A stretch of 64,000 nucleotides of DNA from a virus (Duplodnaviria; Caudoviricetes): positions 1 to 64,000 of the IMG/VR virus record IMGVR_UViG_2898571807_000002. One strand, given 5' to 3'. How positions within the stretch are numbered: position 1 is the first letter of the stretch; each line of letters opens with the position of its first letter. Position numbers and translations under genes: made by a program. Positions 1 through 64,000 of the stretch are shown here, one piece after another. Under the pieces are notes generated by a model. The model was not told where the DNA came from. It saw nothing but the letters and a program-made list of their open reading frames with translations, and did not search any database.

Positions 1-351
1 ATGCCTGACGAGATCCCCGACGCCCCGGAGGGCTGGCCCAGCGCCGACCCCGACTCAATAGTTCGTGCCCGCAACGACGGTGGCGTGCGTGCCCTCATCG
101 CCCGCGCCATGTGGAAGCGGGACTACCAGCCGGGCGCCGAGGCGAACATCGGCGGGATGGTGTACGAGATCGCCGACCGCGTCGCCGAGCAGGCCGTCCC
201 GGAGATCGAGCGGCGCGCTCTCCGAAACGCAGCCGATGCACTGCTGGCGGCTGGTTTCCATGAGGACCGCTGCTCTTACGGCCCGCCCGGCACATGCGAC
301 TGCTCGCTCGGTGAGCACTATCGGTGGCTGATCGCCAGGGCCAGGGGCTGA
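1..351 (+). CDS. hypothetical phage protein
   Basis: ORF with GC3-biased codons; C-terminal Cys/His cluster. Confidence 0.6.
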   Translation: MPDEIPDAPEGWPSADPDSIVRARNDGGVRALIARAMWKRDYQPGAEANIGGMVYEIADRVAEQAVPEIERRALRNAADALLAAGFHEDRCSYGPPGTCDCSLGEHYRWLIARARG

Positions 352-355
352 CTCG

Positions 356-724
356 ATGGCGTCGCTGCTGATCGTCCGCCGCGGGGCCGACATTGTGGGC
401 CAGTGTGACGAGCTGTGCTACGACGCGAAACACCCAAAGTGCGTTTGCCGGGCGTGCGGAGGCCGCAATCACGGCGTCGGCCTGGAACAGGCAGCGCTCA
501 ACACGCGGACCCTCGTCACCGAATGGGACGCCCGCGAAGGCGCGTACGTGTGCGAGCTCGCCGACGCCGTTCAGAACCTCACGTTGTTCCCGCTTCCCCC
601 ACAAGGCCGCGGAACCGTGACCATCAGCTCGCCGCCGGGCGTCAACGTCAGCCCTGCCTCGATCCAGATGACTAGAGGCACGACGACCCAGGGCAGCGAA
701 GGCCGGAGAGGGGACTTGATCTAG
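356..724 (+). CDS. Cys-rich putative Zn-binding hypothetical protein
   Basis: CDELC...CVCRACGGRNHG motif; starts 4 nt after the previous stop. Confidence 0.6.
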   Translation: MASLLIVRRGADIVGQCDELCYDAKHPKCVCRACGGRNHGVGLEQAALNTRTLVTEWDAREGAYVCELADAVQNLTLFPLPPQGRGTVTISSPPGVNVSPASIQMTRGTTTQGSEGRRGDLI

Positions 725-786
725 ATGCCGTCCCCCGTGACCCGTTCAAACACCGGGTGGAACCGGTGGCCTGCGCCCGGCGGCAA

Positions 787-972
787 CTACTCGTCGGTGT
801 CGCCAACGGTTCGCTGCTGGCGGCGCTTGTATGCACGGACCTTCCGCGCCATGTGAGCGCGCAGGTCGTCGGACTTGGACGTGCCCTCTGCTTCGCAGGC
901 TTCTCCGTAGTCGCGCCATAGATCGTCGTCTACGCGGATGACTCGGTTGGGTGTCTTGGGCTTGTTGGGCAC
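787..972 (-). CDS. ribbon-helix-helix DNA-binding repressor
   Basis: (M)PNKPKTPNRVIRVDDDLWRDYGEACEAEGTSKSDDLRAHM fits an RHH pattern; GTG start with TAAGAT -10 just upstream (leaderless). Confidence 0.7.
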   Translation of the reverse strand: MPNKPKTPNRVIRVDDDLWRDYGEACEAEGTSKSDDLRAHMARKVRAYKRRQQRTVGDTDE

Positions 973-988
973 CCGCAGGATCTTAGCG

Positions 989-1060
989 GGTGCATTTGCA
1001 GAAACTTCACTCTCGGAGTTGTGGTGCATATGCACCATGCTACAGTGGTGCATATGCACC
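989..1060. promoter_or_regulatory. divergent promoter with three GGTGCATATGCACC-type palindromic operators
   Basis: Perfect palindromes at 1022-1037 and 1047-1060 flank TGnTACAGT (1038-1046); partial copy GGTGCATTTGCAGA at 989-1002. Confidence 0.75.
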
Positions 1061-1094
1061 GAGCAACGCCGAGCGCACCGGACAGGGAGAAGAG

Positions 1095-1387
1095 ATGACG
1101 GTCATGGCCACCGAACCCGATCGACCTTCGAGGCCGCGACCTATGTCGCCGCCCAGATCGCCAGCGCGTACGCGGACCCCCGTTACGCCTTGGTCCACAC
1201 GAGTGACGGTCGGATCGGACGCGACCTCGCGAAGCTGCTGGCCGCCCTCATGGTCGAGCGCGGCATCAGGTTCGGCGCGGCGCTCACGCTCGTGCTTGAG
1301 GACGAGCGTGTGAGCCAATACGACCGGGCCGACGATGTTCGTGACGAGGCCGTACATGGCTTCCTCAGCTTGCAGGAGATGGCCTGA
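1095..1387 (+). pseudogene. probably frameshifted hypothetical gene
   Basis: RBS and ATG near 1095 (MTVMATEPD) are out of frame with the protein-like frame TFEAATYVAAQIASAY...QEMA ending at 1387. Confidence 0.4.
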
Positions 1388-1676
1388 CGCCGCGCCTTCC
1401 GGGACTGACGCTGCGTCCGGGCGGCCCACCCCGCGGGCCGTCCCACGAGTGCAGCGAGGAAGACCTGAAGTGGGCGGGCGTCCGGTGACCGCGGAGAGCG
1501 CCAATGGCGGGGATCGCTTCGCGGCGATGTCCCCAGGGCAGCTCGACTACTGGGTCCGGGAGATCGCGCCCATCCTGGTCGCCATGCGTGAGCGTTCCGT
1601 GGACCGGGCCCGGCAGCGGGCCTTGGAGATGATCCGCCGCCCACTGCGGCGAGACGAGACCACCGAGGAGTGAACC

Positions 1677-2057
1677 ATGGCCGACGCCAGCATCATCGAT
1701 ATTGTCGGGCCCGTGGCGGCCCAGGAATTCGACAGCGCCCAGGACCACTACAAGCCCGGCTTGATCGCTTGGGCGCGCAAGCTACCGGAACTCACCGACG
1801 AGCAGTTCCTCACCCAGTGCACTCACGCGATCTACGAATCCGCGCTCGTCAGCAGGTTCCGCGGGAACTGGGACCACGAGCACTTCAAGGCCACGGCGTG
1901 CTTCTACGACGCCAAACGCCGGCACGTCGCCGCCGGGCACTCGTCCGACTGCCGGGGCGGCACCCTCTACGCGCAGGGACACGCCGCGGCGATGCGGTCC
2001 GCCGGGTATACCCCGTCCCCTCTGAGCGCGTGCACATGCGGAGTCGAGGAGGCGTGA
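1677..2057 (+). CDS. hypothetical protein
   Basis: GAGGAG RBS; GC3 bias; part of an operon. Confidence 0.65.
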   Translation: MADASIIDIVGPVAAQEFDSAQDHYKPGLIAWARKLPELTDEQFLTQCTHAIYESALVSRFRGNWDHEHFKATACFYDAKRRHVAAGHSSDCRGGTLYAQGHAAAMRSAGYTPSPLSACTCGVEEA

Positions 2058-2059
2058 GC

Positions 2060-2344
2060 ATGCCCGTCGTGTCTGTGCTCGCCGCCCCCAGTGGCGTTGA
2101 ACTGCCCGGCGTCCCGTTCGGGGACCTCGGCTCCTTCAGCCAATGGTTGGACACGGTCCTTCCGGTCAGCCGGTGGGTCGCTGGTGTCCAGGGGGCCGGG
2201 ATCACCGTTCATGTGTGCGGCCAGGACACCCGGATCCCGGAGGGGTGTCGCCACCTGGACGTGCCGCTGACCGATAGTGAGTACGCCCGATTTGAGCAGG
2301 CATTCGTGGACGCCATCGACAGGAGTAGCCATGGCCAAGCCTGA
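2060..2344 (+). CDS. hypothetical protein
   Basis: GGAGG RBS; operonic spacing. Confidence 0.55.
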   Translation: MPVVSVLAAPSGVELPGVPFGDLGSFSQWLDTVLPVSRWVAGVQGAGITVHVCGQDTRIPEGCRHLDVPLTDSEYARFEQAFVDAIDRSSHGQA

Positions 2345-2582
2345 TCCGCTCGACGTTCGCGCCTACAACGTCGCGCTCAAGCGGCACCGGGATGGCGCCG
2401 TCCGCGAGGCCGCCGACCTGGAACGGACCGTCCGCCGGATACTCGACGACCTCCGTCGCGGAGGCCGCTCCACCACAAGCGACGGACGCAGCGCCCTCCA
2501 CACCGCGGGCATGCTCATGGAGAAGCTGGTCGCGTTGGAGACGCTCCAGCAGGACGCCGAACACTTCACCGTCGAGACATGA
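2331..2582 (+). CDS. hypothetical helical protein
   Basis: AGGAG RBS before MAKPDPL. Confidence 0.6.
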   Translation: MAKPDPLDVRAYNVALKRHRDGAVREAADLERTVRRILDDLRRGGRSTTSDGRSALHTAGMLMEKLVALETLQQDAEHFTVET

Positions 2583-2678
2583 ACACGCGCTACCCGGACT
2601 GCACCTGCTGGGCACCCGACGACGCCGAGCCCGAAGACCACGACACCGACTGCGCAGAGAACCCCGGCGCCAGGAGGA

Positions 2679-2999
2679 GTGACCATGCCTGAGAGCACTA
2701 TCGCGCTCAGCGAGCGCCTCGCCATCCGTGACCGTCTCAAGGCCACCCTCACCGGAGCGCAGCGGCAGCGTGATCGGCGACCGGACATCATCGACACGCC
2801 GCACGGCCCCGAATGCGAGTGGGTGCGGTACGAGCGGAACGTGATGCTCGACGCGGTAAACGCGGAACGGGCCGAGCTCGGAAAGCCCCCTGCGCTGATC
2901 AACGAGGTCGAGTCCATGGACAGGATGGCGGCTGGGCACGTGGACTACACCGACAAGTTCAGCCTGTACTGCACCGAACTCGTGGTCGACCGGCCATGA
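2679..2999 (+). CDS. hypothetical protein
   Basis: GGAGGAG RBS; GC3 bias. Confidence 0.65.
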   Translation: MTMPESTIALSERLAIRDRLKATLTGAQRQRDRRPDIIDTPHGPECEWVRYERNVMLDAVNAERAELGKPPALINEVESMDRMAAGHVDYTDKFSLYCTELVVDRP

Positions 3000-3007
3000 A
3001 CCCTGCG

Positions 3008-3259
3008 CTACCCTGCGGCTCCGCCGCTCTCAGCGGCGTCGTCCGGGCCGTGCAGCAGACGGAGGTCCACCAGTTCGGCGACCTCCTCAATGTCCCGGCA
3101 GTACCCGAGCAGGCGCCCGTGGCGGGTCACTAGGAAAAACACGTCCCCTGGCTTGGCATCGCGGTGGCGGCGCCGCGCGTACGCCACATCGACGGGCTGG
3201 AGCTCGACGGGTTCGACCCGGACACCGTCCGGGCCCACCAGGAAGCCGCTCCCCGCCAT
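3008..3259 (-). CDS. small actinomycete hypothetical protein
   Basis: MAGSGFLVGPDGVRVEPV...LLGYCRDIEEVAELVDL is protein-like. Confidence 0.5.
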   Translation of the reverse strand: MAGSGFLVGPDGVRVEPVELQPVDVAYARRRHRDAKPGDVFFLVTRHGRLLGYCRDIEEVAELVDLRLLHGPDDAAESGGAAG

Positions 3260-3440
3260 CCGCCAAGTGTGCACCGGGCAGGCACAGAAGGCACAAGGGG
3301 GGCGTCGCATTGCAACTATTGCCTGCCCAATTACCAAGAGCCGACATTGCCGCAGGTCAGGACCGTCCAACCTAACGATCTTGGCAGGCAATACCAAGCT
3401 AAGCAAACCTGTGAGTGTGTAGCGGCCTACACTCGACACC

Positions 3441-3728
3441 ATGAGCGCGCAGCCCATCCACGAGGAGCCGGACGACCGGGATCCGCAGGTCATCCACGAC
3501 CGGCTCCCCGAAAGCGTGCGCGCCAAGTTCCTCACCGAGTACCACGCCGCGGTTGATCGTTCACATGACCTGAGCGGGTACCGGGAACTCCGCGAGCTGC
3601 TGAAGACGTGGAGCGTCCTCGCCGCCGCTTACGCGAAGCCGGACTTTCATCAGCGTTATCAGGACGTCCGCGACGGTGTTGGAGAGTATGTCTCCATGGA
3701 TGAGGTCTTCTCCCGCCACGAAGCGTGA
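3441..3728 (+). CDS. DUF6247-like putative antitoxin
   Basis: MSAQPIH...LPESVRAKFLTEYHAAV...ELLKTW pattern; GTGA overlap with a RelE-like gene. Confidence 0.6.
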   Translation: MSAQPIHEEPDDRDPQVIHDRLPESVRAKFLTEYHAAVDRSHDLSGYRELRELLKTWSVLAAAYAKPDFHQRYQDVRDGVGEYVSMDEVFSRHEA

Positions 3729-3982
3729 GCGCCTACCGGACGGTCTTCACCGCCGAGGCCGACGTGGAAGTGCGGGGTCTGCCGAAGCGGCCCTCGGTAG
3801 CGCTGTACAACACACTCGTTGAGATCAGCCGCGACCCGTGGCAGAAGACCCACGTCGACCCTCTGAAAGAGGATGAGTCGTTCCGGTTCGAGTTGTTCGA
3901 CGGCGGCGACGGAGTCGTGCACCTGCAGATCAACGAGGAAGACCGCATCGTCATCGTGCAAGGGATCACCTGGGTCGGCTAG
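3725..3982 (+). CDS. RelE/ParE-like toxin
   Basis: 85 aa; YRTVFTAEA..V.GLP start and INEEDRIVIVQGITW end. Confidence 0.6.
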   Translation: MSAYRTVFTAEADVEVRGLPKRPSVALYNTLVEISRDPWQKTHVDPLKEDESFRFELFDGGDGVVHLQINEEDRIVIVQGITWVG

Positions 3983-4415
3983 CCGTACACCTTGTGGTGC
4001 TTCTTACGGTTCCGCCAGTTCCTCCACGACTGCCACGACCGGACCGTCACCCACCAGCACACGTAGAAGATCCCCCACATCCCGCACGTGAAGATCGTCA
4101 ACGTCCAATGGAGTCCGTGCCCGGTCCAGGACATGCCGCGCTTCGCCCGCACCGGCGAAGGCGGCGCTTGCACGTACACGACCTGAGGCTGCTGTTGCGG
4201 CATGGGCGGCGGTGGCATCTGCCCGGGGTACTGCGCCTGCGCCGGCGGCTGGTACGGGTCGTTCGGGTCACGAGGAAGCGGCGGCAAGCCCAAGACGGTG
4301 CTCTTTCCAGTGAGGGGAAGACCGCCATTCTGAAGCGCGCAGGCTCGGCCTGGTTCCGTAACCAGGAGGAACGGCCGCACCCGGACGCGGCGACAACCAA
4401 CCAGTGAGCAGCGCG

Positions 4416-4772
4416 TCACTCGGCGGGGACCCAGCCGACCGCGTCGCACTCCCCGCACCGGGACAGCCCCCGCCCGGCCGCACGCTCCCGGACAACGTGC
4501 ACCCGCGCACGCTCCTTGCCGGCCTCCGTGCATGCCGCGCCCGGCGCCGCATCGCACACCGTGCAGGGAGCCTTATCCGCGGCGAGAGAACTCCCGTCTG
4601 ACGGCGCCCACGCCGACCCCTCACACACCGGGCAGCGGCGCAGCACCAACGCGGTAGCCAAGGCACGGAGACGGTGCGGAACCTCACGCGGCAGATCGCT
4701 ACTCGTGGCGATACAAGCCTCACCCGGGGCCGCGAGACACGCGGCACAGCGGACCGACAGCGGGTTCGTCAC
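4416..4772 (-). CDS. zinc-finger repeat protein
   Basis: Repeated CxxC motifs (CAACLAAPGEAC, CTVCDAAPGAAC, CPVC, CGEC). Confidence 0.6.
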   Translation of the reverse strand: MTNPLSVRCAACLAAPGEACIATSSDLPREVPHRLRALATALVLRRCPVCEGSAWAPSDGSSLAADKAPCTVCDAAPGAACTEAGKERARVHVVRERAAGRGLSRCGECDAVGWVPAE

Positions 4773-4855
4773 ACACTAATCGTCCCAGATCAGACCGCTG
4801 TACGCCCGTTGATCAAGGCCCGCCCCCGCCGGGGGCACGTCCATGCTGCCCGCCG

Positions 4856-5305
4856 CTACAGTCTCACGACCGCGACCGACCGGCCCGTAATCGCTGTTGC
4901 TGCCTTACACAGTGGCGGGATATGCGAACCATCGGAACTCGCGACCTTCGCCGCCACCTCGGCGAACGACGCCGTAGCGACCACGAACGCGTCAATCAGG
5001 TTCTCGTGCCCATCCAACGAGGTCTCGGCCAGCAGTTGAGCGGCTCGTTCCGCCACCGCACGGGTCGCATCCACCACCGTCACCACAGACAACGCGTAGT
5101 CGAACGCTGGACTGCTCGCGGAGTAGTGCTGTTCCGCCAACGTCAGCACACTGATCACCGGAACGAACCCATCCTCGGCCGCAGCCACCAGAACCGCGCG
5201 CATCATTCGGTTACGGGCCGCGAGCAGAGCGAGCCCTTGGGCGTCCAGAACGAACGCGTGAGACGGCAACACCGGTGGTCGGCGCTCTACTCCTGCCCGC
5301 GCCAC
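4856..5305 (-). CDS. PIN-domain (VapC-like) toxin
   Basis: FVLDAQGL, SVLTLAE, IDAFVVATA and SSD acidic PIN motifs. Confidence 0.8.
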   Translation of the reverse strand: MARAGVERRPPVLPSHAFVLDAQGLALLAARNRMMRAVLVAAAEDGFVPVISVLTLAEQHYSASSPAFDYALSVVTVVDATRAVAERAAQLLAETSLDGHENLIDAFVVATASFAEVAAKVASSDGSHIPPLCKAATAITGRSVAVVRL

Positions 5306-5802
5306 ACCTGCCGTCCCTTCTCCAACTCGTCCTCAGTCAGCGGGCCAGCCTTTTCATCTGCGGCTTCCAGGAAGTCACCGACTCGCTGCCGGGCCAACCA
5401 GTCACGCAGCAATCGCTCGACCAAGCTGCCCAAGGGTTCGTCACCCGACTGTTCCTCAGCCTCAGCGGCGAGATCATCGTCAACCAGCACTGTCCGCATT
5501 GAGACAGCATCCCCGCCCGGTCGAACTTCACCTTCGGCCGGCTCACTCCTCGTCCAGTGCAGAACCAGATTTTGCAGCGCCGCCTCGGTCGGCGTGGGTC
5601 CTTCCCGAGCCCACTGGATCAGCGCCTCGTAAGCCGATGCTGAAGGAGCAGCGGCGGCTGCAGCGACGAGCCGCGCGAGAGCCTCCATCTTTCCGCTCCC
5701 GGGAGGCCCCAGACGAACAAGATCATCAGACTCGGCTTGTTCACTTAGCAGTGGGTCGTCCGCAGCCATCGCGGACTCTCTCGACTGTGACGGCTTGCTC
5801 AT
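5287..5802 (-). CDS. cognate antitoxin (VapB-like)
   Basis: Overlaps upstream of the PIN gene; C-terminal GPLTEDELEKGRQVW; start uncertain. Confidence 0.6.
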   Translation of the reverse strand: MSKPSQSRESAMAADDPLLSEQAESDDLVRLGPPGSGKMEALARLVAAAAAAPSASAYEALIQWAREGPTPTEAALQNLVLHWTRSEPAEGEVRPGGDAVSMRTVLVDDDLAAEAEEQSGDEPLGSLVERLLRDWLARQRVGDFLEAADEKAGPLTEDELEKGRQVWRGQE

Positions 5803-5964
5803 AGCACCTCCTCCCTGTCTCGCATCTCGCGCTAAGGCTACGGGCCGGATCGCCTGTCGCGTACGAGGTATCGGCCGTCAATTCCTGCGCTGGCTAGTCC
5901 TGGCTAGCCTGCCGCAACCGGCCCCAGCCGTGAACCGATCACCACACACGGGCACGAACCAGGC

Positions 5965-6249
5965 ATGGCCTCGGATGACGAGATCATCACCAGCGCTCAA
6001 CTGAAACGCGACCTCCTCAAACAAGCCCGTCGCCTTGGACAACACATCAAGCACATCCGCGAAGGCGAACATCGGCAGCTTGATGCACTCGTCGACCAAC
6101 TCGCAGAACTGCACAGCGACGATGATGCGTGTCTCAAAGCCCGCCGACGCTGGAGAGATCTACCGGAACGGCCTTGGGGCGCCCAGTACGCGCCATGGTG
6201 GGAACGCCTCTGGTGGTGGATCAGACACAAGCTCCCATCACAGCGCTAG
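5965..6249 (+). CDS. hypothetical protein
   Basis: ORF with Trp-rich C-terminus. Confidence 0.5.
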   Translation: MASDDEIITSAQLKRDLLKQARRLGQHIKHIREGEHRQLDALVDQLAELHSDDDACLKARRRWRDLPERPWGAQYAPWWERLWWWIRHKLPSQR

Positions 6250-6276
6250 CGGTGCAGCCTAGCTGCCACCAGCGGC

Positions 6277-6861
6277 TCAGTCCTCAGTGTCGAGGATGAC
6301 CCGAACCCGCCGTTCCCAGTGCGCCGGCCCCTCCATAGTCTCCCCGCCAGGTCGTCCACACCCGCAACTCCAGACCTCCCCATGGTCGACCCCCTCGACC
6401 GGCGGCCAGAACTTGAACAGGATCTCCTTGATGCTCGGCTCACCGCCAGTTCGTAGCGCACTCGTCCAAGGTTCGATCACGAACTGCAACGGCTCTCCCG
6501 CAGGCACGATGCTCGGGAGGGACAACGGAGTCAAGGACTCCCCGGCCCGCCCGTAGGCCCGGACTCTGTACGACCTGCGCACCCTGATCGTTCCGTAGAG
6601 AGCGCCCATGCCCAGTTGCCAAGCACCCCCGACCACCGCCTCGATCTCGGGTGGCAACTCGGGAGCGAGTTCCTCGTGGCGGCGCTGCTTCTCGTCGGTG
6701 CGCCGGTCAGACTCGATCTCACGGAGCCGACGCGCCTCATCCGCCGAGTCCCTCGAAGCTGCCGCCGACCGTCGCGAGTAGACAATCGCCCACACCGACA
6801 CACCGAACCCAGCAGCAGCGACCACCAGAGCCGCCAACGCGATCAAATCCGACGTGTCCAT
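6277..6861 (-). CDS. N-terminally membrane-anchored hypothetical protein
   Basis: MDTSDLIALAALVVAAAGFGVSVWAIVY transmembrane helix followed by a coiled coil. Confidence 0.6.
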   Translation of the reverse strand: MDTSDLIALAALVVAAAGFGVSVWAIVYSRRSAAASRDSADEARRLREIESDRRTDEKQRRHEELAPELPPEIEAVVGGAWQLGMGALYGTIRVRRSYRVRAYGRAGESLTPLSLPSIVPAGEPLQFVIEPWTSALRTGGEPSIKEILFKFWPPVEGVDHGEVWSCGCGRPGGETMEGPAHWERRVRVILDTED

Positions 6862-7052
6862 GCCGCCCCTCTGCGTCAACGGATCGGGGCGACAACTGCC
6901 GCCCCAAGGCCCCCGCCGCCGGATGCTAGCCACAAAGCAACCCCACCCACAGCGAACCCGCCGATCACGTACAAACGGAGCCGTCCGTCAACTAGCCAGG
7001 CGCCACCGTGGAGCGATCACCGTCGCCGGGCACCCCACTCCGACCGACGAAT

Positions 7053-7463
7053 TCACCCAGCCGACCGATGCTGCTTCTGCCTGACATCGTTGAGAGCGAG
7101 CCAGAGACGCTCGGCAGAGTCTTCAAAATCCGTGTCTTGGCGCACGACCCTCATGATGGCGATCATGGTCTCCCGCTCAGCCACGCTCATGTCTGGCGTG
7201 ACCCAAATATGACGTTCCCACGCCGCGAGGTCTCGTAGATCGACCGAAGCCGGGATCTCGACGTGCTCGTGCACAGCAGGTGCGATCTCCACCGAGAACG
7301 AATCCTCCGGGACCTCAAGGTCAAGAGCGATGAAGTCTCGTGCCGTCTCCTCAGCCTCAGACAGGTCATCGACCTGGGTGACACCCAGACCTTCGATGTG
7401 CAGCTCATACCCATGGTCCCACCGCTTGGGTCGGACTGTGTAAGTCGTCGTCACTGCAACCAT
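7053..7463 (-). CDS. hicB: HicB-like antitoxin
   Basis: YELHIEGLGVTQVDDLSEAEETARDFI; overlaps hicA. Confidence 0.75.
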   Translation of the reverse strand: MVAVTTTYTVRPKRWDHGYELHIEGLGVTQVDDLSEAEETARDFIALDLEVPEDSFSVEIAPAVHEHVEIPASVDLRDLAAWERHIWVTPDMSVAERETMIAIMRVVRQDTDFEDSAERLWLALNDVRQKQHRSAG

Positions 7464-7660
7464 CCCTCCGGAAGGCAGGCCATGCGGTCGATGGTGCCCC
7501 TCACCACGCCCGCCGAGACCACTCGATGCCTCGGGACGTTGGCCGAGTGCTCACCGCACGGGCAGATCCACTTGGTATGCCTTCCCCTGTCCGATTTGAT
7601 CTCGCAGTCGTGCCGCTGGAGCGCCCGGTTCAGGTCCCATAACCTCATCGCCTTCGGCAT
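7451..7660 (-). CDS. hicA: HicA mRNA interferase toxin
   Basis: 69 aa; GRHTKW...VPRH...GVVRGTI. Confidence 0.85.
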   Translation of the reverse strand: MPKAMRLWDLNRALQRHDCEIKSDRGRHTKWICPCGEHSANVPRHRVVSAGVVRGTIDRMACLPEGWLQ

Positions 7661-8002
7661 GAGGCTAAAGCTAGGCGAACCGAGTGGGCAAGCACTGCTG
7701 AACTGGGCAAGTGCAACCGGCCGTGACCGTACACGGTCGGGCCGCTAGGGCATCCATGCCCGTGTGTCGCCCTGCGTGCAGCCGACTGGCGAACGGCGGT
7801 CATCCTGCTAAAATGACAAGCAGTGACCAGCCAAAGTCCTCCCACACGGGAGGCGGCCTCTCCGGAGGTGGCAGCGGTTATCCATAGCCACTGCAGCGTG
7901 GCCCCCTTGGGGAAGGGACGCCACGCGCAGATTGGACTCCCTCCGCCGCTGTGGCGTCAGACTGCGGGATGAGCAGGCTGAAGGTTCGAGGGGCTCACCC
8001 CG

Positions 8003-8242
8003 GTGCCCGACAATGACTGGCGCAGCACACGCGCCCGACTCGCCGCCCTGAAGCGGTACTACCCGAACGACCTTGAACTCGTAGCTGACCTTCGGCGCGA
8101 TCTGAAGCTGAAGCACGCCCGCTCCTACATCGCACGGCTGCACTCGGAACAGCCAACGCTGGATGCAGAGGACCTTCAGGAACTCGCGGATCTCCTGCTC
8201 TCCCCTCCCTTCAAGGGAGGTGAACATGCCACCGCCGGATAG
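8003..8242 (+). CDS. small phage hypothetical protein
   Basis: Helical ORF RARLAALKRYYPND...LQELADLL. Confidence 0.55.
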   Translation: MPDNDWRSTRARLAALKRYYPNDLELVADLRRDLKLKHARSYIARLHSEQPTLDAEDLQELADLLLSPPFKGGEHATAG

Positions 8243-8364
8243 AAGCAACGGCCCCCAGGACAAGCCTGAGAGCCGTAAGCGCTTCGGTCGCCTCCACAGC
8301 AACCAGCACCGCCAGAATAGCCCAAGAAGCGTCTCGGGTCCGTCATCGACGCTCGGTTCCGGCG

Positions 8365-8856
8365 GTGGTCGTGCACCGTTGTGACCTCGACGCCGAAGAC
8401 TGCCTGACGGACCACATCTGCGCCAACCTGGACGGCGCGCGCAGGACCGCGGAAGGCAAACGACAGTGGTCCGCGCGCTGTCCGGTCTGCGCTCGCCCAG
8501 ACGAGAACAAGCGGACGCTGAGCCTCACGGCTGGCGGATCGCAGCGCATCATCTGGATGTGCCATCGAGGCTGCGCTCCCGCCGACGTGAAGCGCGCGAT
8601 GACCGCTCGCGGCATCTCTCTGCGCTGCGTCTCCTGGATCCCTGGCGCGCGGGCGGCTGAGAGCCCAGCGGAGCGATCGGCCCGCGAGGAACTCGAAGAA
8701 CTTAAGGGCTGGCTTGAAGGGTTGATCGCCGGGACCACCGCAGGTGGCGAACTTCGACTGGCGATCGGGATGCGCATCTGGGAGTCCGACGCGAAGACCG
8801 CCGCGACCAAGCTCGGGATCTCCCGCCGAACCTACTACCGCAGGAGACCACAATGA
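8365..8856 (+). CDS. primase-type Zn-binding domain plus C-terminal HTH (replication/regulatory)
   Basis: WSARCPVC...LSL...CHRGC..ADV resembles a primase zinc-binding domain; TAATKLGISRRTYYR HTH. Confidence 0.6.
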   Translation: MVVHRCDLDAEDCLTDHICANLDGARRTAEGKRQWSARCPVCARPDENKRTLSLTAGGSQRIIWMCHRGCAPADVKRAMTARGISLRCVSWIPGARAAESPAERSAREELEELKGWLEGLIAGTTAGGELRLAIGMRIWESDAKTAATKLGISRRTYYRRRPQ

Positions 8857-8940
8857 TCTTGTGCCAGAAATGGCACACCTCAAGCCTGGCGGCTGCGCCA
8901 AAAGTGGCACTGAACCGCGATCTTGTGCCAAAAATGGCAC
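8855..8940. repeat. three GTGCCA-N4-TGGCAC palindromic repeats
   Basis: GATCTTGTGCCAGAAATGGCAC 8855-8876, GCGCCAAAAGTGGCAC 8895-8910, GATCTTGTGCCAAAAATGGCAC 8919-8940. Confidence 0.8.
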
Positions 8941-9031
8941 GGCGAAACCTCGGGCTGACCTGCACTACTTGACGACCGAGCGACCGAGGAGTACACCACA
9001 TGTCGTCAGACCACCCCATAGGTTGGCTCTC

Positions 9032-9406
9032 ATGCGCGACCTAGGGGCAGACCCCCCGTTCGAGACGACCGGTGACGGCTTCAGCCTCGCGGCGGGCTCC
9101 AAGATGGTCACGCCAGCCGAGTTCCCCACCCCGTCGCCGCTGGAACTGGTGATGCCGGTGGTCGCGGAGGCGCTTCGGCTCGCGGCGGCCGACGACGGTT
9201 CGCTTCTCGACTTCAACGTCCGCGTGTTCTACGACGCGCACGTCACGCGGGCGATGGAACGCGAGCCCGATGATCCGCCGCTGCGGTACGACGCGTTCAC
9301 GTTCATGACGCTGATGGACGCGTTCCACTGGCTGGAAGCGAAGGGGTACCTCGCGCACCGCGGGAACGGCGACAGCTACGACTACTGGCTAGCGTCGCCG
9401 ACGTAG
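9032..9406 (+). CDS. hypothetical protein
   Basis: GC3-biased 3' part of ORF 8744..9406. Confidence 0.5.
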   Translation: MRDLGADPPFETTGDGFSLAAGSKMVTPAEFPTPSPLELVMPVVAEALRLAAADDGSLLDFNVRVFYDAHVTRAMEREPDDPPLRYDAFTFMTLMDAFHWLEAKGYLAHRGNGDSYDYWLASPT

Positions 9407-9411
9407 GCGCC

Positions 9412-9873
9412 CTAGATGAGCGCGCTTCCGTCGTGGGCGCGGATGAAAGGGCCGTCCTCACGCAGTGCGTCGGACACCCTGACAGCTCTTGCCTCCGGCA
9501 TGATCGCCTCCGCCTCCGAGGGAAGAAGCCATGCCACCGATGATGCTTCATCCGTGGGCCGCGGCTCCCCGCCGATCGGGCGGCAGAGGATCGCCAGGGA
9601 GACGACACCAAGCTTCATGTTCTTGTAGACACCGGTCAGCCGTTCAGGCTCGACCTTGACTCCGGTCTCCTCAAGGACCTCGCGCACGACACCGTCCTGG
9701 GGCGTTTCCCCGAGTTCCAGCACTCCCCCAGGGGGGACCCACCGGCCATCGTCGCTTCGCTTGATGGCCAGGATGCGACCGTCTTCGCGGCGAACAATGC
9801 CCGTCACGCTGACCGAATGCAGCGGTAGCTCAGAGGTCACTCTTCGGCCGTCCATTCGTACGCCAGCTTCCAC
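9412..9873 (-). CDS. NUDIX hydrolase (Pif-like)
   Basis: Nudix box GGVLELGETPQDGVVREVLEETG; downstream of a KorSA-like GntR as in pSAM2. Confidence 0.9.
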   Translation of the reverse strand: MEAGVRMDGRRVTSELPLHSVSVTGIVRREDGRILAIKRSDDGRWVPPGGVLELGETPQDGVVREVLEETGVKVEPERLTGVYKNMKLGVVSLAILCRPIGGEPRPTDEASSVAWLLPSEAEAIMPEARAVRVSDALREDGPFIRAHDGSALI

Positions 9874-10595
9874 ATCTGACTGGGGAAAACGTTGATCACT
9901 ACTTCGAGGGGTTGGGCTGCCCGGTCGAGGGCGAACCGGGTCACTTCCAGCACGTACTGGGCGCTGCTCAAGCGAAGGAATTCGGCCTCTTCGTCCGTCG
10001 GGCGCCGCGACTCAATCTCTTCCATGAAGCGCACGACACGGTGGCCGCGCTCGGCCAGCCGCTCATAGAACCCTGAAGGTCCAGTGTCAGGGAAGGCCGT
10101 GTCGACGCTGCCTGCGACTGACATTGGGGTGTACGAGGCAGCCCACTGCACCGGGCGGTCGTCTGCGAACATGTGCCTCTTCCGGATCAGCGTCTTCTCG
10201 CCGGCAGGAAGCTCAAGTCGTTTCGCCACGTCCGCCGGGGGCTCGATCTCCTCCGCTTGGACGAGTTCGGTGCGAGGAACGAGACCGGCCTTCTGGAGTC
10301 CCTCGGCGAAGCTGCTCCCTGACCCACGCCCGCGCGGCGGCACGCGGCGGACACGCTTCACCGTAGGCGGGACCTCGATGACGAAGGACCCAACGCCCTT
10401 CTCGATGCGGATCAGTCCCTCTCCTTCCAGGACCTGCATCGCTCGGCTGATCGAAGTCTGGTTGAGCCCGTACTTGCGCGCGAGTTCAGGCTGACTCGGC
10501 AGGGCTGCTCCGGGGCCGTACGACCCACGAAAGATCGCTTCTCGGAGATCATCGGCGACCTGCCGGTAGCGCGATCTTGGCCGCTGCACGGGCAC
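9837..10595 (-). CDS. GntR/UTRA regulator (KorSA-like)
   Basis: YRQVADDLREAI...LPSQPELARKYG winged HTH plus UTRA domain. Confidence 0.9.
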   Translation of the reverse strand: MPVQRPRSRYRQVADDLREAIFRGSYGPGAALPSQPELARKYGLNQTSISRAMQVLEGEGLIRIEKGVGSFVIEVPPTVKRVRRVPPRGRGSGSSFAEGLQKAGLVPRTELVQAEEIEPPADVAKRLELPAGEKTLIRKRHMFADDRPVQWAASYTPMSVAGSVDTAFPDTGPSGFYERLAERGHRVVRFMEEIESRRPTDEEAEFLRLSSAQYVLEVTRFALDRAAQPLEVVINVFPSQMWKLAYEWTAEE

Positions 10596-10617
10596 GAACT
10601 CCCCCTTAGTCAGGTGG

Positions 10618-10722
10618 CTATGACATGGACCCTAGCGCGCCAACGGCACAAATCGCTGTTTTCGCAGGTCATGCGCCAAGAAACACGTTGCCGTTGTGTA
10701 CCTATGACATATGTGTTAAGTT
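10618..10722. promoter_or_regulatory. divergent korSA/xis promoter region with two CTATGACAT boxes
   Basis: CTATGACAT at 10618-10626 and 10702-10710; TAAGTT -10 just before ATG 10729. Confidence 0.5.
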
Positions 10723-10728
10723 CCTCGC

Positions 10729-11040
10729 ATGGAGACCGCACCGAGCATCCCGACCGCTGAGCCCGTGGAGCCCATGTCCGCCGAACCGGCGTTCATGGAT
10801 GTCCCGGACGTGGTCGTGATCCTCGGCCGGTCGAAGGAGTACCTCTACGCCGGACTCCGCGAGGGCCGATTCCCTGGCGTGAAGTTCGGCCGCACGTGGG
10901 GCATCCCCCGAGCCTTCATCCGCAGCTTCATCGCCGACGTGGTGGAACTCGGCCTCACGACAAGCTTCGAGGACTACGCCGCCAAGTGGATCGCCCAGGC
11001 CCGAGAGGGAGTGGCCACGGTGACCGAGGTGGCGGCATGA
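10729..11040 (+). CDS. excisionase-like HTH_17 protein
   Basis: MDVPDVVVILGRSKEYLYAGLREGRFPGVKFGRTWGIPR. Confidence 0.8.
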   Translation: METAPSIPTAEPVEPMSAEPAFMDVPDVVVILGRSKEYLYAGLREGRFPGVKFGRTWGIPRAFIRSFIADVVELGLTTSFEDYAAKWIAQAREGVATVTEVAA

Positions 11041-11234
11041 GCGCCGAGCGACCCACCTACAACGTCCGGCTCATCCCGTGGGAGCACGGCTACGAGGTGC
11101 ACGTCGACTGTGTGGGCGTCACCCAGGCCAGCGACCGGAACGACATCGAGGAGATGGCCCGCGACTTCGTCGCCACCGAGTTCGACGTGCCAGCCGATTC
11201 CTTCGACCTTGCCATCTCGGACGGCGCGGCATGA
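11037..11234 (+). CDS. orphan HicB-like N-terminal domain
   Basis: GYEVHVDCVGVTQASDRNDIEEMARDFVATEFDVPADSF closely parallels the HicB at 7053-7463. Confidence 0.7.
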   Translation: MSAERPTYNVRLIPWEHGYEVHVDCVGVTQASDRNDIEEMARDFVATEFDVPADSFDLAISDGAA

Positions 11235-11803
11235 ACCCCTACCGGAAGGACCACCGCATGTTCGGTCGGAGAAGCGACCGCACCACCGACCACGACCTCA
11301 ACGCCCACGACGTGTTCTACGGCCCCGTCGGGTCCGGGAAAACCAGCCTCGCCCGCACCTACATGGAAGAGGACGACCTCGAACGCGACGGCGTGGAGAC
11401 CTGGGTGATCGACCCGTTCCTCGCCATGGCCGAGTGCCGCCACAAGGTCGACCGGTACGTCCGCGAATTCGGCGAAATCGACGAGACCCTGGCATTCCTG
11501 CTCGCGGAGACGTACTCCCGCGCGGAGTTGATCGCCGGTCTCGGGATCAAGGGGTTCGCGGTCGGCGACCAGCGCCACGACCTGCCGCTGATCTCGGTGA
11601 CCATCGCGGACGCCGACGCGGTCCTGCGTGACCTCCGGCGTGGCCGCGCGGTCGAGCAGGTGATGCGGATGTCGCGCCGCGCCGGGATCAAGTTCCGGCT
11701 CGTGGTCCTGGACCTGTCGCTTCTGTCGTTCGGCAGCTCGGAAGTGATCCGGTCCTCGGCCGTCAACGGCAACGTGCTCGCTTGCGAGAAGGCGTCCGCC
11801 TGA
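11231..11803 (+). CDS. truncated or degenerate FtsK/TraB-like P-loop protein
   Basis: GPVGSGKT Walker A, WVIDP; Walker B degenerate (TIADAD). Confidence 0.6.
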   Translation: MNPYRKDHRMFGRRSDRTTDHDLNAHDVFYGPVGSGKTSLARTYMEEDDLERDGVETWVIDPFLAMAECRHKVDRYVREFGEIDETLAFLLAETYSRAELIAGLGIKGFAVGDQRHDLPLISVTIADADAVLRDLRRGRAVEQVMRMSRRAGIKFRLVVLDLSLLSFGSSEVIRSSAVNGNVLACEKASA

Positions 11804-11954
11804 TGAGCGCCAACGACACGGCCGAGCAGCCCGCCGCGGAGGCGACCGACGAGCGCAGTCCCTTTGAGAAGTGGGTGGAGCGTGTCGGGGCGTACTGGGG
11901 CCAGTCCCTGGTCGACGCCTTCCGAACGGTCTTCCCACCGCGAGAGGACAACCG

Positions 11955-12353
11955 ATGACATCCGCCACCAACACCACCGTTGCTGACATCGCGGCCTGCC
12001 AGTTCCCCGACGGCACCGTCGTGACCGTCACCGCGACCGCGAACTGGTTCGCCTTCCACGAGGCGCACCGTGGCGGGTACGAGGCGTCGTTCCAACTGAT
12101 CGATGGAACGTCCGTCCCCGCGCGCCTCACCGCCCGCGAGTACCGGGTCCTCGGCGCCGACATGGGGCCGACCATCAAGGACTGCCGCCCGCAGCGCCTC
12201 ACGGTCACCGGCCGGGTGGCATGGGTGGATGACGCGCCCACCGTCGTGGTGACCGACGTGGAGCGGCTCGCCTCGGAGCCGTGCGAATCGCTGGAGACCC
12301 TGCGGCTGCAGGGACTTCGCTCTGCCGCGACCCTCCGGGACCGCGCGTCGTGA
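11955..12353 (+). CDS. hypothetical beta-rich protein
   Basis: GAGGA RBS; GC3 bias. Confidence 0.55.
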   Translation: MTSATNTTVADIAACQFPDGTVVTVTATANWFAFHEAHRGGYEASFQLIDGTSVPARLTAREYRVLGADMGPTIKDCRPQRLTVTGRVAWVDDAPTVVVTDVERLASEPCESLETLRLQGLRSAATLRDRAS

Positions 12354-12709
12354 ACTCCTCCGTCGCCCTGCCGGGCCCTGTGCCAGCCCCGTGCGGCGGG
12401 GCGGCGGAGGTCTACCCCGAAAGGAGCGCAGCCCATGTGGCACGAGTGCCCGACGTGCGGTTCGTCGTTCGACGAGGCCGCGGACGCGCAGACCTGCTGC
12501 CCGTCCTGAACAGCAGTGAGCCCCGCCCGGTGATGCAACACCGGGACGGGGCCGACGAGACCGCCACCAACCCCACGCAAATGAAGAAGGAGAACTGGCC
12601 TCATGGCCGAGGATACCAAGAACGGCAACGGCAGACCGACCGCGCCGACCTCCAGCATGTGGGGGAAGAAGGGCCGCGGGTACCCGGAGCTGGCAAGGGG
12701 CGGGAAGAA

Positions 12710-12982
12710 ATGACCGCCCTCGACCCGGGAGTCCGTGAGTTGCTCGCGGCCATCCGAGACATGCTCGCCCTGCCGTACCCCTCGGACGCGGACCCGGCCG
12801 ACCGGGTCAAGCGGAATGACCTGTTGGACATGCGCCGGAGCCTGGTCGTCGGCACGCTGAACGCGCTGGTCGACAGGGACGCCGACAGTCACATGGTCGA
12901 GGCGGCTGCGCAGACCCTCCGCGAGGACCTGGACCAGCGGCCCCCCACCTACGTCACCGAGGACGGGGAGGCGGACCGATGA
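12710..12982 (+). CDS. hypothetical protein
   Basis: ATGA-coupled operon; GC3 bias. Confidence 0.6.
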   Translation: MTALDPGVRELLAAIRDMLALPYPSDADPADRVKRNDLLDMRRSLVVGTLNALVDRDADSHMVEAAAQTLREDLDQRPPTYVTEDGEADR

Positions 12983-13233
12983 CCGTCCCCGGACCGGCCG
13001 TAGATCTCCGCGCGGTCGAGCAGGACATCGCCGCAGTCCTCCTCGCGTACGGTCTCGGCGGACATAACACCGTCCAGGTCGCCGCCTCCGAGATCGAGCA
13101 GGGCGGCCACATCGCCGGGCTCACCGTCAGCGCCCTCGCCTACACCCGCCCGCCGGGCCTGCCCACCGAGGAGCCCGAACGCGACCCGTTCGGCCCCCTC
13201 GCCGACCAGCTCACGGCGGAGGCGACGTCATGA
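12979..13233 (+). CDS. hypothetical protein
   Basis: ATGA overlaps at both ends. Confidence 0.55.
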   Translation: MTVPGPAVDLRAVEQDIAAVLLAYGLGGHNTVQVAASEIEQGGHIAGLTVSALAYTRPPGLPTEEPERDPFGPLADQLTAEATS

Positions 13234-13412
13234 TCCCCAGCGTCTCCACCCTGGTCGAGCGGAACATGACCGGCTCCCGACTCTTGTCGACCCGGCCGAA
13301 GCCGCTGTGCCCGGACCACCGCTGCGAGCTGGAGGGCGGTCACGTCCAGTACCGGTGCCCGCGCGGGCACCGTGTGCAGGCCGCGGACCTGAACCGGGAG
13401 GTGACCCGGTGA
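13230..13412 (+). CDS. small Zn-ribbon protein
   Basis: CPDHRC...YRCPRGH. Confidence 0.55.
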   Translation: MIPSVSTLVERNMTGSRLLSTRPKPLCPDHRCELEGGHVQYRCPRGHRVQAADLNREVTR

Positions 13413-13660
13413 ACATCCTCCGCCGCCTCATCCACGCCCTCACCGGCCGCCACCCCTGGCAGATCCAGCCCGCCGACCGCGACATCACCGGGCGGGTCCT
13501 CGGACCGTGGCGGTACTGCCCGATCTGCGGCACCACCGTCGTGCTGCTGAACGAGCCGCCCGCCGACCACCCCGAGTCGATGACCGCCGAACTCCCGCCC
13601 GAGCAGGAGGAGTGGCTCGCCGCGGTCGACCGGGAGCTGTGGGCGAAGGAGGCGGTCTAG
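13409..13660 (+). CDS. hypothetical protein
   Basis: GGAGG RBS; CPICG motif. Confidence 0.55.
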   Translation: MNILRRLIHALTGRHPWQIQPADRDITGRVLGPWRYCPICGTTVVLLNEPPADHPESMTAELPPEQEEWLAAVDRELWAKEAV

Positions 13661-13662
13661 CC

Positions 13663-13929
13663 ATGGAAGCTTTCCTGCTGCCCGCGGGCACCAGCCCGAC
13701 CGACAAGCAGATCGTCGTGAACGGGCGCTTTCTCGACAACCTCGGCCCGGTCGGCGACGGCCACCACGCCGAGACCGGCGACTGGTACCTCTTCCTCGGC
13801 GCCGACAACTACTGGAAAAGCGCCCAGGTCGTGCAGGTCCGCGACCACGGCCACCAGGTCCGCTTCATGGGCGCCCGCCAGTGGATGCCAGTGCGCGGCA
13901 TGACCGCACTGCGGGAGCCGCCGCGATGA
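13663..13929 (+). CDS. hypothetical protein
   Basis: GGAGG RBS before MEAFLL. Confidence 0.55.
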   Translation: MEAFLLPAGTSPTDKQIVVNGRFLDNLGPVGDGHHAETGDWYLFLGADNYWKSAQVVQVRDHGHQVRFMGARQWMPVRGMTALREPPR

Positions 13930-14032
13930 GCCGGCAGACACAGAAGCCGAAGCCGCTTCCCCGCAAGCCAGATCCGACTACCGATCGCCGGACCCCGTCC
14001 GGTCGTCCCCTCCCCTACTAGGAGACCTAGTC

Positions 14033-14503
14033 ATGACCGCCCGCCAGCTCCGCCGCGTGACCCCGGTCGCCTCCGGACCGCCGATGACGCCGACCTACCC
14101 GGCGCCCGCACAGCGGCCGGTCAACCCATGCCGCCGCGACCCGGACCTGTTCTTCTCCGACGACCCCGACGACATCGAAGCCGCCAAGAACATCTGCGGC
14201 GGATGCCCCTCCAGGTTGGCGTGCCTCACCTACGCCAACGACCACGAGCTCTACCACGGCGTGTGGGGCGGGCTCACCGGCGACGAGCGGCTCCACCAGA
14301 TCAGCGGCGGGTCGAAGCAGTGCCACGGCTGCCAGATGGTGCGGCCCCTTGGCCTGTTCCACCGGAACGCCAGGGACGGCTACAGCAGCCAGTGCAAGAC
14401 GTGCGAGAAGCGGAGAGACGCCGAGCGCAACGCGCTCCGCAAGCCGCAGCTCGACGCCTACAAGCGTGCAGCGCGCCAGAGGAAGCGGGAGGCCGCGGCA
14501 TGA
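14033..14503 (+). CDS. WhiB-family Fe-S regulator with an extra C-terminal Zn finger
   Basis: C..DPDLFF..AKNICGGCPSRLAC...GVWGGLT; additional CHGC...CKTC. Confidence 0.9.
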   Translation: MTARQLRRVTPVASGPPMTPTYPAPAQRPVNPCRRDPDLFFSDDPDDIEAAKNICGGCPSRLACLTYANDHELYHGVWGGLTGDERLHQISGGSKQCHGCQMVRPLGLFHRNARDGYSSQCKTCEKRRDAERNALRKPQLDAYKRAARQRKREAAA

Positions 14504-15849
14504 ACATCCCCACCCCCGCCGAGATCTCCGCCGCGGCGACCGGCGCGTGGCCGTACCTGGTGTCGGGCGGCATCGTCCTCGCCGGTGCGCTCGGCTGGAC
14601 CGCGTACCTGGCGCGCCGGCCCGAGCGCACCGGCGAGAAGATGACCTTGGAAAACAAGCTCACCTTCCTCGTCGCGATCATCATCGCCGGGGTCTGCGCC
14701 CAGGGCATGGGCCGGTTCTTCCTCGACAAGCTCGGGTTCCCGCTCACCCTCGTCATCGTTGTCGGTGGGGTCCTGGAACTGACCGCGTTCACCTGCGCGT
14801 TGCGGGCCCGCCGCAACGTCCGCGAGTCCGCCGACCACCGCGCCGGCGTCGACGGCGTCGCTGTGTGGGTCGTGACTGCCCTGTCCGGGGCGTTCTCCGC
14901 GATGGACGCCGATGGCCCCGAGGTCGCGGTGTTCCGGCTCATCATGCCGCTGCTGGCGGCGTGGCTGTGGGAACGGGGCATGTCGATCGAGCGCCGCAAG
15001 GCCCGCGGCGGCTCCAACATCCACCTGCGCCTCACCCCAGAGCGGGTGCTGGTGTGGCTCCGGATCGCAGAGCCGTCCGGGCGGACCGCGTCCGAGGTCG
15101 ACGCCCACCGGCGCCTCACCCGGGTTGCAAAGGCCGCGGCGAAGGTCCGGGCGCTCCGCCGCGACGGCGCGCGGGACTGGCGCATCGAGGTCGCGCAGCA
15201 CCGCCTCGACCGCGCTGTCCGGTCCGCCGTCGCGCACGCCGGACTCGCCGCGGACCCGGCGCGGCAGCAGGCGCTGATCGCTCAACTCGGCTCGATGTTC
15301 AACGCGGACGCGCTCGCGGACCTGTCCCCTGCCGCACCGTGGGAGGGGTTCACGTCGCTGGTTCAACGGACCGGGTTCACGGTTCAAGGCCACCAGTTCA
15401 CGCCGGTCAGGTTCACGGCGCCGACGCGGGTTGTTCACGCGGAGGTTCAAGAGCCCGTCCACTCGGAGGTCCAAGCCCAGGTTCACGCCGACGTTCAGAA
15501 CCACGGCGAGGAGGTCCACGAGCAGCGTCGTGAACTTGAACCGGGCTCCGGTCCTGAACCCGACCCGACCGCGTCCACTGAACCCGATGAAACCCAGGTT
15601 CATGAACCGCGCCCTACACAGACCACGAAGGTTCAGCGGCCCACGTTGAACCTTGGTGACCGCGCTGCGAAGAAGGCGCGCGAGGTTCAGGCCGTCGTGG
15701 ACCTGATCCACGACCGCGGCTACGACGCCGTGACCCTGACCGTGGTTCAAAACGAGCTCGGGTTCAAGAAAGGCACCGCCTACAACCGGCTGACCGAGGC
15801 CCGTGAACTGGTGAACCAAGCCGTGAACCAGAAGGCGGTGAACCAGTGA
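14500..15849 (+). CDS. Spd-like (spread) multi-TM membrane protein with C-terminal HTH
   Basis: Several TM helices, Pro/Glu-rich linker, ELGFKKGTAYNRL HTH; lies upstream of TraB. Confidence 0.6.
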   Translation: MNIPTPAEISAAATGAWPYLVSGGIVLAGALGWTAYLARRPERTGEKMTLENKLTFLVAIIIAGVCAQGMGRFFLDKLGFPLTLVIVVGGVLELTAFTCALRARRNVRESADHRAGVDGVAVWVVTALSGAFSAMDADGPEVAVFRLIMPLLAAWLWERGMSIERRKARGGSNIHLRLTPERVLVWLRIAEPSGRTASEVDAHRRLTRVAKAAAKVRALRRDGARDWRIEVAQHRLDRAVRSAVAHAGLAADPARQQALIAQLGSMFNADALADLSPAAPWEGFTSLVQRTGFTVQGHQFTPVRFTAPTRVVHAEVQEPVHSEVQAQVHADVQNHGEEVHEQRRELEPGSGPEPDPTASTEPDETQVHEPRPTQTTKVQRPTLNLGDRAAKKAREVQAVVDLIHDRGYDAVTLTVVQNELGFKKGTAYNRLTEARELVNQAVNQKAVNQ

Positions 15850-16049
15850 GAGTCGAGACGATTCCGTCGAAGACCGGGCTGAAGACCGCTGCGGCATGGT
15901 CCCTGTGTGGCGTCGCCGTGAGCTTCTTCGCGGTGGTCACCCTGACGATCCCCGCCGAAGTGTGCGTGGCAGCTGCCTTAGCTGTTGCTGCGGCCACCGC
16001 CTTGTACATGGCGGGCTGGGTGGCGAGGGGGCGCACCGATGGCCGGTAA
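15846..16049 (+). CDS. small two-TM membrane protein
   Basis: Hydrophobic; GTGA-coupled. Confidence 0.55.
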   Translation: MRVETIPSKTGLKTAAAWSLCGVAVSFFAVVTLTIPAEVCVAAALAVAAATALYMAGWVARGRTDGR

Positions 16050-16302
16050 GCGCCGCGCAGACGGCAAGCCCACCCGCCGCGTCAACCGGGTCCACCGCCG
16101 CATGGAGCGCCTCAACCAGGCGCTCGCCGCGACCACCGACCCGCGAGAGCGGGTGGTGATCGCCGCCGACCACTACCGATCCGCGCTCGCCGCTCACCAC
16201 GACCAGGCGAGCGCCGAGCGAGTCGTGACGTTCCTCGTGGAGGCCGGGAACCGGCTCTTCATCCAGTCGATCGGAGCCGACAAGTATGTCGACGCAGAGT
16301 GA
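16039..16302 (+). CDS. hypothetical protein
   Basis: Operonic; GC3 bias. Confidence 0.55.
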   Translation: MAGKRRADGKPTRRVNRVHRRMERLNQALAATTDPRERVVIAADHYRSALAAHHDQASAERVVTFLVEAGNRLFIQSIGADKYVDAE

Positions 16303-16762
16303 CACCGGGCGGGGGACCGCACAGTCCGCACAGTGCGGCCCGCACAGTGGAGACGAGCCGGTTGCCGGGGCCCAACGCGCAGGGCGCGCGGGCGCGCGCG
16401 AGAGTACCGCCGAAACCGCACAGTCACAACCCGACAGTGCGGAACCCGCGAAAGTCACGGCGAGTGACTACGCCGCCGAGGTCGGGTCGTGGATCAGGAC
16501 CACCTTCACCCCGCCCGACTTCTGGTCGACCGACCGTCCCGCCCTGGAAAAGGTGTGGGCCTACGCCACCCGCGGCGAGTGGACCACCGAAGGCGGCGTG
16601 TTCCGCGCCGCCGGTCAGGTGTACGCCCTTGGCGTCGCGCTCCCGATCATCTTTGTCGCCCGGGCCGTGGACTTCGTCGTGGAGCGGCCCTCACGTCTCG
16701 CCGCCACCGCGGTCCTGCTGTGGCTGCTGTCCCGAGTTCCGCCGCTGGCGTGGCTCATCTGA
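16286..16762 (+). CDS. membrane protein of the transfer operon
   Basis: C-terminal TM segments. Confidence 0.6.
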   Translation: MSTQSDTGRGTAQSAQCGPHSGDEPVAGAQRAGRAGARESTAETAQSQPDSAEPAKVTASDYAAEVGSWIRTTFTPPDFWSTDRPALEKVWAYATRGEWTTEGGVFRAAGQVYALGVALPIIFVARAVDFVVERPSRLAATAVLLWLLSRVPPLAWLI

Positions 16763-16781
16763 AACCGAAAGGAGAGACCCG

Positions 16782-17234
16782 ATGGGATGGGTCGTGCTAC
16801 TGCCCACCGCCGCCGTGTGGTGGGTCATCAACCGGAAGGTCAGCCCCAAGCGCCCTGGCCTGGCGACCATGGTTTCGATCGCCACGATGGCCCTGGCATG
16901 GATCGCCGGGTGTGGGCTCGCGTACACGTTCGCTGGACGGTGGATCGCCACGATCGTGTCTTCCTGGGCTGGCGGCGGTCTCGCGAGGATCACCGGGGAG
17001 CCGGGCATCCGCGCTGGGTTCGTGATCGCGGTGACGTTGCTGGCGGTGCTGATCGCCGTCGTCGACATCGCGCAGGACAGGCGCGCGGACGGCGGCGCTC
17101 AGTTCTCAGCGTTCTTCATGCCGACGCTGCTGGCGTTGGTTGTGGGCGGAACGCTCGGTGAGACCGGCGGCGGTGCCGTCCAGTCCGTCACTAGCCAGGT
17201 CGCGATGCTCGTCAGTCAGATCGGCGGCGCGTGA
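16782..17234 (+). CDS. multi-TM membrane protein of the transfer operon
   Basis: AAAGGAG RBS; four hydrophobic segments. Confidence 0.65.
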   Translation: MGWVVLLPTAAVWWVINRKVSPKRPGLATMVSIATMALAWIAGCGLAYTFAGRWIATIVSSWAGGGLARITGEPGIRAGFVIAVTLLAVLIAVVDIAQDRRADGGAQFSAFFMPTLLALVVGGTLGETGGGAVQSVTSQVAMLVSQIGGA

Positions 17235-18361
17235 TGGACCCGTTCTTCGCGCTGATCATCGCGCTGTACATCGCGGGGAAGTTCACCAAGAACGTCGCCC
17301 AGGATGTGGCGTGGAAGGCGCGCGGGGAGGACCCGCCTTCGTACCGGCGCGAGCAGGAGCGGTGGAAGCGCAAGCAGGCCAAACGCGCCAAGGGCGACGG
17401 GCCGGGCCGACGCCTGCTGTTGAACGCCTGGGCGGACGCCTGCGCCGCGGGGGACGAGCGCCGGGCGCGGCTCGCGCAACGTGCTGCGGAACGCCGCCGC
17501 GCCCAGTGGGCTGAGGCCGACGCCGACGCTGTGGAGGCCGAGGCGCGGGAGATCAACGACCGCGTCGCCAGCCCGGCGACCGAACCGGTCTTCACGTGCG
17601 GTGGCTGCCAGCGCGAGATCGGGCAGTCCGAGGTCGCCGGGTACGCGCTGTCCGGTGACCCGCTCTGCCGGACCTGCCGTACCGCCCCCGCCGAGCCCAC
17701 CGCAGACAAGGCCGCGGATGATGCGGAGACCTCCAAGGACACTCGGCGGCGCTGCCACGCCTGCGGATTCCTGAAAGACCCGGCCGACCTCCGCAACGCC
17801 GCCTGCTTCAGCTGTCCCGGCGACGAAGGCGCCAACGTCAACGCCTGCACCGACTGTCTCCAAGCCACCCGCGACCAGCAGGAGACCGCGGATCGGGCCT
17901 TCGAGAGCGACACGCACGTCGTCCGTGCCCGGGCCTCCACACAGCCCGCACCCGAGACCGAGGTCCCCTCGGCTCCAGACCACCCCGACGGCGCCACCGG
18001 CACTGTCACCAGTCTCGCCGAGTGGCGCAGCAAGGGTGCCACTCCACCACTCACCAGGGAGGACATCGTGTCCGAGTCCGGAGAAACCACCAACCTCGCC
18101 GCCGCCCTTCAATACGCGCAGAGCATGGCCCAGCAGTGCGCCGCGGGTGCGGTGTCATGCGAGACGAGCCGCGCGACCCTCACCGGGGGCGGGGTTTCGG
18201 GTGAAGCGATCACCCGTCTGCACCACGCAGAGGAGTCGCTGCAGAGGGCGCAGGCCGACTTCCTCGGCATGCACTCCGCGCTGATGCGTCAGGTCAACGT
18301 CAAGGACGCCTACCAGGCCGCGCCCGAAGCTGGCGACAAGAGCTTCCAAATGCAGGAGTAG
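17231..18361 (+). CDS. hypothetical protein with Zn-finger motifs
   Basis: N-terminal TM; CGGC, CRTC, CHAC, CFSC, CTDC. Confidence 0.65.
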   Translation: MMDPFFALIIALYIAGKFTKNVAQDVAWKARGEDPPSYRREQERWKRKQAKRAKGDGPGRRLLLNAWADACAAGDERRARLAQRAAERRRAQWAEADADAVEAEAREINDRVASPATEPVFTCGGCQREIGQSEVAGYALSGDPLCRTCRTAPAEPTADKAADDAETSKDTRRRCHACGFLKDPADLRNAACFSCPGDEGANVNACTDCLQATRDQQETADRAFESDTHVVRARASTQPAPETEVPSAPDHPDGATGTVTSLAEWRSKGATPPLTREDIVSESGETTNLAAALQYAQSMAQQCAAGAVSCETSRATLTGGGVSGEAITRLHHAEESLQRAQADFLGMHSALMRQVNVKDAYQAAPEAGDKSFQMQE

Positions 18362-18465
18362 CGCGGGATTGACGTCGAGTCCGGGCGCCCGTCTCGTACG
18401 GGCGCCTCACCCGACGCCACATCCCCGGAGACCCCGCACCCAAGACTCAGCCGAGGAGCAAGGCG

Positions 18466-20547
18466 ATGTTCGTCAAGGTGGACCCGCCCAAGCGCGAGAC
18501 TCCCGACACCGTCCCCCAGGTCGACGATGTCGTCGACGACGCGGAGGACGGTGCCGACCAGGAGCACGGGGACTGGGCGCCCGAGAGCGTCGGCGCCCGC
18601 CTCCAACGCAGCCTCCACGCCACCGCGTGGCGCTGCCGCCGCCCTCTCCTACCTCACCTCATCGCCGGAGGCGTAGCAGGCGGAGGTTTCGCCTCACAGG
18701 CCATCACAGCCGCCGGCGCGGTCAGCGCCCCCGGTATGGCCACCATCCTCGCCGGGCTCGCGTTCCCATCCGCCTTCGCAGCGGTGAAAGCCACCAAGCG
18801 GCATCGTCGCCGCCTCGGCCACCGCGTCCTGCTCGGCGGCCTGTTCGCCGCGGGCTGGCTCACCCTCGCCCCGTACGGCATCGGCGCCGGCGACCTCGCC
18901 GTGCTCGGCACCGTCGAGGTCGCGCTCGCCGCGCGGTGGTGGCAGCACGTCCGCCTCGGCTACCCCGCCCCCCAGGAACCGAACGTGGAGGAACCCGAAG
19001 TGGAACCGGTCAATAGAGCCACCCAGATCATCAGCGACTGGGCTGCGTACATCGGCGGACAAGGCTGTGCGCTGCCCGGGTCCGCGCTCACGCTGCCGAT
19101 GCCGACCGAGCACGGCTACGCCTTCACAGCGCAGCTCGCCCGCGGTAAGCAATCCCTGCGGAGCGTCGTCGCCGCGCTCCCGATGATCTCCACCGGGCTG
19201 GAGGAACCGCTAGAGCACCTCATCGCCGAGTCCGCGCCACCCGACCCTGTGACCGGCAAGTCCTTTCCGTCGCGCTGCCGATTTCAGGTGGTCACACGAT
19301 CGCCGGTCACCGGCAACGTGGACTTCGACGGGCCCCGCCGTGACGGCGGGCTGATCGGACTTGGCCCGTGGGCGGACGGATCTGGTGAGGCACAGACCCG
19401 GCTGTACACCGAAGGGTCGATGTGGTCCACCGTCATCATCGGTGAAACGGGCAGCGGTAAGTCCCGCGTCGCGGAGAACAAGGTCATCTCCGCGCTGTCT
19501 GGCGGTGACACCGTCTACTGGTATCTCGACCCGCAGGGCGGCGCCTCATCCCCGGCCCTGGCCAAGCACGCCGACTGGTTCGGCACCCTGCGAGACGCCG
19601 GAGACATGGCGAACGCAGCCGTCGCAATCTTGGACGCCCGCGGCGAGGAGAACTCGATCGAGGGATGGACCGGGTTCACCCCCTCACCGGATCGCCCCGG
19701 CCTGCTGATCGTGGTGGAGGAATGCCACGACCCGTTCGATCAGCCAACGTGGACGCCGCTGTGGACCCGGATAGCCCGGGAAGGCCGCAAGGTTGGGGTC
19801 GCTCTGCTCTGCCTGTCGCAGTACCCCGGGGTGAAGACGTTCGGGAGCGAGGAAGCCCTCCGTATGAACGTGATGGCGGGGAACACCATCGTCCTGCACA
19901 CCACGTCCAACTCCGCAGGGCAGCTCATGCCGGGCTTGGACGTCGACCCGCAGACTCTCCCGAACATCCCGGGTTACTGCTACGTGCAAGGCAGCCCCCA
20001 GACCGGTACCCGTACCGCCCCGTTCCGGAACCGCAACACCACGCCAGAAGGCCGGAAGGATCTCGCGGAGCAGTGGCTTGCGCGGCAGCCTCAGCCGCGG
20101 CTGGACACTCTCGCGGTCACCGCGACGCTCGCTGCTGGGACGGCGTACCGGGACCGGCACACCTCCACCTCGTCGGGCCGTGCAGCGTCAGCCACGCGGG
20201 TGGAGGCGCTGCGGTCCGGGGCCCTGCCCGAGGACCTGCGCGCCCCGCAGCCAACGCCCGCGCGGGCGTCCGTGGGGGAGATGGGCAAACTCATCGAGTT
20301 CCCGCGCGCGCTCGTCCCTGCAGACCTGGAGTCCACGGCACCGCTCGCCCCGCGCGGCCCCCTGTCCGAGCTCACCGGGTCCCGTCTCGCGGTCGTCCAG
20401 GCCGTCGCCGCCGGCGCCACCCGCCCCAAAGAGATCGAGGCCGCGACCGGACTCAAGCACCGCCAGTGCGCGGACCTCCTCAAGGAACTCGTCGCCTCCG
20501 GACATCTGACCCAACCCCGGTACGGCCGCTACCAGGCCGCCGCCTGA
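18466..20547 (+). CDS. TraB-like FtsK/SpoIIIE conjugative DNA translocase
   Basis: TM region, GETGSGKS Walker A, YLDPQGG, LIVVEE Walker B, REGRKVGV, C-terminal winged HTH. Confidence 0.85.
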   Translation: MFVKVDPPKRETPDTVPQVDDVVDDAEDGADQEHGDWAPESVGARLQRSLHATAWRCRRPLLPHLIAGGVAGGGFASQAITAAGAVSAPGMATILAGLAFPSAFAAVKATKRHRRRLGHRVLLGGLFAAGWLTLAPYGIGAGDLAVLGTVEVALAARWWQHVRLGYPAPQEPNVEEPEVEPVNRATQIISDWAAYIGGQGCALPGSALTLPMPTEHGYAFTAQLARGKQSLRSVVAALPMISTGLEEPLEHLIAESAPPDPVTGKSFPSRCRFQVVTRSPVTGNVDFDGPRRDGGLIGLGPWADGSGEAQTRLYTEGSMWSTVIIGETGSGKSRVAENKVISALSGGDTVYWYLDPQGGASSPALAKHADWFGTLRDAGDMANAAVAILDARGEENSIEGWTGFTPSPDRPGLLIVVEECHDPFDQPTWTPLWTRIAREGRKVGVALLCLSQYPGVKTFGSEEALRMNVMAGNTIVLHTTSNSAGQLMPGLDVDPQTLPNIPGYCYVQGSPQTGTRTAPFRNRNTTPEGRKDLAEQWLARQPQPRLDTLAVTATLAAGTAYRDRHTSTSSGRAASATRVEALRSGALPEDLRAPQPTPARASVGEMGKLIEFPRALVPADLESTAPLAPRGPLSELTGSRLAVVQAVAAGATRPKEIEAATGLKHRQCADLLKELVASGHLTQPRYGRYQAAA

Positions 20548-20563
20548 CTAGGAAGGACCCCTC

Positions 20564-20839
20564 ATGCCCTCTCCCACCGCCAGCCCTGGCTCCTGGGACG
20601 CCGTCGACCGCGGCATCCTCCGCGCCGCCCAGGTCTCAGCCACATGCCGTCAGATCGCCGACGCGACTGGACTGACCGCTGACCTGGTGAAGAACCAGAT
20701 CGAGGTCCACGTCCGGAACGGGTTGCTCGCACAGATCGTGAACGGCGGTGTCCGCTACCAACTCACCGTCGCGGGCTACAAGCGGCTGTTCGACCTCACC
20801 GACACCAACACCCGGCCCGGCCACCGAGCCGCGGCCTGA
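20564..20839 (+). CDS. winged-helix protein
   Basis: TCRQIADATGLTADLVK...YQLTVAG. Confidence 0.65.
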   Translation: MPSPTASPGSWDAVDRGILRAAQVSATCRQIADATGLTADLVKNQIEVHVRNGLLAQIVNGGVRYQLTVAGYKRLFDLTDTNTRPGHRAAA

Positions 20840-21124
20840 ACCAGAAGGAGAACGTCTTGTCCCGTGACCGCCTGCTCGCCGACCTGGGAACCGCCGTCCG
20901 CCTACGCGACGACGCCCGCGCCCGCGCCCTGTTCCAGCAGTTGGAGCGCGAGCACCCGAACACTGCGGCGGAACTTCTCGCCCGGCTCGCGCTGCCTGCT
21001 GACCAGGTCGCGGCGATCACCGCCGCCTGACCGCGCCTGGTACTGCGTCCTGGCGCTCGACCACTGGGTGGTCGAGCGCCTCACGGACCACCAGACCTAG
21101 ATCACCGAGACGAAAGCCAACCCG

Positions 21125-21514
21125 ATGACCGACATCTCCACCTACACCCGCAGCACCGCCCCGCCATGGGCTGAGACCGTCGTCCACGCCATCCGGGCAG
21201 ACGACCCGGGCAAGGCCCGCAAACTGTGGATGGACGCCGCCGCGAAGGCCGGCGCAGACCACGCCATCTACGCCGTAGCCGAACCCGGCCCCGGTCAGAT
21301 CACGGTGGGAGAGGCGCCGCTCGTGTTCGGGAACCCGCTCCGTCATGGGTTCGCCTGGCGGTGCGGCGAATGCCTGGACACCTTCCGCCGCGGCGGCCCC
21401 GACCCGCACGCCGGCGTCAACTACACGACGCTGCATGCCGCGTCGAACGCCGCACGCAAACACTCGGCCGAGGGCCACACCGGGAGCGTGCCAGTACACG
21501 AGGTGACTCGGTGA
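21125..21514 (+). CDS. hypothetical protein
   Basis: WRCGEC...ARKH Zn-like motif. Confidence 0.55.
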   Translation: MTDISTYTRSTAPPWAETVVHAIRADDPGKARKLWMDAAAKAGADHAIYAVAEPGPGQITVGEAPLVFGNPLRHGFAWRCGECLDTFRRGGPDPHAGVNYTTLHAASNAARKHSAEGHTGSVPVHEVTR

Positions 21515-21939
21515 CCCTCGGACGCCTCGGCGGCGTGTACGCGGCTCTCCACGCAGGCCACATGGTGGGCGACTACTGGGCTCAAACGGCAAGGGCTGCG
21601 GAGGTGAAGGGTAAGCCTGGCCGTGACGGGCGACGTGCCTGCGCCACCCACGTAGCCACGCTCACTGCCACGCAGGCCGCGTTCCTCGCCGGCGCCAGCC
21701 TCGCCACCGGGGAGCAGCTCAACGTCCGCCGTGCCGTGCTCGGCCTCGCGGTGAACGCCGTGTCCCACTACGCCATCGACCGCCGCGACAACGGCGTCAT
21801 GCCCGTCCTCTGCCGCGCCCTCCGCCGGTTCGGCAAGGACGACTACATGCGCACCGCCACCGGCGCGGCGCACCTTGACCAGGCTTGGCACATCGCATGG
21901 TGCGCCATCACCGCAGCCATCATCGCCGGAAAGGACTGA
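21511..21939 (+). CDS. DUF3307-like membrane protein
   Basis: GHMVGDYWAQT..K...H...SHYAID...DQAWH. Confidence 0.75.
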   Translation: MTLGRLGGVYAALHAGHMVGDYWAQTARAAEVKGKPGRDGRRACATHVATLTATQAAFLAGASLATGEQLNVRRAVLGLAVNAVSHYAIDRRDNGVMPVLCRALRRFGKDDYMRTATGAAHLDQAWHIAWCAITAAIIAGKD

Positions 21940-22019
21940 CCCGGTGGACGGCGCATGACTGGCTGTTACACCGTACTCACCGAAGCACGCGCCGCCAGAA
22001 AACCGGCCGAGGAGGAACC

Positions 22020-22433
22020 ATGGTCGTACTCGTATGGATCACGATTGCCGTCCTGGTGGTGGCGTTCCTCGTCCTCGTCGCGTTCACGGTCTGGGCATCG
22101 CAGCAGCTCTCCCGCCAGGCCGCCCAGGCAGAAGCGAAAGCTACCCGCCGCCTACACCCGGAAGCCGGCACTCAGACCCCCGGGTCTGGCGCGCCCCAAG
22201 GTGAGCAGCAGAACGGCCAATCCCAACCCGAGCACGAGGTCCCTGCGCAACTCCGCAAGGAGATCGACCACGCCCTCCACCTCGCAGAGATCGAGCACAA
22301 CGCCCGCCAGTTCGCGATCATCTGGCGTTCCTACCGGCGCCTGGCCGCGATGTTCCCGGACGCAATGGATGACATCGTCAAGGACGAGATCGCACGGGCC
22401 GAGGAGCGTGACCGTGGCACCGACGAAACTTAG
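22020..22433 (+). CDS. membrane-anchored hypothetical protein
   Basis: GGAGGA RBS; N-terminal TM. Confidence 0.6.
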   Translation: MVVLVWITIAVLVVAFLVLVAFTVWASQQLSRQAAQAEAKATRRLHPEAGTQTPGSGAPQGEQQNGQSQPEHEVPAQLRKEIDHALHLAEIEHNARQFAIIWRSYRRLAAMFPDAMDDIVKDEIARAEERDRGTDET

Positions 22434-22495
22434 GGATTGGGAATTCACGGCAGCACTTTTCCTGCATCTGACCTGCGAAAATGAGAGAATAGAGC

Positions 22496-23377
22496 ATGAG
22501 CGATCGCTTCACGCAGAACCAACTCAGCGAGAGGACGATCTACTCGATTGCGCCACCTGAGAACCGTCTCATCGCTCATAACGACCGCGTCTACCGGGTG
22601 GTGTCCGTGAGCCCGCCCGGCAACGAAGACGGTCAGGGCCTCTGGCATTGGACGCTCCGCCCCGAGCACCGCACCGGCCCAGACGAGCACTTCGAGGGCG
22701 ACGAGCAGCGCTCCTGGCGAGTCCTGCCCGCCCACCACGCCGTCTGCGCGGAATGCGGTGAACCTGTGCCCTGCCGACGGCTCCGCGAGCAGTGGGCCGC
22801 GGTCCACGCTTCACGCCGCGCCAGAGACCTCATGTCCATTCCCGAGGGCGCTTGCTGGTCCTGCCGGGAGATGACCACCAACCGGCAGAGCGTCATCCTG
22901 TTCCCAGGGGAAAATCTGTTCCTGCCTGCGGGGCCGCCCGTCACGTTCCACACAGGCCGCCAAGCATGCCGACACTCCGCGATGGAGTACCAGGAGAAGT
23001 GGATCGCCGCCGACGTCACCCGCAAGCCATTGATCGACTGGGTCGATCCCTTCTCGGGGCACCCCAATCCGACGCAGCGGCGCCTCCTGGCGATGGCAGC
23101 CGCAGGCGAACTCCACTGTCACGGCACCCTCGTCTACCACGCCGGACCTGACACCGACCTATCCGCGATCTTGCGAGGGGAGGCGCGAGACACCGCCGAG
23201 TACCAGTGGTACCCGTCCAACCTGACCGCAGTTCAAGTGCGCTACTTGGATCCGCTGATCGCCTCGGGCCTCATCGTTAAACCTGTCCGGGGAGACCGCG
23301 GAGGGAGAGAAGGTGTCTACCGCCTCTCAGATGAGGGCTGGCGTACGCATCGCCAGTACCCGCCGAAGTCCAGCTAG
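22496..23377 (+). CDS. hypothetical Zn-binding protein with C-terminal winged HTH
   Basis: CAECGEPVPC, CWSC; YRLSDEG. Confidence 0.65.
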   Translation: MSDRFTQNQLSERTIYSIAPPENRLIAHNDRVYRVVSVSPPGNEDGQGLWHWTLRPEHRTGPDEHFEGDEQRSWRVLPAHHAVCAECGEPVPCRRLREQWAAVHASRRARDLMSIPEGACWSCREMTTNRQSVILFPGENLFLPAGPPVTFHTGRQACRHSAMEYQEKWIAADVTRKPLIDWVDPFSGHPNPTQRRLLAMAAAGELHCHGTLVYHAGPDTDLSAILRGEARDTAEYQWYPSNLTAVQVRYLDPLIASGLIVKPVRGDRGGREGVYRLSDEGWRTHRQYPPKSS

Positions 23378-23449
23378 GACGGCGGCAGGTATGGGCTCAC
23401 AGAATGCGGATTCCGGGAACTTGACGATAGAAATCGAGGTCGCCGAATC

Positions 23450-24502
23450 GTGACCGAACTTGTCCCCCACGGCACCGAAGGTCTTCCGGTGGCCCGCCTA
23501 CTCACGATCACCGGGCCTCCGAAGGGAACCGCCGACCCCTACGTGGCTTACAAAGACTCGCTCGACAGTCCCGAGTCCAAGACCACCATGACGAGGTGCC
23601 TCGACCGGATCGCATTAATGATTCTTGAGGCGGAGATCGGCGGGCCGCTCCCCCGAGACCACCCACCGGTGACCGGCGCAGGGCGTTCCTGGTGGCTCCT
23701 GCGATATGAGCACACCTCACGTATCCGCGCCCTACTGGTAGCAAGGGGCTGGTCACCCAGCAACGTCAATAAGCACCTGTCGGCGCTTCGCCGGGTCCTT
23801 GAAGAGTGCAAGTTCCTCGGCCTGATGACAGCAGACGAGTACGACGCGGCTGCCCGAATCAAGAACGTAGAGGCTAAGCGGGAGAAAGCTGGCCGGAGTC
23901 TCGACTCGGACGAACTGTTCTCGATGCTGCGCGTGTGCGCGAACGTTGATGGAGCGTCAGGGGTTCGCGATGCCGCTCTGATCTCTGTCCTTTGGTGCAC
24001 GGGCGCGCGACGCGAAGAGGTCGCGAACATCCTGCTTGAGCGCTACGACGCTGGCGCCCGGGCGCTCCGCATCATCGGCAAGGGCAACAAAGAACGCACC
24101 GTGTACATCCATCCGCAGGTACTCCCCCACCTCAACGCCTGGCTGGCGTTGCTCGGGGCGCGCCGCGGTCCGATGTTCCGCCCGGTCGACCGGTGGGGCC
24201 ATGTGCGTTCGGACTCAATGTCCAAGCGCGCGATCGGAATGGTGGTCGCCCGAGTTCGCGCCCGCGCAGGGCTACCGCCACTGTCCACCCACGACTTCCG
24301 CCACACCTTCATCGGTGACCTACTCGACAAGGGCGTGGACCTGGCTACGGTGCAGGCGCTCGTCGGGCACGCCTCTCCTGTCACTACCGCGTCCTACGAT
24401 CGGCGACCAGAGCGCGTCAAACGCGAAGCCGTGGACAGCCTGGACTTCCCTGGGCCGCAGGCTGCTACCCCGCCCCTGGCGGATGACGACACCGAGGAGT
24501 GA
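23450..24502 (+). CDS. tyrosine recombinase (XerC/D-like integrase or resolvase)
   Basis: TGARREE, GKGNK, HDFRH, LVGH, TASY catalytic motifs. Confidence 0.95.
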   Translation: MTELVPHGTEGLPVARLLTITGPPKGTADPYVAYKDSLDSPESKTTMTRCLDRIALMILEAEIGGPLPRDHPPVTGAGRSWWLLRYEHTSRIRALLVARGWSPSNVNKHLSALRRVLEECKFLGLMTADEYDAAARIKNVEAKREKAGRSLDSDELFSMLRVCANVDGASGVRDAALISVLWCTGARREEVANILLERYDAGARALRIIGKGNKERTVYIHPQVLPHLNAWLALLGARRGPMFRPVDRWGHVRSDSMSKRAIGMVVARVRARAGLPPLSTHDFRHTFIGDLLDKGVDLATVQALVGHASPVTTASYDRRPERVKREAVDSLDFPGPQAATPPLADDDTEE

Positions 24503-24506
24503 CCGC

Positions 24507-25958
24507 GTGGCAAACGAGGCGACTGGAACCGTCTACGCGCTCGTCGACCCGCGGACCAACGCCGTCCGCTACATCGGGGCCACCACCAGGCCGCTGAAAA
24601 CCCGCTTGCAAGGGCATCTGAAGAGCCGCGTCCCGCGGGTGAAGGCATGGGTCGATGAACTCTCCGCATCGGATGTTATACCTCGAATCGAGGCCATCAC
24701 CGAAGGAGTCGCCGCACGCGATCTCCAGGAGGCTGAACGAGCTGAGATCACTCGGCGCCTGATCGCGGGCGAAAAGCTCCTGAACGAGTCCGCCACCGCC
24801 ACCGCCAGGAAGCACATCGAGCATCAGCGTCAGCTCGCTCGGCAGGAGCGCCACCGCGCGGCTTGGGAGCACGCCGCGCACCAAGTCCGCAACGCCGTGG
24901 GCGGGCCTCTCCCCCCAGGCGATATCACGCCGATCCCACTCAACGAGGCGGCTCGGACGGCCTACGGCTCCATGCTGCAGATCATGAACGCTCCAGATGA
25001 GGCGTTCGATTCTTCATGCGGCGACCGCAAGCTCAGCAGGAGCACCCACCTGATGCTGATGCGCGAAACCGCAGGCGAAGAACTCTGGCGATCCACTCAG
25101 GCAAGGTGGGGACGTCTACGGTCCGCGGCCGATAAGAGCTTTGACACGGTGCTCGCTGGGCGTGTGCACTCTGTATTCGCCAACCGCTGGACCGACCTGA
25201 ACGTGGCTCCCCGCTATCTCGCGCTGGTGCCGTGGGGAATGGTGGCGGTCGGTCCGTGGGCAGCGCTTGCTGAACGCGCTGGCATGGATGCGTCGGGGCA
25301 GGACTTTATCGACTGGGTTTCCGATGATCCTTCAGTGCGCGAAGCGCTCACCGTTCTCCTGCTCCGGTCCGATGGTCGCATGGGGCCGCTCTCGGTGCTG
25401 GACGACTACGACCGCGTCATGCGGCCATCGACCGGTTTGGTCGCGCTGACCGCGGCTCACCACCCTGGCTTCGAAATGCCCGATGTCCTGGGCGCAGAGG
25501 TTAGGGGGTTTATCGAGGTGTTGCAGCGAGGCGACCTGCTAACCCCTGGGATCGTCGAGCTTCTCCTGAAGCTGGCCCCCGAAGCCCTCGACAACATCCT
25601 CGGCCCCGACCTCGCTGCCTCCATCGACAGTCAACTGGGGCTTCCGGCCGGTACCTCATGTGACGTGCTGACGGCTCTGCTGAAGAGGAGGAGTGCTTGG
25701 CAGCTTCGCGACCTCGACCGCGTCGTTGCGCGGGCGCAGGGGGCGTTCCCAACCATTACCACCCCAGATTTCACGCGGTGGACAGGCTCGACCGCTCCGA
25801 TGTTTCAGGCGATCGTGGCGGCGCTGGTCGCCTCTGAACACCTCCCAGCGCCGATCGGAACAGCACCCGACGATCTTGTAGATCGGGTTCGCGCTCTTTG
25901 GCGCGGCGGTCTGGAGCCCGATGATTACCCATTTATACCGGCGTCTAGGTTCGTCTAG
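24507..25958 (+). CDS. GIY-YIG-domain protein with a long helical C-terminus
   Basis: TVYALVDPRTNAVRYIGATTRPLKTRLQGH...AERAEI...LLN. Confidence 0.7.
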   Translation: MANEATGTVYALVDPRTNAVRYIGATTRPLKTRLQGHLKSRVPRVKAWVDELSASDVIPRIEAITEGVAARDLQEAERAEITRRLIAGEKLLNESATATARKHIEHQRQLARQERHRAAWEHAAHQVRNAVGGPLPPGDITPIPLNEAARTAYGSMLQIMNAPDEAFDSSCGDRKLSRSTHLMLMRETAGEELWRSTQARWGRLRSAADKSFDTVLAGRVHSVFANRWTDLNVAPRYLALVPWGMVAVGPWAALAERAGMDASGQDFIDWVSDDPSVREALTVLLLRSDGRMGPLSVLDDYDRVMRPSTGLVALTAAHHPGFEMPDVLGAEVRGFIEVLQRGDLLTPGIVELLLKLAPEALDNILGPDLAASIDSQLGLPAGTSCDVLTALLKRRSAWQLRDLDRVVARAQGAFPTITTPDFTRWTGSTAPMFQAIVAALVASEHLPAPIGTAPDDLVDRVRALWRGGLEPDDYPFIPASRFV

Positions 25959-26009
25959 CCCCCGACCCCTGCTGACCTGCAGCTGGTTGCCTAGTGGCAT
26001 GATCGTTCC

Positions 26010-26285
26010 GTGGCTGACTACACGTTCCCCGACGACCTGCTCCAACTCCAGCGCGACTTCGACCGGGCTGAGCGGCGCTGCCAGGAGATCTCAGCGTCGA
26101 TCCCCTCCGGTGTCGAGATCGTGGAGGGGAACGTGGACGCCATCGCCGAGCAGCAGGCCGCGTTGAACGAGGCGCGTGCGAAGCGCCTGGAGGTCGTCGT
26201 CGCGTTGCAGGGGCATCCGTTCTGGGAGACGGTGGAGAACCGGTTCGACGCGAAGGAAGCACTGCGGAAAGCCGCACGGCAGTAG
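26010..26285 (+). CDS. small helical hypothetical protein
   Basis: FPDDLLQLQ...HPFWETV...ALRKAAR. Confidence 0.6.
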   Translation: MADYTFPDDLLQLQRDFDRAERRCQEISASIPSGVEIVEGNVDAIAEQQAALNEARAKRLEVVVALQGHPFWETVENRFDAKEALRKAARQ

Positions 26286-26340
26286 GCCCCCGCCAATATC
26301 AAGATGCGTACTTGCCGGGGATGGGTTACCTTCCGAGCTA

Positions 26341-26421
26341 GTACCTCCCGGTGCGAAGGCCACGGGTTACTTCTTTCACCCAGAAACCCAACCCGAGGCT
26401 GTCTCTGATCTCGGGAGGCAC
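26341..26421 (+). ncRNA. Y RNA-like unit 1 (short, no tRNA domain)
   Basis: GTACCTCCCG-GTGCG ... GATCT-CGGGAGGCAC terminal stem; upstream of the TROVE gene. Confidence 0.75.
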
Positions 26422-26427
26422 GACAAC

Positions 26428-26584
26428 TTCAGAGCGCGCCCGGTGCGATAGGTGAGGGCTACTTCCTCTGCAAAAGGAGAGACGCGGGTTCGAATCCCGC
26501 CGCCAGCTCACGCTGGTGTGGACGAGTGGCCTAAGTCGCTTACGTTTCCTTCGCCGACCTTTGATCTCGGGCGCGTCCTCTGAA
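26428..26584 (+). ncRNA. Y RNA-like unit 2 (YrlA-like; permuted tRNA-Cys domain)
   Basis: CGCGCCCG-GTGCG / GATCT-CGGGCGCG stem; anticodon arm TTCCT-CTGCAAA-AGGAG, T arm GCGGG-TTCGAAT-CCCGC, closed acceptor CGCCAGC-TCAC-GCTGGTG, D arm GAC-GAGTGGCCTAA-GTC. Confidence 0.85.
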
Positions 26585-26597
26585 CACAACTGAATAC

Positions 26598-26728
26598 GCA
26601 CCTCCCGGTGCGTAGGCGATAACGGGTACTTCGCAGGTTCGATTCCTGTCGCGGGCCGCCGTCAGGCTTCCGCTCGCGACGCCCATGTTGGGGGCATCCC
26701 CGTACGCCGACTTGATCTCGGGAGGAGC
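26598..26728 (+). ncRNA. Y RNA-like unit 3 (degenerate tRNA-like domain)
   Basis: CCTCCCG-GTGCG / GATCT-CGGGAGG stem; T arm GCAGG-TTCGATT-CCTGT; acceptor-like CGCGGGC/GCTCGCG. Confidence 0.75.
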
Positions 26729-26736
26729 ACATACAT

Positions 26737-26890
26737 CGCGGGTGCCCGGTGCGAAGGCAACGGCTCCTTCCTTGTTAATTCATGGGTCGTGGGTTCAAAT
26801 CCCACCACCGTCTTCGGGCGGTGTAGCTCAGTTCGGCAGAGCAATGAACGTGTCGACCGTCGCCGACTTCTGATCTCGGGCGCCACCGCG
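26737..26890 (+). ncRNA. Y RNA-like unit 4 (YrlA-like; permuted tRNA-Asn-like domain)
   Basis: GGTGCCCG-GTGCG / GATCT-CGGGCGCC stem; TGTTAA-TTCAT, T arm GTGGG-TTCAAAT-CCCAC, acceptor CACCGTC-TTCG-GGCGGTG, D arm GCTC-AGTTCGGCA-GAGC, then ATGAA. Confidence 0.85.
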
Positions 26891-26896
26891 AACAGT

Positions 26897-26930
26897 GAGG
26901 CTCCTCTCCCCCCTGCGAGAGGAGCTTTTC
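26897..26930 (+). terminator. hairpin plus T tract overlapping the Ro60 RBS
   Basis: 9-bp perfect stem GCTCCTCTC/GAGAGGAGC followed by TTTT; GGAG lies in the 3' arm, 10 nt from ATG 26935. Confidence 0.6.
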
Positions 26931-26934
26931 GCAT

Positions 26935-28539
26935 ATGGCCAAGTTCAACCAGACCGGCACCCGTCCCGCGGCATTCAGCCCTGTGAAGACCGAGCAGGTC
27001 CCGTCCGGACGGACGTACGAGGGTGCACCCGGCTACGCCCGCTCTGACGCCCGCTCGGAACTCTTCCTCCTCGCGGTCGCGAACATGGTCGGCGAGGACA
27101 ACTTCTACGAGAAGGCCGTCGACCGGGACGCCCGTTTCCGTGACCTCGTCCACCAGGTCGCCGTCGACGACGTCGAGTGGATGTCCGAGTTCCTGCCGTG
27201 GCTGCGGAGCGAGGCGAACATGCGCTCGGCGCCCGTCGTCGCGGCGCTGGAGGCCGTCCGGGCGCGGCTGGCCGCGGGCCTGTCCGGTGGTAACCGGCAG
27301 CTCGTCGCGAACGTGCTGCAGCGCGCCGACGAGCCTGGCGAGGCGCTCGCCTACTGGACCTCGACCTACGGTCGCGCGGTGCCGAAGCCGGTGAAGCGCG
27401 GCATCGCGGACGCTGTGCAGCGGCTCTACAACGAGCGGTCCCTGCTGAAGTACGACACAGCCACCAAGGGATTCCGGTTCGGTGACGTGATCGACCTCGT
27501 CCACCCGGCGCCGGCGGCGGACAAGCCGTGGCAGGGTGCCCTGTTCGAGCACGCGCTCGACCGGCGTCACGGCCGCGACAGCGAGCCTGCGCTGCCGATG
27601 CTGCTGGCCCGCGAGACGCTCATGGCGGTGCCCGTCGCCGAGCGCCGCGGCGTGCTGCTCGCCGCGGACGGCCCGGAGCGGCTGCGCGCGGCGGGCATCA
27701 CCTGGGAGGCCCTCGCGGGCTGGCTCCAGGGGCCGATGGACTCCGCGGCGTGGGAGGCGGTCATCCCGTCCATGGGGTACATGGCGCTGCTGCGGAACCT
27801 GAGGAACTTCGACGAGGCGGGGGTCTCCGACGAGGTCGCGGAGCGTGTCGCGGCGAGGCTGGCGGATCCGGATGAGGTCGCGCGGTCGCGGCAGTTCCCG
27901 TTCCGGTTCTTCTCCGCGTACCTGGCGGCGCCGTCGCTGCGCTGGGGCCACGCCCTCGACAAGGCGCTCACGGCGGCCACGGCGAACGTCCCGGCGTTCC
28001 TGGGCCGCACCCTCGTCCTGGTCGACACCTCGGCGTCGATGAGTTCCGTGGGCGTCTCGGAGCGGTCGAAGATGACGTACGCGCAGATGGCCGCCCTGTT
28101 CGGCGTCGCCCTCGCCGCTCGCGGCAACGACGTCGACCTCCACGGCTTCGCCACCGGCACCTTCCGTCACGCCGTCCGACGCAGCGCGTCCGTGCTGAAG
28201 GAGGTCGATCGGTTCTGTGGGCGGATCGGCGAGGTCGGGCATGGCACGCAGATCGCCGAGTCGGTCCGAGCGACCTACACCGGGCACGACCGGGTGATCA
28301 TCCTGTCCGACATGCAGACTTTCGGCGGAGGCTGGGCCGGGCCCGTCACCTCTGCGGCCCCGAAGCACGTGCCCATGTACGCCTTTAACCTCGCCGGTTA
28401 CAAGCACGGCGCGATCCCGTCCGGCTCAGACAACCGCCATGAGCTGGGCGGCATGACCGACGCGACGTTCCGGCTTATCCCGCTCCTGGAGGCTGGGCGG
28501 AACGCTGCTTGGCCGTGGGAGGAGCAGGCTGCGGCGTGA
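26935..28539 (+). CDS. Ro60/TROVE-domain RNA-binding protein (Rsr-like) with vWA domain
   Basis: DNFYE, KY..., ITWE, MGYMALLRNLRN, SRQFPFRFFSAY, vWA LVDTSASM, GHGT, IILSDMQ. Confidence 0.93.
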   Translation: MAKFNQTGTRPAAFSPVKTEQVPSGRTYEGAPGYARSDARSELFLLAVANMVGEDNFYEKAVDRDARFRDLVHQVAVDDVEWMSEFLPWLRSEANMRSAPVVAALEAVRARLAAGLSGGNRQLVANVLQRADEPGEALAYWTSTYGRAVPKPVKRGIADAVQRLYNERSLLKYDTATKGFRFGDVIDLVHPAPAADKPWQGALFEHALDRRHGRDSEPALPMLLARETLMAVPVAERRGVLLAADGPERLRAAGITWEALAGWLQGPMDSAAWEAVIPSMGYMALLRNLRNFDEAGVSDEVAERVAARLADPDEVARSRQFPFRFFSAYLAAPSLRWGHALDKALTAATANVPAFLGRTLVLVDTSASMSSVGVSERSKMTYAQMAALFGVALAARGNDVDLHGFATGTFRHAVRRSASVLKEVDRFCGRIGEVGHGTQIAESVRATYTGHDRVIILSDMQTFGGGWAGPVTSAAPKHVPMYAFNLAGYKHGAIPSGSDNRHELGGMTDATFRLIPLLEAGRNAAWPWEEQAAA

Positions 28540-28644
28540 GGAGGTGGGGCCTCGGAGACTTTCTCTGGGGCACCGCTCTTGGCCGTTCGACCTGCCATGA
28601 CCGCATAAGGTCATTGATCGGGCACTCTGCGGCATGTCACGATC

Positions 28645-29460
28645 GTGTGCATGCCCGACGCCACCCCACCCCCCGGAGTCGACACCACCCGCCCCTCCCC
28701 CGCCCGCCTGTACGACTGGGCTCTCGGTGGACGCGACAACTACCAGGTCGACCGAGAAGCGGGCGCCGCCGCGCTCGCAGTCGTGCCGGGGCTCAGGGAG
28801 ACCGCCGTCTACAACCGGGCGTGGTTGAAGCGCGTCGTCCGCTACATGTGCGAGCAGGGCATCCGGCAGTTCATCGACATCGGTTCGGGCCTACCGACTG
28901 CGGAGAACGTCCACCAGGTCGCGCAGCGGCACCACCCGGACGCGCGCGTGGTGTACGTCGACAATGATCCGAGTGTCCACGTGCACGCCAGGGCGCTCCT
29001 GGACGACACGGACCAGGCCGGGCAGACGGCGTTCGTCCTGGCCGATGTCCGCGCCCCGAACACGATCATGGCCACGGCCGAGGTCGACCGGCTGATCGAC
29101 CTGTCCCAACCTGTTGGGCTGATCATCGCGGCCGTGCTGCATTTCGTCGGCGGCAACGATGACCCCGCCGACCTGGTCGCGCGGTTGACCGGGCCGCTCA
29201 GCCCAGGCGGGTACGTCGCAATCTCCCACGCCACCACGGAAGGCGCGTCACCGGAGGCCCTCGCCGCGGTGGATGCGGTGTTCCGGAACGCTTCGGAGTA
29301 CCAGTACGTACGGTCGCGTGACGAGATCGAGCGGATCCTGAACGCCGTGCCCCGCGGGTTGATGATGGACCCGGGGCTCGTCCCGGTGCATGAATGGCGC
29401 CCTGACGAGCGCGTCCCGGAGCCGCCGATGGCGCTGCTCGGTGCCGTGCTGCGCCTCTAG
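28645..29460 (+). CDS. actinobacterial SAM-dependent methyltransferase (Methyltransf_19)
   Basis: PSPARLYDWALGGRDNYQVDR, GIRQFIDIGSGLPT, VVYVDNDP. Confidence 0.9.
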   Translation: MCMPDATPPPGVDTTRPSPARLYDWALGGRDNYQVDREAGAAALAVVPGLRETAVYNRAWLKRVVRYMCEQGIRQFIDIGSGLPTAENVHQVAQRHHPDARVVYVDNDPSVHVHARALLDDTDQAGQTAFVLADVRAPNTIMATAEVDRLIDLSQPVGLIIAAVLHFVGGNDDPADLVARLTGPLSPGGYVAISHATTEGASPEALAAVDAVFRNASEYQYVRSRDEIERILNAVPRGLMMDPGLVPVHEWRPDERVPEPPMALLGAVLRL

Positions 29461-30299
29461 TGGGCCTTTGCCGCGATCTCGGCGAGGCGGCGCCGGGACT
29501 CTTTGACCGGCAACGCTGATGGCAGGATCGCCTCCCACAGGTTGACGAAGGGCGTCACCTGGTTGGGGTCCTCTCTCCAGGTCTCGCCGCCGGCGGAGGG
29601 GATGTAGACGACCTCGGGGTCGATCACGTTCTCGAAACTGAGGTGAGCGAACCCCGGCGGGAGGGGCCTGCGGGCCTCGAACGGGTAAATCGACAGGCGC
29701 ACATTCGGTGAGGAGGCGAGTTTGGCTAGGTGGTCGAGTTGCGCGGCGTGTACGTCGGGGCCGCCGACCTGCTGCCACAGCACTCCCTCTCCGACGACCG
29801 CCCACATGGTGAGCGGGTCTGGCTCTTGGAGGAGCCGCTGCCGCTCGGTCCCCATCGCCGCTGCGGCCTCGCCCCGCGCGGGGTCTTGGTGCAGCGCCCG
29901 CGCGTAGTCGGGTGCCTGGAGAAGCGCCGGGATCTGCACGGGCGCCACGATCCGGATCAGGGACGCCTCCTGCTCAAGGCCGATGTAGATCGATTCGGCT
30001 TCGCTCAGCTTTAGCTTGTGCCTCTCCCACCACCCCCGGTTCCTACCCTCCTCTGCGTAGGTGAGGAGTTCGGCGCGGCGCTGGGGTTCGGCGTCTTCGG
30101 TGACGCCGTACGCGTCGAGGAGCTGCTCGACCAGGTGAAGCTTGGGGAGCTTCCAGTCGTTGCGCTCGATGTGCGTCAAGCTGGACGGCGTCCACCCGAG
30201 TGCGCGGGCGACCTGGTCGGCGGTCTGGCCTGTGCTCTCGCGGAGTCGTAGGAGCTCACGGCTTAGGTGGCGGCGTCGTCCGACGGGGCTGGTTCTCAT
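29457..30299 (-). CDS. XRE HTH plus DUF5753 regulator
   Basis: RRRHLSRELLRLRE..GQTADQVA; IPALLQAPDYA; AVVGEGVL..QVGG. Confidence 0.85.
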   Translation of the reverse strand: MRTSPVGRRRHLSRELLRLRESTGQTADQVARALGWTPSSLTHIERNDWKLPKLHLVEQLLDAYGVTEDAEPQRRAELLTYAEEGRNRGWWERHKLKLSEAESIYIGLEQEASLIRIVAPVQIPALLQAPDYARALHQDPARGEAAAAMGTERQRLLQEPDPLTMWAVVGEGVLWQQVGGPDVHAAQLDHLAKLASSPNVRLSIYPFEARRPLPPGFAHLSFENVIDPEVVYIPSAGGETWREDPNQVTPFVNLWEAILPSALPVKESRRRLAEIAAKAH

Positions 30300-30538
30300 G
30301 GCGGGGCCCCGAATCGTAGGTCTTTTCCTGCTGCGATCTTCAGTCTGGTGCAGGTTATAACCCCACACAAGACCGGGTTTTGAGTCTTGCAAAAAGTCAA
30401 TCGGAGTGGGAGCGTGTCCTGCACGTGCACGGATGTTGCTTGACTCGTCAATAGTGGACAGCAGGTCGCGCTACCAGGCGGCCCTTGACTCAGTCGGACT
30501 CCTCGTGCACATAAGGAGCCCGACCGGAGAGCCAGGCG

Positions 30539-30970
30539 TCACTCCTCGCCTGGAACCTCCCCCTCGACCTCATCGGCAGGGAACACCCGATCCGGGTCCC
30601 CCTCATGGGACACCACCAACAGGAGGGTCCCCTCCAGGTAGCCGTACCGCTCTTGGTCGTCCTTGCTTGCCGACCTAGCGCGAATTCTGTCGCCTGCTTT
30701 GAGCTTCACCACGATCGCCTCCCCGCGCTCGCGGACCCTCCACGGCATGCCCCGCACGGATTCGACGTGGCCCTCAATGCGGAGTACCGCCAGAGCACGG
30801 CGGACGGTGGCCAGGCTGGTCTCGTACTCGTGGCCAAGGTCGGCTTCACTGGGTAGATTCCGGCCAGGCTCCCACTCCCCCGCGACGATCCGCCCTCGGA
30901 GAATGTCAGCAAGTTGCCGATATCTGGCCCGGTCAGATGTGAAGTCGATGCTCCGTTGCATGTGGGGCAC
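30539..30970 (-). CDS. small GntR winged-HTH regulator
   Basis: YRQLADILRGRI...LPSEADLGHEY..SLATVRRAL; CCTAGGATCCTAGG palindrome upstream at 31013-31026. Confidence 0.85.
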   Translation of the reverse strand: MPHMQRSIDFTSDRARYRQLADILRGRIVAGEWEPGRNLPSEADLGHEYETSLATVRRALAVLRIEGHVESVRGMPWRVRERGEAIVVKLKAGDRIRARSASKDDQERYGYLEGTLLLVVSHEGDPDRVFPADEVEGEVPGEE

Positions 30971-31064
30971 CGTATGGAGGCCCAGACACCTCTCAGCCTA
31001 GAGTCCTCACCGCCTAGGATCCTAGGTACAGCGTGCCCTCCTTGGACTGGACAGGGCACAGAGA

Positions 31065-31094
31065 GGCCCCCGGCCATCACCGTGGTCGGGGGCC
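31065..31094. terminator. GC hairpin downstream of the DUF397 gene
   Basis: GGCCCCCGGCCA...TGGTCGGGGGCC. Confidence 0.55.
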
Positions 31095-31107
31095 CCTCCT
31101 CTTCAGA

Positions 31108-31296
31108 TCAGCGCGCGGCGTCGAGGAAGGCTCGCCACTCTGCCGGAGTGAACACCAGCGCCGAGCCTGCGGGGTCTTCCGAGTCCCGGACCGCGACGAC
31201 GCCGGGAAGGTTACGGGCGACTTCGACGCACGTGTCGGCGTCCTTGCTGTGGATGCTCTTGCGCCATTGAGCGTGGGACAAGTCTGGACTGGACAT
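31108..31296 (-). CDS. DUF397 protein
   Basis: WRKSIHS...CVEVA...VAVRDS. Confidence 0.92.
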   Translation of the reverse strand: MSSPDLSHAQWRKSIHSKDADTCVEVARNLPGVVAVRDSEDPAGSALVFTPAEWRAFLDAAR

Positions 31297-31306
31297 GGAC
31301 TGGACC

Positions 31307-32149
31307 TCACATGGATCGAGCGACCGCCTTGATCAGCTCAGCGGACGCATCGCTGTCGAGTGCCTGCTTATGCAGGGACTCGAACCTCACATTACAGTCC
31401 GCGACTGTTTGGGGACTTTCCAGATAAACCACGCCGTGGACACCCTCCACGTAGGCAACGTCCGGGTCAGGGGCGGGGAATTTCAACACGATGAACATGC
31501 CTTCGAGCCCGGCGTGCGCACCGGACGCGGTCTCCAGGATCTGAAGTGTCACGTTCGGGCGGTGTGCCTCGCTGACGAGCCGGTACAACTGGTCACGCAT
31601 CACATCCGGGCCGCCGACAGGGTTGTGGAGGATCTGCTCGCTGAGCACGACGTGCAGACTCGCTGGGCTGCTCGGACGAGTCAGGAGCAACTGGCGTTGG
31701 ACCCGCGCGCGCACCCGGCGTTCGACATCCTCATCATCGGTGTGCGCGATCCGCATGATCTCAGTCGCATACTCCGGGGTCTGGAGCAGGCCAGGAACGA
31801 CCTGCGGCGCCCAGCCGAGCACGGTGTGGGCGGCATCTTCGAGCGCGACGTAAGGGCCGTGAAGGACGTCGGTGTAGTCGTTCCACCAGCCGCGCCGGTC
31901 GACCTCGCGTGCGAGTGCGAGGAGTTCGTCGCGCTGCGGGCGCCGAACCCCGTAGAGGTCGAGGAGCAATTCGACGTCGCGCTCGGAGGGGCGATTGCGG
32001 CCGGATTCGATGTGGGAGACCTTGCCTTGGCTCCAGCCGAGGCTGGCTGCGGCGGCGCCGACTCGGATGTCAGCGGCCTCGCGGGCTTCTCGGAGTCGGC
32101 GTCCAAGGCTGCGGGCTCTGACGGACGGGATGTATGGCGGGGATGTCAT
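31307..32149 (-). CDS. XRE HTH plus DUF5753 regulator (DUF397 partner)
   Basis: LGRRLREARE; VPGLLQTPEYA; VAYVEG. Confidence 0.9.
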   Translation of the reverse strand: MTSPPYIPSVRARSLGRRLREAREAADIRVGAAAASLGWSQGKVSHIESGRNRPSERDVELLLDLYGVRRPQRDELLALAREVDRRGWWNDYTDVLHGPYVALEDAAHTVLGWAPQVVPGLLQTPEYATEIMRIAHTDDEDVERRVRARVQRQLLLTRPSSPASLHVVLSEQILHNPVGGPDVMRDQLYRLVSEAHRPNVTLQILETASGAHAGLEGMFIVLKFPAPDPDVAYVEGVHGVVYLESPQTVADCNVRFESLHKQALDSDASAELIKAVARSM

Positions 32150-32281
32150 GGTTCCAGTGTTCCTGTGCTGGTCGTTACTGCGGAGATAGATGGCCGTAAT
32201 CAGCCAAGGTCATCGCTAATGATTCCTTGCATTCCGTAATGATTACGGTAGAGACTGCTTGCACGACACGTCCACTCACAG

Positions 32282-32728
32282 GTGGTGATCCTCGGTGGTT
32301 ACGGACCGGGCTTCGACGGCACACCGCGACGACCACCCGTCGACGTGACCACCACCATGGACCTCGCGATCGCTCCCCTACAGATCACCTCGGCCGCGAA
32401 GGTCCCCGCCGCCCGCCGCAAGATCCGGAACTTCGCCGCCTCCGTCGTCAGCGCCGACGCAGCAGACGACGTCGAGCTGATGGTGTCCGAGGCGATGGCC
32501 AACGCGCTCATCCATGGTCTCGGCGGCGCCCTCGTCACGGTCATCGTGACCGAAAAGGCCCTGCGAGTGGAGGTCCGTGACCACGGCCCAGGATTCATCA
32601 TCGCTGGCCGTGTCGATCACGGGCGCGGGCTCGCGATCATCAATGCGCTCGCCCCGCGGTGGAAATCCGACGCCGACGAGCGTGGAACGTGCCTGTGGTT
32701 CGAGGTCGACCGGGAGGTTGGCCTGTGA
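32282..32728 (+). CDS. HATPase_c anti-sigma-like ATP-binding protein
   Basis: ELMVSEAMANALIHG, VEVRDHG, GRGL, CLWFE. Confidence 0.85.
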   Translation: MVILGGYGPGFDGTPRRPPVDVTTTMDLAIAPLQITSAAKVPAARRKIRNFAASVVSADAADDVELMVSEAMANALIHGLGGALVTVIVTEKALRVEVRDHGPGFIIAGRVDHGRGLAIINALAPRWKSDADERGTCLWFEVDREVGL

Positions 32729-32993
32729 GCGTGGACGCGCCTCACACCCCGTGCAGCACCCTGCTCGGGGCGCGTCCACCCCTGGGGGGGAGGGTGCGTG
32801 GCCGGGCGCGAAGCCGCCCTGCAGCCCGGTCACGCATCCCCTCAGCACAAAGTGTGGGGGCGTCCCCGCGCCCTCCGTGGGACCGGAACGGTCCCGTGGT
32901 AACGCCCCGGCCGGGTCACGGCAGTGCCAGCTTCGACCCGGCCGGGGCCCACATCTTCAGCCAGCGCCGCGCCAATGACAAGAGGCGATCTGC

Positions 32994-33404
32994 TCAGGGC
33001 CAGTGCCTAGGTGAGGCGACGAACCCGATCGACTCGGCCCGACTAAACGCGGGCCCGCCACCTTCCCGCCGCTCCCGACCAACCGGGATCCACTGCTGCA
33101 CCACGTCCTCGTCCGCACCTGCCTCGCGGAGAAGGTCCGCAGCGATCAGGTGATGCTCGGGGTGCGAGTCAGGCGCAAACCCGATCAGGATCCCGGCGAC
33201 CTCACCGAGCAGATCGACCCGGAACTCCTCGGCCGGAGGATGCAGCGAGCCACGCCGTGGCTTTGCCCGGACGGTCGCGATCTCCCGCAGCTCCGCGACC
33301 CTCTTCTTCCGCTCGTCTTCGGTGGGCGTCCGCCCTCCGTGCCGAGTCGCTACAGCGAACAGACTCGCCGTGATTAGCCGGTCCGGGTCTTGGTGATGCG
33401 CCAT
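32994..33404 (-). CDS. hypothetical protein
   Basis: DLLGEVAGILIG...LLREAGAD...WIPVGRER; start uncertain. Confidence 0.55.
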   Translation of the reverse strand: MAHHQDPDRLITASLFAVATRHGGRTPTEDERKKRVAELREIATVRAKPRRGSLHPPAEEFRVDLLGEVAGILIGFAPDSHPEHHLIAADLLREAGADEDVVQQWIPVGRERREGGGPAFSRAESIGFVASPRHWP

Positions 33405-33610
33405 AGACCGCGAGGCTAGAACAGACATTCGAGATAATCCAGCAAGAGTGCGGCTGAGCAGGGCAAGAGGCGCGAAGATGTCCATGACTGGCACGGTAGA
33501 CGGCGACCTGTGCTCAGCACGGCCGAGCGCCAACCTGTGGATAACACGGTGAAAGACTGCCGCCGCTATGAAGACGTGGGGCTGCCGAGTGGACGCGAGA
33601 TCCTCTTCCA

Positions 33611-33823
33611 GGTCTCCTCGTCCCTGCAGGGGTTCGCAACTGCGAGAACGCTAGGCATGACCCCGGTGCCATCCTCTCCTGCGAGGGTTCGTAACAGGTT
33701 GTGCCCGTGGTCGGGCCACCGCGCTACCTCGTCCTCATCGCCCCTACGAGGGTTCGCAACTCACCGCCCGGCTTGCCCCGCCGTCCCAGAGCAGATCCTC
33801 ATCGGCTCTACAGGGTTCACAAC
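33611..33823 (+). CRISPR. degenerate mini-CRISPR array, 4 repeats and 3 spacers, no cas genes
   Basis: GTCCTCATCGCCCCTACGAGGGTTCGCAAC at 33731-33760; variants at 33611-33640, 33666-33695 and 33795-33823; spacers of 25, 35 and 34 nt. Confidence 0.75.
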
Positions 33824-33940
33824 GACCAGAGCGGGAGCAGCAGCGGGGCGACACCCGTGGTTCCGCAAACACGACAAAAACGCCCTGCCTCCATTCGCCG
33901 AAGCGAAGGAGACAGGGCGTTCGCATGCCGGTCGGGCCTA

Positions 33941-34291
33941 CTACGACGAGCCCGCTTTCACCGCCGGAGCGGGCGTCACGTTCTGCCGCAGCAGCAGCGC
34001 CAGCACGATGCTCGCGAACGCGACACTCTGACCGATCTGCTCAGGAGAGAAATCCAGCTTGAACGCGGCGAGCGCGGCCATCACCGAAGCCAGCGCCCCG
34101 GTCAGCGTGGACACCACGATCGGGCGAGTCATCACCGCAGTCACTGCCGCTGCGAGCGCCGTAGTGATCACGGTGACGGCGTCGACCTGCCCGTCAGAGA
34201 ACGGCAGCCCGAACGACACGAGAAGAGCGACAGCAGCGTTGACCACGTAGGCAATCACGGCAGGCTCGGCTCGGAACCCGAGGATCTTCAT
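33941..34291 (-). CDS. holin
   Basis: MKILGFRAEPAVI..., four TM segments, RQNVTP end; at the end of the lysis region. Confidence 0.75.
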   Translation of the reverse strand: MKILGFRAEPAVIAYVVNAAVALLVSFGLPFSDGQVDAVTVITTALAAAVTAVMTRPIVVSTLTGALASVMAALAAFKLDFSPEQIGQSVAFASIVLALLLRQNVTPAPAVKAGSS

Positions 34292-34361
34292 GGGGCATAC
34301 CTCCCGGCATGCTGAAAGGGGCCCGCCGGGCGGCAGGCCGCGCTGGTTAGAGGACCCGCGG

Positions 34362-35231
34362 TTAGAGATCCCGGGTCTGGAGCCACTGCCTCATCGAGCG
34401 AGCCAGCGCCACATCTGCTTCATCAGGGCGAGGAGCCGGTCCAGGAGGGACGGGCCCCGAGTCGGGGTCGGGTCGAAAGGGATTGGCATCACCGGTGAGC
34501 GCGCTCATCGCCTCACCGAGCCCGTATAGGTCCACCCCGAGCGGCGACAGGTTGGTCGTGTCGTTGATCCATTCGGGGACGACGGCGATCCACGCCTCGT
34601 CCACGGCCCGGCGCCACACTGCCCAGGACATGCGGATGACCTGGCCCCACGTCACAACGTCCAGGCCGTCCGCGTCGTAGCCGACCGCGACGACCGCGTG
34701 CCCGCCGAGGGACCGCCCGCCGGTGCGGGTCCAGCCGAGCCCGGCGTTGAAGTCGTCCATGAGTCGCTCGGTCACGGTCATCCCGACGCCGACCGCGCCG
34801 AACGTGTGGATAGCGGTCTTCACCTCGGCGACGTCAGACGGCTCAACCTCGGCGAACGCGAGCGCCTTGTGCCCAGCGATGCCGGTCTTGCGCCAGTCGG
34901 CGTACACGTCCTGGAGGACCGCGCCGCGGTCCGTGTCCGGACGGCCGGGGCGGTAGCCCGACACCCGCGAGTACGCCGCGAGGACGTCGTCGTCCGTCAC
35001 GGTCACGGTCTCGCCGTCGCCGTACGTGCTCGTGTTCTGGATGTTGTGGCTGACCATCGCGGCGGTGCAGTCGCCGATCTCGTCGTTCAAGAACATCGGC
35101 CAGCCGGTGACCTTGGAATACCAGTCCACCGACGCCAGCGGCGCGGGCGCCGCAGTGAGGAACGGACGCAGCTTCAGCCGCGGCTTGGTGCGGACCGGCG
35201 CGAGCCGACCACCCTGAAACGTGACGGGCAA
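34362..35231 (-). CDS. papain-like (C1) cysteine peptidase
   Basis: NDEIGDCTAA, GGHAVVAVGYD, VTWG; TTG start after GGGGG. Confidence 0.75.
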   Translation of the reverse strand: MPVTFQGGRLAPVRTKPRLKLRPFLTAAPAPLASVDWYSKVTGWPMFLNDEIGDCTAAMVSHNIQNTSTYGDGETVTVTDDDVLAAYSRVSGYRPGRPDTDRGAVLQDVYADWRKTGIAGHKALAFAEVEPSDVAEVKTAIHTFGAVGVGMTVTERLMDDFNAGLGWTRTGGRSLGGHAVVAVGYDADGLDVVTWGQVIRMSWAVWRRAVDEAWIAVVPEWINDTTNLSPLGVDLYGLGEAMSALTGDANPFRPDPDSGPVPPGPAPRPDEADVALARSMRQWLQTRDL

Positions 35232-35246
35232 CGTGGCCCCCAAAAC

Positions 35247-35318
35247 GTGAAAGCCCGGCCTGAAGGCCGGGCACTTGAGATCTTGATGGCCGACTTCAAG
35301 TCAGGAGCCGGTTTGTTT
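35247..35318 (-). mobile_element. short IS200/IS605-end-like hairpin element (non-autonomous remnant)
   Basis: Minus strand ends GCCCGGCC-TTCA-GGCCGGGC-TT-TCAC, preceded by a CTTGA...TCAAG hairpin; no transposase nearby. Confidence 0.35.
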
Positions 35319-35386
35319 AGAACCGCAGGTCAGCGCATTTGACGGCCAATTGATAGGCCGCTACTTGTTGCGCCGTGTCATACGGG

Positions 35387-35656
35387 TCAGTCGACGGCGA
35401 GGTCGTACGCCGCGCACGCCAACTCCGCGGCCTCAGCAAGGCGTTCCAACGCGGCGTCTTTCGCCTTACCGGCTGGTAGGCGAACCACCCACTCCATTCC
35501 GATCGCGAGACACGTCCCTCGCACATGCGCGTGCTCGGCAGGCTGCTCCATGTCGGACAGGGCAGCGAACCGGTGCATGACATCGTCGAGGGTGATCGGA
35601 GGGGCCTTCCAAAGAGCGGCCCGTGCGCGGGCCGTGGGAGCTTTCGAGGGGATCAT
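35387..35656 (-). CDS. diverged Acb2/Tad1-like small helical protein
   Basis: DVMHRF...QPAEHAHVR..L...LPAGKAKDAALERLAEA..LA.AA resembles the Acb2-family pattern from memory. Confidence 0.45.
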   Translation of the reverse strand: MIPSKAPTARARAALWKAPPITLDDVMHRFAALSDMEQPAEHAHVRGTCLAIGMEWVVRLPAGKAKDAALERLAEAAELACAAYDLAVD

Positions 35657-35701
35657 CCCAAGATACCGGGCGACACCGACAATCCCCCGCGACCAGCGAG
35701 G

Positions 35702-36661
35702 CTACTCGGCGAGGCGGCCCTGGATCTCGTCCACGACCTGCCGCGCGAGGTCCGCGGGCAGCGCCGTCACAACCGCTGCAGCGATCGCCGCCGGCGCCAG
35801 ACCCGCGAGCACTCCACGCACGATCGCGTCCTCATCCACGTCCGGCACCTGCTTGCCCAGCGCCGCGACCATCAGCGCCACGTTCCGGATCTGCTGGTTG
35901 GTGTCAGTCAGCAGCCACGCCGCGCGCACCTTCGGATTCGTCTTGTCGCCCGTCGGGTTGTCGAGGATCCCATCGGTCTGCCAGACCACCTCAGCGTCGG
36001 TCTTGGTGAGCGCCATGTCTTCCTCCCCGAGGGCCAGCGCCCTCAACTGATCGAGCGTGCCGCGGTAGGCGTTGACGTCGCACTGCCCGGAGATGCCGGA
36101 CACGGTGCCGCTGGATGAGAACTGCAGGATGCTGATCGGCTCACCGCCGAACGTCGACCACCACGTCGAGGGCGCCTTGCCGTACAGCGCCGCTGGTGAG
36201 CCGGAGCCGGTGACGTAGTGGGACTGCCAGATCGTGTCGAAGAAGCTCAGATCGGGGCGTCCGGTCTGTTCCCAGTACCAGCGCGGGTAGTAGCCGATCA
36301 CCGGGTGCCCACCGGTCCTGGCCTTGAACTCCTTCACCCACTCCCGCGCCGTCGCGGCGTCCGCGCCGGACGCTTCCACATCCAACGCGACGGCGAACCT
36401 CGACACATCCCCTGCCTTGGACAAGAAGAACCGGGCCTGCGCCGCGCCGTTCCCGCCGTGCAGGAAGTGGTACGCGCCCGGGAGGAAACCGTCGCCGAGC
36501 GCGAGCATCCCCGCCCGGTTATGGGCCCACGTCGGGTTGGTGTAGTTCGTGGACTGTGTGACCTTGGAGAACGCGAATCGGATCCCGGCGTGGAACACCG
36601 ACGCCCAGTTCGGGTTGCCCTGATACGACGCGACGTCGACACCGTAGATGGGACCGGCCAC
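35702..36661 (-). CDS. GH25 muramidase endolysin
   Basis: YGVDVASYQG, GAYHF, ALDVE, LQFSS, DVN. Confidence 0.92.
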   Translation of the reverse strand: MAGPIYGVDVASYQGNPNWASVFHAGIRFAFSKVTQSTNYTNPTWAHNRAGMLALGDGFLPGAYHFLHGGNGAAQARFFLSKAGDVSRFAVALDVEASGADAATAREWVKEFKARTGGHPVIGYYPRWYWEQTGRPDLSFFDTIWQSHYVTGSGSPAALYGKAPSTWWSTFGGEPISILQFSSSGTVSGISGQCDVNAYRGTLDQLRALALGEEDMALTKTDAEVVWQTDGILDNPTGDKTNPKVRAAWLLTDTNQQIRNVALMVAALGKQVPDVDEDAIVRGVLAGLAPAAIAAAVVTALPADLARQVVDEIQGRLAE

Positions 36662-36687
36662 TGCTGCTCCTCTCGCGACGAGTGGCA

Positions 36688-36933
36688 TCAGACGCAGCCC
36701 AGATCAACACGGAGCTCATGGATCTGCGCTTGGATCACGCGACCCCGCTCCGTCGTCGCCGGCGCCTGCGGCTGATCCAGCGAAGCCAGCAGCGCGCACC
36801 ACCGCTGGTCTGACTGCCGCTGCTCGCGGTTGGTGTAGAACACGCTGCTGCCCGCGATGAACACCGCCACGACCAACACGATCACTAGTGACCACCACGC
36901 CCGGAACGCGCCCGTCTGCGTCAGCACGCTCAT
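36688..36933 (-). CDS. single-TM lysis-region membrane protein
   Basis: TM helix followed by a Cys pair. Confidence 0.6.
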   Translation of the reverse strand: MSVLTQTGAFRAWWSLVIVLVVAVFIAGSSVFYTNREQRQSDQRWCALLASLDQPQAPATTERGRVIQAQIHELRVDLGCV

Positions 36934-36937
36934 CCCT

Positions 36938-37204
36938 TCACGACGCAGTGGACGATGATGAAGGCGGCAGCGGAGAAGGTGGCTGCTCCGGAGGCGGCGG
37001 TGGCAGTGACCCGGTGCCGCCACCGCCATGCCTGGCCAAGAACCACGCGCCGCTGAGTCCGGGGAATGAGATCAGGGCCATGTAGAGCAGCAGCAGCTCC
37101 ACGGACGGCTTGTCCTTCAGCGCCTCCCACACAAACGCGGTGCTGGGCAGCACGATCAACGCCAGGTCTCGCACGACCTTCACCCAGTCCCGGCCACGCC
37201 ACAC
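36938..37204 (-). CDS. two-TM membrane protein (holin-like)
   Basis: Two hydrophobic helices; Pro/Ser tail. Confidence 0.55.
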   Translation of the reverse strand: MWRGRDWVKVVRDLALIVLPSTAFVWEALKDKPSVELLLLYMALISFPGLSGAWFLARHGGGGTGSLPPPPPEQPPSPLPPSSSSTAS

Positions 37205-37291
37205 GCGCTCACCTCGTTCTCTCTCGGATCGGAGCGGCGGCGAACCGCTGGACATCAACATCGGTTAGCGGTGTCCCGTTCAAGACCTCGC

Positions 37292-38203
37292 CTACACCTC
37301 TCCCTGTGTGGCGACGGACAGGCCGGCCTCCTGCAGCACACCGTCGGACAACACCTTGATCCCTGTCGGAGGGCGCTGCCCTGGCGCCGCCGGTACCTCC
37401 AGCGACACCTGTGCAATGCGCACCGCGCCGACCGTCGCCGCTGGTACCTCGAAGGCGACCTGCGAGATCCTGACCAGAGGCGCGTCGCTTGGGTTCGGCA
37501 CCTCGAACGACACCTGCGAGATCCGCACCGCTGGCGGACCGGACGGCGTGTACTTGTAGGTCGCGACCGCCGCCGCGTACGTGCTGGCTGAGGACAGGCC
37601 GAGCGTGCCCTCCTGCGTCCCGGTCGCGGAGACATAGCGGTGAGCGACGAGCAGCGCCCGGTCGCCGCTGCCTGCGGTCGTCTCGACCTTCGGACCGGCG
37701 GCCCATCCGCTCGGGACAGTGACGGTCCGGCCGCTGCCGAAAGCGAAGACGGCGACCACCAGTTCGTTCGCCTGGGTGGTCGCAGCCGTGACGCCCGTCG
37801 ACAGGCTGGCCGAGGAGCCAGGCGCGTTGCTGGCCGTCTTATCCAACGGCGTGGTGTTGACCTCGCTGTGCGCGTCGGCCTGCGCCGCCCACCGGCCGCG
37901 GGCGGCGCCGGAGATCGTGACGGTGATCGTGTCGCCGGTCAGCAGCGCCGTCGTGACCCGCGCACGCAGGCCGCCGACGGCAACCGTCGTGCCCGCAGCG
38001 ACCGACATGTCCGGCGTGGTGCTCCAGGAGTTGCCGCGCGAGTCCGTCACCGACGCGATCGTGGGCACACCGCCCGCCGCCGCGTCCCAGGCGATGCCGA
38101 GCAGGACCGTCGAGCCGACGGGCGCGCCCGCCGACAGCGTGATGGTGATGCTGCTGCTCGTGGTGGACAGCGTCGCAGTGCCGATGGTGCCGAGGTGCGC
38201 CAT
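37292..38203 (-). CDS. minor tail / fibre protein
   Basis: Thr/Ser/Gly-rich beta protein; three VRISQVxFEVP repeats. Confidence 0.65.
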   Translation of the reverse strand: MAHLGTIGTATLSTTSSSITITLSAGAPVGSTVLLGIAWDAAAGGVPTIASVTDSRGNSWSTTPDMSVAAGTTVAVGGLRARVTTALLTGDTITVTISGAARGRWAAQADAHSEVNTTPLDKTASNAPGSSASLSTGVTAATTQANELVVAVFAFGSGRTVTVPSGWAAGPKVETTAGSGDRALLVAHRYVSATGTQEGTLGLSSASTYAAAVATYKYTPSGPPAVRISQVSFEVPNPSDAPLVRISQVAFEVPAATVGAVRIAQVSLEVPAAPGQRPPTGIKVLSDGVLQEAGLSVATQGEV

Positions 38204-38207
38204 CGGA

Positions 38208-39254
38208 TCAGCTCACCGTCGGGGTGAACCGCACCCGCAGGTCGGTGTAATCGACGATCGAATTCGCCTGCGTGCTCGTCAGCGTGTGCGAGAACGCGGT
38301 GAAGGTGCCCGAGAGGGTGTCCGTCCAGGACGCGCGGACGGTGCCGCCCTCGCGAACCTCGACCAGGACCGTGGCGGCAGTGGCACCGGCGACAAACTGC
38401 TGCCGGTAGCGGATCGTGTGGCCGGAGCTCGACAGCGGGTCGACGAGCGCGGAGAACTTCTCCTCGGTGTAGCCGCCGTTCTGGACCTCAACGCACGAGG
38501 TGTCCGCGTTCGCGGCGAGCCGGGTGGCGAGGCTCTCACCCGCACCCAGGGCGGGGATGGCCGTGGCGAGGCTGGAGGAGACATCGGACGCAGGCCGAGC
38601 AGTCTGCGTGCTGCTCGCCGGGGTGATCGCCAGCGTCCACGTCACGGCCTTGACGGAGGCGGCCCCGGCGACGAGGGACTCTCCACCGTAGCTGCCTACT
38701 GTGGGCGCGGGCTTGTCCTGGATCGTGACGGTGACGTGGCCGCTGGTGTTGACGTTGTCGATCACGTCTAGCTGCTTGGTGTACCCGGACGGGGTGTTCC
38801 AGGACTGCACGGCCGAGTCGGACTGGACACCGATGATGACGATCTGCCGGTTGGTGCCGGTCGTGTCGACAGCCGGGGTCGCGTGCGAGGCGGCGCTGAC
38901 GTTCTCGACGCGGACGTCCCAGTCGTCGACCGAGGCGGACGGGTCGCCGCCTGACCAGGAGGCGAAGCCGACACCGCTCTTGCCGAGCGCCGAGGTGGGG
39001 AGCGTGACGGTGGATCCCTGATCCCCTGGCTGTGCGACGCGCAGGTAAAGGGCGGCGTAGAGGTTGCTGACGTCGCGGCCGTCCTTGAGGGTCCAGCCAG
39101 ACGGCGTCGTCCAGTCTTTGGCGGGGTCGCCGCCGTTGTTCAAGCCGCCTGCGATGCACATGAGGTCCCCGGCCTGGATGGATCCGGGGATCGTGATCGT
39201 TGCCGATCCGGAGGTAGGGGTGGTGGACGTGGCCGCCCGGAAAGCGATCGTCAA
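38208..39254 (-). CDS. minor tail / receptor-binding protein
   Basis: MTIAFRAA..., TTPSGW repeats. Confidence 0.65.
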   Translation of the reverse strand: MTIAFRAATSTTPTSGSATITIPGSIQAGDLMCIAGGLNNGGDPAKDWTTPSGWTLKDGRDVSNLYAALYLRVAQPGDQGSTVTLPTSALGKSGVGFASWSGGDPSASVDDWDVRVENVSAASHATPAVDTTGTNRQIVIIGVQSDSAVQSWNTPSGYTKQLDVIDNVNTSGHVTVTIQDKPAPTVGSYGGESLVAGAASVKAVTWTLAITPASSTQTARPASDVSSSLATAIPALGAGESLATRLAANADTSCVEVQNGGYTEEKFSALVDPLSSSGHTIRYRQQFVAGATAATVLVEVREGGTVRASWTDTLSGTFTAFSHTLTSTQANSIVDYTDLRVRFTPTVS

Positions 39255-39295
39255 GGGACAGGCTCCTTTCAGGGCAGGGGCGCATACTGGACGGC

Positions 39296-39550
39296 ATGGA
39301 TGCCACGCCGGGAACCGCTTGGGTCGACACAGGGCTGCCGCACGTTCGGGTCTTCGCGTCCGCCGATTCCGAGTCGGCGCTGACCTGCAACGAGTGCGGG
39401 CGGCCCGTGGGCGGGGAGGCGTTCGTCACGGACCACAACAGCGGCACCGTGACCGCCACACACGAGCGCTGCTTGCCCGAAGAGGAGCACCAGGAGGCGG
39501 TGATGGCGCACCACTTGAGCCGCCTGGAGAAGCGGCTCAGCGACTCATAG
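39296..39550 (+). CDS. small antisense-oriented accessory gene (Zn-ribbon-like)
   Basis: CNECG...HERC; fills the gap between two minus-strand tail genes. Confidence 0.45.
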   Translation: MDATPGTAWVDTGLPHVRVFASADSESALTCNECGRPVGGEAFVTDHNSGTVTATHERCLPEEEHQEAVMAHHLSRLEKRLSDS

Positions 39551-40492
39551 CAGGTAGGCGTTGACGTCGGTGAAGTACGCCTGCGAAATCGTCTTCGCCT
39601 TCGCCTGCATCGACGGGTCGCTCCCCGGCGTAGGGAGCACGCCGCCCGTGGAGTTGGAGAACCAGCAGAAATAGGCCGCCCTGCTGCGCCCGCCGCCCGC
39701 CGACGTCGCCCCTGCGTAATCCGCCTGAGCCTGCATCCAGGCAGTGTCCGCTGTCGTTGCACACCCGACCTCAGCGATCCCCCACGGGATGCCCTTGCTC
39801 GTCGCGAAGTCGACGGCCGGTTTCCACAGCGTGGAGCCGCTGCCGGTGTTGGAGTAGCCGTCCACACCGTAGCAGTCCACATAGCCCGCGCCCGGCCAGA
39901 GGTCGGAGTAGGTACTGCCCGCCTTCGGCTGCTGCCCGGACCACGCCTCCAGGATCTGCGTGGTGTAGACGTGCGCCTTGCCCACCGACTTCACGACCTG
40001 GCAGAAACGCCGGAACGCCGGAAGGTATTGCGCGAGGGTGAACTGGCTCTTACGAATCTTGCCGTCCGGCTCATGCCAGCAGGTCAACCAGCACACGTGT
40101 GTGTCCGGGATCGACTGCACGAACGCGCGGATCGCAGAGTCCAGCGTCCCGGCGGCGAGCTGCCCGAGGTCCGGCTTGCAGCTCCACACGGATGCCCGCT
40201 TGTTGACGTCAATGCCTGCGACGCTCGCAGCAAATGTTGCCGGGAGCGCGGTGTCGTAAGACCGGCGGACGGTGAAAGGCCCGGCAGCCTGGTCGAGAGC
40301 AGGGAAGTCGCTGCCGGACAGGCTCGTCCCGGCCGCGCCAACGAGCATCGCGTTCCGGTTGCCCGTGCCTGGGTCGCCGCCTCCGGGGGTGCCGCCGTTG
40401 CCGCTGCCCGCGGTCGGCGGGATGATCGCTGGGCCACCCGCGAGCGGCAGCAGCCGACCGCCCGACAGCACATACACCTTCGCTGCGGGCAT
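39545..40492 (-). CDS. GH26-like glycoside hydrolase (tail-associated)
   Basis: WHEPD, YGVDGY, WGIAEVG clan GH-A motifs. Confidence 0.7.
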   Translation of the reverse strand: MPAAKVYVLSGGRLLPLAGGPAIIPPTAGSGNGGTPGGGDPGTGNRNAMLVGAAGTSLSGSDFPALDQAAGPFTVRRSYDTALPATFAASVAGIDVNKRASVWSCKPDLGQLAAGTLDSAIRAFVQSIPDTHVCWLTCWHEPDGKIRKSQFTLAQYLPAFRRFCQVVKSVGKAHVYTTQILEAWSGQQPKAGSTYSDLWPGAGYVDCYGVDGYSNTGSGSTLWKPAVDFATSKGIPWGIAEVGCATTADTAWMQAQADYAGATSAGGGRSRAAYFCWFSNSTGGVLPTPGSDPSMQAKAKTISQAYFTDVNAYLL

Positions 40493-40502
40493 CAGGCGCC
40501 CA

Positions 40503-41039
40503 TCACGCGGCCGAGGTGTTGACCCACAGGTCACCCTCCTCCATATACGGGGTGCCTGCTGTCGGCACCGACGGGCCGACCCACTGGAACAGGCGCGAGT
40601 CCCCGGCCGGGCGCTGTGGCCACGACGACGTCGCCGCGTTATAGACGACCATGCCGCCCGAGTTCTGCACCATCGTGGTCAGTGCCGTCACCGTTGTGGT
40701 GAGGTCTGCGACCGCCGACTGCAACTCGACGACATCACCGCCCAGATCCGTCGGGGTCAGCCGGTAGCGGATCCCGCCGCCCGCGTCCGCCCACAGCTCG
40801 CCGATGCCGTCCGGGCCCTGAAACTGCGGGATCGTCCCCTTGGGGAGGGTGCTGCCGTCGCCCGTGACGACCTCGGTGATCGGTGTCCCGGCCGCGTCCA
40901 ACAGGTCGGTGTACTGCGTCCCGCCAGCCGCCGCATTCCAGAGCGTGACGGTCACGCTTCCCGCGAGGACAACCCCGTCCCCCGCATCGACGGAGAACGT
41001 CCAGTCGCTGGGGCTCTGCCCGAACCAGTGCCGCGCCAT
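40503..41039 (-). CDS. minor tail protein
   Basis: WNAAAGGTQYTDL, FQGPDG..ELWADAG. Confidence 0.75.
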   Translation of the reverse strand: MARHWFGQSPSDWTFSVDAGDGVVLAGSVTVTLWNAAAGGTQYTDLLDAAGTPITEVVTGDGSTLPKGTIPQFQGPDGIGELWADAGGGIRYRLTPTDLGGDVVELQSAVADLTTTVTALTTMVQNSGGMVVYNAATSSWPQRPAGDSRLFQWVGPSVPTAGTPYMEEGDLWVNTSAA

Positions 41040-41989
41040 CAGTCGCCTCCGCGCAGATAGGTGAAGGTGAACCGGATGTACTCACCGGTGCCGACGCCCT
41101 GCCACAGGTGCCGCAGATTGACCGTGCCGTTGGTCTCGAAATCCATGCGACCGTTGTTGTCGCCGGTGACGTGGACGAAGCAGTACTTGTGCTGATCGAC
41201 AGGCCGCAGAGAAGTAGGCAACGTCGTGATCACTGTCGAGCCGCCCTCAGGGACCGCACTGCCGGTCCGGCGAAGATTCATGGTGATCTCCACCCAGCCG
41301 TTCAAGCAGCGCCCAGAGTTCGCTCCGTCCGCCGCCCACCCCGACGTCAAGGACAGGGCAACCGTGCCGGAGTTGGAGTACAGGGTGCGGCGGGCAGTGC
41401 CGTCCCACCCGAACCAGCCACGCGCAGTGGCGTCGAAGCCGATCTCGCCGAGCTTCGGGTAGAGCATGTCCGCGGCTTTCAGCCATGCCCGCACCCGGGA
41501 CCCCACCCGATGCCCGTCGGTGTACACGTCCCCGGCGTTGATCGTCGCGGCGCCGCTGCCCACGGTGACCACCGAGCTGGGCATCTGCCACACCCCGGTC
41601 GTGCCCTCGTCGCGGGTCACCGGCGGGACGCCCGCGCCCGGAGACCCCTCGACGATGGCGGCGCGTACCTCCCACGTCGAGCGGTCCAGTTCCAGGACCA
41701 CTCGGTCATAGCGGGTAGCGCCCGACGAGTTCGGGGTGATCGACAGGCTGACGTCGGTTCCGCCGCTGTGGTACGCGAACCCGCGTACGGATGCGTACTT
41801 GTCGGCGCGGACCTTTACTGTCATGCCTGAACTGTCGGCGTAGACGGGGCCGCCAGCGGTGTCGAGGTAGACCCCGTTGGGGTCCATGTACCAGCCGTCC
41901 TCGGTAAAGTGTGCGGCCTCCTGCTCGAACTCGGCCTCAGTGACCGCGCCGCCGTTGTAGGTCGATACGGGCCAGGATGCTTCGGCCAC
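41039..41989 (-). CDS. minor tail / baseplate protein
   Basis: NSSGATRYDRVVLELD; position in the tail operon. Confidence 0.75.
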   Translation of the reverse strand: MAEASWPVSTYNGGAVTEAEFEQEAAHFTEDGWYMDPNGVYLDTAGGPVYADSSGMTVKVRADKYASVRGFAYHSGGTDVSLSITPNSSGATRYDRVVLELDRSTWEVRAAIVEGSPGAGVPPVTRDEGTTGVWQMPSSVVTVGSGAATINAGDVYTDGHRVGSRVRAWLKAADMLYPKLGEIGFDATARGWFGWDGTARRTLYSNSGTVALSLTSGWAADGANSGRCLNGWVEITMNLRRTGSAVPEGGSTVITTLPTSLRPVDQHKYCFVHVTGDNNGRMDFETNGTVNLRHLWQGVGTGEYIRFTFTYLRGGD

Positions 41990-42020
41990 ACGTCCTCCCG
42001 TCGAGGGGCACAATGGTGGA

Positions 42021-42338
42021 ATGGATCTGGTGGAGTTCCTGCGGCAGCGGCTAAGGGAGGACGAGGCGGCAGCCAAGTCGTGGCTGCCGTTCGGCAATCC
42101 GGACACGGCAGCACGCGCCCACCCGGCCCGCCACAACCCCGGGCGGGTGCTGCGCGAGGTCGAGGCAAAGCGACGGTTGATCGAGCGATATGAGCGCGCG
42201 GCGACCATTCCTGCGTCAATCTCCGGCTTCGTGCGCGGCCAGGACGACGGATACCGGCAAGGTTGTCTCGACGCGATCCACGACGCCGCAGCGGTGTACG
42301 CCGAACACCCCGACTATCAGGCGGAGTGGAAGCCCTAG
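42021..42338 (+). CDS. DUF6221-like protein inserted antisense in the tail operon
   Basis: LVEFLRQRLREDE...RVLREVEAKRRLI...YAEHPDYQAEW. Confidence 0.75.
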   Translation: MDLVEFLRQRLREDEAAAKSWLPFGNPDTAARAHPARHNPGRVLREVEAKRRLIERYERAATIPASISGFVRGQDDGYRQGCLDAIHDAAAVYAEHPDYQAEWKP

Positions 42339-42345
42339 CCCGCGC

Positions 42346-43536
42346 TTACCGTGCCGCGAGGCGGCCGAGGCGGCGGCCCAACTCCCTGACGAGCTTGACC
42401 GTCTGCAGGTCAGTCGTCGCCTCCGACGACCCGATCAACGACGTCACGTACTCGCCGCCCTTCGGAGTCGCCTGCAAATGGATGCTGCGTACCAGGTCCG
42501 CGACTTCCAACCCCGTAGGCAGCGCCACCGTCACCCTGTCGCCAAGGTCAAAGTCACGGCCCGCGATCATCCCCGGCTGACCGGGCCGATCCGGGACGTC
42601 GACCGTTACCGTCGCCAACTCGACCGGAGCCGCACCGCCTGCGATCTCCTCGTTCCCGGCCTGGGTCAGTTCCCCGTTGGTGTCGTTGGCGGCCGAACCG
42701 TCCACGAACTTCTCCACCCGGTACCAGTTGCTCGCCGCCGCGGAGTCGGCCACCTCCACGAACGTCCGCGCGCCCGTTGTGTCGTCCTCGGTCCCGGCGA
42801 TGAGCGCGTGTGTCACTGTCGGCGCGGAGATCTTCGCTCGCAGGTAACGGAGGTTGCCGAGGCCGAAGGAGAACCTGGCCGTCGCAGTGAGGTCGGATGG
42901 CCCGTACACCTCGAAGACGATCTGGTCTGCGTCCTCACGGGTGCGGAAGCCGAGCCCGTCGCCGTCGATCGCGACGCGGCGGCACACATCCAGGAGCCCT
43001 TCGAACCGCGTCTGCACGCTCGTCGTCGTCCCAACACTCGCGAGCGCCCCGAGGCCAAAGCTTGGGATCCGCCGGGCCGCCAACGCTGACGGCCCGCACG
43101 ACTCGTCCACCAACGTCCGGATGATGACCTCGGCGTTCGTTGCGGTAATCTGCCGCCACGTCGAGATCGGCTGCAACGTCCACGCCACCGCCGGGTTCGG
43201 CCATGTGAAGTAACCAGCGATACGGCCGAGGTCATCAGTGAAGTTGATCGTCACCTTGCCAGGCTGCGGCTCGGCGCTGCCTTCCCCGCCGCCGTAGCCC
43301 ATTTCGATCTCCCGCGGAACCTCCATCGGGCCCGCGCACCAGACCTGACCGTCACGGATCACCCGCAACCGGTTGCCCTCCACAATCTGCGCGAGCACTT
43401 CCGGCCGCGCGGGGAGCACCACCGTCCCAGATGCAGGCTCGTTGAATTTCCGCGTCACGTCCAGGGACGTCCACCCGTCGATGGGATAGCCCTGAACGTT
43501 GAGGTTCTGGTCCGTGATGAGCACTGTGACTGCCAT
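42346..43536 (-). CDS. siphovirus Gp37-like minor tail (Tal/hub) protein
   Basis: W.SLDVTRKFN; GRDFDLGDRVTV; follows the distal tail gene. Confidence 0.85.
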   Translation of the reverse strand: MAVTVLITDQNLNVQGYPIDGWTSLDVTRKFNEPASGTVVLPARPEVLAQIVEGNRLRVIRDGQVWCAGPMEVPREIEMGYGGGEGSAEPQPGKVTINFTDDLGRIAGYFTWPNPAVAWTLQPISTWRQITATNAEVIIRTLVDESCGPSALAARRIPSFGLGALASVGTTTSVQTRFEGLLDVCRRVAIDGDGLGFRTREDADQIVFEVYGPSDLTATARFSFGLGNLRYLRAKISAPTVTHALIAGTEDDTTGARTFVEVADSAAASNWYRVEKFVDGSAANDTNGELTQAGNEEIAGGAAPVELATVTVDVPDRPGQPGMIAGRDFDLGDRVTVALPTGLEVADLVRSIHLQATPKGGEYVTSLIGSSEATTDLQTVKLVRELGRRLGRLAAR

Positions 43537-44480
43537 CAGGCTGTCTCATACCGGGCGTTGTACGACAGGTCGACACGGCTCCCAGGGCCTGCGCCATCAA
43601 GCTGGAAAGTGATCGCTGACTCACCGGGCGGCAAGGCCCACAGAACCGCGCCCGGCCAGTCCAGCCCTCCGATCCAGTTGGATCCATCCTGGAAGGTCAC
43701 ACGCGGCGGGTTCGTTGTGATCGTGACCTTCTCCCCCGCCAACAGGTCACCGTGGCCGATCGCCGTGGCATCAGGGTTGAAGGCGAACGACTCACCGGTG
43801 TCCTCGTTCGTGAACGTCACCAGCGACGCCGGGCCTGTGACCACCCACGTCGGCCACGCCTCCACGCCGCCAGGATTGGTCAGAGTGGTCGCGCCGAGTA
43901 CCTGCCCCGACGAAACGGTGGGGAATGGGTTCAGAAACGGGACGCCAACGCTGTACGCGCGGTATCCGGTGACCGGAACGGGGTCAATCCAGTACGGGTC
44001 CTCGCAGTACAGCGACAGGATCACCGAGTCAGATGCGACGCCGGTGCCTTGCCTGCCCTGCCCCTCGAACCCATCCTCGTAGTAGCAGGCAATGCGGCGC
44101 CGGGAGCCGTCCGGGCGAGTGATCTCTAGCCAGCCCGCCCCAATCCGAAGTGTCCGCGTAAATGCCTCAGCGAGCGCCCGCCACCTCGCAACGAACTGGA
44201 GATGATCCTTACCGAAGACGTGCATCGGCCAGACGATCGTCTTGTCGTTCGGCCGGGAACTGCGGAGTCGGGAGCCGCCGCGGGGATGGTCGTCCTTCGC
44301 CAACTCGTATGGTGCCGCGCCGAGCCCCGACACCCCCTCCGAAAGGGTAAACCACCCGGAGGTTGGGGAGGTCAACGGCCAGATCGTGCCATTCGCCTCG
44401 ACGAATCGCGCGGTCGCGAATCCGACGCCGGGAATCTGGACGGGCGGCTGGACGGTCCCCGGTTGTGCGAGCAGCGGCAT
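43536..44480 (-). CDS. distal tail protein (Dit)
   Basis: CEDPYW, NPGGVEAWPTW, LPPGES; follows the tape measure gene. Confidence 0.85.
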   Translation of the reverse strand: MPLLAQPGTVQPPVQIPGVGFATARFVEANGTIWPLTSPTSGWFTLSEGVSGLGAAPYELAKDDHPRGGSRLRSSRPNDKTIVWPMHVFGKDHLQFVARWRALAEAFTRTLRIGAGWLEITRPDGSRRRIACYYEDGFEGQGRQGTGVASDSVILSLYCEDPYWIDPVPVTGYRAYSVGVPFLNPFPTVSSGQVLGATTLTNPGGVEAWPTWVVTGPASLVTFTNEDTGESFAFNPDATAIGHGDLLAGEKVTITTNPPRVTFQDGSNWIGGLDWPGAVLWALPPGESAITFQLDGAGPGSRVDLSYNARYETA

Positions 44481-44497
44481 TTACAGGCCCCCGTCCC

Positions 44498-47400
44498 TCA
44501 CCGGGGCCTGCCGACCCGTGCCCGTGCTTCCTGCTTGCGCTGCAGAACCTCTAGGTCCTGCACCGTCAAGTCCAACGTCCGCGGATAGAAGTTGTAGGTG
44601 TCTCCGCCGCGGGAGGAACCGTCAGCCAGCGCGGCGAACTGCGCATTGGTGAGCACCGGCTCCGGTCGGCCGGTGCCGTTGTAGACCAGCGACGGTCCTG
44701 GTGGGAGGAACCCGCCGTTGTCGTACCAGCCGGTCCGCTGCGAATGCGCCCACGCGCCCGCGGGGTTGCCGTAGCGGCCCTTGATGTAGCCGAGGCCCCA
44801 CCTCACCTGGGTGATGGCGTTGGTGAGGTAGTCGGCGCCCGCCGAGCGCATCTTCGACGCGGGCAGCGCCTGCGGGATCCCGTACGCGCCGCTGCCCGGG
44901 TTGCGGGCGTTCCACCGCCAGCCCGACTCGCGGATCCACAGCTTGTTCAGCGGGTCGTACTGGGACCCGGACCAGCCGAACTCGCCCATCTGCGAGCGGG
45001 CGTACGCGCGTGCCGCGGCAGCGGACTGCGCGGACCTGCCCGCCGCGTTCGATGCGATCAGGCGGATCTTGCCGCCGCCGCGGAACGGGGCGTAGCGGAC
45101 GACGTCGCCGGTGTGCGGGGCGTGGATCATCTCCTGCCCGCTCCCGGACCCGGGTTTGACGAACATCATCACGTGCCCCGGGTCAGGGAAATGCAGGTCG
45201 CCGGGCCTCGCCGACCCGCGAGATCCGGCACGGCCAGCCTTCACCTGGTCGTAGGTGGTGCGGCCGATCTCCTTCCCGGCTGCCTGCCACGCCCGCATCG
45301 TCAGACCGGAGCAGTCGAACGTGGCCGGGCCTGTCGCGCCCCACACGTACGGTTTGCCGAGCTGCTTGATCGCGAACGCGACTGCTTTCGCGCCGTCGCC
45401 GGAGCCGAGGAGTTTCGGGTCGATGGTGTTCTTCAACCAGCCGAGGAACGAGTCGATCATCTTCTTCGGCAGCCGCGCCATCGCCTCGGTCCACGGCGAC
45501 GTGCCCGCGGGAATCCGGTTGAGGATCGGGTCGAGGATCTTCTTCGCCGCGAACGACGCGCCGTTCGCCAGCAGCGACGACGCGCCGTGCACGACGAGGT
45601 TCTTGGCGCCCTTGAGGATCCCGCCGATCTTGCCGATGATGCCGCCGCCGGCGAACGCCTGGCCGATCGTGCCGGCGGCGAAGCCGGCGGCGCCGGACAC
45701 TCCCCCGCGCATCGCGGCGGCGTTGATGCCGTACACCCACGCCGGGCCGAGTGCCCGCGTGGCCTCCGGGCGGATGACACCTTCCCCGCCGGAGAACGCC
45801 GCCATCGGCATCACATGCGGGTCACGGCCCGGCGTGTACCCGGGGAACACGCCGCCGGTCGCGAACTTCAAGTCCGGGAGCTTGGGCAGCTTGACCAGCC
45901 CAGCTACGGTGTCCCAGGCTTTCTTGATGCCGTGCTGGTAAACCGTGTTCACCACGAACGCGACGGGCCCGCGGGTCTTGGCTTTGAGCCCGTCCCAGAT
46001 CTTCCCGATCGCGGTGACCGCAGTGTGGAAGGCGTCGCGGACCTTACCGACCGCCGCCTTCAATGCGTCAAACGTCGGGCGGATCGTGGAGGTCCATACC
46101 GAGTGGATGATCGACCCGACCGTGTTCCACACGGGGCGGATCACGCTGTCGCGCAGCCACCGGAAGATTGGACCGAGCGTCACCCGCAGGTAGGTGACGA
46201 TCAGGTTGAAGACCGCCCGGATGAGGCCCCACGCGAAGCTGATCGCCGTCTTGATGCCGTTCCAGACCGGAACGACGATGTTGCGGTACAGCCACGTGAA
46301 CCACGAGCCGACCGTGCGGAGCGCGGAGCGGATCGCGGCGAACACCGGCTGCAGCAGCGCCCACGCCCGCGTGGCGGCCCACACGATCCCGTGCCACACG
46401 GGAACGAACACGTACTGCCACAGGAACATCGCCGCGGCTTGGAGCAGTTTGAAGGCGAGGAGCAGCGGCGCGACGACGACCACGAAGATCACTGCGGCGA
46501 GGATCTTGCCGGCGAGGACGATTCCCGCGAACGCGATCTTGATGATGTTCCAGAGGAACTGGGCTGCGGCGCCGATGCCGCGGATCAGCCAGCCGAGGAA
46601 CTGGAACACCGGGGTGAGGATCTGAGCGACCCAGGTGATCACGGTGACCATCAGCCGGAACACCGGGATCAGCAGTGAGAAGATCGTCGTCCAGTACTTG
46701 ACCACGATGATGATCGCGATGCGGAGCACCGGGACCAGCGCCTGCAGGATCACCGCAGCGAGCTGGATCAGCACCGGCAGCAGCGGCGCGATCGCTGTGA
46801 ACCACTGGCCCCACAGCGGTACCAGCGGCACCAGTTCCGGGAGCAGCCCTGCGATCGCGAGGATCATCTGCTGCAGCGCTGGCGCCGACTGCGTCAGTGC
46901 CTTGATCAGCACGCCGGAGATCTGCTGCGCGACCTGCGCGATGACGTTGACGATCGGGGTCAGCGCGGGCATCAGTCCCGCGACGAGGCTCGCGATGAAC
47001 CGGCCGACCAGCGGCAGGACCGGCGCGACCGCTTGGAAGATCTTCGCGAGCGCCCCGACGAGCAGCCCCACCACCGGCACCAGCGACGCGATCGCCGGTT
47101 GCAGCCCCGACAGCAGCGCGGAGATCACGGGTGCGAGCCCGGCGATGATCTGTCCGAGGACCGGGACGAGAGAGATCAGGATCGGGCGAAGCCCGTTGAT
47201 CAGTTGGTTCAGCAGCGGAGCGAGCGCCTGCACGAGCTGCGTCACGACTGGTGCGAGCGACACGATGACCGCCGACAGGCTGGTGCCGAGGGTGGACAGC
47301 ACCGACTGCAGCGCGGGCCCGACGCTGCGCAGGACCCCGGCGAGCGCGGACGCCAACGTGTTGATCAGCCCGAGCGCCGGTTGCAGCGCGGGAGCGAGCG

Positions 47401-50101
47401 CGGCGAACACGCTTCCGAGCAGCCGCCCCAGGCTCAGGAACGTCTGCGCCATCAGCGGCGCCAACGCGATGAACTGAGCTGTGAACTGCTTGAACGCGGG
47501 GTTGCTCGCCAGGCCCGTCATGAACGCCGCGAAGCGCTGCGCGACCGTGTTCAGCACCTGCAGGAACGCGAACCCGATCGGCGCGAACGCTTGAGCGAGC
47601 CCGGCAAGGCCGGTGAGAAGGTTGCCGAGCAGGTGCCCGAAACCGAGGATCGCCGGGCCCGCCGCCGCGCCGAGGAACTGAGAGAACTGTGTCCAGAACG
47701 GCGACTTCGCCGCGGCGGTCGCCTCGGTAAGGAGCTGCCCGACCGCGCCGGCGGCGCCGTGCACGATCGGCGTGAGCAGCGGCAGGCTCGTGCGGAGCAG
47801 CCCGATCCCGCGGATCAACACGGGGATCACGTCGGGCTGCAGCGAACGCGCCCATTCGGTGAACGCGCCGGTCAGGCCCTTCCACGCGGTTGCGAGTTGC
47901 TGTTCGAGGGGCGTGAGTTTGGCCATGGACGCGCCGAGCGCAGCGTTCGCGGACGCTCCCTGCAGCGCAGCCTGCGCCATCGCACGCCGCGCCGACGCGA
48001 CCTGGTCCGCAGACTGCTGATCGCTACGAGCGACGTTCTGCCTCGCCCGCTGCAACGCCAGCTCGGAGTTCGCGACCTGCTGGTTGGCCTGCGCAAGGCG
48101 TTCCCTCGCGGCGCGGACTTGGTCGGAGCCCTCCACTCCGGCCTTGGCGGCGTTGCCCTCGTCCTGCCCCAGCCGCCGGAGTTGAAGCTGCTGCTCTTTG
48201 AGTCGCTGTACCGACTGCCGGTAGTTGATCTCCGCTTGTTTCGCGGCGAGGTCGGCGGCCTTCTGCTGGTCCTCGGCGCCCTTGACCGCTGACTTCGCAG
48301 CGTCCACCGATGCTTGCGCCTGCTGCTTCGCCGCGTCGGTCGATCCCGGGTCGGCGAGCACCTTCGCCTGCGCCGCCTGCGCCTGCGCGAGCGCCGTCTG
48401 CGCGGCGGCGACCTTCCCCGCCGCCGCTTGCGCCGCAGCGGCGGCCTGGTCCCACGTCGCCTTCGACTGCTCGATGGTGAGCCGCTGCTCCTCCACCGCC
48501 AGCTGGGCGTCGATGACCTGGTTCTTCAGGTCTTCGATGGACCGGCGTGCCTGGAGCCGCGCCGACGCGAGCGCACGTTGCGCGTCCGCCTCGGCCTGCA
48601 GGCTCGCCTGGTACTGCTGTTCGGCCTGCCGGACCTGGTCCAGGGCCTGCTGGTGGGCGTACGCGGCGTTCCGGATCGCAGACGCGAGTTGCTGCCGGGC
48701 GCTGGCCTCCGCGAACGCCCTCGACGCGGCCTGGCCCGACGCGGCCGATGACTGCTGTGACGCGGTCTTCTCCGCCTGCAACGCCTTGGACACGTTGCTG
48801 ATCGCAGGCAGAGCAACGGCCGCGAGACCGCCGAACCCGGCACCCGCCGCGGCGAGGGGCCCGGCAAGCCCGATCACGCCCGCGCCAACACCGACCAGCG
48901 CCGGCGCGGCCGCGGCACCGAGCCCGATCAGCGCGAGACGCAGCGACGCCAACGACGCCAACGCGGCACCGACGTCCGCGACGACGTTGATGTTCGCGCG
49001 GCGCCCGTCCAGCCGTGACACCTCGGCGTTCGTCGCCGCCAACTGAGCGTTCGCGCGTCCGGTGTCCGCCTCGACCTGCACGTCAGCGCGTTCGGCTTCG
49101 AGGCGGTCGACCTCACCCTGAATGGTCTGGAGTTGCGCCAGCGCCGCAGAGACGTTCGCGCGGACTTCGGCTTCCGGGGTCTCGCCGTCGATCCGTGCGA
49201 GCTCGGTCTGGAGTTCGGCGAGCTGCGCGAGGGCCCGCGCGGTATCGGCCTGGACCTGTACGCTCGGCGACTCGGCGCCCAGCGCCAACAACTGGGCGTG
49301 GAGCGTGCGGATCTTCTCCTCGGCCGACGCGACATCCGCGTGGACCTGCACATCCGACGACTGCGACCTGATGCGCTGCAGCTCGGTGTTCAGTTGCGCG
49401 AGGCGTTCCCGAGCCGCGGCCACGTCGACCTCGACACGGATCTCGGCGCGTTCCCGCTCCAGGCGCTGCACCTGCGACTGGACCGCCTGCATCTGCGCGA
49501 GCGCACCGGCGATGTCGGCCTGGATCTGGATGTTCGGTGACTCTGCGCGGAGCCGCTCCAGCTCGGTCTGGATCGCGGCCATCTGCGCCAGGGCCTCGGC
49601 GTCGGAGATGTCGACGCCGATCTCCTTGCCGGAGAGTTCCGCGAGCCTGGCGCGGAGCTCGACCATCTTCCGGTCCGCGTCGGTGGAGTCCGCGCCGAGC
49701 TCGATCTCCGGCAGGCTCTGCATCGCGACTTCGAGACGCCGTTTGAACCCGCGGGCGAACCCGCCGGCGACGTCGTCACCGTCGCGGGGGGCGCGGCGCC
49801 GCTGCTGTTGCTGTTGCTCCCGGAACGGGCGAAACACGTCCTCGTCGCCGAGACCACGCCGGATCCCACGGCCGATCTCCTGACCGACCTGCTGTCCGAG
49901 GCGCTCGACCTGCGCCTGGTCCATCTCGACGCGGATGTTGTTGACGTGCTGGTTGATCGCGCCGGCGAGGCGTTCCCCGACCTGGTTCCCGATGCGGGTC
50001 GCCGCAGGTAGCAGCGTTTCGCGGAGCTGCCGGACGAAGTCGCGGGTCGAGGGGACGACGGGGACAACGACACTACCTGCGACGAACTCGGGCACGCCCA
50101 C
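44498..50101 (-). CDS. tape measure protein with NlpC/P60 and lytic transglycosylase domains
   Basis: 1867 aa coiled/amphipathic protein; PYVWGATGP..FDCSGL; RESGW..A.N..SGAYGIPQALP. Confidence 0.93.
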   Translation of the reverse strand: MGVPEFVAGSVVVPVVPSTRDFVRQLRETLLPAATRIGNQVGERLAGAINQHVNNIRVEMDQAQVERLGQQVGQEIGRGIRRGLGDEDVFRPFREQQQQQRRRAPRDGDDVAGGFARGFKRRLEVAMQSLPEIELGADSTDADRKMVELRARLAELSGKEIGVDISDAEALAQMAAIQTELERLRAESPNIQIQADIAGALAQMQAVQSQVQRLERERAEIRVEVDVAAARERLAQLNTELQRIRSQSSDVQVHADVASAEEKIRTLHAQLLALGAESPSVQVQADTARALAQLAELQTELARIDGETPEAEVRANVSAALAQLQTIQGEVDRLEAERADVQVEADTGRANAQLAATNAEVSRLDGRRANINVVADVGAALASLASLRLALIGLGAAAAPALVGVGAGVIGLAGPLAAAGAGFGGLAAVALPAISNVSKALQAEKTASQQSSAASGQAASRAFAEASARQQLASAIRNAAYAHQQALDQVRQAEQQYQASLQAEADAQRALASARLQARRSIEDLKNQVIDAQLAVEEQRLTIEQSKATWDQAAAAAQAAAGKVAAAQTALAQAQAAQAKVLADPGSTDAAKQQAQASVDAAKSAVKGAEDQQKAADLAAKQAEINYRQSVQRLKEQQLQLRRLGQDEGNAAKAGVEGSDQVRAARERLAQANQQVANSELALQRARQNVARSDQQSADQVASARRAMAQAALQGASANAALGASMAKLTPLEQQLATAWKGLTGAFTEWARSLQPDVIPVLIRGIGLLRTSLPLLTPIVHGAAGAVGQLLTEATAAAKSPFWTQFSQFLGAAAGPAILGFGHLLGNLLTGLAGLAQAFAPIGFAFLQVLNTVAQRFAAFMTGLASNPAFKQFTAQFIALAPLMAQTFLSLGRLLGSVFAALAPALQPALGLINTLASALAGVLRSVGPALQSVLSTLGTSLSAVIVSLAPVVTQLVQALAPLLNQLINGLRPILISLVPVLGQIIAGLAPVISALLSGLQPAIASLVPVVGLLVGALAKIFQAVAPVLPLVGRFIASLVAGLMPALTPIVNVIAQVAQQISGVLIKALTQSAPALQQMILAIAGLLPELVPLVPLWGQWFTAIAPLLPVLIQLAAVILQALVPVLRIAIIIVVKYWTTIFSLLIPVFRLMVTVITWVAQILTPVFQFLGWLIRGIGAAAQFLWNIIKIAFAGIVLAGKILAAVIFVVVVAPLLLAFKLLQAAAMFLWQYVFVPVWHGIVWAATRAWALLQPVFAAIRSALRTVGSWFTWLYRNIVVPVWNGIKTAISFAWGLIRAVFNLIVTYLRVTLGPIFRWLRDSVIRPVWNTVGSIIHSVWTSTIRPTFDALKAAVGKVRDAFHTAVTAIGKIWDGLKAKTRGPVAFVVNTVYQHGIKKAWDTVAGLVKLPKLPDLKFATGGVFPGYTPGRDPHVMPMAAFSGGEGVIRPEATRALGPAWVYGINAAAMRGGVSGAAGFAAGTIGQAFAGGGIIGKIGGILKGAKNLVVHGASSLLANGASFAAKKILDPILNRIPAGTSPWTEAMARLPKKMIDSFLGWLKNTIDPKLLGSGDGAKAVAFAIKQLGKPYVWGATGPATFDCSGLTMRAWQAAGKEIGRTTYDQVKAGRAGSRGSARPGDLHFPDPGHVMMFVKPGSGSGQEMIHAPHTGDVVRYAPFRGGGKIRLIASNAAGRSAQSAAAARAYARSQMGEFGWSGSQYDPLNKLWIRESGWRWNARNPGSGAYGIPQALPASKMRSAGADYLTNAITQVRWGLGYIKGRYGNPAGAWAHSQRTGWYDNGGFLPPGPSLVYNGTGRPEPVLTNAQFAALADGSSRGGDTYNFYPRTLDLTVQDLEVLQRKQEARARVGRPR

Positions 50102-50140
50102 CCTCCTCCGCGATCCAGAAGGGTGGGGCGGCGTAGGCGG

Positions 50141-51000
50141 CTAGTTCAGGCCGTTGATGTGCCGGAACAGCCAGTCGGCTTGGTCGAGCGTCAGCGGCGC
50201 GCGGGGGCGGCCCTTGCTGTTCTTGGCCTTGTCGTCGCCCGGCATCCGCAGCAGTTCCGGTTCGTCCGGCTTCTTCTGCCCCTTGGGGAGGTTGCGGAGT
50301 GTCTGCTCGTACCGCCACAGCCGGTGCTCGTTGACGAGGGTGCCGATGAGCACTTCCAGCGCCGACCAGGGCGCCTTCGCCAAGTCCCCGGGCTTCGGGA
50401 GGGCGGGGGCCGCGTTGCGGATCGCGGTCATCGTCGCCGACTCCGGCGGCAGACGCTCCAGCAGCACCCGCAACCTGCGGAACGACATTTCGCCTCGCCA
50501 GAACGCGTCGATCTGGTCGGCGTCCCGCGGGTACTGGTGGGCGAAGTCGCCCTCTACCGCCTCCGCATGCGCCTCGACGACCTGGAGCGTCCACGAGATT
50601 TCCCCATGTCATCACCCGACGCCTTCGCCGCGGCGAGGGAGAAGTCCTGGAACTCGTCGACGGTGAGGTCCAGGTCGAGGAATGCGTCGAGGTCGTCTTC
50701 GTGGATGACGCACTCGGCCCAGCCGTCGAGGTCGCCGGTGTTGAGGAGCCGCATGTGCGACATCCGCCACTGGCCCTGCGGAAGGATCCGAACGGCGACA
50801 CCGGTGTCGCCGACCGGGACGGTCACGTACTCGCCGACCGCTTCGGCCTCCTGCGCCTCTGCGGGCGTCAGCCCCTCGGCGGGGTAGCCGTTCGCCGGGG
50901 ACGGGTGACCGGCGCTGATCGCGGCCTGGTGCGGTGCCTGCCCGGTCCCGTCGTGGGACGGGGCGGGCGCGCCGGGGATCTGGTCGTGGGTGACCGTCAT
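50141..51000 (-). CDS. tail assembly chaperone G/GT with programmed -1 frameshift
   Basis: G spans 51000..50554; slippery G GGG AAA at 50599-50605; the -1 frame is open (ISWTLQVVEAH...MSFRRLRVLL) to 50141. Confidence 0.85.
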
Positions 51001-51587
51001 CAGGAACCACCACCGCCGATCGCGACCGCGGGCTTGAACAGCCGGTACATCGTGATGCCGGCATCGTCGGGGTAGGTGGAGATCGTGACGCCGTACCCGG
51101 ACATTTCGTCCTGCTTGAACGTGACGTCGTCGCGGTCGGTGACCTCGCCCTGCGGGATGTAGAACCGCTGCAGGGTGTTCCCGTCGTACACGTCGAACAG
51201 GTAGGCCCTCCGGTCGGGGGCGGGCGACGAGGACTCGGAGAAGGAGTAGACGCCGTTGCTGTCGGCGACGAGGTCGGCGACGGGCACCCGGTACATGATC
51301 GACACGACCGCGGGGCGGAGCGTCTCCCACAGCGTCAGCTGGAAGGTCCGCACGGACTTGGTGATCACGGTGCGGAACGGGGTGGTCAGACCCCACGGCG
51401 TGAACTCCTGCGAGTCCTCGTCGAACCCGAGCTTCAGACCGTCGTCGGAGATGGCGCCCATCGGGTCCCAGGGGGACGTGGGCGCGGTCATCAGGTCGGT
51501 GGGCTGCGCCGTACCGGCCGGGCCGACCCAGCCGCCGCCGTTCGCGCCGACCGCGACAAGGTCGGCGCTGCGCTCAATGGTGGCCAT
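51000..51587 (-). CDS. major tail tube protein
   Basis: GAISDDG, TPW, ETL, YPD motifs; position. Confidence 0.85.
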   Translation of the reverse strand: MATIERSADLVAVGANGGGWVGPAGTAQPTDLMTAPTSPWDPMGAISDDGLKLGFDEDSQEFTPWGLTTPFRTVITKSVRTFQLTLWETLRPAVVSIMYRVPVADLVADSNGVYSFSESSSPAPDRRAYLFDVYDGNTLQRFYIPQGEVTDRDDVTFKQDEMSGYGVTISTYPDDAGITMYRLFKPAVAIGGGGS

Positions 51588-51679
51588 GAAAGGCTCCCCT
51601 TCACATGCGAAAACCCCGCCCAGCAGGACGGGGTCGGAGGTTCAGTGCTTGTCGTTGCGGGCCTGACGGCCGCGGCGGG

Positions 51680-52072
51680 CTATTGGGGGTGGAGGGTGAA
51701 CTGGTAGGTCGCGGTGTACCGGCGCAGCGCAGGGTTGTCGTGCGGCACCTGATGGGGACCGGTGATCGTGTCGACTGCGGTGACGACGGCGCCGCCGGTC
51801 GCGGTGCGGGCCAGCCCGTCGTGGAGGGCCTGCTGGATCCGCAGCGCCAGCGCGGCGGCGGCGACACCGTCCGCGGCGTAGGCGTCCACGTCGATCTCGG
51901 GGCGGTCGAGTCTGAACCCGTCGTAGCCGCCGCCGATACGGACCACCTGGATCCACGGCAGTTGCGTCTCGAACCCGGCGGGTGTCTCGGTGGAGACGGT
52001 GCCGGGTTGCTCTTCGCCCTCCAGCCAGGACGACAACCACCCGACCAGCAGGGTCTCGGCGTCGACCATCAA
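51680..52072 (-). CDS. tail terminator / completion protein
   Basis: LPWIQVVRIGG...VDAYA. Confidence 0.8.
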   Translation of the reverse strand: MMVDAETLLVGWLSSWLEGEEQPGTVSTETPAGFETQLPWIQVVRIGGGYDGFRLDRPEIDVDAYAADGVAAAALALRIQQALHDGLARTATGGAVVTAVDTITGPHQVPHDNPALRRYTATYQFTLHPQ

Positions 52073-52392
52073 CGGCCCCGCTCAGCGGCTGCAGCGCGGC
52101 CGAGCGGCCGATACCGGGGTGTGCGGCTCGCGCCCCACTCCACGGCCGTCGAGTGATCGGAGGTGTTGATGACCTTCGCCCAGGCGCGGCGTCCGTCGCC
52201 GGGCCCACGGGACTGTCCCGACTTCACCCGAAAGGAGCGGGCGTAGTCGCCGGTGCGGCGCGGCGCGAATCCTTCAGCTCGCTGTTGGATTCGCTCGGCG
52301 CGGACCACCATCGCCGCTTTCATTTCCTTGGACCGCAGCATCTTCCCGATGCCGCCGTACCTGGGCCGGAACTTCGGACGCTCCACGACCAC
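52069..52392 (-). CDS. HK97 gp10-like neck protein
   Basis: APRRTGDY...VEWG. Confidence 0.8.
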   Translation of the reverse strand: MVVERPKFRPRYGGIGKMLRSKEMKAAMVVRAERIQQRAEGFAPRRTGDYARSFRVKSGQSRGPGDGRRAWAKVINTSDHSTAVEWGASRTPRYRPLGRAAAAERGR

Positions 52393-52404
52393 GCCCCCTC
52401 TCGG

Positions 52405-52746
52405 TCAGCCGGTGACGCGCGTCAGGGCGACCTGCACGCCCATCCGCGAACCGGTCAGCGGGGACTCGTGCACGCCGGGCTCACCGTCGATCTCGTAGAT
52501 CACGCCTGCGACCTTGATCCGGTCGGTGGCGCGGACGTCGGTGCCGTGCGGCATCACCACGCTCAGCCCGATGGTCACCTGGTCACGGGCGTCGGTGTTC
52601 TCCTGGGATCCGCGCGCCCACACCGCGCAGCCCTCCACCGGGGTGGGCACGTCGGGGCCGGGGACCTTGTTGCCGTGCGCGTCGCGGGACGGCGGTCCGG
52701 GCCGCAGGATCGTGACCGTCTTCCCCAGCGGGTATGGGGGCGGCAT
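52405..52746 (-). CDS. head-closure (stopper) protein
   Basis: DAHGN, DRI, YEIDGEP. Confidence 0.75.
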   Translation of the reverse strand: MPPPYPLGKTVTILRPGPPSRDAHGNKVPGPDVPTPVEGCAVWARGSQENTDARDQVTIGLSVVMPHGTDVRATDRIKVAGVIYEIDGEPGVHESPLTGSRMGVQVALTRVTG

Positions 52747-52747
52747 G

Positions 52748-53170
52748 TCAGTACCACCCGTCGCCGGGGCCGAGGTCTTCCCACACTCCGCGCGGGTCGG
52801 GTTCGTCGCCCCACGTGACCGGCCACGTCACCGTCGGGTCCGCGTCCGCAGGTGTCGGGTCGACGGTGAATGCTCCACCGCGTCCGGCGAGGCGCTGGAG
52901 GGTGCGGCGTTCGTCGCGGGTCATGTACAGGCCCGCCTGGGGCCTTTGCACACTGATCGGGCCGACGGTCTCGTAGGCGATGCCCTGCGGGTTGGCGTAG
53001 GCGCGGCCGGCGACCGCCAGCACCACCGCTGACGCCGCGTCCGGTAGCGGCTTGACGATCGACTCGGCCAGCAGCACCGCCTGTTCGATCATCAGGTTGG
53101 CGCGGGCCTGGTCGATCTCGGACATGTTGAGGTAGACGCGGAGCTGCTCCGCGTCCACGGCTAGGGCCAC
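52748..53170 (-). CDS. head-tail adaptor
   Basis: RAYANPQG...ETVGP...GLYMT. Confidence 0.8.
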   Translation of the reverse strand: MALAVDAEQLRVYLNMSEIDQARANLMIEQAVLLAESIVKPLPDAASAVVLAVAGRAYANPQGIAYETVGPISVQRPQAGLYMTRDERRTLQRLAGRGGAFTVDPTPADADPTVTWPVTWGDEPDPRGVWEDLGPGDGWY

Positions 53171-53190
53171 GGCGATGCACCTCGCTCAGG

Positions 53191-54327
53191 TCAGAGGGCT
53201 TCGACCGCCTCGCACCAGGCGGCAAGGTCCGCGGCCGGGTCCAGGGCCTTTGACCGGGCGAGGCACCGGTCGGAGGCTTCCGCCCACTGGACCGGGTCCT
53301 GCAGCGCCGTGACCGCCGACACCCACGCCTGCAGGTCGCCGCGCTCGGCGAAGATGCCCGCTTCGGCCAGCGACTCCGACAGGCCCGGGGTGCCGTTCGC
53401 GACCACCGGGATGCCCGATGCCATCGCCTCGACAGCGACACGGCCCCATGATTCGCTCGCCGAGGGCATCAGCAGGATCCGGGTGCGGGCGTACACCTGC
53501 TCCCGCATCTGGTCGCCGGGGAGATGGTCGATGACCTCCACGTTCGGGAGTCCGCCGCGGCGCTCGACCTGGGTGCCGTAGGCGCCCTTCACGCCGAGGA
53601 ACTCAAGGTCGGGAAGACGCTCGGCGAGCTGCCAGAACACCTCGCCGCCCTTGTCGGCGTTCAGGTTGACCAGGGTGATCCGATCGCCCGGGGTGGTGGC
53701 GTAGTCGCTGGTGAACACCGGCGGGCGCACCACGATGCTGCTGGTGGGGCGGAGACTTTCGGTGTACTCGCAGAAGTAGCCTTCCGCCTCGGCCTGCATG
53801 TGCAGCGAGTTGTACACCGCCAGCGCCGTCGACCCGCGGCCGACGTTCCGGAAGATCGTCGGGTGGGTGTTGTGGCACACCGCGACGAACGGCCGTCCGA
53901 GCCCGCGGGCGAGCGCACCAGCCGCCGGGACGTTCTCGTGGTGCGCCACGATCACGTCGCTGGCCTTCGCTGCAGCGGCGAAGTCGAGGCTCGCCGCGAA
54001 CGGCACCACCTTCACCCCGTCGACGTCGTAAGCCTCGTGGTCGGGCGAGTACCGGGACAGCCACACCGTCACCTCGTGGCCGCGGGCCACCAGGGCCCGC
54101 AGCATCGAGTGCAGCATCCACTCCGAACCGGCGTTGTGCCGCGGCGGGTAAGCGTGGACACGAGCGACGACCCGCAGTGGCTTCGCCGCGGTGCCGAGCC
54201 CCCGGAAATGCGAAACCGCCGGGTCCAGGATCTCGTCCTGACCGGCGGTCGACTTTCCCGAGGGCCTCCCGGGCGGCTTGGCTCTGGGCTTGCGGGGTCG
54301 GCTGGCGCGGCGGGGCGCCTCGGTCAC
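53191..54327 (-). CDS. GT4-family glycosyltransferase
   Basis: AGSE, KGG, ESWGRVAVEAMASGIPVV. Confidence 0.88.
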   Translation of the reverse strand: MTEAPRRASRPRKPRAKPPGRPSGKSTAGQDEILDPAVSHFRGLGTAAKPLRVVARVHAYPPRHNAGSEWMLHSMLRALVARGHEVTVWLSRYSPDHEAYDVDGVKVVPFAASLDFAAAAKASDVIVAHHENVPAAGALARGLGRPFVAVCHNTHPTIFRNVGRGSTALAVYNSLHMQAEAEGYFCEYTESLRPTSSIVVRPPVFTSDYATTPGDRITLVNLNADKGGEVFWQLAERLPDLEFLGVKGAYGTQVERRGGLPNVEVIDHLPGDQMREQVYARTRILLMPSASESWGRVAVEAMASGIPVVANGTPGLSESLAEAGIFAERGDLQAWVSAVTALQDPVQWAEASDRCLARSKALDPAADLAAWCEAVEAL

Positions 54328-55280
54328 GAGGTGACGCCCGCGCTGGTGTACTTCACGAACGCCTGCGCGTCACCCATCACGAAGCCGTAGAACGCCTCCG
54401 CGAGCAGCAGCACCAGGTTCTCCTGGAAGGCACTGTGCACGCCGCCTTCCTCATCGATGTACGTCGCCTCCGCGGAGATCCGGATGGTGATGTCCATGCC
54501 CACGCCGTACGCGGCCTGCGACCAGTCACCGCCCAGGGCCCGCAGACCCGAGTCCGTGGAGGTGGACTGTCGGCGCTGCTTGCCGGACACGCCACGCGAG
54601 TACGCCAGCGGCTCACCGATGAGGGTGCCGGCGTTCGCCATGTTCGTGCCGGGCGTGGTGGTGTCGACCAGGATCGGCCGGCCCGTGGTGTCGGTGGCGA
54701 GCAGCAGCTTCGGCTTCAGCCGCGGGTCCGCGACGGTGCCGGTGAAGTCCCAGTCGTCGTCGACGACCAGGTCCATGCCGTTCACCAGGTCCGCCCACAG
54801 ACCGCCGTTGGCCTGGGAGGCGGTGCCGAGCTCGATCGCGTTGGTGGTCGCGGTGAGGTGCTCGGCGAACGGGCCCGCAGCGCCCTTCATCGACTTGCCG
54901 TGGATCGCGGCGTGGTCGAACGCCCGCGCGAACGCCGTCGGCAGGTCCCGCTGCAACTGCGTCCACAGGCCACCGGCGTTGGTCTTCACGACCTCTTCCG
55001 ACACCGGAATCAGCACGGCGATCTTCTTCGGCGACATCTGCTTGACGTCGATACCGCCCGAGGACAGCGGCTTGCGGGCACCCGACCCGACCCAGTCTGC
55101 GGTCGGGACGTCCAGCGGGATCGGGATGGAGGTGTTCGCGTCGATCGACAGCGGCGCACGCTGCGCCAGCGACATGATCGCGCTCTGTTCCACCGACTTT
55201 TCGAAGATCGGGCCCGCGAGCGTCCGCGGGAGGAGATTGTCGTTGACATCCGACAGGAGGATCGGGTCGGTGGTGGCCAC
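54324..55280 (-). CDS. major capsid protein (HK97 fold)
   Basis: PKKIAVLIPVSEE, GDWSQ, AFQENLV. Confidence 0.92.
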   Translation of the reverse strand: MATTDPILLSDVNDNLLPRTLAGPIFEKSVEQSAIMSLAQRAPLSIDANTSIPIPLDVPTADWVGSGARKPLSSGGIDVKQMSPKKIAVLIPVSEEVVKTNAGGLWTQLQRDLPTAFARAFDHAAIHGKSMKGAAGPFAEHLTATTNAIELGTASQANGGLWADLVNGMDLVVDDDWDFTGTVADPRLKPKLLLATDTTGRPILVDTTTPGTNMANAGTLIGEPLAYSRGVSGKQRRQSTSTDSGLRALGGDWSQAAYGVGMDITIRISAEATYIDEEGGVHSAFQENLVLLLAEAFYGFVMGDAQAFVKYTSAGVTS

Positions 55281-55292
55281 CTCAACCCCTTT

Positions 55293-55976
55293 CTAGCGGC
55301 GTCCCTTCAGGAGCCGCGAATTCACGAACCCCGCGAATTCGCTCGCGGGGTCCTTAGCTCTCGGTTGGTTGGCGCCCGACGCCTGCGTCCGGTCCGGTGC
55401 GGGTTTGCGCCGCTGCGGGGTGTCCGGCTTCGGCTTCGCCAGGTGCGGCTTGCGGTCGAGGAGGTCCTCCAGGTCCGCCTTGATCCGGTCGGTAGCGATC
55501 TCGCCGTCGTCGCCGATGTAGGCGTCCAGGTCGAGAAGCGCTTCCGGGTCGGTTTTGTCGGCGAACCCGTCCGCGGCCATCGCACGGACCTCGGACTTCA
55601 CAGCCCGCTGCCGGATCCGGTGGATCTCCTGCTCGCGCTCGGTCAGCCGCGCCTGCAAACGCTGCGCCTCGGTCTGGTCGGCCTCGGCCGCCTCGCGGGC
55701 ACGCTTGGCCAGCGGCTCCAGTTCCTGGTTCTTTCGCTCCAGCTCACGCAGACGCTTCCGCAGGTTCGCGGCCTCGGAGTTCTTCTTGCGGAGCTCAGCC
55801 TTGGCGGCCTTCTCGTCGAACGCGCCGCCCGCCTGGGGCTTGTCGTCCTCGGTGTCGTCGGCGCCGGTGTCGGTGACCTCGCTGGTCTCCTGCTCCTGCT
55901 CCTCGGTCGCCGTGTCGTCGCCGGTGCTGTCGTCCTGCGCGGTCGTCTGCTCGGTGTCCGCGGTGTCGTCGGGCAT
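55293..55976 (-). CDS. capsid scaffolding protein
   Basis: Own GGAGG RBS and ATG; acidic N-terminus, coiled coil, KPHLA. Confidence 0.8.
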   Translation of the reverse strand: MPDDTADTEQTTAQDDSTGDDTATEEQEQETSEVTDTGADDTEDDKPQAGGAFDEKAAKAELRKKNSEAANLRKRLRELERKNQELEPLAKRAREAAEADQTEAQRLQARLTEREQEIHRIRQRAVKSEVRAMAADGFADKTDPEALLDLDAYIGDDGEIATDRIKADLEDLLDRKPHLAKPKPDTPQRRKPAPDRTQASGANQPRAKDPASEFAGFVNSRLLKGRR

Positions 55977-56444
55977 GATCGGGTAACCCTCCAGGGGTTC
56001 GGATAGGGACAACTCCCGCTCCAGGCGGGAAGAATCTGGGCGGTACAGCGACCACCAGCGGTCGATCGCGCGGCCCGTCCAATCGGGCCGGTTGTCGGCG
56101 GCGGCGCGGGCCCGCGCCTGCTCAGCCGATGCCGCGATCACAACCGTCTCGGTCGCGCGCAGCGACCGGGCGAGGCTCCTGCGCTGCTGCGGATCCGGCG
56201 CGGAACGGATCACCCACGCCGTCCCCGACTCCATCGCCGAGACCTGCCGCTCCAGCGCGGACCGCAGCACATGCGCCCGGTCCGCCACCTCGCGGGCGTG
56301 GTCGTGATGAGCGGTGGACCCGAGCTCTCGGCAGAGCCGGTCGAAGTCGATGACGGTGTCGCCGTCAGATGCCTGTTTGGCGACCCAGGTCGACTTTCCG
56401 GAAGCGGGCGGGCCGCACACCAACACGACCCGACGCACGATCAC
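55293..56444 (-). CDS. AAA_33-like P-loop domain read in frame into the scaffold
   Basis: LVCGPPASGKSTWV, IDFD; no stop codon before the scaffold ATG. Confidence 0.65.
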   Translation of the reverse strand: MIVRRVVLVCGPPASGKSTWVAKQASDGDTVIDFDRLCRELGSTAHHDHAREVADRAHVLRSALERQVSAMESGTAWVIRSAPDPQQRRSLARSLRATETVVIAASAEQARARAAADNRPDWTGRAIDRWWSLYRPDSSRLERELSLSEPLEGYPIMPDDTADTEQTTAQDDSTGDDTATEEQEQETSEVTDTGADDTEDDKPQAGGAFDEKAAKAELRKKNSEAANLRKRLRELERKNQELEPLAKRAREAAEADQTEAQRLQARLTEREQEIHRIRQRAVKSEVRAMAADGFADKTDPEALLDLDAYIGDDGEIATDRIKADLEDLLDRKPHLAKPKPDTPQRRKPAPDRTQASGANQPRAKDPASEFAGFVNSRLLKGRR

Positions 56445-58285
56445 CCCCGGGCGTCAAATGCCTTCCGCCACGCATGCATCTTGTCGCCCACATGGGCCGT
56501 GGCCTGCTCGTACAGCTGCTCCCAGTCCTGCACATGGGATGGCGGGACCCACAGCTTTCCTTCGAACACGGGCGCGACGGTGCAGGAGCAATTAGATACA
56601 ATTACTCCATTAGCTCGGTACCAGCCCGACTCCGTCTGAAAGTTGAAAACTTGGCCACGAAACTCACGGTGAGAGAGATCGACGATGCGGTCGCTCTCTA
56701 CACGTCCGGAAAGACGTTCCAACAGGTCGCGGCCATACTTGGCGTAAACGCCAGCACCGCCTACGTCGCCATAACCCGTCGCGGGGTCAAAGCGCGACAT
56801 GCTACCGCTGATAGGGCCATGCTTGACCAAGCGGTCAGTCTGTACGTCAGCGGCATGACCGGACCCGAGGTCCGGGACGCCATCGGCATATCCACCAGCA
56901 CGCTCCACCGGGAGTTGCGTAAACGTGGGATTCCTGCCCGCAGCCGCAGAACAAACATCCCATCTGCCGACGTGGTCTCCGCATACCTCGCCGGTGAAAG
57001 CCAACTCTCGCTCGCTACCCGGTACGGAACCTCGCGACCAGTGATCCGGCGGATCTTGGTCGAGCAAGGGGTTCAACCGCGCGATCGGAGTGCGGCCAGT
57101 ACGCTCGCGATGGCTGCGCTCACCGACGAACAGCGCGCCGACATGGTCAAAAATGCTCACGCGGCAGTCCGCGGGCGCGACGTCTCCATGGAAGAACGCA
57201 TCTTGCGCTCGCAGAAGCGGGAACGGACCCAATCCCATGCGACTGGCCGTGAACGACAGTTCGGTCGCCACATCAGCTTCCCTGATGTGATCCCGCAGAA
57301 AGCGATCGGCCCCTACAACGTCGACTTTGCTGTCGGTTCCGTCGCCGTGGAAATCCTCGGGGGTACCTGGCACGCTTACAAGGCCGAGCATGCCCATCGC
57401 ACGCCATACATCCTGAACCAGGGCTGGAACATGCTCTTCATCTGGGACAGACAGCAAGCTCCCCTGTGCATTGAGGCTGCTGAGTACGTCGTCGCCTTCG
57501 CGGAGGAGTCCAGCAGGCAGCCAACCCTGCACCGTGAGTACCGGGTGATTAGGGGTGATGCGAAGCTCGTGGCCTGCGGCGGTGCGCAGGACGACCAGTT
57601 CCCCCTCATAATCCCGTCGATAGCCAACTTCCGCGGCAGGGCCATCAACTAGCGTCCCGGCGGGCACACAGTGGTCGTGGAACTTGTACTGGCCTTCGCC
57701 CTCGAAGTTCCGGTTCGCTCGTCGGCCGGCGGTCTGCCGCGACTTGAAGACCGCGCCGCGGAGCGCCATCAAAGCGCAGAAGTAGCAGGGGTCAGAGTCT
57801 GTGATCCTCGCCCACGCAATCGCGCGGCGATCCTTCAGGACGCCCTGATGGATGGTGTCGCGTGCGGTGTCCGCGACCGCTTTCTGCGCGGCGCCGATCA
57901 CCTTGGTCTCGGCGTCTGCGAGGCGCCGCTCGATCGGCGGCGGGCTGTCACGTTGCGGGATCCACAGGTCCTTCGTCGCCCACCGCAGCGACGTGTCGAT
58001 CTTCGTCTCCGGCACATCCGGCACGTCGATGTGGAAGGTCCCCGGCACGCGGGCGAGTTCGCGTTCGCTCTCGAAGTAGTCGGCGGCGAGCGACCCTGCC
58101 ATGTCAGCGTGCTTGGTGATCGCCGCGTCCGCCGCGCGCAGCCACGCAGGCACCGTCGACCCGAATGACCCGAGCCTCACCAGCCGAAACGACGCAGCGA
58201 TCTGCTTAGCGATCTCCTGCAGGATCTTGAGCTGCTGGCGGTGGTATTCAGCCGCCCGCGACTGCAGGCTCACCAGCCACCCCAC
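56441..58285 (-). CDS. MuF-like head morphogenesis protein containing an intein
   Basis: WAR...PCYFC..A.RG...FHDH|C.C motif split by the intein; lies between portal and scaffold. Confidence 0.85.
   Translation of the reverse strand: MGWLVSLQSRAAEYHRQQLKILQEIAKQIAASFRLVRLGSFGSTVPAWLRAADAAITKHADMAGSLAADYFESERELARVPGTFHIDVPDVPETKIDTSLRWATKDLWIPQRDSPPPIERRLADAETKVIGAAQKAVADTARDTIHQGVLKDRRAIAWARITDSDPCYFCALMALRGAVFKSRQTAGRRANRNFEGEGQYKFHDHCVPAGTLVDGPAAEVGYRRDYEGELVVLRTAAGHELRITPNHPVLTVQGWLPAGLLREGDDVLSSLNAQGSLLSVPDEEHVPALVQDVWRAMGMLGLVSVPGTPEDFHGDGTDSKVDVVGADRFLRDHIREADVATELSFTASRMGLGPFPLLRAQDAFFHGDVAPADCRVSIFDHVGALFVGERSHRERTGRTPIARLNPLLDQDPPDHWSRGSVPGSERELAFTGEVCGDHVGRWDVCSAAAGRNPTFTQLPVERAGGYADGVPDLGSGHAADVQTDRLVKHGPISGSMSRFDPATGYGDVGGAGVYAKYGRDLLERLSGRVESDRIVDLSHREFRGQVFNFQTESGWYRANGVIVSNCSCTVAPVFEGKLWVPPSHVQDWEQLYEQATAHVGDKMHAWRKAFDARG
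56591..57670 (-). mobile_element. intein (Hint), 360 aa
   Basis: Block A CVPAGTLV, block B ITPNHPV, block F VFNFQT, C-terminal IVSN followed by Cys+1. Confidence 0.88.
56651..57652 (+). CDS. antisense nested HTH x3 + DUF559/Vsr-like putative homing endonuclease
   Basis: Three HTH repeats, then PQKAIGPYNVDFAV..VAVEILGGTWH...GWNMLFIW; TTG start at 56651 inferred. Confidence 0.75.
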   Translation: MATKLTVREIDDAVALYTSGKTFQQVAAILGVNASTAYVAITRRGVKARHATADRAMLDQAVSLYVSGMTGPEVRDAIGISTSTLHRELRKRGIPARSRRTNIPSADVVSAYLAGESQLSLATRYGTSRPVIRRILVEQGVQPRDRSAASTLAMAALTDEQRADMVKNAHAAVRGRDVSMEERILRSQKRERTQSHATGRERQFGRHISFPDVIPQKAIGPYNVDFAVGSVAVEILGGTWHAYKAEHAHRTPYILNQGWNMLFIWDRQQAPLCIEAAEYVVAFAEESSRQPTLHREYRVIRGDAKLVACGGAQDDQFPLIIPSIANFRGRAIN

Positions 58286-59681
58286 TCGATCCCTGCGGCG
58301 GCGTGGACTGCTCGGGGCCGTTCACGATCGTGTCCAACAGCGTCGCACCGCGGGCGCGCCGCCGATCAGACTGGACCCGCTGCCTCTGCGACTCGGTGAG
58401 ACCCACCATCTCCAACGTCACATCGCTGTCGGCCGGGAGAATCCCCGTCTGCACCAGCTTCACAGCCGCGTCGGTCTGGGATGCGATGGTCGGGGTTGCG
58501 GCGTTCCGCCATACCGTTTCGATCCGCCGCGCACGGTCCGGTACCTCGCCGTTCGCGACGAGCAGCGCCAGGCGTAGGACGTTTCCCCACACTGCGGACA
58601 AGACCGTCTGCTTCCGCTCGGCGCGCTTCACGAGCTGTGCCTCCGTCGAGCGGATCGCGTCCGCCGAGGCCGGGTTGTCGGTCGTGTAACCGAGATAGTG
58701 CGGCGGCAGACCAAGCTGGGTCGCCATGATCCGCGCATACAGGTCAACGATCTTCGTGTACGCGGACGGGTCGTACGCGGCGAACGTCCCGACCGTGGGG
58801 ATCTCACCGTCCTCGTCCCGCTCCAACGCAAGGACCCGGCCGATGTAGGTCTCCCACGCGCTCTTCGGGTTCCCCTCAGCATCCTGAAAGGCGCTCTCGG
58901 ACGTGCCGAGGATGTACCGCTGCGGCGCCCCGTAGAACTCCCGCGCGACCTCCATCCCCAGCAACGTGCGGCACGCCGCGTCCGTGATCGACATGACCGC
59001 CGGGGTGATCTCCGACCGGCCCGACCGGTCCGCGACCCGCTGCCGGTTCGCAATCCGCACCACCGTGACGACACCCAGGCCGTGCAAGTCGCGGTCGACG
59101 ACAATCCAGCCGCCGTCCGTGGACTCCTCCAGGTGGACTGTCTGCTCCGGCAGATACAGCACCGCCGCCTGCCGGTCGGCGTCCTTGTACAGCCGCAGCG
59201 CCGACGTCACCGCCCGTTTCCGCGCGTCATAGAACAGGGTCATGTCCAGCGGCGACTCGACCGTGATCACCGGCGGGTCGCCGTCCTCGTCCGCCGACCC
59301 CACCGCCACATACGACCGGCGGTAAATGAACGAGTCCAGGTGCGCGAGCTGCGACTCGGCGATCAGCTCGTTCGGCTCCCACAGGTCCTCAAGCTCGCCC
59401 GACTCCTCCGGATCGTCGGCGTACCGCCACGCCTCGATGTCGAGGCGCTGCTCCAGCGCGTCCACACCGATCTGCGGCCACCCGATCACCGTGTGAAGGC
59501 CCTTGAGCTGCGGGGGGATCGAAATCCCCAGGTCCCGGATGAGCTGCTCGCCGTTGTAGTAGCAGTCCCGCAGCTCCATCTGCCACCGGCACGCCATCAG
59601 GTCCGTGCGGAGCGCGTCGAGCAGGTTCGACTCGTCGTCCGACAGGTTCAGCAGCGGCAGGTCCGGGATCGTGACGGTCAC
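58248..59681 (-). CDS. portal protein (SPP1 gp6-like)
   Basis: YYNGEQ, GRSEI, PQRY, NPASADAI. Confidence 0.92.
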   Translation of the reverse strand: MTVTIPDLPLLNLSDDESNLLDALRTDLMACRWQMELRDCYYNGEQLIRDLGISIPPQLKGLHTVIGWPQIGVDALEQRLDIEAWRYADDPEESGELEDLWEPNELIAESQLAHLDSFIYRRSYVAVGSADEDGDPPVITVESPLDMTLFYDARKRAVTSALRLYKDADRQAAVLYLPEQTVHLEESTDGGWIVVDRDLHGLGVVTVVRIANRQRVADRSGRSEITPAVMSITDAACRTLLGMEVAREFYGAPQRYILGTSESAFQDAEGNPKSAWETYIGRVLALERDEDGEIPTVGTFAAYDPSAYTKIVDLYARIMATQLGLPPHYLGYTTDNPASADAIRSTEAQLVKRAERKQTVLSAVWGNVLRLALLVANGEVPDRARRIETVWRNAATPTIASQTDAAVKLVQTGILPADSDVTLEMVGLTESQRQRVQSDRRRARGATLLDTIVNGPEQSTPPQGSSGVAGEPAVAGG

Positions 59682-61363
59682 GCCAGCACCACCGCCCTGC
59701 CCTTGCCGCGCCGGCCGATGCCCTTGCTCACCGCGTCGATACGCGCCTGCCACGCGAGTGTCGCCGCGACCGCAGCGTCGATCTTCCGCCGCGAATCCGG
59801 GTGCTCCTTGGCGATCTGCAAACCGGCGCGGGACGGGCGCCGGCGCGCATTCAGCACATGCCGCGTCAACGTGAACGACCCGTCATGGGTGAGCTCACCG
59901 TTGATCACCGCCGCGTGGAACTGCTCCAACGCCCGCACGACCGCCTGCGGACGGTTCATCCACCACTCGATCGGGTGCGCCTGCGAAGACCGGACCCGCA
60001 TCCGACGCCCGTAGGCGTACTCCCACTCCGCCACGAACGACCGCCAGTCCGCGGCAGGATCCGCGTAGAACCCGACGACCTTGTACCTCTGGAACGCCGA
60101 CCGGACCGCCGCCTCGACCTCCGCGGTCGGCACCCACCAGTCCTTGCCCGCCGGACCGTTCGGCTGCTCCCACACCGCGACCTCGAACAGAAACCCGTCC
60201 GACACCCGGCACCCGATCAGCGCGGTCGCATCAGCCACGCCCCGGTTGCGGTGCTTGGACCCGTCGAACCCCAGCGTGATCCGATCCCCCGGCGCCACCG
60301 TCTTCGACGGGTCCGCGCAACCCGCCCACTCGTGCGGCGCCAGCCAAGCATCCGTCGCGCCGGTCTGCGCGTTCAGGAAATAGCGCCGCGAATCCACCGG
60401 GTTCTTGCGGGTGTCGTAGAACTCGTCGACGATCCCGTCGAAGTCGTTCCACTCGATCGCCTCACCGAACGCCTCAAGAATCGCCGCCCGCAACTGATCC
60501 TCAGCCGACAAGTCCTCGCACTCACCCCACCGGTGGTCATACAGCAGCCGGGCCCGCCGCGACCGTCCCTCCTGAATGTGCTCGGCCAGTTGGAACGTCG
60601 CCTCCGCGGTCGACTCCTCACCGGCGGCGAACATCGTGGTGGTCTCCAAGAACCACGTGCCCGCGCCCTTCTTCCGCTTCCGCAGGTTCCGGGTGACCGT
60701 GTCGTACATCCGCCGCAACTCCGGCTGGTTGTACAGGTGCGTCTCGTCGAACACCACGAACGTCTCCAGGCCGCCGTCCTTCGACGCCGACGACGCCGTC
60801 GACGGACGAATCTCCCCGCCCCCCGGCAGATAGATCCGCGTCAAGCCCGCGTCCATGCCCGGGATGTGCGACAGCAGCGCGTCTCCGTCGGTGAGGTTGA
60901 AGAACACCGTGTCGTAGACGTTGCCGGTCTGGCCCTCCTCAGTGGCCATGCACCGGATGAACGGGGACGTGACATGGCGACCCATCGGCTCACCCGGCTC
61001 GTACACATACCGGAACCCCAACCCCCACGGGTCCTCGTACACCTCACCGCCGGACGCCCAGCCCGCGAACCGGCACGGCCCCAACGCCTCGAACACAGCG
61101 AGCCGACCACCGAGCCCCGACTTGTCGCAGCCCTTCGGCCGCGAGAAAAACGCCGAGTCATACAACCGCTGCGTGTTCTCCGGCTCGTCGCCAATCGCGT
61201 AGCAGTCGACGATGAAGCCCGTGAGCTCATCACCGTGGCTGACCGGCTGGCCCTGCACGTCGCCCCGGCCGTGGACGACGAAGTACTCCATCCACACCGT
61301 CGCCAGCCACCCCAACGACCGGTGACGGTCATGCCCGGGGGCCCGGACCAGCGTGCGCGGCAT
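59678..61363 (-). CDS. terminase large subunit
   Basis: RPKGCDKS, VVFDETH, LGFDGS, KIDAAVA. Confidence 0.95.
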   Translation of the reverse strand: MPRTLVRAPGHDRHRSLGWLATVWMEYFVVHGRGDVQGQPVSHGDELTGFIVDCYAIGDEPENTQRLYDSAFFSRPKGCDKSGLGGRLAVFEALGPCRFAGWASGGEVYEDPWGLGFRYVYEPGEPMGRHVTSPFIRCMATEEGQTGNVYDTVFFNLTDGDALLSHIPGMDAGLTRIYLPGGGEIRPSTASSASKDGGLETFVVFDETHLYNQPELRRMYDTVTRNLRKRKKGAGTWFLETTTMFAAGEESTAEATFQLAEHIQEGRSRRARLLYDHRWGECEDLSAEDQLRAAILEAFGEAIEWNDFDGIVDEFYDTRKNPVDSRRYFLNAQTGATDAWLAPHEWAGCADPSKTVAPGDRITLGFDGSKHRNRGVADATALIGCRVSDGFLFEVAVWEQPNGPAGKDWWVPTAEVEAAVRSAFQRYKVVGFYADPAADWRSFVAEWEYAYGRRMRVRSSQAHPIEWWMNRPQAVVRALEQFHAAVINGELTHDGSFTLTRHVLNARRRPSRAGLQIAKEHPDSRRKIDAAVAATLAWQARIDAVSKGIGRRGKGRAVVLA

Positions 61364-61815
61364 CAGCCCGACAGCCGAGCCCGCCGCGACGAAATGTCGG
61401 TCACCGACCCGCCATCAACTGGCGCATCCGGCCCCGGCTCCGCCGGCGTAGGCAGCACCTCCATCCGCAAGCGCAGCCGATCCTCCGGCGTCGCCCCGAA
61501 CTTCGCCGCCCGCAACCTCAACTCCGACGCGAACTCCCACCGGCCCTTCGTCCACATCACGTGATGCATCAGCGCCGTATCAACCAGAAAGTCCCAGTCA
61601 GTCGCCGTGAACGTCTGCGCCTGCGGCGACCGCCGCCACGTCTCCCACCACATCACCGTCCGCGGATGCCACGACTCCCCATCGGGCAGCACACCCTCCG
61701 GCAGGTCAGCACCGCGAACCACACCATCGACCGCGAGCTCCGTCATCGGCTTCGGGTCCGCGTTGCGCCGCCGGCGCTTCGCCGGGTCCTTCGGAGCAGG
61801 CCCGTGTCCAGCCAC
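61363..61815 (-). CDS. terminase small subunit
   Basis: GPAPK..RRRRN; WWETWRRSPQA; ELRLRAAKFGATPEDRLRL. Confidence 0.88.
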   Translation of the reverse strand: MAGHGPAPKDPAKRRRRNADPKPMTELAVDGVVRGADLPEGVLPDGESWHPRTVMWWETWRRSPQAQTFTATDWDFLVDTALMHHVMWTKGRWEFASELRLRAAKFGATPEDRLRLRMEVLPTPAEPGPDAPVDGGSVTDISSRRARLSG

Positions 61816-61854
61816 AGAGAGTCACCACCCCTCGGGCAACGCAAGATCATCAAG

Positions 61855-61935
61855 GGGCCCCAGACCTGTACGCACAGGCTGCGGCTACATGGGGCCGGGC
61901 GGGGTTCCGGCGGGGAGGGGGCTACCGCCCCAGGG
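61855..61935 (-). other. probable cos/packaging-site region
   Basis: Non-coding stretch with G/C runs immediately upstream of terS in an HNH-terS-terL layout. Confidence 0.35.
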
Positions 61936-62235
61936 TGTCAAGGCTCTGACCTGCCGTTATGCGGGCTTTGGCGCTCTGACCTGCAATAACTGGTCGTGTG
62001 ACTCTGTGTGACCGACTCTGGATCATGGTCGATGCTGCTGATCAGCGATCTTGAGCGTCGAAGATCGATCATGCTTTGCGGTCAGTCGATCAGGTGTCGA
62101 TCACGGTCGTCGATGGGCGTCGAGGCGACCTGTGCCCTGCGTGGCAGGCACACCGTGCCCTGGCTGGGGTGGAGGTACGGGTGGGGGTGGGGCTGGGGCT
62201 GGGGTGCGGTTGGCCTCACGGTCCGAGGTGGCACG

Positions 62236-62420
62236 TCAGGCCTTCTTCCTCATGCCCTTGCGGGTTGGGAGCCTTCGGTATCGGACACCCTTGCCGCCTG
62301 GCGTGGCGTGTGCATGCTTCCTAGCCCAAGACTTGTGAGTGGCGAAGGCCCATCTCCACTGGATAACTGAGCCTTGCTGCGGAAGCCGTGATACTTGCCG
62401 CCGCGCTTGGCCACTGTCAT
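62236..62420 (-). pseudogene. small basic phage gene disrupted by an 8-nt insertion
   Basis: GGAGG RBS; removing 62359-62366 gives MTVAKRGGKYHGFRSKAQWRWAFATHKSWARKHAH...KKA*. Confidence 0.6.
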
Positions 62421-62432
62421 CACCTCCTGTGG

Positions 62433-62687
62433 TCAGCAGGCTGGGAGCGCCTGCACCAGGACACCTGCGATGCCTGTGGCGATGACGAACTCCACGCCTG
62501 GGAACGAGTCGCGTAGCCCTGCGAGCATCGCCTTGCGGTCGTCGTCGGATGGTTCATCGGCGATGGCGAGGAGGACACGGTCTCCGGGGCGGAGCACGAT
62601 CATCGGGGGCTGGGTGTCGGAGCGGAGGACCTGCTCGGGCTCGAAAACCCCGAACGTGACGTCGTCGGGGTTGGGGGGTTCGGTCAC
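62433..62687 (-). CDS. hypothetical protein
   Basis: IVLRPGDRVLL...FPGVEF; coupled overlap with the upstream gene. Confidence 0.6.
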   Translation of the reverse strand: MTEPPNPDDVTFGVFEPEQVLRSDTQPPMIVLRPGDRVLLAIADEPSDDDRKAMLAGLRDSFPGVEFVIATGIAGVLVQALPAC

Positions 62688-62935
62688 TTCCGCTTGCCGT
62701 TGCCCTTGCGCTTCCGGCCGGCCGCGGACATGGCGCCCATCTTCTTCGCCCCGTACTTCTTGCGGCCCACGCTCGCGGCGACGGCGTTCGGGTCGCGGGC
62801 ACCGGACTTGGCGGCCGAGGCGGCGACCTGCTTGAACCGCTTCCCGGAGCCGAGCTTGGGGGCCTTGCCCTTCGTACCGCCGCTCTTGGACTTGCCGCTG
62901 CTGGACTTCTTCGCTGCCACCGTGGTCACCTCCAA
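62684..62935 (-). CDS. small Lys-rich basic protein
   Basis: GARDPNAVAASVGRKKYG. Confidence 0.65.
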   Translation of the reverse strand: MEVTTVAAKKSSSGKSKSGGTKGKAPKLGSGKRFKQVAASAAKSGARDPNAVAASVGRKKYGAKKMGAMSAAGRKRKGNGKRK

Positions 62936-62972
62936 CTTCAGCGCTGGTCTGGCGGCCGGTTGGCCCCTGCGG

Positions 62973-63557
62973 TCAGGCGCTCTTGAGCCAGGCCCAAACC
63001 TTGCCGTTGCGAATTTGTCTTATCAGAGACTCGCTAACCCCGTACCGATCGGCCAGGAGGGCATGTGGTGCCGATGATGCGCGGATCTCAAGGACATCGG
63101 CCTCCTGGAGCTTCGCGCCAGGGTTGTCGGATCCGAGGTCTGTCCGCGACTCAAAGCGGCGGGAGTTACATCGAAGGCACGTCGGAACGAGGTTCGTTGG
63201 TGTGTTGTTACTTCGATCCCAATCCAGGTGATCGGCCGTCAGGGTGCCGTCTTCCCACGACACCATCCGCTCACACCAATGACAGGCGTGCGTCCCGGGA
63301 CCAATGGCGTCGTACAGAACCGCTCGGTGAACATAGACGTAACCCCGCTTGTTGCTGAGCGGGTGGTTCACGACCATCTTCCTGATGTAGCCGTCTGGAC
63401 GGAGATTGCCCTGCCCGTTCGGCCTGTGCCGGAGTTCCAACCCGCCAGGGTCTCCGTGCTTCTTCCAACGCCTCACATGAAGGGAGCACCATCCATGCGA
63501 ATCGTGAGGGCGAACGCAGCCCTCAACGCCACAGACACGTTTAGGCTTGTTTGGCAC
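62973..63557 (-). CDS. free-standing HNH homing endonuclease
   Basis: CGVEGC...CSLH, YVHR, DHLD..RSNN..TNL..C..CN, C-terminal HTH. Confidence 0.85.
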   Translation of the reverse strand: MPNKPKRVCGVEGCVRPHDSHGWCSLHVRRWKKHGDPGGLELRHRPNGQGNLRPDGYIRKMVVNHPLSNKRGYVYVHRAVLYDAIGPGTHACHWCERMVSWEDGTLTADHLDWDRSNNTPTNLVPTCLRCNSRRFESRTDLGSDNPGAKLQEADVLEIRASSAPHALLADRYGVSESLIRQIRNGKVWAWLKSA

Positions 63558-63592
63558 ATTCTAATTATGGCAGACAAATTGCCTATCGTTGG

Positions 63593-63895
63593 CTATCTGA
63601 CAATGCCTGGGTGAGCTTCCGCTGGTCTAGTGCGCTTCGGCTTGCGGGCCTGGGCTGCGCGTCCGCCCTCGGCCGATGATTTGGTCTGGTGGCAGTCGAA
63701 GCAGATCGCTGCGAGGTTGGCGTCACTGTCGTCGCCGCCTGCTGCGCTGTTGGCGACGTGGTCGACGTGTGTGGCGTGGTTGCCGCACTTGTAGCAGGTG
63801 TGGTTGTCGCGGGTGAGGATCCGGCGTCGGATCTTGTCCCATCCAGTGGGCAGTGTCGCTTTCCGGGTGCTGGTCTTCCACTGCCCGTTCGGCAT
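63593..63895 (-). CDS. packaging-associated HNH endonuclease
   Basis: RILTRD..C..C..ATHVDH...NL..IC..CH..KS..EG. Confidence 0.88.
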   Translation of the reverse strand: MPNGQWKTSTRKATLPTGWDKIRRRILTRDNHTCYKCGNHATHVDHVANSAAGGDDSDANLAAICFDCHQTKSSAEGGRAAQARKPKRTRPAEAHPGIVR

Positions 63896-64000
63896 CAGGC
63901 ACCACCCGCCAAGATCGCCGTTACCCGCGGGTGGCGACTGCTGACTTGTCGCAGGTCACAGGCTCGGAGGTCAGGGCACGGATCGTGTCGACATCGCCCG

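What the first reader, a model, noticed from the sequence alone, without database searches (positions are those of the whole stretch)
26341..28539. Ro60 gene with a tandem array of four modular Y-RNA-like units
Seen: four consecutive 80-155 nt units directly upstream of a TROVE/vWA gene. Each opens with CCCGGTGCG and closes with GATCTCGGG, forming a terminal stem whose outer pairs differ between units. All share an internal (A/C)CTTC box (TACTTC in units 1-3, TCCTTC in unit 4) and are separated by short unpaired A/C-rich linkers. The cargo differs: none in unit 1, a permuted tRNA-Cys in unit 2, a degenerate T+acceptor domain in unit 3, and a permuted tRNA-Asn-like domain in unit 4. Known: bacterial Ro60 (Rsr) binds Y RNAs; YrlA-class RNAs carry a permuted tRNA-like domain; the locus often sits with RtcB/RtcA repair genes, which I did not see in this window. 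Inference: a mobile element expresses one Ro60 with a polycistronic set of interchangeable RNA adaptors or tRNA decoys, processed at the linkers, possibly to tether different effectors or to counter tRNA-targeting defences.
Basis: partly seen in the sequence, partly recalled or inferred. Interest (0 to 1): 0.92.

Follow-up and report, generated by a model that had tools for sequence, protein, structure and literature searches.

The report
Ro60 gene with four Y RNAs
A predicted prophage of an actinomycete carries the ring-shaped RNA-binding protein Ro60 preceded by four small partner RNA genes (Y RNAs), three of them rearranged tRNA look-alikes. The feature is real and strongly conserved, but it is a further example of a system already described in mycobacteria and phages.

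Summary
Four same-strand units at 26344-26418, 26434-26576, 26601-26725 and 26741-26884 each open with CCCGGTGCG and close with GATCTCGGG. All carry an (A/C)CTTC box, are separated by A/C-rich linkers, and lie directly 5' of a full-length Ro60/Rsr gene (26935-28539; fold confirmed).

The same handle-plus-cargo units precede homologous Ro60 genes in nearly all of 80 actinomycete genome loci, and in most of the IMG/VR contigs and all five cultured actinophages examined. Arrays hold 1-8 units. Covariation is strong: 95.5% of cells paired, 28 of 35 pairs compensatory.

Unit 2 is a complete circularly permuted cloverleaf with a closed anticodon-like arm (loop CUGCAAA). Unit 4 has a split anticodon stem. 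Unit 3 matches the M. smegmatis YrlB type. Unit 1 is a short hairpin Y RNA.

The "Cys" and "Asn" labels rest on the loop alone. The triplet is hypervariable among close relatives, and the bodies are not specifically like genuine Cys or Asn tRNAs.

The nearest 4-unit cassette sits among ordinary chromosomal genes, so the array is not special to mobile elements. Decoy or counter-defence roles are untested.

Verdict: a new member of the known Ro60/Y RNA (YrlA/YrlB) kind. This scan found the same cassette before on other DNA.

The parts
26296..26340 (+). Possible promoter region for the array. It aligns with a conserved AATATTCGGTTGTGC ... TGGTCTCCT block found upstream of unit 1 in related 4-unit cassettes; the window copy is degenerate.
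   Evidence: Alignment A5 of six loci whose further upstream flanks are unrelated. The consensus promoter scan found nothing, so this part is inferred only.
26344..26418 (+). Y RNA unit 1 (75 nt). It has the handle (6-bp end stem, GGUGCGA / UGAUCUC, 9-bp connector helix), a UACUUC box and a 4-bp hairpin with the pyrimidine-rich loop UUCACCC. It has no tRNA-like part and is a short YrlB/Yrn2-type Y RNA.
   Evidence: Alignment A1 of 33 such short units shows invariant GGTGCG, T.C.TC and CTC, and five end-stem pairs with compensatory changes. The connector helix is supported by a cognate versus non-cognate duplex test: -15.9 vs -11.6 kcal/mol, 0 of 2000 permutations as good. Model R1, built from long units, did not reach E<=1 on this unit.
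26434..26576 (+). Y RNA unit 2 (143 nt). The handle carries a complete circularly permuted cloverleaf: anticodon-like arm 26465-26479 (loop CUGCAAA), 4-nt variable loop, T arm 26484-26500, 7-bp acceptor stem closed by UCAC 26501-26518, and D arm 26521-26537. The chain break lies between positions 28 and 29 of the anticodon stem.
   Evidence: R1 scores 99.9 bits, E 2.6e-21. Rfam YrlA gives only 14.7 bits. The de-permuted sequence is called tRNA-Cys(gca) by ARAGORN. The trans pairs 27:43 and 28:42 covary across 81 units.
26601..26725 (+). Y RNA unit 3 (125 nt). The T arm (26633-26649) follows the box directly, then a long acceptor-like hairpin (26650-26678) and a 4-bp hairpin GCCC...GGGC (26681-26695). 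There is no anticodon-like arm. The design matches M. smegmatis YrlB (ACUUC followed by GGUUCGA).
   Evidence: R1 scores 55.5 bits and Rfam YrlA 19.2 bits. The class is conserved at the same array position in 18 loci, with 25 predicted pairs, 7 of them compensatory. The YrlB probe sequence is given in PMC4201824.
26741..26884 (+). Y RNA unit 4 (144 nt), YrlA type. It has T arm 26789-26805, a 7-bp acceptor stem closed by UUCG 26806-26823, and D arm 26826-26842. A 5-bp anticodon stem forms in trans between UUCAU (26779-26783) and AUGAA (26844-26848). UUGUUAA (26772-26778) occupies loop positions 32-38. The box variant is UCCUUC.
   Evidence: R1 scores 104.7 bits. Rfam YrlA scores 49.4 bits, E 5.9e-10, below the gathering score of 69. 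The trans stem shows compensatory changes in L010, L028, L055, L063 and L073. The de-permuted sequence is called tRNA-Asn(gtt).
26897..26928 (+). A 12-bp hairpin between the last Y RNA and the Ro60 start codon. Its 3' arm is the Shine-Dalgarno sequence (GAGAGGAGC), followed by UUUU. It is probably a translation-limiting and/or partial terminator element, or a 5' hairpin that stabilises the mRNA.
   Evidence: RNAfold gives -24.5 kcal/mol, z -3.5. Comparable anti-SD/SD hairpins occur in 63 homologous loci, with median z -2.5; the SD-like tetramer is fully paired in 67%.
26935..28539 (+). Ro60/Rsr gene (534 aa): a TROVE HEAT-repeat ring plus a vWA domain with the MIDAS motif DxSxS.
   Evidence: Pfam TROVE 4.4e-17. 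phrog_850 'RNA-binding protein' 1.9e-48 over residues 18-531. PDB sequence match to Thermus phage phiLo Ro60, 1.6e-25. AlphaFold2 model with pLDDT 80. The top Foldseek PDB hits, ranks 1-13, are all Ro60 structures (9kop, 9l5y, 1yvp, 2nvo, 9nen), TM 0.56-0.78.
23450..24502 (+). Context only: a tyrosine recombinase (phage integrase family) 2.4 kb upstream of the cassette.
   Evidence: Pfam Phage_integrase 4.5e-22 and NCBIfam XerC/XerD-like matches below cut-off. Integrases also lie 2-4 kb from Ro60 in seven IMG/VR loci.

Best explanation
This is an rsr (Ro60) cassette with four Y RNA genes.

Inferred from the same-strand tandem layout, the lack of internal terminators, the A/C-rich unstructured linkers and the M. 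smegmatis precedent: the units are transcribed as one precursor, probably continuing into the Ro60 mRNA, and are cut in the linkers into four RNAs of about 75-145 nt.

Shown by comparative analysis: each RNA folds into the same handle. The handle is an end stem that covaries freely, an invariant bulged helix formed by GGUGCG(A) on the 5' strand and (U)GAUCUC on the 3' strand, and a covarying connector helix ending in the UACUUC box.

Inferred from likeness to the GGUCCGA Ro60 contact site of vertebrate Y RNAs: the handle is the Ro60 binding site. One Ro60 protein can therefore be loaded with any of four RNAs.

The distal ends differ between units. One is a small hairpin, one is a T-arm/acceptor-like module, and two are near-complete tRNA mimics whose acceptor stem is closed by a loop.

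By analogy with D. radiodurans, S. Typhimurium and phage phiLo: these modules act as adaptors and gates. They tether Ro60 to tRNA-binding or RNA-degrading partners such as PNPase, and they control access to the ring.

Units 2 and 4 have 7-bp acceptor stems. Like M. smegmatis YrlA, they are likely to be nicked by RNase P and given a CCA end. This step is inferred.

An SD-sequestering hairpin probably keeps Ro60 translation low relative to the RNAs. This is also inferred.
For: Motifs and layout.

Ro60 identity by sequence and fold.

Hits of R1, a model built from 47 homologous units: 104.7, 99.9 and 55.5 bits on units 4, 2 and 3.

Homologous loci: 219 R1 hits clustered just upstream of Ro60 in 80 actinomycete loci.

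Covariation: 95.5% of cells paired against 34-50% when partners are slid; 28 of 35 pairs with compensatory changes; no shuffle of 500 reaches the observed value.

Short-unit class. Unit-3 class.

Similar arrays occur in IMG/VR contigs and in the cultured phages BRock, Alone3, Satis, VanLee and Atuin.

Literature: Rsr binds YrlA and YrlB in M. smegmatis. [quoted passage not shown] YrlA is cut by RNase P and receives CCA because of its 7-bp acceptor stem. GGUCCGA is the Ro60 contact in Xenopus (PMC4201824). Phage phiLo Ro60 binds two upstream Y RNA-like RNAs and forms complexes with host PNPase (PMC12135203).
Against: There is no expression or binding data for this locus. None of the four units reaches Rfam's YrlA gathering score; the best is 49.4 against 69. 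The published bacterial motif GNCGAAN0-1G is not matched exactly: the units have GGUGCGAAGG, GGUGCGAUAGG and GGUGCGUAGG. No promoter was found by the consensus scan. The partner proteins of the modules are unknown in any actinomycete. No RtcB/RtcA is present, so the Salmonella regulatory context does not apply.
Confidence: 0.82

Rival explanations
1. The tRNA-like units are mainly decoys or baits for enzymes that act on tRNA anticodon loops, such as anticodon nucleases, toxins of toxin-antitoxin systems, or modification enzymes. An array would offer several 'anticodons', and Ro60 would serve as carrier or sensor in phage-host conflict.
For: The hairpin after the box mimics an anticodon arm. 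In 55 clean cases the 7-nt loop has Y32 (51/55), U33 (48/55), R37 (51/55) and A38 (49/55), and a 4-5-nt variable loop precedes the T arm. Positions 34-36 are among the most variable columns within one genus, while 32, 33, 37 and 38 are fixed. Triplets differ between orthologous units of the closest relatives. The cassettes are frequent in phages and lie beside phage tRNA clusters.
Against: Variation at 34-36 is also what neutral drift at unconstrained loop positions would give. Many loops are not anticodon-like (the NNNGGGA group), and units 1 and 3 have no such arm. The same arrays sit in ordinary chromosomal contexts. No nuclease or defence gene is consistently linked, and the flanks share no genes. 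No experiment bears on this.
Confidence: 0.1
2. The array acts mainly in cis as a long structured leader of the Ro60 mRNA, for example for autoregulation by Ro60 binding to its own leader or for mRNA stabilisation, rather than as a source of stable trans-acting RNAs.
For: The array is on the same strand as the ORF, with no strong terminator between them. A conserved SD-sequestering hairpin sits directly before the start codon. The spacing between the last unit and the ATG is constant at about 35-55 nt.
Against: In M. smegmatis the equivalent RNAs accumulate as discrete Rsr-bound species (PMC4201824). In phage Atuin, R1 finds its strong hits downstream of Ro60 and only a marginal one (E 0.15) upstream, and L066 has a unit downstream of the gene. 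The unit number varies from 1 to 8 without change in the gene. The two roles are not mutually exclusive.
Confidence: 0.05
3. The units are decaying tRNA gene remnants, or tRNA-like integration targets, with no function of their own.
For: Tyrosine integrases often target tRNA genes, and one lies 2.4 kb away. ARAGORN calls the 5' part of some homologous units a tRNA.
Against: The handle is invariant and every helix covaries across families and orders of Actinomycetes and their phages. ARAGORN finds no tRNA in the window in native order. No att-like repeat was found.
Confidence: 0.02

Closest known systems
Mycobacterium smegmatis rsr locus with YrlA and YrlB (Chen et al. 2014, RNA 20:1715, PMC4201824)
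   Same: An actinobacterial Ro60 gene is preceded on the same strand by tandem Y RNAs made from one precursor. YrlA has a T arm, a 7-bp closed acceptor stem and a D arm, and is preceded by a hairpin with a 7-nt loop (CCA-CUUCUAA-UGG, read from the published probe). YrlB has an ACUUC box followed directly by a T arm, as in unit 3 here.
   Different: There are four units instead of two. The extra ones are a short hairpin unit and a second full tRNA mimic. The order also differs: in M. smegmatis YrlB lies between YrlA and rsr. The setting here is a predicted provirus. I read the hairpin that Chen et al. call the variable arm as an anticodon-arm mimic, on the basis of its loop signature, the 4-5-nt variable loop after it, and the covarying 27:43 and 28:42 pairs.
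Salmonella Typhimurium YrlA (Rfam RF02553; structure 6CU1, bioRxiv 10.1101/312249) and YrlB
   Same: A Y RNA with a Ro60-binding stem and a tRNA-like effector domain in the order T arm, closed acceptor stem, D arm. It is encoded next to rsr, and a second, shorter Y RNA is present.
   Different: Salmonella YrlA has no anticodon loop and a 6-bp acceptor stem, and it lies in the RtcR-controlled rsr-rtcBA operon. Here there is no rtcB. The anticodon-like loop is kept, closed in unit 2 and split in unit 4. Both strands of the Ro60 helix are conserved. The Rfam model scores only 15-49 bits.
Deinococcus radiodurans Rsr with Yrn1/Yrn2 (four small RNAs upstream of rsr)
   Same: Several small RNAs are encoded upstream of rsr. 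Both strands of the Ro60-binding helix are recognisable, as in animal Y RNAs. One RNA is tRNA-like and one is a long hairpin with a pyrimidine-rich loop.
   Different: The tRNA-like module of Yrn1 has the opposite arm order and is thought to have arisen independently (PMC4201824). No sequence similarity was detected here.
Thermus phage phiLo Ro60 with Yrl1 and Yrl2 (NAR 2025, PMC12135203; PDB 9KOP, 9L5Y)
   Same: A phage-encoded Ro60 with Y RNA-like genes directly upstream. It is the best match of this protein in the PDB by both sequence and fold.
   Different: There are two RNAs, not four. Protein identity is only 24%. The paper describes no tRNA-like cloverleaf for Yrl1 or Yrl2 in the passages I read.
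Vertebrate Y RNAs (two to four per species) with Ro60
   Same: One Ro60 protein is served by a small family of Y RNAs that share a conserved bulged terminal helix (GGUCCGA contact site, against GGUGCGA here) and differ in their distal loops.
   Different: The animal genes are separate RNA polymerase III genes without tRNA-like modules. Rfam's metazoan Y_RNA model gave no hit here.

Membership tests
Ro60 / Rsr (TROVE + vWA ring protein) | TROVE domain detectable by sequence | tested here: met
   Pfam PF05731 4.4e-17, 62.8 bits against a cut-off of 23. phrog_850 1.9e-48 over nearly the full length. phiLo Ro60 1.6e-25.
Ro60 / Rsr (TROVE + vWA ring protein) | HEAT-repeat ring closed by a vWA domain, similar in fold to solved Ro60 structures | tested here: met
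   AlphaFold2 model with pLDDT 80 and pTM 0.77. Foldseek PDB ranks 1-13 are all Ro60 (phage, Xenopus, Deinococcus, human) over about 500 aligned columns, TM 0.56-0.78.
Ro60 / Rsr (TROVE + vWA ring protein) | MIDAS motif DxSxS in the vWA domain | tested here: met
   V-D-T-S-A-S-M is encoded at 28026-28046 (read). D364, S366 and S368 are invariant in 16 homologues.
Ro60 / Rsr (TROVE + vWA ring protein) | Binds Y RNAs in vivo | not testable with these tools
   Requires pull-down or EMSA.
Bacterial Y RNA, YrlA class (Rfam RF02553) | Encoded within 4 kb of, and on the same strand as, a Ro60 gene (criterion of Chen et al. 2014) | tested here: met
   All four units lie 50-590 nt upstream of the ORF on the + strand.
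Bacterial Y RNA, YrlA class (Rfam RF02553) | Reaches the Rfam gathering score (69 bits) | tested here: not met
   Unit 4 scores 49.4 bits (E 5.9e-10), unit 3 19.2 and unit 2 14.7. Nothing reaches gathering in the window. None of 20 homologous loci reaches it either, so the model under-covers this actinomycete subfamily as a whole.
Bacterial Y RNA, YrlA class (Rfam RF02553) | tRNA-like domain in the order T arm, closed acceptor stem, D arm, with conserved T- and D-loop nucleotides | tested here: met
   Met for units 2 and 4, with helix covariation in 150 units. Unit 3 has only the T arm and an acceptor-like hairpin. Unit 1 has none.
Bacterial Y RNA, YrlA class (Rfam RF02553) | 5' Ro60-binding motif GNCGAAN0-1G | tested here: inconclusive
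   The units have GGUGCG followed by AAGG, AUAGG or UAGG. This does not fit the pattern literally, but matches 6 of 7 bases of the vertebrate contact site GGUCCGA in units 1, 2 and 4 and 5 of 7 in unit 3 (GGUGCGU) (PMC4201824). GGUGCG is invariant in the units aligned in A1 and A2.
Bacterial Y RNA, YrlA class (Rfam RF02553) | Stable RNA bound by Rsr | not testable with these tools
   No RNA run holds this sequence.
Short Y RNAs (S. Typhimurium YrlB, D. radiodurans Yrn2 type) | [quoted passage not shown] | tested here: met
   Unit 1 has the handle plus a 4-bp hairpin with loop UUCACCC. Thirty-three homologous short units align.
Genuine tRNA genes (Cys, Asn) | Cloverleaf in native 5'-3' order with free acceptor ends | tested here: not met
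   ARAGORN finds no tRNA in the window. A cloverleaf appears only after the closing loop is opened and the nick rejoined.
Genuine tRNA genes (Cys, Asn) | Body sequence specifically related to the tRNA of that identity | tested here: not met
   The comparison set was 65 distinct tRNAs of Spirillospora G001. For unit 2, tRNA-Cys ranks 2nd by score (22 against 25 for Gly; 68% identity). For unit 4, tRNA-Asn ranks 29th.

The most novel reading that the evidence does not exclude
The actinomycete and actinophage Y RNAs keep a full anticodon-arm mimic whose 'anticodon' triplet turns over quickly while the loop frame stays fixed. Arrays of 2-8 units would then be sets of different tRNA baits carried by Ro60, either to absorb or sense anticodon-directed nucleases and toxins, or to be nicked by RNase P, CCA-tailed and even aminoacylated, during phage-host conflict. 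Where the Y RNA array directly follows a 23-28-gene tRNA array, the two would form one functional tRNA-supply and tRNA-protection module.
Probability: 0.1. Interest if true: 0.8.

Novelty: new member of a known kind. Interest (0 to 1): 0.42.

Why it matters
The role of bacterial and phage Ro60/Y RNA particles is still poorly understood outside Deinococcus and Salmonella. This locus and its several hundred relatives show three things.

- In actinomycetes and their phages, one Ro60 is routinely served by a variable set of 1-8 RNAs that share one handle and carry interchangeable modules.
- The Rfam YrlA model annotates none of them at its gathering threshold.
- Some phage annotations label the 5' parts of these RNAs as tRNA genes.

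The natural variation in unit number, module type and anticodon-like triplet is a ready-made data set for asking what the modules bind. For this window itself the value is correct annotation, not a new mechanism.

Tried and rejected
- Rfam at gathering threshold gave no hit in the window or in 20 homologous loci apart from tRNAs and a riboswitch.
- ARAGORN on the window found no tRNA.
- The consensus promoter and terminator scan found no promoter; its two 'terminators' lie inside units and are parts of the folds.
- blastn of the array against cultured phages gave no match. The RNAs are found only with a structure-aware model.
- Flank synteny: none of eight neighbouring proteins recurs next to Ro60 in the 80 genome loci, apart from one methyltransferase hit. 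In the 80 viral loci only loose integrase matches and single hits appear.
- A search for att-like direct repeats in the 101-kb record found nothing longer than 20 bp and nothing convincing. The prophage boundaries, and whether the left 21 kb is a separate integrative element, remain open.
- RNA evidence: no RNA holder was listed for the stretch, and read laying was not used.
- Two reviews by Sim and Wolin (PMC10870794, PMC6047535) are not held. The literature check therefore rests on the 2014 paper, the 2018 preprint, the 2025 phiLo paper and three full-text searches.
- Derivation of unit 2 from tRNA-Cys and of unit 4 from tRNA-Asn is rejected as unsupported beyond the loop, and beyond U73 in unit 2.
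- The variable-arm reading of the hairpin (Chen et al.) was considered. I judge it less likely than an anticodon-arm mimic for these units, but only a structure could settle this.
Full report
**Observation.** Region 26341-26934 holds four consecutive units on the + strand: 26344-26418, 26434-26576, 26601-26725 and 26741-26884.
- Each begins with CCCGGTGCG (26347, 26439, 26604, 26745) and ends with GATCTCGGG (26407, 26563, 26714, 26872).
- Each is extended by 3-5 further complementary bases that differ between units.
- Each has TACTTC, or TCCTTC in unit 4, about 20 nt after the 5' motif.
- The linkers are 15, 24 and 15 nt and A/C-rich. Over 86 homologous linkers the composition is A 34% and C 33%, against A 15% inside units, and an ACAACU-type motif recurs.
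- All four sequences fold with the two ends paired.

The ORF that follows (26935-28539) is a Ro60.
- Sequence evidence: Pfam TROVE, phrog_850 over nearly its full length, and Thermus phage phiLo Ro60 as the best PDB sequence match.
- Its DxSxS MIDAS motif is invariant among homologues.
- Fold evidence: an AlphaFold2 model with pLDDT 80 whose top PDB matches, ranks 1-13, are all Ro60 structures from phage, frog, Deinococcus and human.

**Is it more than chance, and is it conserved?** Rfam's YrlA model sees unit 4 at 49.4 bits (E 6e-10), unit 3 at 19 and unit 2 at 15. All are below the gathering score of 69.

I fetched 80 genome loci that encode relatives of the protein at 56-79% identity, from Actinomadura, Spirillospora, Nonomuraea, Streptosporangium, Lentzea, Nocardia, Streptomyces and others. 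Nearly all carry the same GGTGCG ... TACTTC ... GATCTC units just upstream of the gene.

Model R1, built from 47 gene-proximal units, gave these results:
- It scores window units 4, 2 and 3 at 104.7, 99.9 and 55.5 bits.
- It finds 219 hits in the 80 loci.
- On the resulting 150-sequence alignment, 95.5% of cells are paired, against 34-50% when partners are slid by 1-3 columns. Twenty-eight of 35 pairs show compensatory changes, and no shuffle of 500 reaches the observed values. That alignment is fitted to the model. The independent MAFFT/RNAalifold run had already given 24 compensatory pairs of 35.

The short unit-1 class, which R1 misses in the window, aligns across 33 loci.
- The handle motifs are invariant, and five end-stem pairs covary.
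- Its connector helix is supported by a cognate versus non-cognate duplex test: -15.9 against -11.6 kcal/mol, with 0 of 2000 permutations as good.

The unit-3 class recurs at the same array position in 18 loci.

**Array size.** By the strict motif method, which gives a lower bound, genome loci hold 1-4 units (14, 32, 21 and 11 loci). IMG/VR loci hold up to 8.
- The covariance model adds more, for example five units in L017 and seven in L150.
- Four-unit arrays in the order short, full mimic, T-arm type, full mimic are typical of Thermomonosporaceae and Streptosporangiaceae (L001, L002, L004, L015, L019-L021, L028).
- Lentzea has three units and Streptomyces two or three.
- The cultured lytic phages BRock, Alone3, Satis, VanLee and Atuin have three or four units beside their 'Ro-like RNA binding protein' genes.

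Four units is therefore ordinary for this clade.

**Anatomy of the cargo.** In many units the hairpin that starts inside the box (UUC...) has a 5-bp stem and a 7-nt loop.
- In 55 clean cases the loop reads Y32 (51/55), U33 (48/55), NNN, R37 (51/55), A38 (49/55). Four or five nucleotides of the xGGUC type follow before the T stem. This is the geometry of an anticodon arm plus a class I variable loop.
- The two bases that follow the D arm and position 26 pair with the last two bases of the hairpin's 3' strand in 90% and 99% of 81 units, against 43% and 68% when partners are shuffled. The anticodon stem is therefore composite. Pairs 27:43 and 28:42 form in trans, and 29-31:39-41 form in cis. The chain is nicked between 28 and 29, where the handle is attached. 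Window unit 2 is of this kind.
- In a second kind, to which window unit 4 belongs, all five stem pairs form in trans (UUCAU/AUGAA, with compensatory variants in L010, L028, L055, L063 and L073). The nick lies between 31 and 32, which leaves UUGUUAA as an open 'loop'.
- Once de-permuted, units 2 and 4 are called complete cloverleaves by ARAGORN, tRNA-Cys(gca) with U73 and tRNA-Asn(gtt).

The identities are not supported.
- I compared the units with 65 distinct tRNAs of a related complete genome. For unit 2, tRNA-Cys ranks second, behind a Gly tRNA. For unit 4, tRNA-Asn ranks 29th.
- The triplet differs among orthologous units of the nearest relatives.
- Within Lentzea, positions 34-36 are among the few hypervariable columns, while 32, 33, 37 and 38 are fixed.

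**What is known.** Chen et al. 2014 (PMC4201824) reported the following:
- YrlA's 7-bp acceptor stem makes it an RNase P substrate that then receives CCA.
- YrlB has a T arm.
- YrlA-like sequences occur in 254 bacteria, including Streptosporangium and Gordonia, and in 22 phages.
- All three species studied have at least two Y RNAs.

The published probes show that M. smegmatis YrlA has the same CCA-(7-nt loop)-UGG hairpin, and that YrlB has ACUUC followed by GGUUCGA, as in unit 3.

Wang et al. 2018 (bioRxiv 10.1101/312249) solved the Salmonella YrlA tRNA-like domain. They noted that it lacks an anticodon loop, and they cite the idea that YrlA arose from a dimeric tRNA transcript. The retained anticodon arm, variable loop and T arm seen here fit that idea.

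The phiLo paper (PMC12135203) shows a phage Ro60 that binds two upstream Y RNA-like RNAs and recruits host PNPase. Three full-text searches found no paper describing larger actinomycete or actinophage arrays. Two reviews were not available.

**Context.** The window is part of a 100,976-bp IMG/VR provirus record.
- A siphovirus module (terminase, tape measure, endolysin) runs leftwards from about 61 kb to 35 kb.
- A tyrosine integrase lies at 23450-24502.
- The genes to the left are mostly without families.
- Just downstream of Ro60 come a SAM methyltransferase, an HTH/DUF5753 regulator and an HATPase_c_2 protein.

The cassette thus lies in an accessory stretch between mobile-element modules. 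I could not place the att sites.

The nearest cassette, L001 in Spirillospora, has the same four-unit array. It is flanked by an alpha/beta hydrolase, a short-chain dehydrogenase and a beta-lactamase-family gene. No flanking gene is shared among the 80 genome loci. At least 144 IMG/VR contigs also carry relatives.

The cassette behaves as a self-contained module that occurs in chromosomes, prophages and lytic phages alike. No RtcB is present.

**Mechanism.**
- *Shown:* a conserved two-strand handle, covarying helices, modular distal ends, and constant linkage to Ro60.
- *Inferred from family knowledge:* the handle binds Ro60; the units are cut out of one transcript; the modules tether or gate Ro60; units 2 and 4 are RNase P and CCA-enzyme substrates.

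A 12-bp hairpin (26897-26928) pairs the Shine-Dalgarno sequence and is followed by UUUU. Comparable hairpins occur in 63 loci, with median z -2.5. This suggests that Ro60 translation or read-through is held down relative to the RNAs.

**Rivals.** All three score low: the decoy or bait reading (0.10), a purely cis-acting leader (0.05), and decaying tRNA remnants (0.02). The first is the most interesting and is not excluded.

**Verdict.** The feature is real, correctly recognised and richly conserved, and it is a new member of the known Ro60/Y RNA (YrlA/YrlB) kind. Earlier notes of this scan describe the same cassette on other DNA. I tested their main claims independently here. Interest is moderate. 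The useful by-products are:
- the subfamily model and its covariation;
- the anticodon-arm reading of the hairpin;
- the link to tRNA arrays;
- the annotation gaps in Rfam and in phage records.

Noticed in passing
L025:4-2509 and L038:131-2530: In a Micromonosporaceae MAG and in Catelliglobosispora koreensis, the Y RNA array and Ro60 gene are directly preceded by same-strand arrays of 28 and 22 tRNA genes. In phages BRock, Alone3 and Atuin the Ro60 gene is likewise embedded in the phage tRNA cluster. Y RNA arrays may be the tail end of tRNA-array operons and may share their processing.
   Followed up: partly
L085:1204-1275 (Gordonia phage VanLee), L083:1274-1347 (Streptomyces phage Alone3), L038:2830-2898: Features annotated or called as tRNA-Arg(tct), tRNA-Ser(gct) and tRNA-Arg(cct) lie inside Y RNA units (R1 hits at 1200-1343, 1267-1416 and 2822-2962). 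The tRNA finder reads the handle's 5' strands as acceptor and D arm and the anticodon-like hairpin as the anticodon arm. These are probably misannotated Y RNAs.
   Followed up: partly
window 26897-26928, and the spacer before the Ro60 start codon in 63 loci: A conserved hairpin has the Shine-Dalgarno sequence as its 3' arm (anti-SD CUCCUC or CCCUCC pairing with GAGGAG or GGAGGG). Only a few copies carry a U tract. It may be a translational brake, a partial terminator, or a protective 5' hairpin of the processed Ro60 mRNA.
   Followed up: partly
L001:2340-2400, L002, L004, L028 (alignment A5); window 26296-26340: Upstream of the first unit, otherwise unrelated flanks share a block holding the palindrome GAATATTC, then GGTTGTGC and, about 17 nt later, TGGTCTCCT. 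This may be an operator plus promoter of the cassette. The window copy is degenerate.
   Followed up: no
L086:3397-3829 (Arthrobacter phage Atuin); L066:5495-5640: In Atuin the three Y RNA units with strong model hits lie downstream of Ro60, between tRNA genes. The only upstream hit is marginal (943-1018, E 0.15). In a Nocardia locus an extra full YrlA-type unit (113 bits) lies about 900 nt downstream of the gene. The upstream position is therefore not obligatory.
   Followed up: no
window 24036-25958 (+): A 640-aa ORF between the integrase and the cassette has no Pfam, NCBIfam or PHROG match. Its 5' end overlaps the integrase ORF, so the true start is probably later. Its one detected relative (29% identity over 503 aa) lies about 1.1 kb downstream of a Ro60 gene in the viral contig locus L165.
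   Followed up: no
linkers between units, e.g. window 26419-26433, 26577-26600, 26726-26740: The linkers share short motifs across genera (CACAACU(G/U)AA...ACGCA before the third unit, GCACAUAC before the fourth). These could mark the endonuclease sites that release the units.
   Followed up: no

What the first reader, a model, noticed from the sequence alone, without database searches (positions are those of the whole stretch)
26463..26538. Complete circularly permuted tRNA-Cys inside Y-RNA unit 2
Seen, in order: anticodon arm TTCCT-CT GCA AA-AGGAG (GCA at 26470-26472), 4-nt variable loop, canonical T arm, acceptor 3' strand followed by T (the U73 position), closing loop, acceptor 5' strand, D arm. 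The permutation break falls between the D and anticodon arms. Known: GCA and U73 are CysRS identity elements; in typical YrlA RNAs the anticodon arm is opened into the Ro-binding stem. A second TTCCT at 26546-26550 could also pair with AGGAG, allowing two conformers. Inference: either a decoy for Cys-anticodon nucleases or CysRS, or a precursor that could be matured into a real tRNA, as with permuted tRNA genes of red algae and archaea.
Basis: partly seen in the sequence, partly recalled or inferred. Interest (0 to 1): 0.8.

Follow-up and report, generated by a model that had tools for sequence, protein, structure and literature searches.

The report
Ro60 partner RNA carrying whole tRNA-Cys mimic
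One of four small RNAs encoded just upstream of a prophage Ro60 gene contains a complete, back-to-front copy of a cysteine tRNA, anticodon loop included; about 140 related RNAs share this design, and the published descriptions I could read call that hairpin a "variable arm".

Summary
At 26463-26538 every listed element is present, and ARAGORN calls the re-joined sequence tRNA-Cys(GCA).

It is not a stand-alone oddity. It is the tRNA-like module of unit 2 (26428-26584), one of four tandem YrlA-type Y RNAs upstream of rsr (Ro60, 26935-28539) in a provirus of a Streptosporangiales-like actinomycete.

Of 219 homologous units parsed with a D arm, 141 (136 distinct) have the same 7-nt-loop hairpin 4-5 nt before the T arm:
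- 89 of the 136 loops are identical to a real anticodon loop of a related actinomycete.
- 133 of 136 re-joined modules are called tRNAs, covering 18 amino-acid identities.

Covariation refines the anatomy. The top two pairs of the anticodon stem are made by the two bases after the D arm (26539-26540 with 26479-26478), not by the conserved UU. So the Ro60-binding stem branches out between tRNA positions 28 and 29.

The GCA triplet is not conserved: the nearest relative has CUC in an otherwise identical 5' half. However, U8-G9, G13·A22, the 4-nt variable loop and U73 make unit 2 Cys-like.

It is most likely a Ro60-bound tRNA mimic, not a decoding tRNA. A decoy role or charging remains untested. 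I rate it a new variant of a known kind.

The parts
26428..26584 (+). Y-RNA unit 2, whole (YrlA-type), second of four tandem units upstream of rsr
   Evidence: Repeat families D1-D5 define the four units. The fold has z = -4.4, with a terminal stem pairing the two ends. Rfam YrlA matches the unit's core only weakly, at 14.7 bits.
26439..26447 (+). Conserved 5' box CCCGGUGCG, the presumed Ro60-contact strand
   Evidence: Shared by units 1, 2 and 4 and by nearly all homologous units. That it contacts Ro60 is inferred from PMC4201824.
26451..26458 (+). 5' strand (GGUGAGGG) of the Y-stem helix nearest the tRNA module
   Evidence: Pairs 8/8 with 26548-26555. Homologs average 6.9 of 8 pairs with their own partner against 6.0 with shuffled partners. 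It is also in the minimum-energy fold.
26459..26464 (+). Conserved linker CUAC-UU (the YUAY box plus an invariant UU)
   Evidence: Columns 2-6 of alignment A1 are nearly invariant. The UU never covaries with nt 42-43.
26465..26467 (+). Anticodon-stem 5' strand, nt 29-31 (CCU)
   Evidence: Pairs with 26477-26475. In 101 homologs the pairs at nt 30-40 and 31-39 each show four Watson-Crick pair types; 29-41 is almost invariant C-G.
26468..26474 (+). Anticodon-type loop CUGCAAA, with GCA at 26470-26472
   Evidence: Identical to the loop of the real tRNA-Cys of Spirillospora. Family-wide, U33 is present in 128/136 units, R37 in 129/136 and A38 in 127/136.
26475..26479 (+). Anticodon-stem 3' strand, nt 39-43 (AGGAG)
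26480..26483 (+). Four-nt variable loop AGAC (no nt 47; C48 partners G15)
   Evidence: Read directly. Homologs have 4 or 5 nt here.
26484..26500 (+). T arm GCGGG-UUCGAAU-CCCGC
26501..26518 (+). Acceptor stem of 7 bp closed by the cap UCAC (26508-26511). U26508 is at the place of nt 73 and G26512 at nt 1.
   Evidence: all seven pairs covary. 99 of 136 homologs have 7/7 pairs.
26519..26538 (+). U8, G9, D arm (GACG-AGUGGCCUA-AGUC, with G13·A22) and G26
   Evidence: In the Spirillospora tRNA set, U8-G9 plus G13·A22 in a short-variable-loop body occurs only in tRNA-Cys.
26539..26540 (+). nt 27-28 (CU): top two pairs of the anticodon stem, with G26479 and A26478
   Evidence: Pair 27:43 is Watson-Crick in 123/136 units and 28:42 in 124/136, against 66 and 61 in shuffles. 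In the tool count there are 24 and 44 double changes.
26541..26547 (+). 3' linker UACGUUU between nt 28 and the Y stem
   Evidence: A conserved UACGU or UUGU follows nt 28 in homologs. Its structure is not resolved.
26548..26555 (+).
26563..26571 (+). Conserved 3' box GAUCUCGGG
   Evidence: Repeat family D1.
26935..28539 (+). rsr, the Ro60 (TROVE) protein of 534 aa; presumed partner of the four RNAs
   Evidence: Pfam TROVE E = 4e-17. It is 73-79% identical to Rsr of Streptosporangiales.

Best explanation
Unit 2 is a YrlA-class Y RNA. Its two ends pair into a long stem carrying the boxes that Ro60 (Rsr) is thought to bind. Its other end is a complete tRNA mimic wired back to front, in this order:
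- nt 29-31
- an authentic anticodon loop (Cys type, CUGCAAA)
- nt 39-43
- a 4-nt variable loop
- the T arm
- a 7-bp acceptor stem closed by a 4-nt cap
- U8 G9
- the D arm
- nt 26-28

The anticodon stem is composite. Nt 27-28 come from the strand that leaves the D arm and nt 29-31 from the strand that enters from the Y stem. The Ro60-binding stem therefore branches out of the anticodon stem between nt 28 and 29.

Shown here: the anatomy, its conservation and its covariation.

Inferred: the RNA is made together with its three neighbours and bound by the prophage's Rsr. It offers cellular tRNA-handling proteins (RNase P, the CCA-adding enzyme, modification enzymes, perhaps others) a tRNA-Cys look-alike tethered to Ro60. 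It does not decode. The Cys identity is one of many interchangeable identities in this family.
For: Context:
- Four tandem units lie directly upstream of a TROVE gene on the same strand.
- Unit 4 matches Rfam YrlA at 49 bits, E = 6e-10.

Family-wide anatomy:
- 141 of 219 homologous units from 160 viral and bacterial rsr loci have a 5-bp stem and 7-nt loop ending 4-5 nt before the T arm.
- On 101 aligned units, 98.3% of cells pair. All five helices hold pairs with changes on both sides (19 of 21 pairs); sliding the partners drops pairing to 32-48%.

Composite stem:
- Pair 43:27 reads GC 72, CG 21, AU 3. Pair 42:28 reads GC 53, AU 38, CG 3, UA 3.
- The alternative UU pairs never change on both sides and are mismatched in 21 units.

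tRNA likeness:
- ARAGORN calls unit 2 tRNA-Cys and of 136 re-joined modules tRNAs.
- 89 of 136 loops are identical to real anticodon loops of Spirillospora.

Cys-like features of unit 2: loop CUGCAAA, U8-G9, G13·A22, C48, a 4-nt variable loop and U at nt 73.

Published data: M. smegmatis YrlA is bound by Rsr, cleaved by RNase P and given CCA in vivo. Its probe sequences contain CCA-CUUCUAA-UGG, the same hairpin (PMC4201824).
Against: - Unit 2 itself scores only 14.7 bits on Rfam YrlA, whose cut-off is 69.
- No expression, Rsr-binding or processing data exist for this RNA; no RNA run was listed.
- The 3-bp plus 2-bp stem is too weak to be predicted by energy alone. The minimum-energy fold picks another register, CUCU/AGAG.
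- How the three helices stack is unknown.
- The exact match to real anticodon loops and the fast-switching triplets hint at a function that reads the anticodon, which a generic 'tRNA-shaped handle' does not explain.
Confidence: 0.75

Rival explanations
1. Isoacceptor-specific bait. The anticodon arm is the working part. The Ro60-tethered mimic is a decoy or sensor for enzymes that read a particular anticodon loop, for instance tRNA-cutting toxins or defence nucleases. This would protect real tRNA-Cys or report its cleavage. It is compatible with the best explanation and adds a function to it.
For: - Loops copy real anticodon loops exactly.
- The triplet changes about 9 times faster than the rest of the module in close relatives: 0.279 against 0.032 differences per site.
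- The window and its nearest relative differ at 3 of 3 triplet bases and at 0 of 40 other positions of the 5' half.
- Loci carry several units with different triplets.
- The cassette is often in proviruses and next to integrases.
- Actinobacteria have nucleases specific for single tRNAs; for example, M. tuberculosis VapC4 cleaves only tRNA-Cys (abstract of PMC13096801).
Against: - No nuclease or toxin gene is linked to the cassette; its neighbours are not conserved.
- The triplet's rate equals that of the acceptor stem (0.265), so relaxed constraint explains it as well as selection does.
- No cleavage data exist.
Confidence: 0.2
2. A chargeable or maturable tRNA-Cys. RNase P opens the cap at 26511/26512, the 3' end is trimmed and given CCA, and CysRS charges the two-piece molecule. 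Alternatively, the Y stem is removed to give a true tRNA, as with the permuted tRNA genes of red algae and archaea.
For: - The re-joined sequence is called tRNA-Cys.
- GCA and U73 are the main CysRS identity elements (established knowledge).
- The acceptor stem has 7 bp.
- The permuted-tRNA analogy is raised in 10.1101/312249.
Against: - The base at nt 73 does not follow the triplet across the family. Units with GUU have U 14, C 6, G 6 and A 2 where the Spirillospora tRNA-Asn has G; units with GCA have U 3, C 2 and A 1.
- The triplet is not conserved among orthologs.
- The Y stem leaves from inside the anticodon stem, so excision would need a cut-and-join activity not reported in bacteria (10.1101/312249).
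- A close relative's genome already has its own tRNA-Cys.
Confidence: 0.1
3. The hairpin is a variable arm, as labelled 'V' in the YrlA literature. On this reading the anticodon stem is simply the start of the Y stem.
For: Chen et al. [quoted passage not shown] The conserved YUAY box precedes it.
Against: - The strand that pairs with nt 27-28 lies 3' of the hairpin and is followed by an ordinary 4-5-nt variable loop. Topologically the hairpin is therefore on the anticodon side.
- Its 7-nt loops are real anticodon loops.
- ARAGORN accepts it as the anticodon arm in 133 of 136 units.
Confidence: 0.05

Closest known systems
YrlA, the tRNA-like Y RNA of bacteria and mycobacteriophages (Rfam RF02553; Chen et al. 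2014, PMC4201824; structure in Wang et al. 2018, 10.1101/312249)
   Same: It is encoded upstream of rsr. Its ends pair into a stem with a conserved 5' box. It has a T arm, then a closed acceptor stem, then a D arm, with tRNA tertiary nucleotides. Tandem Y RNAs occur in one locus.
   Different: The Rfam consensus and the Salmonella structure have no anticodon loop; the structure paper says that YrlA 'lacks the anticodon loop'. Here a full anticodon stem-loop is present and the Y stem leaves after nt 28. The literature calls this hairpin 'V'.
Genuine tRNA-Cys(GCA) of actinomycetes (example taken from Spirillospora sp.)
   Same: Loop CUGCAAA, U8-G9, G13·A22, C48, a 4-nt variable loop, U73, and 5 of 7 bases of the acceptor 5' strand.
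   Different: The order of the halves is reversed, the acceptor end is capped, and a roughly 60-nt Y stem is inserted in the anticodon stem. The D loop (AGUGGCCUA) and T loop (UUCGAAU) are those of tRNA-Glu. Overall body similarity is no higher to Cys than to Glu or Ser.
Circularly permuted tRNA genes of Cyanidioschyzon merolae and Thermofilum (as cited in 10.1101/312249)
   Same: The 3' half precedes the 5' half, and the acceptor ends are joined by a short spacer that RNase P or Z would open.
   Different: Those are matured through a circular intermediate by the archaeal or eukaryal splicing endonuclease and then decode. No such enzyme is reported in bacteria, and here the junction carries a Ro60-binding stem.
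Un-permuted 'tRNA-shaped Y RNAs' beside phage and giant-virus Ro60 genes
   Same: A tRNA body fused to a Ro60-binding module through the anticodon stem.
   Different: In those, the tRNA ends are free and the Y module is a hairpin that replaces the anticodon loop. Here the ends are in the Y module and the anticodon loop is kept.

Membership tests
YrlA / bacterial Y RNA (RF02553) | Encoded next to a Ro60 (TROVE) gene, same strand | tested here: met
   rsr lies at 26935-28539 (Pfam TROVE). The four units fill 26341-26886 directly upstream.
YrlA / bacterial Y RNA (RF02553) | 5' and 3' ends pair into a stem carrying a conserved 5' box | tested here: met
   There is a terminal stem in the fold. The boxes CCCGGUGCG and GAUCUCGGG are shared by the units and their homologs. 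The inner helix pairs 8/8.
YrlA / bacterial Y RNA (RF02553) | tRNA-like module in the order T arm, closed acceptor stem, D arm | tested here: met
YrlA / bacterial Y RNA (RF02553) | Score at or above Rfam's gathering threshold (69 bits) | tested here: not met
   Unit 2 scores 14.7 bits, unit 3 scores 19.2 and unit 4 scores 49.4. The model has no anticodon hairpin, which probably costs unit 2 most of the score.
YrlA / bacterial Y RNA (RF02553) | Bound by Rsr; modified by TruB and DusA | not testable with these tools
   This needs immunoprecipitation and modification mapping.
Canonical tRNA gene (RF00005) | Contiguous cloverleaf with free 5' and 3' ends | tested here: not met
   ARAGORN finds 0 tRNA genes in the window. 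RF00005 scores 23.9 bits, below its cut-off of 29. The acceptor is capped by UCAC.
Canonical tRNA gene (RF00005) | All four arms and tertiary nucleotides once the halves are re-joined | tested here: met
   ARAGORN calls tRNA-Cys(gca), 74-76 nt.
tRNA-Cys identity | GCA anticodon, U73 and a Cys-type core (13·22 mismatch, 15:48) | tested here: met
   GCA is at 26470-26472, U at 26508, G13·A22 at 26524·26534, and G15/C48 at 26526/26483. The same U8-G9 plus G13·A22 set occurs in the real Spirillospora tRNA-Cys and in no other short-variable-loop tRNA of that genome. Whether it is charged was not tested.
Circularly permuted tRNA genes | Junction processed by a splicing endonuclease through a circular intermediate to give a decoding tRNA | not tested
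   No RNA data are available. The absence of such enzymes in bacteria is taken from 10.1101/312249, not tested here.
Class II variable arm ('V' arm reading) | Extra hairpin placed between nt 44/45 and nt 48, that is, 3' of the strand that pairs with nt 27-31 | tested here: not met
   The hairpin lies 5' of nt 42-43, which pair with nt 28-27. A plain 4-5-nt variable loop follows.

The most novel reading that the evidence does not exclude
Actinobacterial and actinophage YrlA RNAs are Ro60-tethered 'split tRNAs'. They have an authentic anticodon arm whose triplet switches identity rapidly (18 amino-acid identities seen). Their acceptor cap is opened by RNase P and receives CCA, as shown for M. 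smegmatis. They act as isoacceptor-specific baits, either charged by the cognate synthetase or cut by anticodon nucleases, so that Ro60 senses or buffers attacks on particular tRNAs. Unit 2 would be the tRNA-Cys bait of this prophage.
Probability: 0.2. Interest if true: 0.85.

Novelty: new variant of a known kind. Interest (0 to 1): 0.62.

Why it matters
What the tRNA-like half of bacterial Y RNAs binds has been open since 2014. The structural work expected a partner that reads the elbow, and described YrlA as lacking an anticodon loop.

If most actinobacterial and phage YrlA RNAs really carry authentic anticodon arms of many identities, then partners that read anticodons become concrete candidates that can be tested:
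- aminoacyl-tRNA synthetases
- enzymes that modify position 37
- anticodon nucleases of toxin-antitoxin and anti-phage systems

M. smegmatis, where YrlA is already known to be RNase P-cleaved and CCA-tailed, is a ready system for such tests.

The finding also bears on how Y RNAs arose from tRNAs. Whole-body tRNA-Glu and tRNA-Gln look-alikes, and coordinated Glu-to-Cys switches, suggest repeated capture or conversion from tRNA genes.

Tried and rejected
- **Rfam at gathering thresholds:** no hit in the window.
- **blastn of the Y-RNA array against 50,697 phage records:** no match.
- **Minimum-energy folding:** it finds the T and acceptor arms but mis-registers the anticodon hairpin and the D arm, so it cannot decide between the models.
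- **Expression:** no RNA holder was listed for the stretch; read laying was not run.
- **Whole-body similarity of unit 2 to 63 real tRNAs:** ambiguous. Ser(CGA) and Glu score 20, and Cys is not in the top four.
- **Neighbour genes as functional clues:** the integrase, the Methyltransf_19 gene, the HTH/DUF5753 gene and two unknown ORFs are not syntenic with rsr elsewhere.
rejected. That stretch belongs to a conserved helix, and the closest homolog has no second site complementary to its AGGAG strand.
- **U73 as a Cys signal:** rejected as evidence. U is the commonest first cap base family-wide, 44 of 123.
- **Promoter and terminator scan:** nothing useful.
- **Literature:** Burroughs and Aravind 2016, Sim and Wolin 2018 and Sim et al. 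2020 are not held, and the supplements of Chen et al. 2014 are not held either. I therefore cannot exclude that the anticodon-like nature of the 'V' hairpin is noted there.

Full report
**What is in the sequence**

The region 26341-26886 holds four tandem units. Each opens with CCCGGUGCG and closes with GAUCUCGGG. They lie directly upstream of a 534-aa TROVE-domain protein, Rsr/Ro60, at 26935-28539. The record is a 101-kb provirus. Its Rsr is 73-79% identical to those of Spirillospora, Actinomadura, Nonomuraea and other Streptosporangiales. Unit 4 matches Rfam YrlA at 49 bits, unit 3 at 19 bits and unit 2 at 15 bits, all below the curated cut-off of 69.

ARAGORN finds no tRNA in the native order. 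The Rfam tRNA model gives 23.9 bits over 26442-26505. When the two halves are re-joined, ARAGORN calls tRNA-Cys(gca) with normal arms.

**How general it is**

I collected 80 viral and 80 bacterial rsr loci and parsed every T arm upstream of rsr that is preceded by the Y-RNA box.
- Of 277 units, 219 have a recognisable D arm.
- Of those, 141 (136 distinct) have a 5-bp stem and 7-nt loop ending 4-5 nt before the T arm.

The published probe and primer sequences for M. smegmatis YrlA contain CCA-CUUCUAA-UGG followed by AAUGGUC and the T arm (PMC4201824, Methods). The one member of this group that has been studied at the bench therefore has the same hairpin. Chen et al. call it the 'V' stem-loop and equate it with the variable arm. 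Wang et al. state that (Salmonella) YrlA lacks the anticodon loop (10.1101/312249).

**The hairpin is an anticodon arm**
- U33 occurs in 128/136 units, a purine at 37 in 129/136 and A38 in 127/136.
- G36 is followed by G37 in 26 of 29 cases; among the 51 distinct real loops, 14 of the 16 with G36 have G37.
- 89 of 136 loops are letter-for-letter identical to one of the 51 distinct anticodon loops of the 63 Spirillospora tRNAs I could parse. Column-preserving shuffles give 43.8, and 0 of 2000 reach 89.
- ARAGORN accepts 133 of 136 re-joined modules as tRNAs with the expected anticodon, covering 18 amino-acid identities.

**The stem is composite**

The conserved UU of the YUAC-UU box could pair with nt 43 and 42 only because U tolerates both G and A. 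It never covaries and is mismatched wherever nt 43 is C (21 of 101 units).

The two bases that follow the D arm and nt 26 do covary:
- 27:43 is Watson-Crick in 123 of 136 units (C-G 84, G-C 30, U-A 9), against 66 in shuffles.
- 28:42 is Watson-Crick in 124 of 136, with four pair types, against 61 in shuffles.
- Positions 29-31 of that strand show no signal.

The tool count on an independent MAFFT alignment of 101 units agrees. It finds 24 and 44 double changes in these two pairs. Overall, 98.3% of cells pair, falling to 32-48% when partners are slid. These pairs were not used to select the units; the inner three pairs were, so their 100% pairing is by construction, though their four pair types are not.

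In unit 2 this gives C26539-G26479, U26540-A26478, C26465-G26477, C26466-G26476 and U26467-A26475. The Ro60-binding stem thus leaves the tRNA between nt 28 and 29.

In 44 of 76 'open' units, such as unit 4, the strand after the D arm supplies 4-5 pairs and the loop is opened instead. The branch point therefore moves along the same strand.

**The second TTCCT**

Bases 26548-26555 pair 8/8 with 26451-26458, in a helix that homologs keep: 6.9 pairs with their own partner against 6.0 with shuffled partners. The closest homolog, with the same AGGAG strand, has no second complementary site. I therefore do not support the two-conformer idea.

**Is it 'Cys'?**

Against a fixed Cys role:
- The nearest relative (L001, identical to a Nonomuraea locus) is identical to the window at all 40 compared positions from the CUAC box to the end of the T arm, except the three triplet bases: CUC instead of GCA.
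- Two Planotetraspora orthologs differ in the same way, UUC against GCA.
- Across pairs whose core differs by 5% or less, the triplet differs at 0.279 per site. The core differs at 0.032, the flanking loop bases at 0.026 and the acceptor stem at 0.265.
- The base at nt 73 does not follow the triplet.

For a Cys-type module:
- Where the window has GCA it also has G9, a G13·A22 D stem and U73. L001, with CUC, has C9 and the tRNA-Glu D arm.
- In the Spirillospora set, U8-G9 with G13·A22 in a short-variable-loop body occurs only in tRNA-Cys.
- A scan for unit 2's D arm found 15 further tRNA-like modules. In the 11 whose anticodon stem could be placed uniquely or in one of two adjacent registers, the loop contains CUGC, followed by A, U or G.
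- Body type and triplet agree more often than chance overall, 15 of 136 against 6.4. This is driven by whole-body tRNA-Glu and tRNA-Gln look-alikes.

Unit 2 is fairly called a tRNA-Cys mimic, with a tRNA-Glu-like D loop and T loop.

**How it probably works**

Shown here: the anatomy and its conservation.

From the literature: YrlA RNAs bind Rsr, are modified by TruB and DusA, and in M. smegmatis are cut by RNase P and given CCA in vivo (PMC4201824). Phage Ro60 with its Y RNAs can recruit host PNPase (PMC12135203).

Inferred: unit 2 is processed from a multi-unit transcript and bound by the prophage Rsr through its stem. It presents a tethered tRNA-Cys look-alike to tRNA-handling proteins.

Whether anything reads the anticodon is open. 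The exact copying of real loops and the switching triplets make a bait for anticodon-specific enzymes attractive. M. tuberculosis VapC4, for instance, cleaves only tRNA-Cys (PMC13096801). But the triplet's rate is no higher than that of the acceptor stem, no nuclease gene is linked, and there are no RNA data.

Maturation to a decoding tRNA is unlikely. The Y stem sits inside the anticodon stem, and no bacterial enzyme for its removal is reported (10.1101/312249).

**Novelty**

The RNA belongs to a known kind, and the permuted-tRNA analogy is in print. I did not find three things in the papers I could read:
- that the 'V' hairpin is a true anticodon arm with real anticodon loops;
- that its stem is completed by nt 27-28;
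- that its triplet switches identity among close relatives.

Three relevant reviews and analyses were not available to me. This scan has noted related 'tRNA-shaped Y RNAs' on other DNA; those lack the anticodon loop.

Noticed in passing
L215-L241 (e.g. L217:3478-3495, L226:7734-7751, L219:9988-10005): A second RNA class in soil viral and metagenome contigs has the same D arm (GGACGAGYGGCCUAAGUC) and loops that contain CUGC. Its entry box is different (GGUUAUC or GGUUACC), its Y-like stem differs, and some have 5-bp acceptor stems. In 10 of the loci it lies about 0.5-1.5 kb from a gene only about 25% identical to this Rsr. These may be Y RNAs of a divergent Ro60 lineage.
   Followed up: partly
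window 26591-26735 (unit 3); also L083 -300, L082 -295, L085 -285, L092 -279, L094 -280, L137 -331, L142 -134: A third unit type is conserved in Streptosporangiales. The T arm follows the CUUC box directly, with no anticodon arm or variable loop. The acceptor-like stem is long and interrupted, and a non-canonical D-like hairpin (GCCCA-loop-GGGC) takes the place of the D arm.
   Followed up: no
window 26341-26421 (unit 1): A short unit has the Y-stem boxes and the UACUUC box but no tRNA-like module. It resembles the YrlB-type companions described for Salmonella and M. smegmatis.
   Followed up: no
window 26900-26929: A GC-rich hairpin (GCUCCUCUC / GAGAGGAGC) is followed by UUUU and ends 6 nt before the rsr start codon. 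Its 3' arm contains the only GGAG that could serve as a ribosome-binding site. It could be a processing site, an attenuator or a translational control element between the Y RNAs and rsr. The terminator scan did not report it because it has only four U.
   Followed up: no
window 26741-26886 (unit 4): An 'open' unit. AUGAA after the D arm pairs with UUCAU, and UUGUUAA just before it looks like an opened Asn-type anticodon loop. 44 of 76 such units in other loci have a 4-5-bp stem made this way.
   Followed up: partly
L005:2173-2255; L001:2183-2264; L016:2345-2428; L095 -495: Some units are whole-body look-alikes of one tRNA. L005 has the tRNA-Gln D arm, the loop UUCUGGU and the variable loop UAGU. 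L001, L016 and L095 have U8-C9, the tRNA-Glu D arm, a 4-nt variable loop and the loops CUCUCAA or CUUUCAA. This suggests capture or conversion from tRNA genes.
   Followed up: partly
window 23450-24502 and 28645-30392: A tyrosine-type integrase lies 1.8 kb upstream of the Y-RNA array. A Methyltransf_19 gene and an HTH/DUF5753 regulator lie downstream. None is conserved next to rsr in the 160 other loci, so Y RNAs plus rsr behave as a self-contained cassette.
   Followed up: partly

Follow-up and report, generated by a model that had tools for sequence, protein, structure and literature searches.

A Cas-less CRISPR mini-array of Actinomadura type I-B origin in the cargo slot of a prophage

The stretch of DNA analyzed here (the window; 64,000 nucleotides) is the first 64 kb of a 100,976-bp virus record, and at positions 33611-33823 it carries a short, Cas-less CRISPR array. 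Judged by its repeats, the array represents a piece of an Actinomadura type I-B CRISPR array, so that we regard its origin as settled. It belongs to the known class of viral Cas-less mini-arrays and repeat mimics, and the original prediction of a CRISPR-derived mini-array in a phage is supported. As to what the array may do, two readings stand roughly level. The first, which we favor tentatively and rate just short of an even chance, is that it gives rise to crRNA-like RNAs that would occupy the host type I-B Cascade, competing for it and/or guiding it; the second is that it is an inert relic.

Four repeats of 29-30 nt were confirmed on the plus strand, and the coordinates, the repeat counts, and the spacer lengths (25, 35, and 34 nt) given in the original prediction hold, as do the identities of 23/30, 21/30, and 25/30 to repeat 3 (R3). 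Repeat 1 (R1, 33611-33640) is degenerate, with seven changes relative to R3, all within positions 1-19 (23/30), while its last 11 nt, including the handle TTCGCAAC, are intact. Repeat 2 (R2, 33666-33695) is degenerate as well (21/30 ungapped, i.e., 9/30 positions differ from R3), and its handle, TTCGTAAC, has one change. R3 (33731-33760) is the canonical copy, with 30/30 identity to Actinomadura array repeats. Repeat 4 (R4, 33795-33823) is 29 nt long and matches R3 at 25/30 positions with a 1-nt deletion in the loop; it agrees at nine of its first 10 nt, and its handle, TTCACAAC, has one change. Thus, the handles read, in order, TTCGCAAC, TTCGTAAC, TTCGCAAC, and TTCACAAC, those of R1 and R3 being perfect and those of R2 and R4 carrying one change each, and near identity of the repeats does not extend across the whole array, since only R3 is canonical. 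Spacer 1 (33641-33665) is 25 nt long, which is below the 34-40 nt single-spacer intervals measured in two arrays of A. rupiterrae, whereas spacer 2 (33696-33730, 35 nt, with an inverted repeat inside it noted by eye) and spacer 3 (33761-33794, 34 nt) fall within this host range. The repeat-spacer period is accordingly 55, 65, and 63 nt. Only spacer 3 has both a perfect handle before it and a largely intact repeat after it. The arrangement R1-spacer 1-R2 and R3-spacer 3-R4 resembles two units composed of a first repeat, a spacer, and a second repeat.

The motif GGTT[CG]RYAAC is confined to these four sites when both strands of the entire 100,976-bp record are considered, and the array is therefore not a product of chance. 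No further degenerate copies were detected up- or downstream of it (local alignment vs random windows, P=0.43), no coding GC-frame signal was found in 33300-33940, and a search of 32500-35000 against Rfam gave nothing near threshold. The repeat hairpins are weak and not better than those of shuffled sequences, the most stable being that of R2 (-7.5 kcal/mol), and neither single-repeat nor whole-array folds are distinctive, apart from a terminator described below.

The source of the repeat emerged from comparisons with host genomes. R3 is identical at 30/30 positions to array repeats of A. rupiterrae, A. roseirufa, A. syzygii, and several other Actinomadura genomes, and differs by one mismatch from array repeats of Microtetraspora, Sphaerisporangium, Streptosporangium, and others. 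When one genome of each prokaryote species was scanned for pairs of the 3' motif spaced as in a CRISPR array, at least 120 loci were obtained, and most of those listed were actinomycete arrays. In A. rupiterrae, two arrays flank a complete I-B operon (cas6-cas8-cas7-cas5-cas3-cas4-cas1), and the repeats of both depart from R3 in the first two to three bases and in one loop base. The resemblance to actinobacterial type I-B repeats, which the original prediction had put forward, is thereby borne out. Searches with NCBIfam assigned the products of this operon to Cas6, Cas7 (Cst2/DevR, I-B), Cas5b, Cas3, Cas4, and Cas1, and a large protein without an NCBIfam family occupies the Cas8b position. A related Cas system is also present in the host lineage, as the original prediction required: within the genus Actinomadura, the repeat occurs at three or fewer mismatches in 36 of 104 genomes and a Cas6 of this type in 26 of 104. 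The absence of cas genes, first stated for the window, extends to the whole 100,976-bp record, in which tblastn with seven A. rupiterrae I-B Cas proteins revealed no homologue at E≤0.01. A literature search with the repeat string returned unrelated primer matches only.

The A. rupiterrae array lying just 3' of the adaptation genes (cas2-proximal) reads GT..CTCATCG...GCAAC in the operon direction. Since this array runs with the operon, we take GTCC...GCAAC, the plus strand of the window, as the sense orientation of the repeat; this orientation is also supported by a common 5' flank, TCS, at three host-spacer matches considered below (two significant and one weak).

Besides such complete loci, orphan mini-arrays and solitary repeats of similar degeneracy are common in Actinomadura chromosomes, some of them in genomes without a detected Cas6, which makes a decayed or inert donor plausible. 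These orphan mini-arrays resemble the array described here in belonging to the same repeat family, in having one to five copies with perfect and degenerate ones mixed, and in lacking adjacent cas genes. However, those that we examined, with the proteins of the record as query, have no phage structural genes within 10 kb. Two further arrangements were seen in hosts. In one genome, two near-canonical repeats stand head to head on opposite strands with a 4-nt overlap (L153/L154, G492:C1:4447191-4447246); this genome has no other copy of the repeat, and a DUF397-like gene lies about 650 nt away. In at least three Actinomadura I-B loci (L130, about 7825-7855; L176; L181), a degenerate repeat ending in GGGGTCACC(A/G)C is found 200-300 nt upstream of cas6, pointing away from it and adjoining a promoter-like block that is conserved. 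Possibly, this repeat is a CreR/CreA-type, crRNA-like regulator of the host.

The changes in the repeats are unevenly distributed. When R1, R2, and R4 were pooled, the first 19 nt had changed at 19 of 57 positions and the last 11 nt at two of 33 (Fisher P=0.0038; binomial P=2e-4). The difference between a conserved 3' part and a drifted 5' part, which the original prediction had noticed, is therefore statistically real. The intactness of R3 is improbable too, with P of about 2e-4 to 1e-3 if every repeat had decayed like R1 and R2. The last 11 nt are predicted to comprise the Cas6 cut site and the 8-nt handle. Among the Actinomadura array variants listed, the last 7 nt are invariant, and it is there that the handles of R2 and R4 are each changed.

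An exact-protein match places the record on a 617,324-bp contig of assembly GCA_008121305.1, and it is therefore an integrated prophage; the ends of the record coincide with gene ends. Its minus strand encodes a siphovirus set of terminase, portal, head and tail proteins, followed by a GH25 endolysin, a peptidase, and a holin, and genes for DnaB, Rad52, and a P22-type antirepressor are found at 82-101 kb. The portal protein shares at most 44% identity with those of cultured actinophages, and a peptidase-based search for related loci gave no viral relative. The array occupies a 455-nt gap that runs from the terminator side of the holin gene (33941-34291, minus strand; phrog_9752, 5e-20), the final gene of the virion and lysis operon, to a conserved accessory gene for a protein of 131-163 aa (32994-33485, minus strand, alternative start at 33404), which is divergent from the array. 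A hairpin followed by a U-run was identified by eye at 33873-33921 on the minus strand (arms 33879-33892 and 33908-33921; a simple scan missed it), and we interpret it as an intrinsic terminator that ends the lysis operon, shielding the array from antisense late transcription.

On the other side of the array, TANNNT hexamers at 33498 and 33418 (minus strand) lie 7-8 nt upstream of the two start candidates of the accessory gene, 33485 and 33404, a spacing that would fit its leaderless transcription. The HATPase_c_2 gene (32282-32728, plus strand) is the first of a conserved accessory module that continues leftwards with DUF5753 and DUF397 regulators, Methyltransf_19, and TROVE/Ro, and a tyrosine integrase is encoded at 23450-24502 (plus strand), so that the array lies about 9 kb inside the integrase end of the element. 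A prophage of Actinomadura sp. NPDC049382 has the same order from lysis genes to accessory module, terminating at an integrase, and a Jiangellaceae MAG shares this order up to Methyltransf_19. Because the synteny on both sides is common to other prophages, the array is inside the element and not in host flanking DNA. The module itself (26935-33485: the 131-163 aa gene, HATPase_c_2, DUF5753, DUF397, GntR, Methyltransf_19, TROVE/Ro) follows the lysis cassette in Actinomadura and Jiangellaceae prophages as well (L143 and L203), and many actinomycete I-B arrays have paralogous WhiJ-like gene sets at a distance of no more than 8 kb.

The array itself is not shared. In relatives, the slot between the holin gene and the conserved gene is filled by small opposite-strand genes, and the closest ones have no DNA homologous to segment 32806-33948; no array is present in any of six related, syntenic prophage loci. 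Neither the canonical repeat core nor the two-repeat pattern was found in the other viral contigs scanned, and blastn of 32000-36000 against phage and plasmid collections gave no match. A metagenomic relative whose peptidase is 82% identical to that of the record (L144) has a solitary repeat-like unit in its cargo region (2593-2622, minus strand), in which 18 consecutive nt are identical to the repeat core. The unit is without the CAAC end and sits inside an 8-bp inverted repeat between two small genes, and at a distance of about 1.3 kb there is a gene with a weak match of the Aca2 type; it is possible that the unit represents a Racr-like element.

Signals for expression of the sense strand were sought as well. 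The leaders of A. rupiterrae finish in a conserved motif holding a -10-like TACTGT, but upstream of R1 there is neither similarity to these leaders nor the conserved leader end motif. TANNNT does not occur on the plus strand in 32900-34000, its only copies in that interval being the minus-strand ones at the conserved accessory gene, and a consensus scan revealed no sense promoter, although both scans are blind to alternative sigma factors and to read-through from the HATPase_c_2 gene.

The relation between this repeat family and the phage lineage can also be viewed from the side of the host. We compared 854 unique spacers from the fetched arrays with the record and obtained two significant matches, one at 54730-54763 (plus strand, 31/34) with a spacer of a Streptomyces sp. 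I-B array (L102) and one at 13542-13572 (minus strand, 29/31) with a spacer of an Actinomadura-genus array (L180), as well as a third, weaker match at 94521-94550 (26/30) with a spacer of another array of that genus (L177). The first lies inside ORF 54324-55280 in the head-gene block. The match at 13.5 kb falls in the left-hand, plasmid-like part of the record. The 5' flanks at the three matches are TCC, TCG, and TCG, which suggests TCS (TCC/TCG) as a candidate PAM or flank motif for the repeat family. Since I-B arrays of this family hold spacers against the record, the prophage has a motive for counter-defense.

From these data we infer, conditionally at each step, how the array could work. 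An I-B array fragment would be carried as cargo in the variable slot right after the lysis cassette of the prophage, and its plus strand would be transcribed in the lysogen. Host Cas6 would then cleave each repeat 8 nt from its end, and the units with perfect 5' handles (R1-spacer 1 and R3-spacer 3) could yield crRNA-like RNAs that would load into the host I-B Cascade. Either these RNAs would occupy Cascade as useless guides, in a decoy or competitor effect, and blunt I-B immunity against the phage, or they would direct Cascade to targets absent from databases. This reading is favored by the identity of R3 to host repeats, the full I-B operon flanked by repeats of the family, the conservation of the 3' parts, the intactness of R3, the supported repeat orientation, the location in a cargo slot that holds small opposite-strand genes in relatives, the terminator shield, the host I-B spacers matching the record, and the precedents of degenerate CreTA repeats, Cracr arrays, and non-targeting crRNAs described below. 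Against it are the lack of a leader and of a sense -10 element, the absence of the array from relatives and other viral contigs, the low identity of three of the four repeats to the consensus (70-83%) with their weak hairpins, the frequent failure of Cas6 on diverged repeats in the haloarchaeal model, the two changed handles, and the many orphan degenerate mini-arrays in Actinomadura, which make an inert donor plausible. Transcription, processing by Cas6, loading into Cascade, and any effect are inferences.

The same observations can be turned the other way. An inert relic, i.e., a piece of a decayed orphan host array brought into the cargo slot by illegitimate recombination, with neither sense expression nor effect, is a serious possibility, although we place it below an even chance. 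It would account for an array that is unique to its lineage (absent from the six relatives and from the other viral contigs scanned), that is devoid of a leader and of a sense-strand -10, and that has no spacer target in phage, plasmid, viral, metagenome, family, or genus searches, and many similarly degenerate orphan mini-arrays and solitary repeats in Actinomadura, some without a detected Cas6, could have served as donors. However, uniform neutral decay would not be expected to produce the 3' skew (P=0.004) together with an intact R3, unless both were inherited from a donor array still under selection. The retention of the array in a size-limited phage genome, behind a terminator and in a moron slot, also speaks against a relic, a point that is suggestive but weak.

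The search for spacer targets, proposed with the original prediction and including cas promoters, found none. Within the record, where no match had been seen by eye in the window, none of the spacers has a self-target at ≤33% mismatches. The array and its flanks gave only chance-level short matches in phage and plasmid collections (E≤10); 20-23-mers of spacers 1-3 were absent from viral contigs and those of spacers 2 and 3 from metagenome contigs; spacer 2 had no match at three or fewer mismatches in 401 family genomes, nor did spacer 3 in 104 genus genomes including their prophages; and the spacers matched none of the fetched loci, related prophage loci included. The genomes searched for spacer 2 included one flagged as unpublished, on which none of our conclusions depends. 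A match of spacer 1 at 19/25 in coding DNA of A. roseirufa, 1 kb from an array, was rejected as a chance event (E=0.9). As few Actinomadura phages are represented in the databases, the negative outcome is weak evidence.

These searches bear on the idea that the array is an inter-virus weapon, whose full-length spacers would guide host I-B interference against rival phages or plasmids and so provide superinfection exclusion. Spacers 2 and 3 do fall within the host length range of 34-40 nt, published viral mini-arrays mostly aim at related viruses (PMC11656645), and missing targets are to be expected since so few Actinomadura phages are in any database. Nevertheless, spacers 2 and 3 are unmatched in the 401 family and 104 genus genomes, respectively, the 20-23-mers are absent from viral and metagenome contigs, nothing was found in related prophage loci or in the record, and published mini-arrays have repeats identical to those of the host, whereas here this applies to one of four. 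We consider such a weapon very unlikely.

A regulator of the Cracr type, in which pseudo-spacers partly complementary at the PAM-proximal side to the promoter of a host cas gene or of a CRISPR-guarding toxin would make Cascade repress its own expression, is improbable too, but we rank it ahead of the weapon; on present evidence both are less likely than the mimic or guide and the relic. In its favor, the layout is like that of published prophage Cracr arrays (degenerate repeats, kept handle, a short spacer of 25 nt, multiplexing), I-B systems and Actinomycetota are among the targets predicted in that work, and the conserved degenerate repeat that precedes cas6 in several Actinomadura loci points to crRNA-like regulators encoded by hosts. 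Yet, when the spacers were compared with ±1.5 kb of cas6 in 24 Actinomadura I-B loci, no spacer performed better than shuffled ones despite a cas6 promoter region conserved among the 24 loci. The longest seeds near cas6 were 10 nt, including one of spacer 1 in a single locus, and were dismissed as chance-level.

One match inside the record deserves mention. The first 13 nt (PAM-proximal) of spacer 3 match 100786-100798 on the minus strand, a site that is outside the window and belongs to the first gene of an operon with the P22_AR_N antirepressor. Its 5' flank, TGT, is unlike the TCS of the host-spacer matches, and its P of about 0.02 (from shuffles and from an empirical host-spacer null) is not significant after correction for three spacers. 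It could be a candidate site if the prophage used host I-B Cascade as a programmable repressor, with R1-spacer 1-R2 and R3-spacer 3-R4 binding partial matches without cleavage, and repression there would stabilize lysogeny; this is the least probable of the proposals considered here.

The array shares features with several described systems and departs from each. Viral mini-arrays and solitary repeat units (reviewed in PMC11656645) are likewise Cas-less, short, located in a virus or provirus, built on a host-derived repeat, and presumed to use host Cas proteins in trans; however, theirs have one or two spacers, host-identical repeats, and targets mostly in related viruses, whereas here there are three spacers, one canonical repeat in four, and no target found. 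Prophage Cracr arrays of degenerate repeats silence the host CRISPR system or compete with it, and their predicted targets include I-B systems and Actinomycetota (bioRxiv 10.1101/2024.10.29.618823). Like the present array, they are prophage-borne and multiplexed, with degenerate units keeping an 8-nt handle and one short spacer, and the 1-nt loop deletion of R4 resembles their published psiR3. However, their defining feature, a pseudo-spacer match (at least nine PAM-proximal positions) to a cas or toxin promoter, was not found in the 24 Actinomadura cas6 regions.

Racrs (PMC10651486) are also repeat mimics in prophage intergenic regions, but they are solitary, have a promoter no more than about 250 bp away, and are often neighbors of acr genes, while this array has four units with spacers, no recognizable sense promoter, and no identified acr neighbor. 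The same study reports that RNAs which contain a repeat or are non-targeting compete for Cas proteins, so that even a crRNA without a target lowers interference (PMC10651486). In the haloarchaeal I-B CreTA system, functional ectopic repeats are degenerate, the first keeping the Cas5-binding handle and the second losing it; the degeneracy protects against recombination, and Cas6 often fails on diverged repeats (PMC9458426). The parallel to CreA lies in the I-B type and in a decay that spares the handle of the first repeat, since here R1 and R3 are perfect and R2 and R4 changed. On the other hand, CreA belongs to the CRISPR-Cas locus of the host and is next to a toxin gene, whereas this array is in a prophage with no toxin partner identified, and R2 is strongly diverged where the CreTA psiR2 is usually kept.

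The mixed regulatory and competitive role suggested in the original prediction is not supported and stays a hypothesis, because no target, cas-promoter match better than shuffled controls, sense promoter, leader, or array in relatives was found. Actinobacterial I-B systems are little studied and Actinomadura phages almost unknown, and this work provides for them a defined repeat family with a supported transcription orientation, a candidate TCS flank, and two spacer matches tying I-B immunity to this phage lineage. If the array is a relic, it documents a flow of DNA from host CRISPR arrays into the cargo slot of a prophage. An active array would represent CRISPR mimicry or hijack involving an actinobacterial I-B system, and the handle-sparing decay of repeats described for host CreA RNAs would then be at work on a phage.
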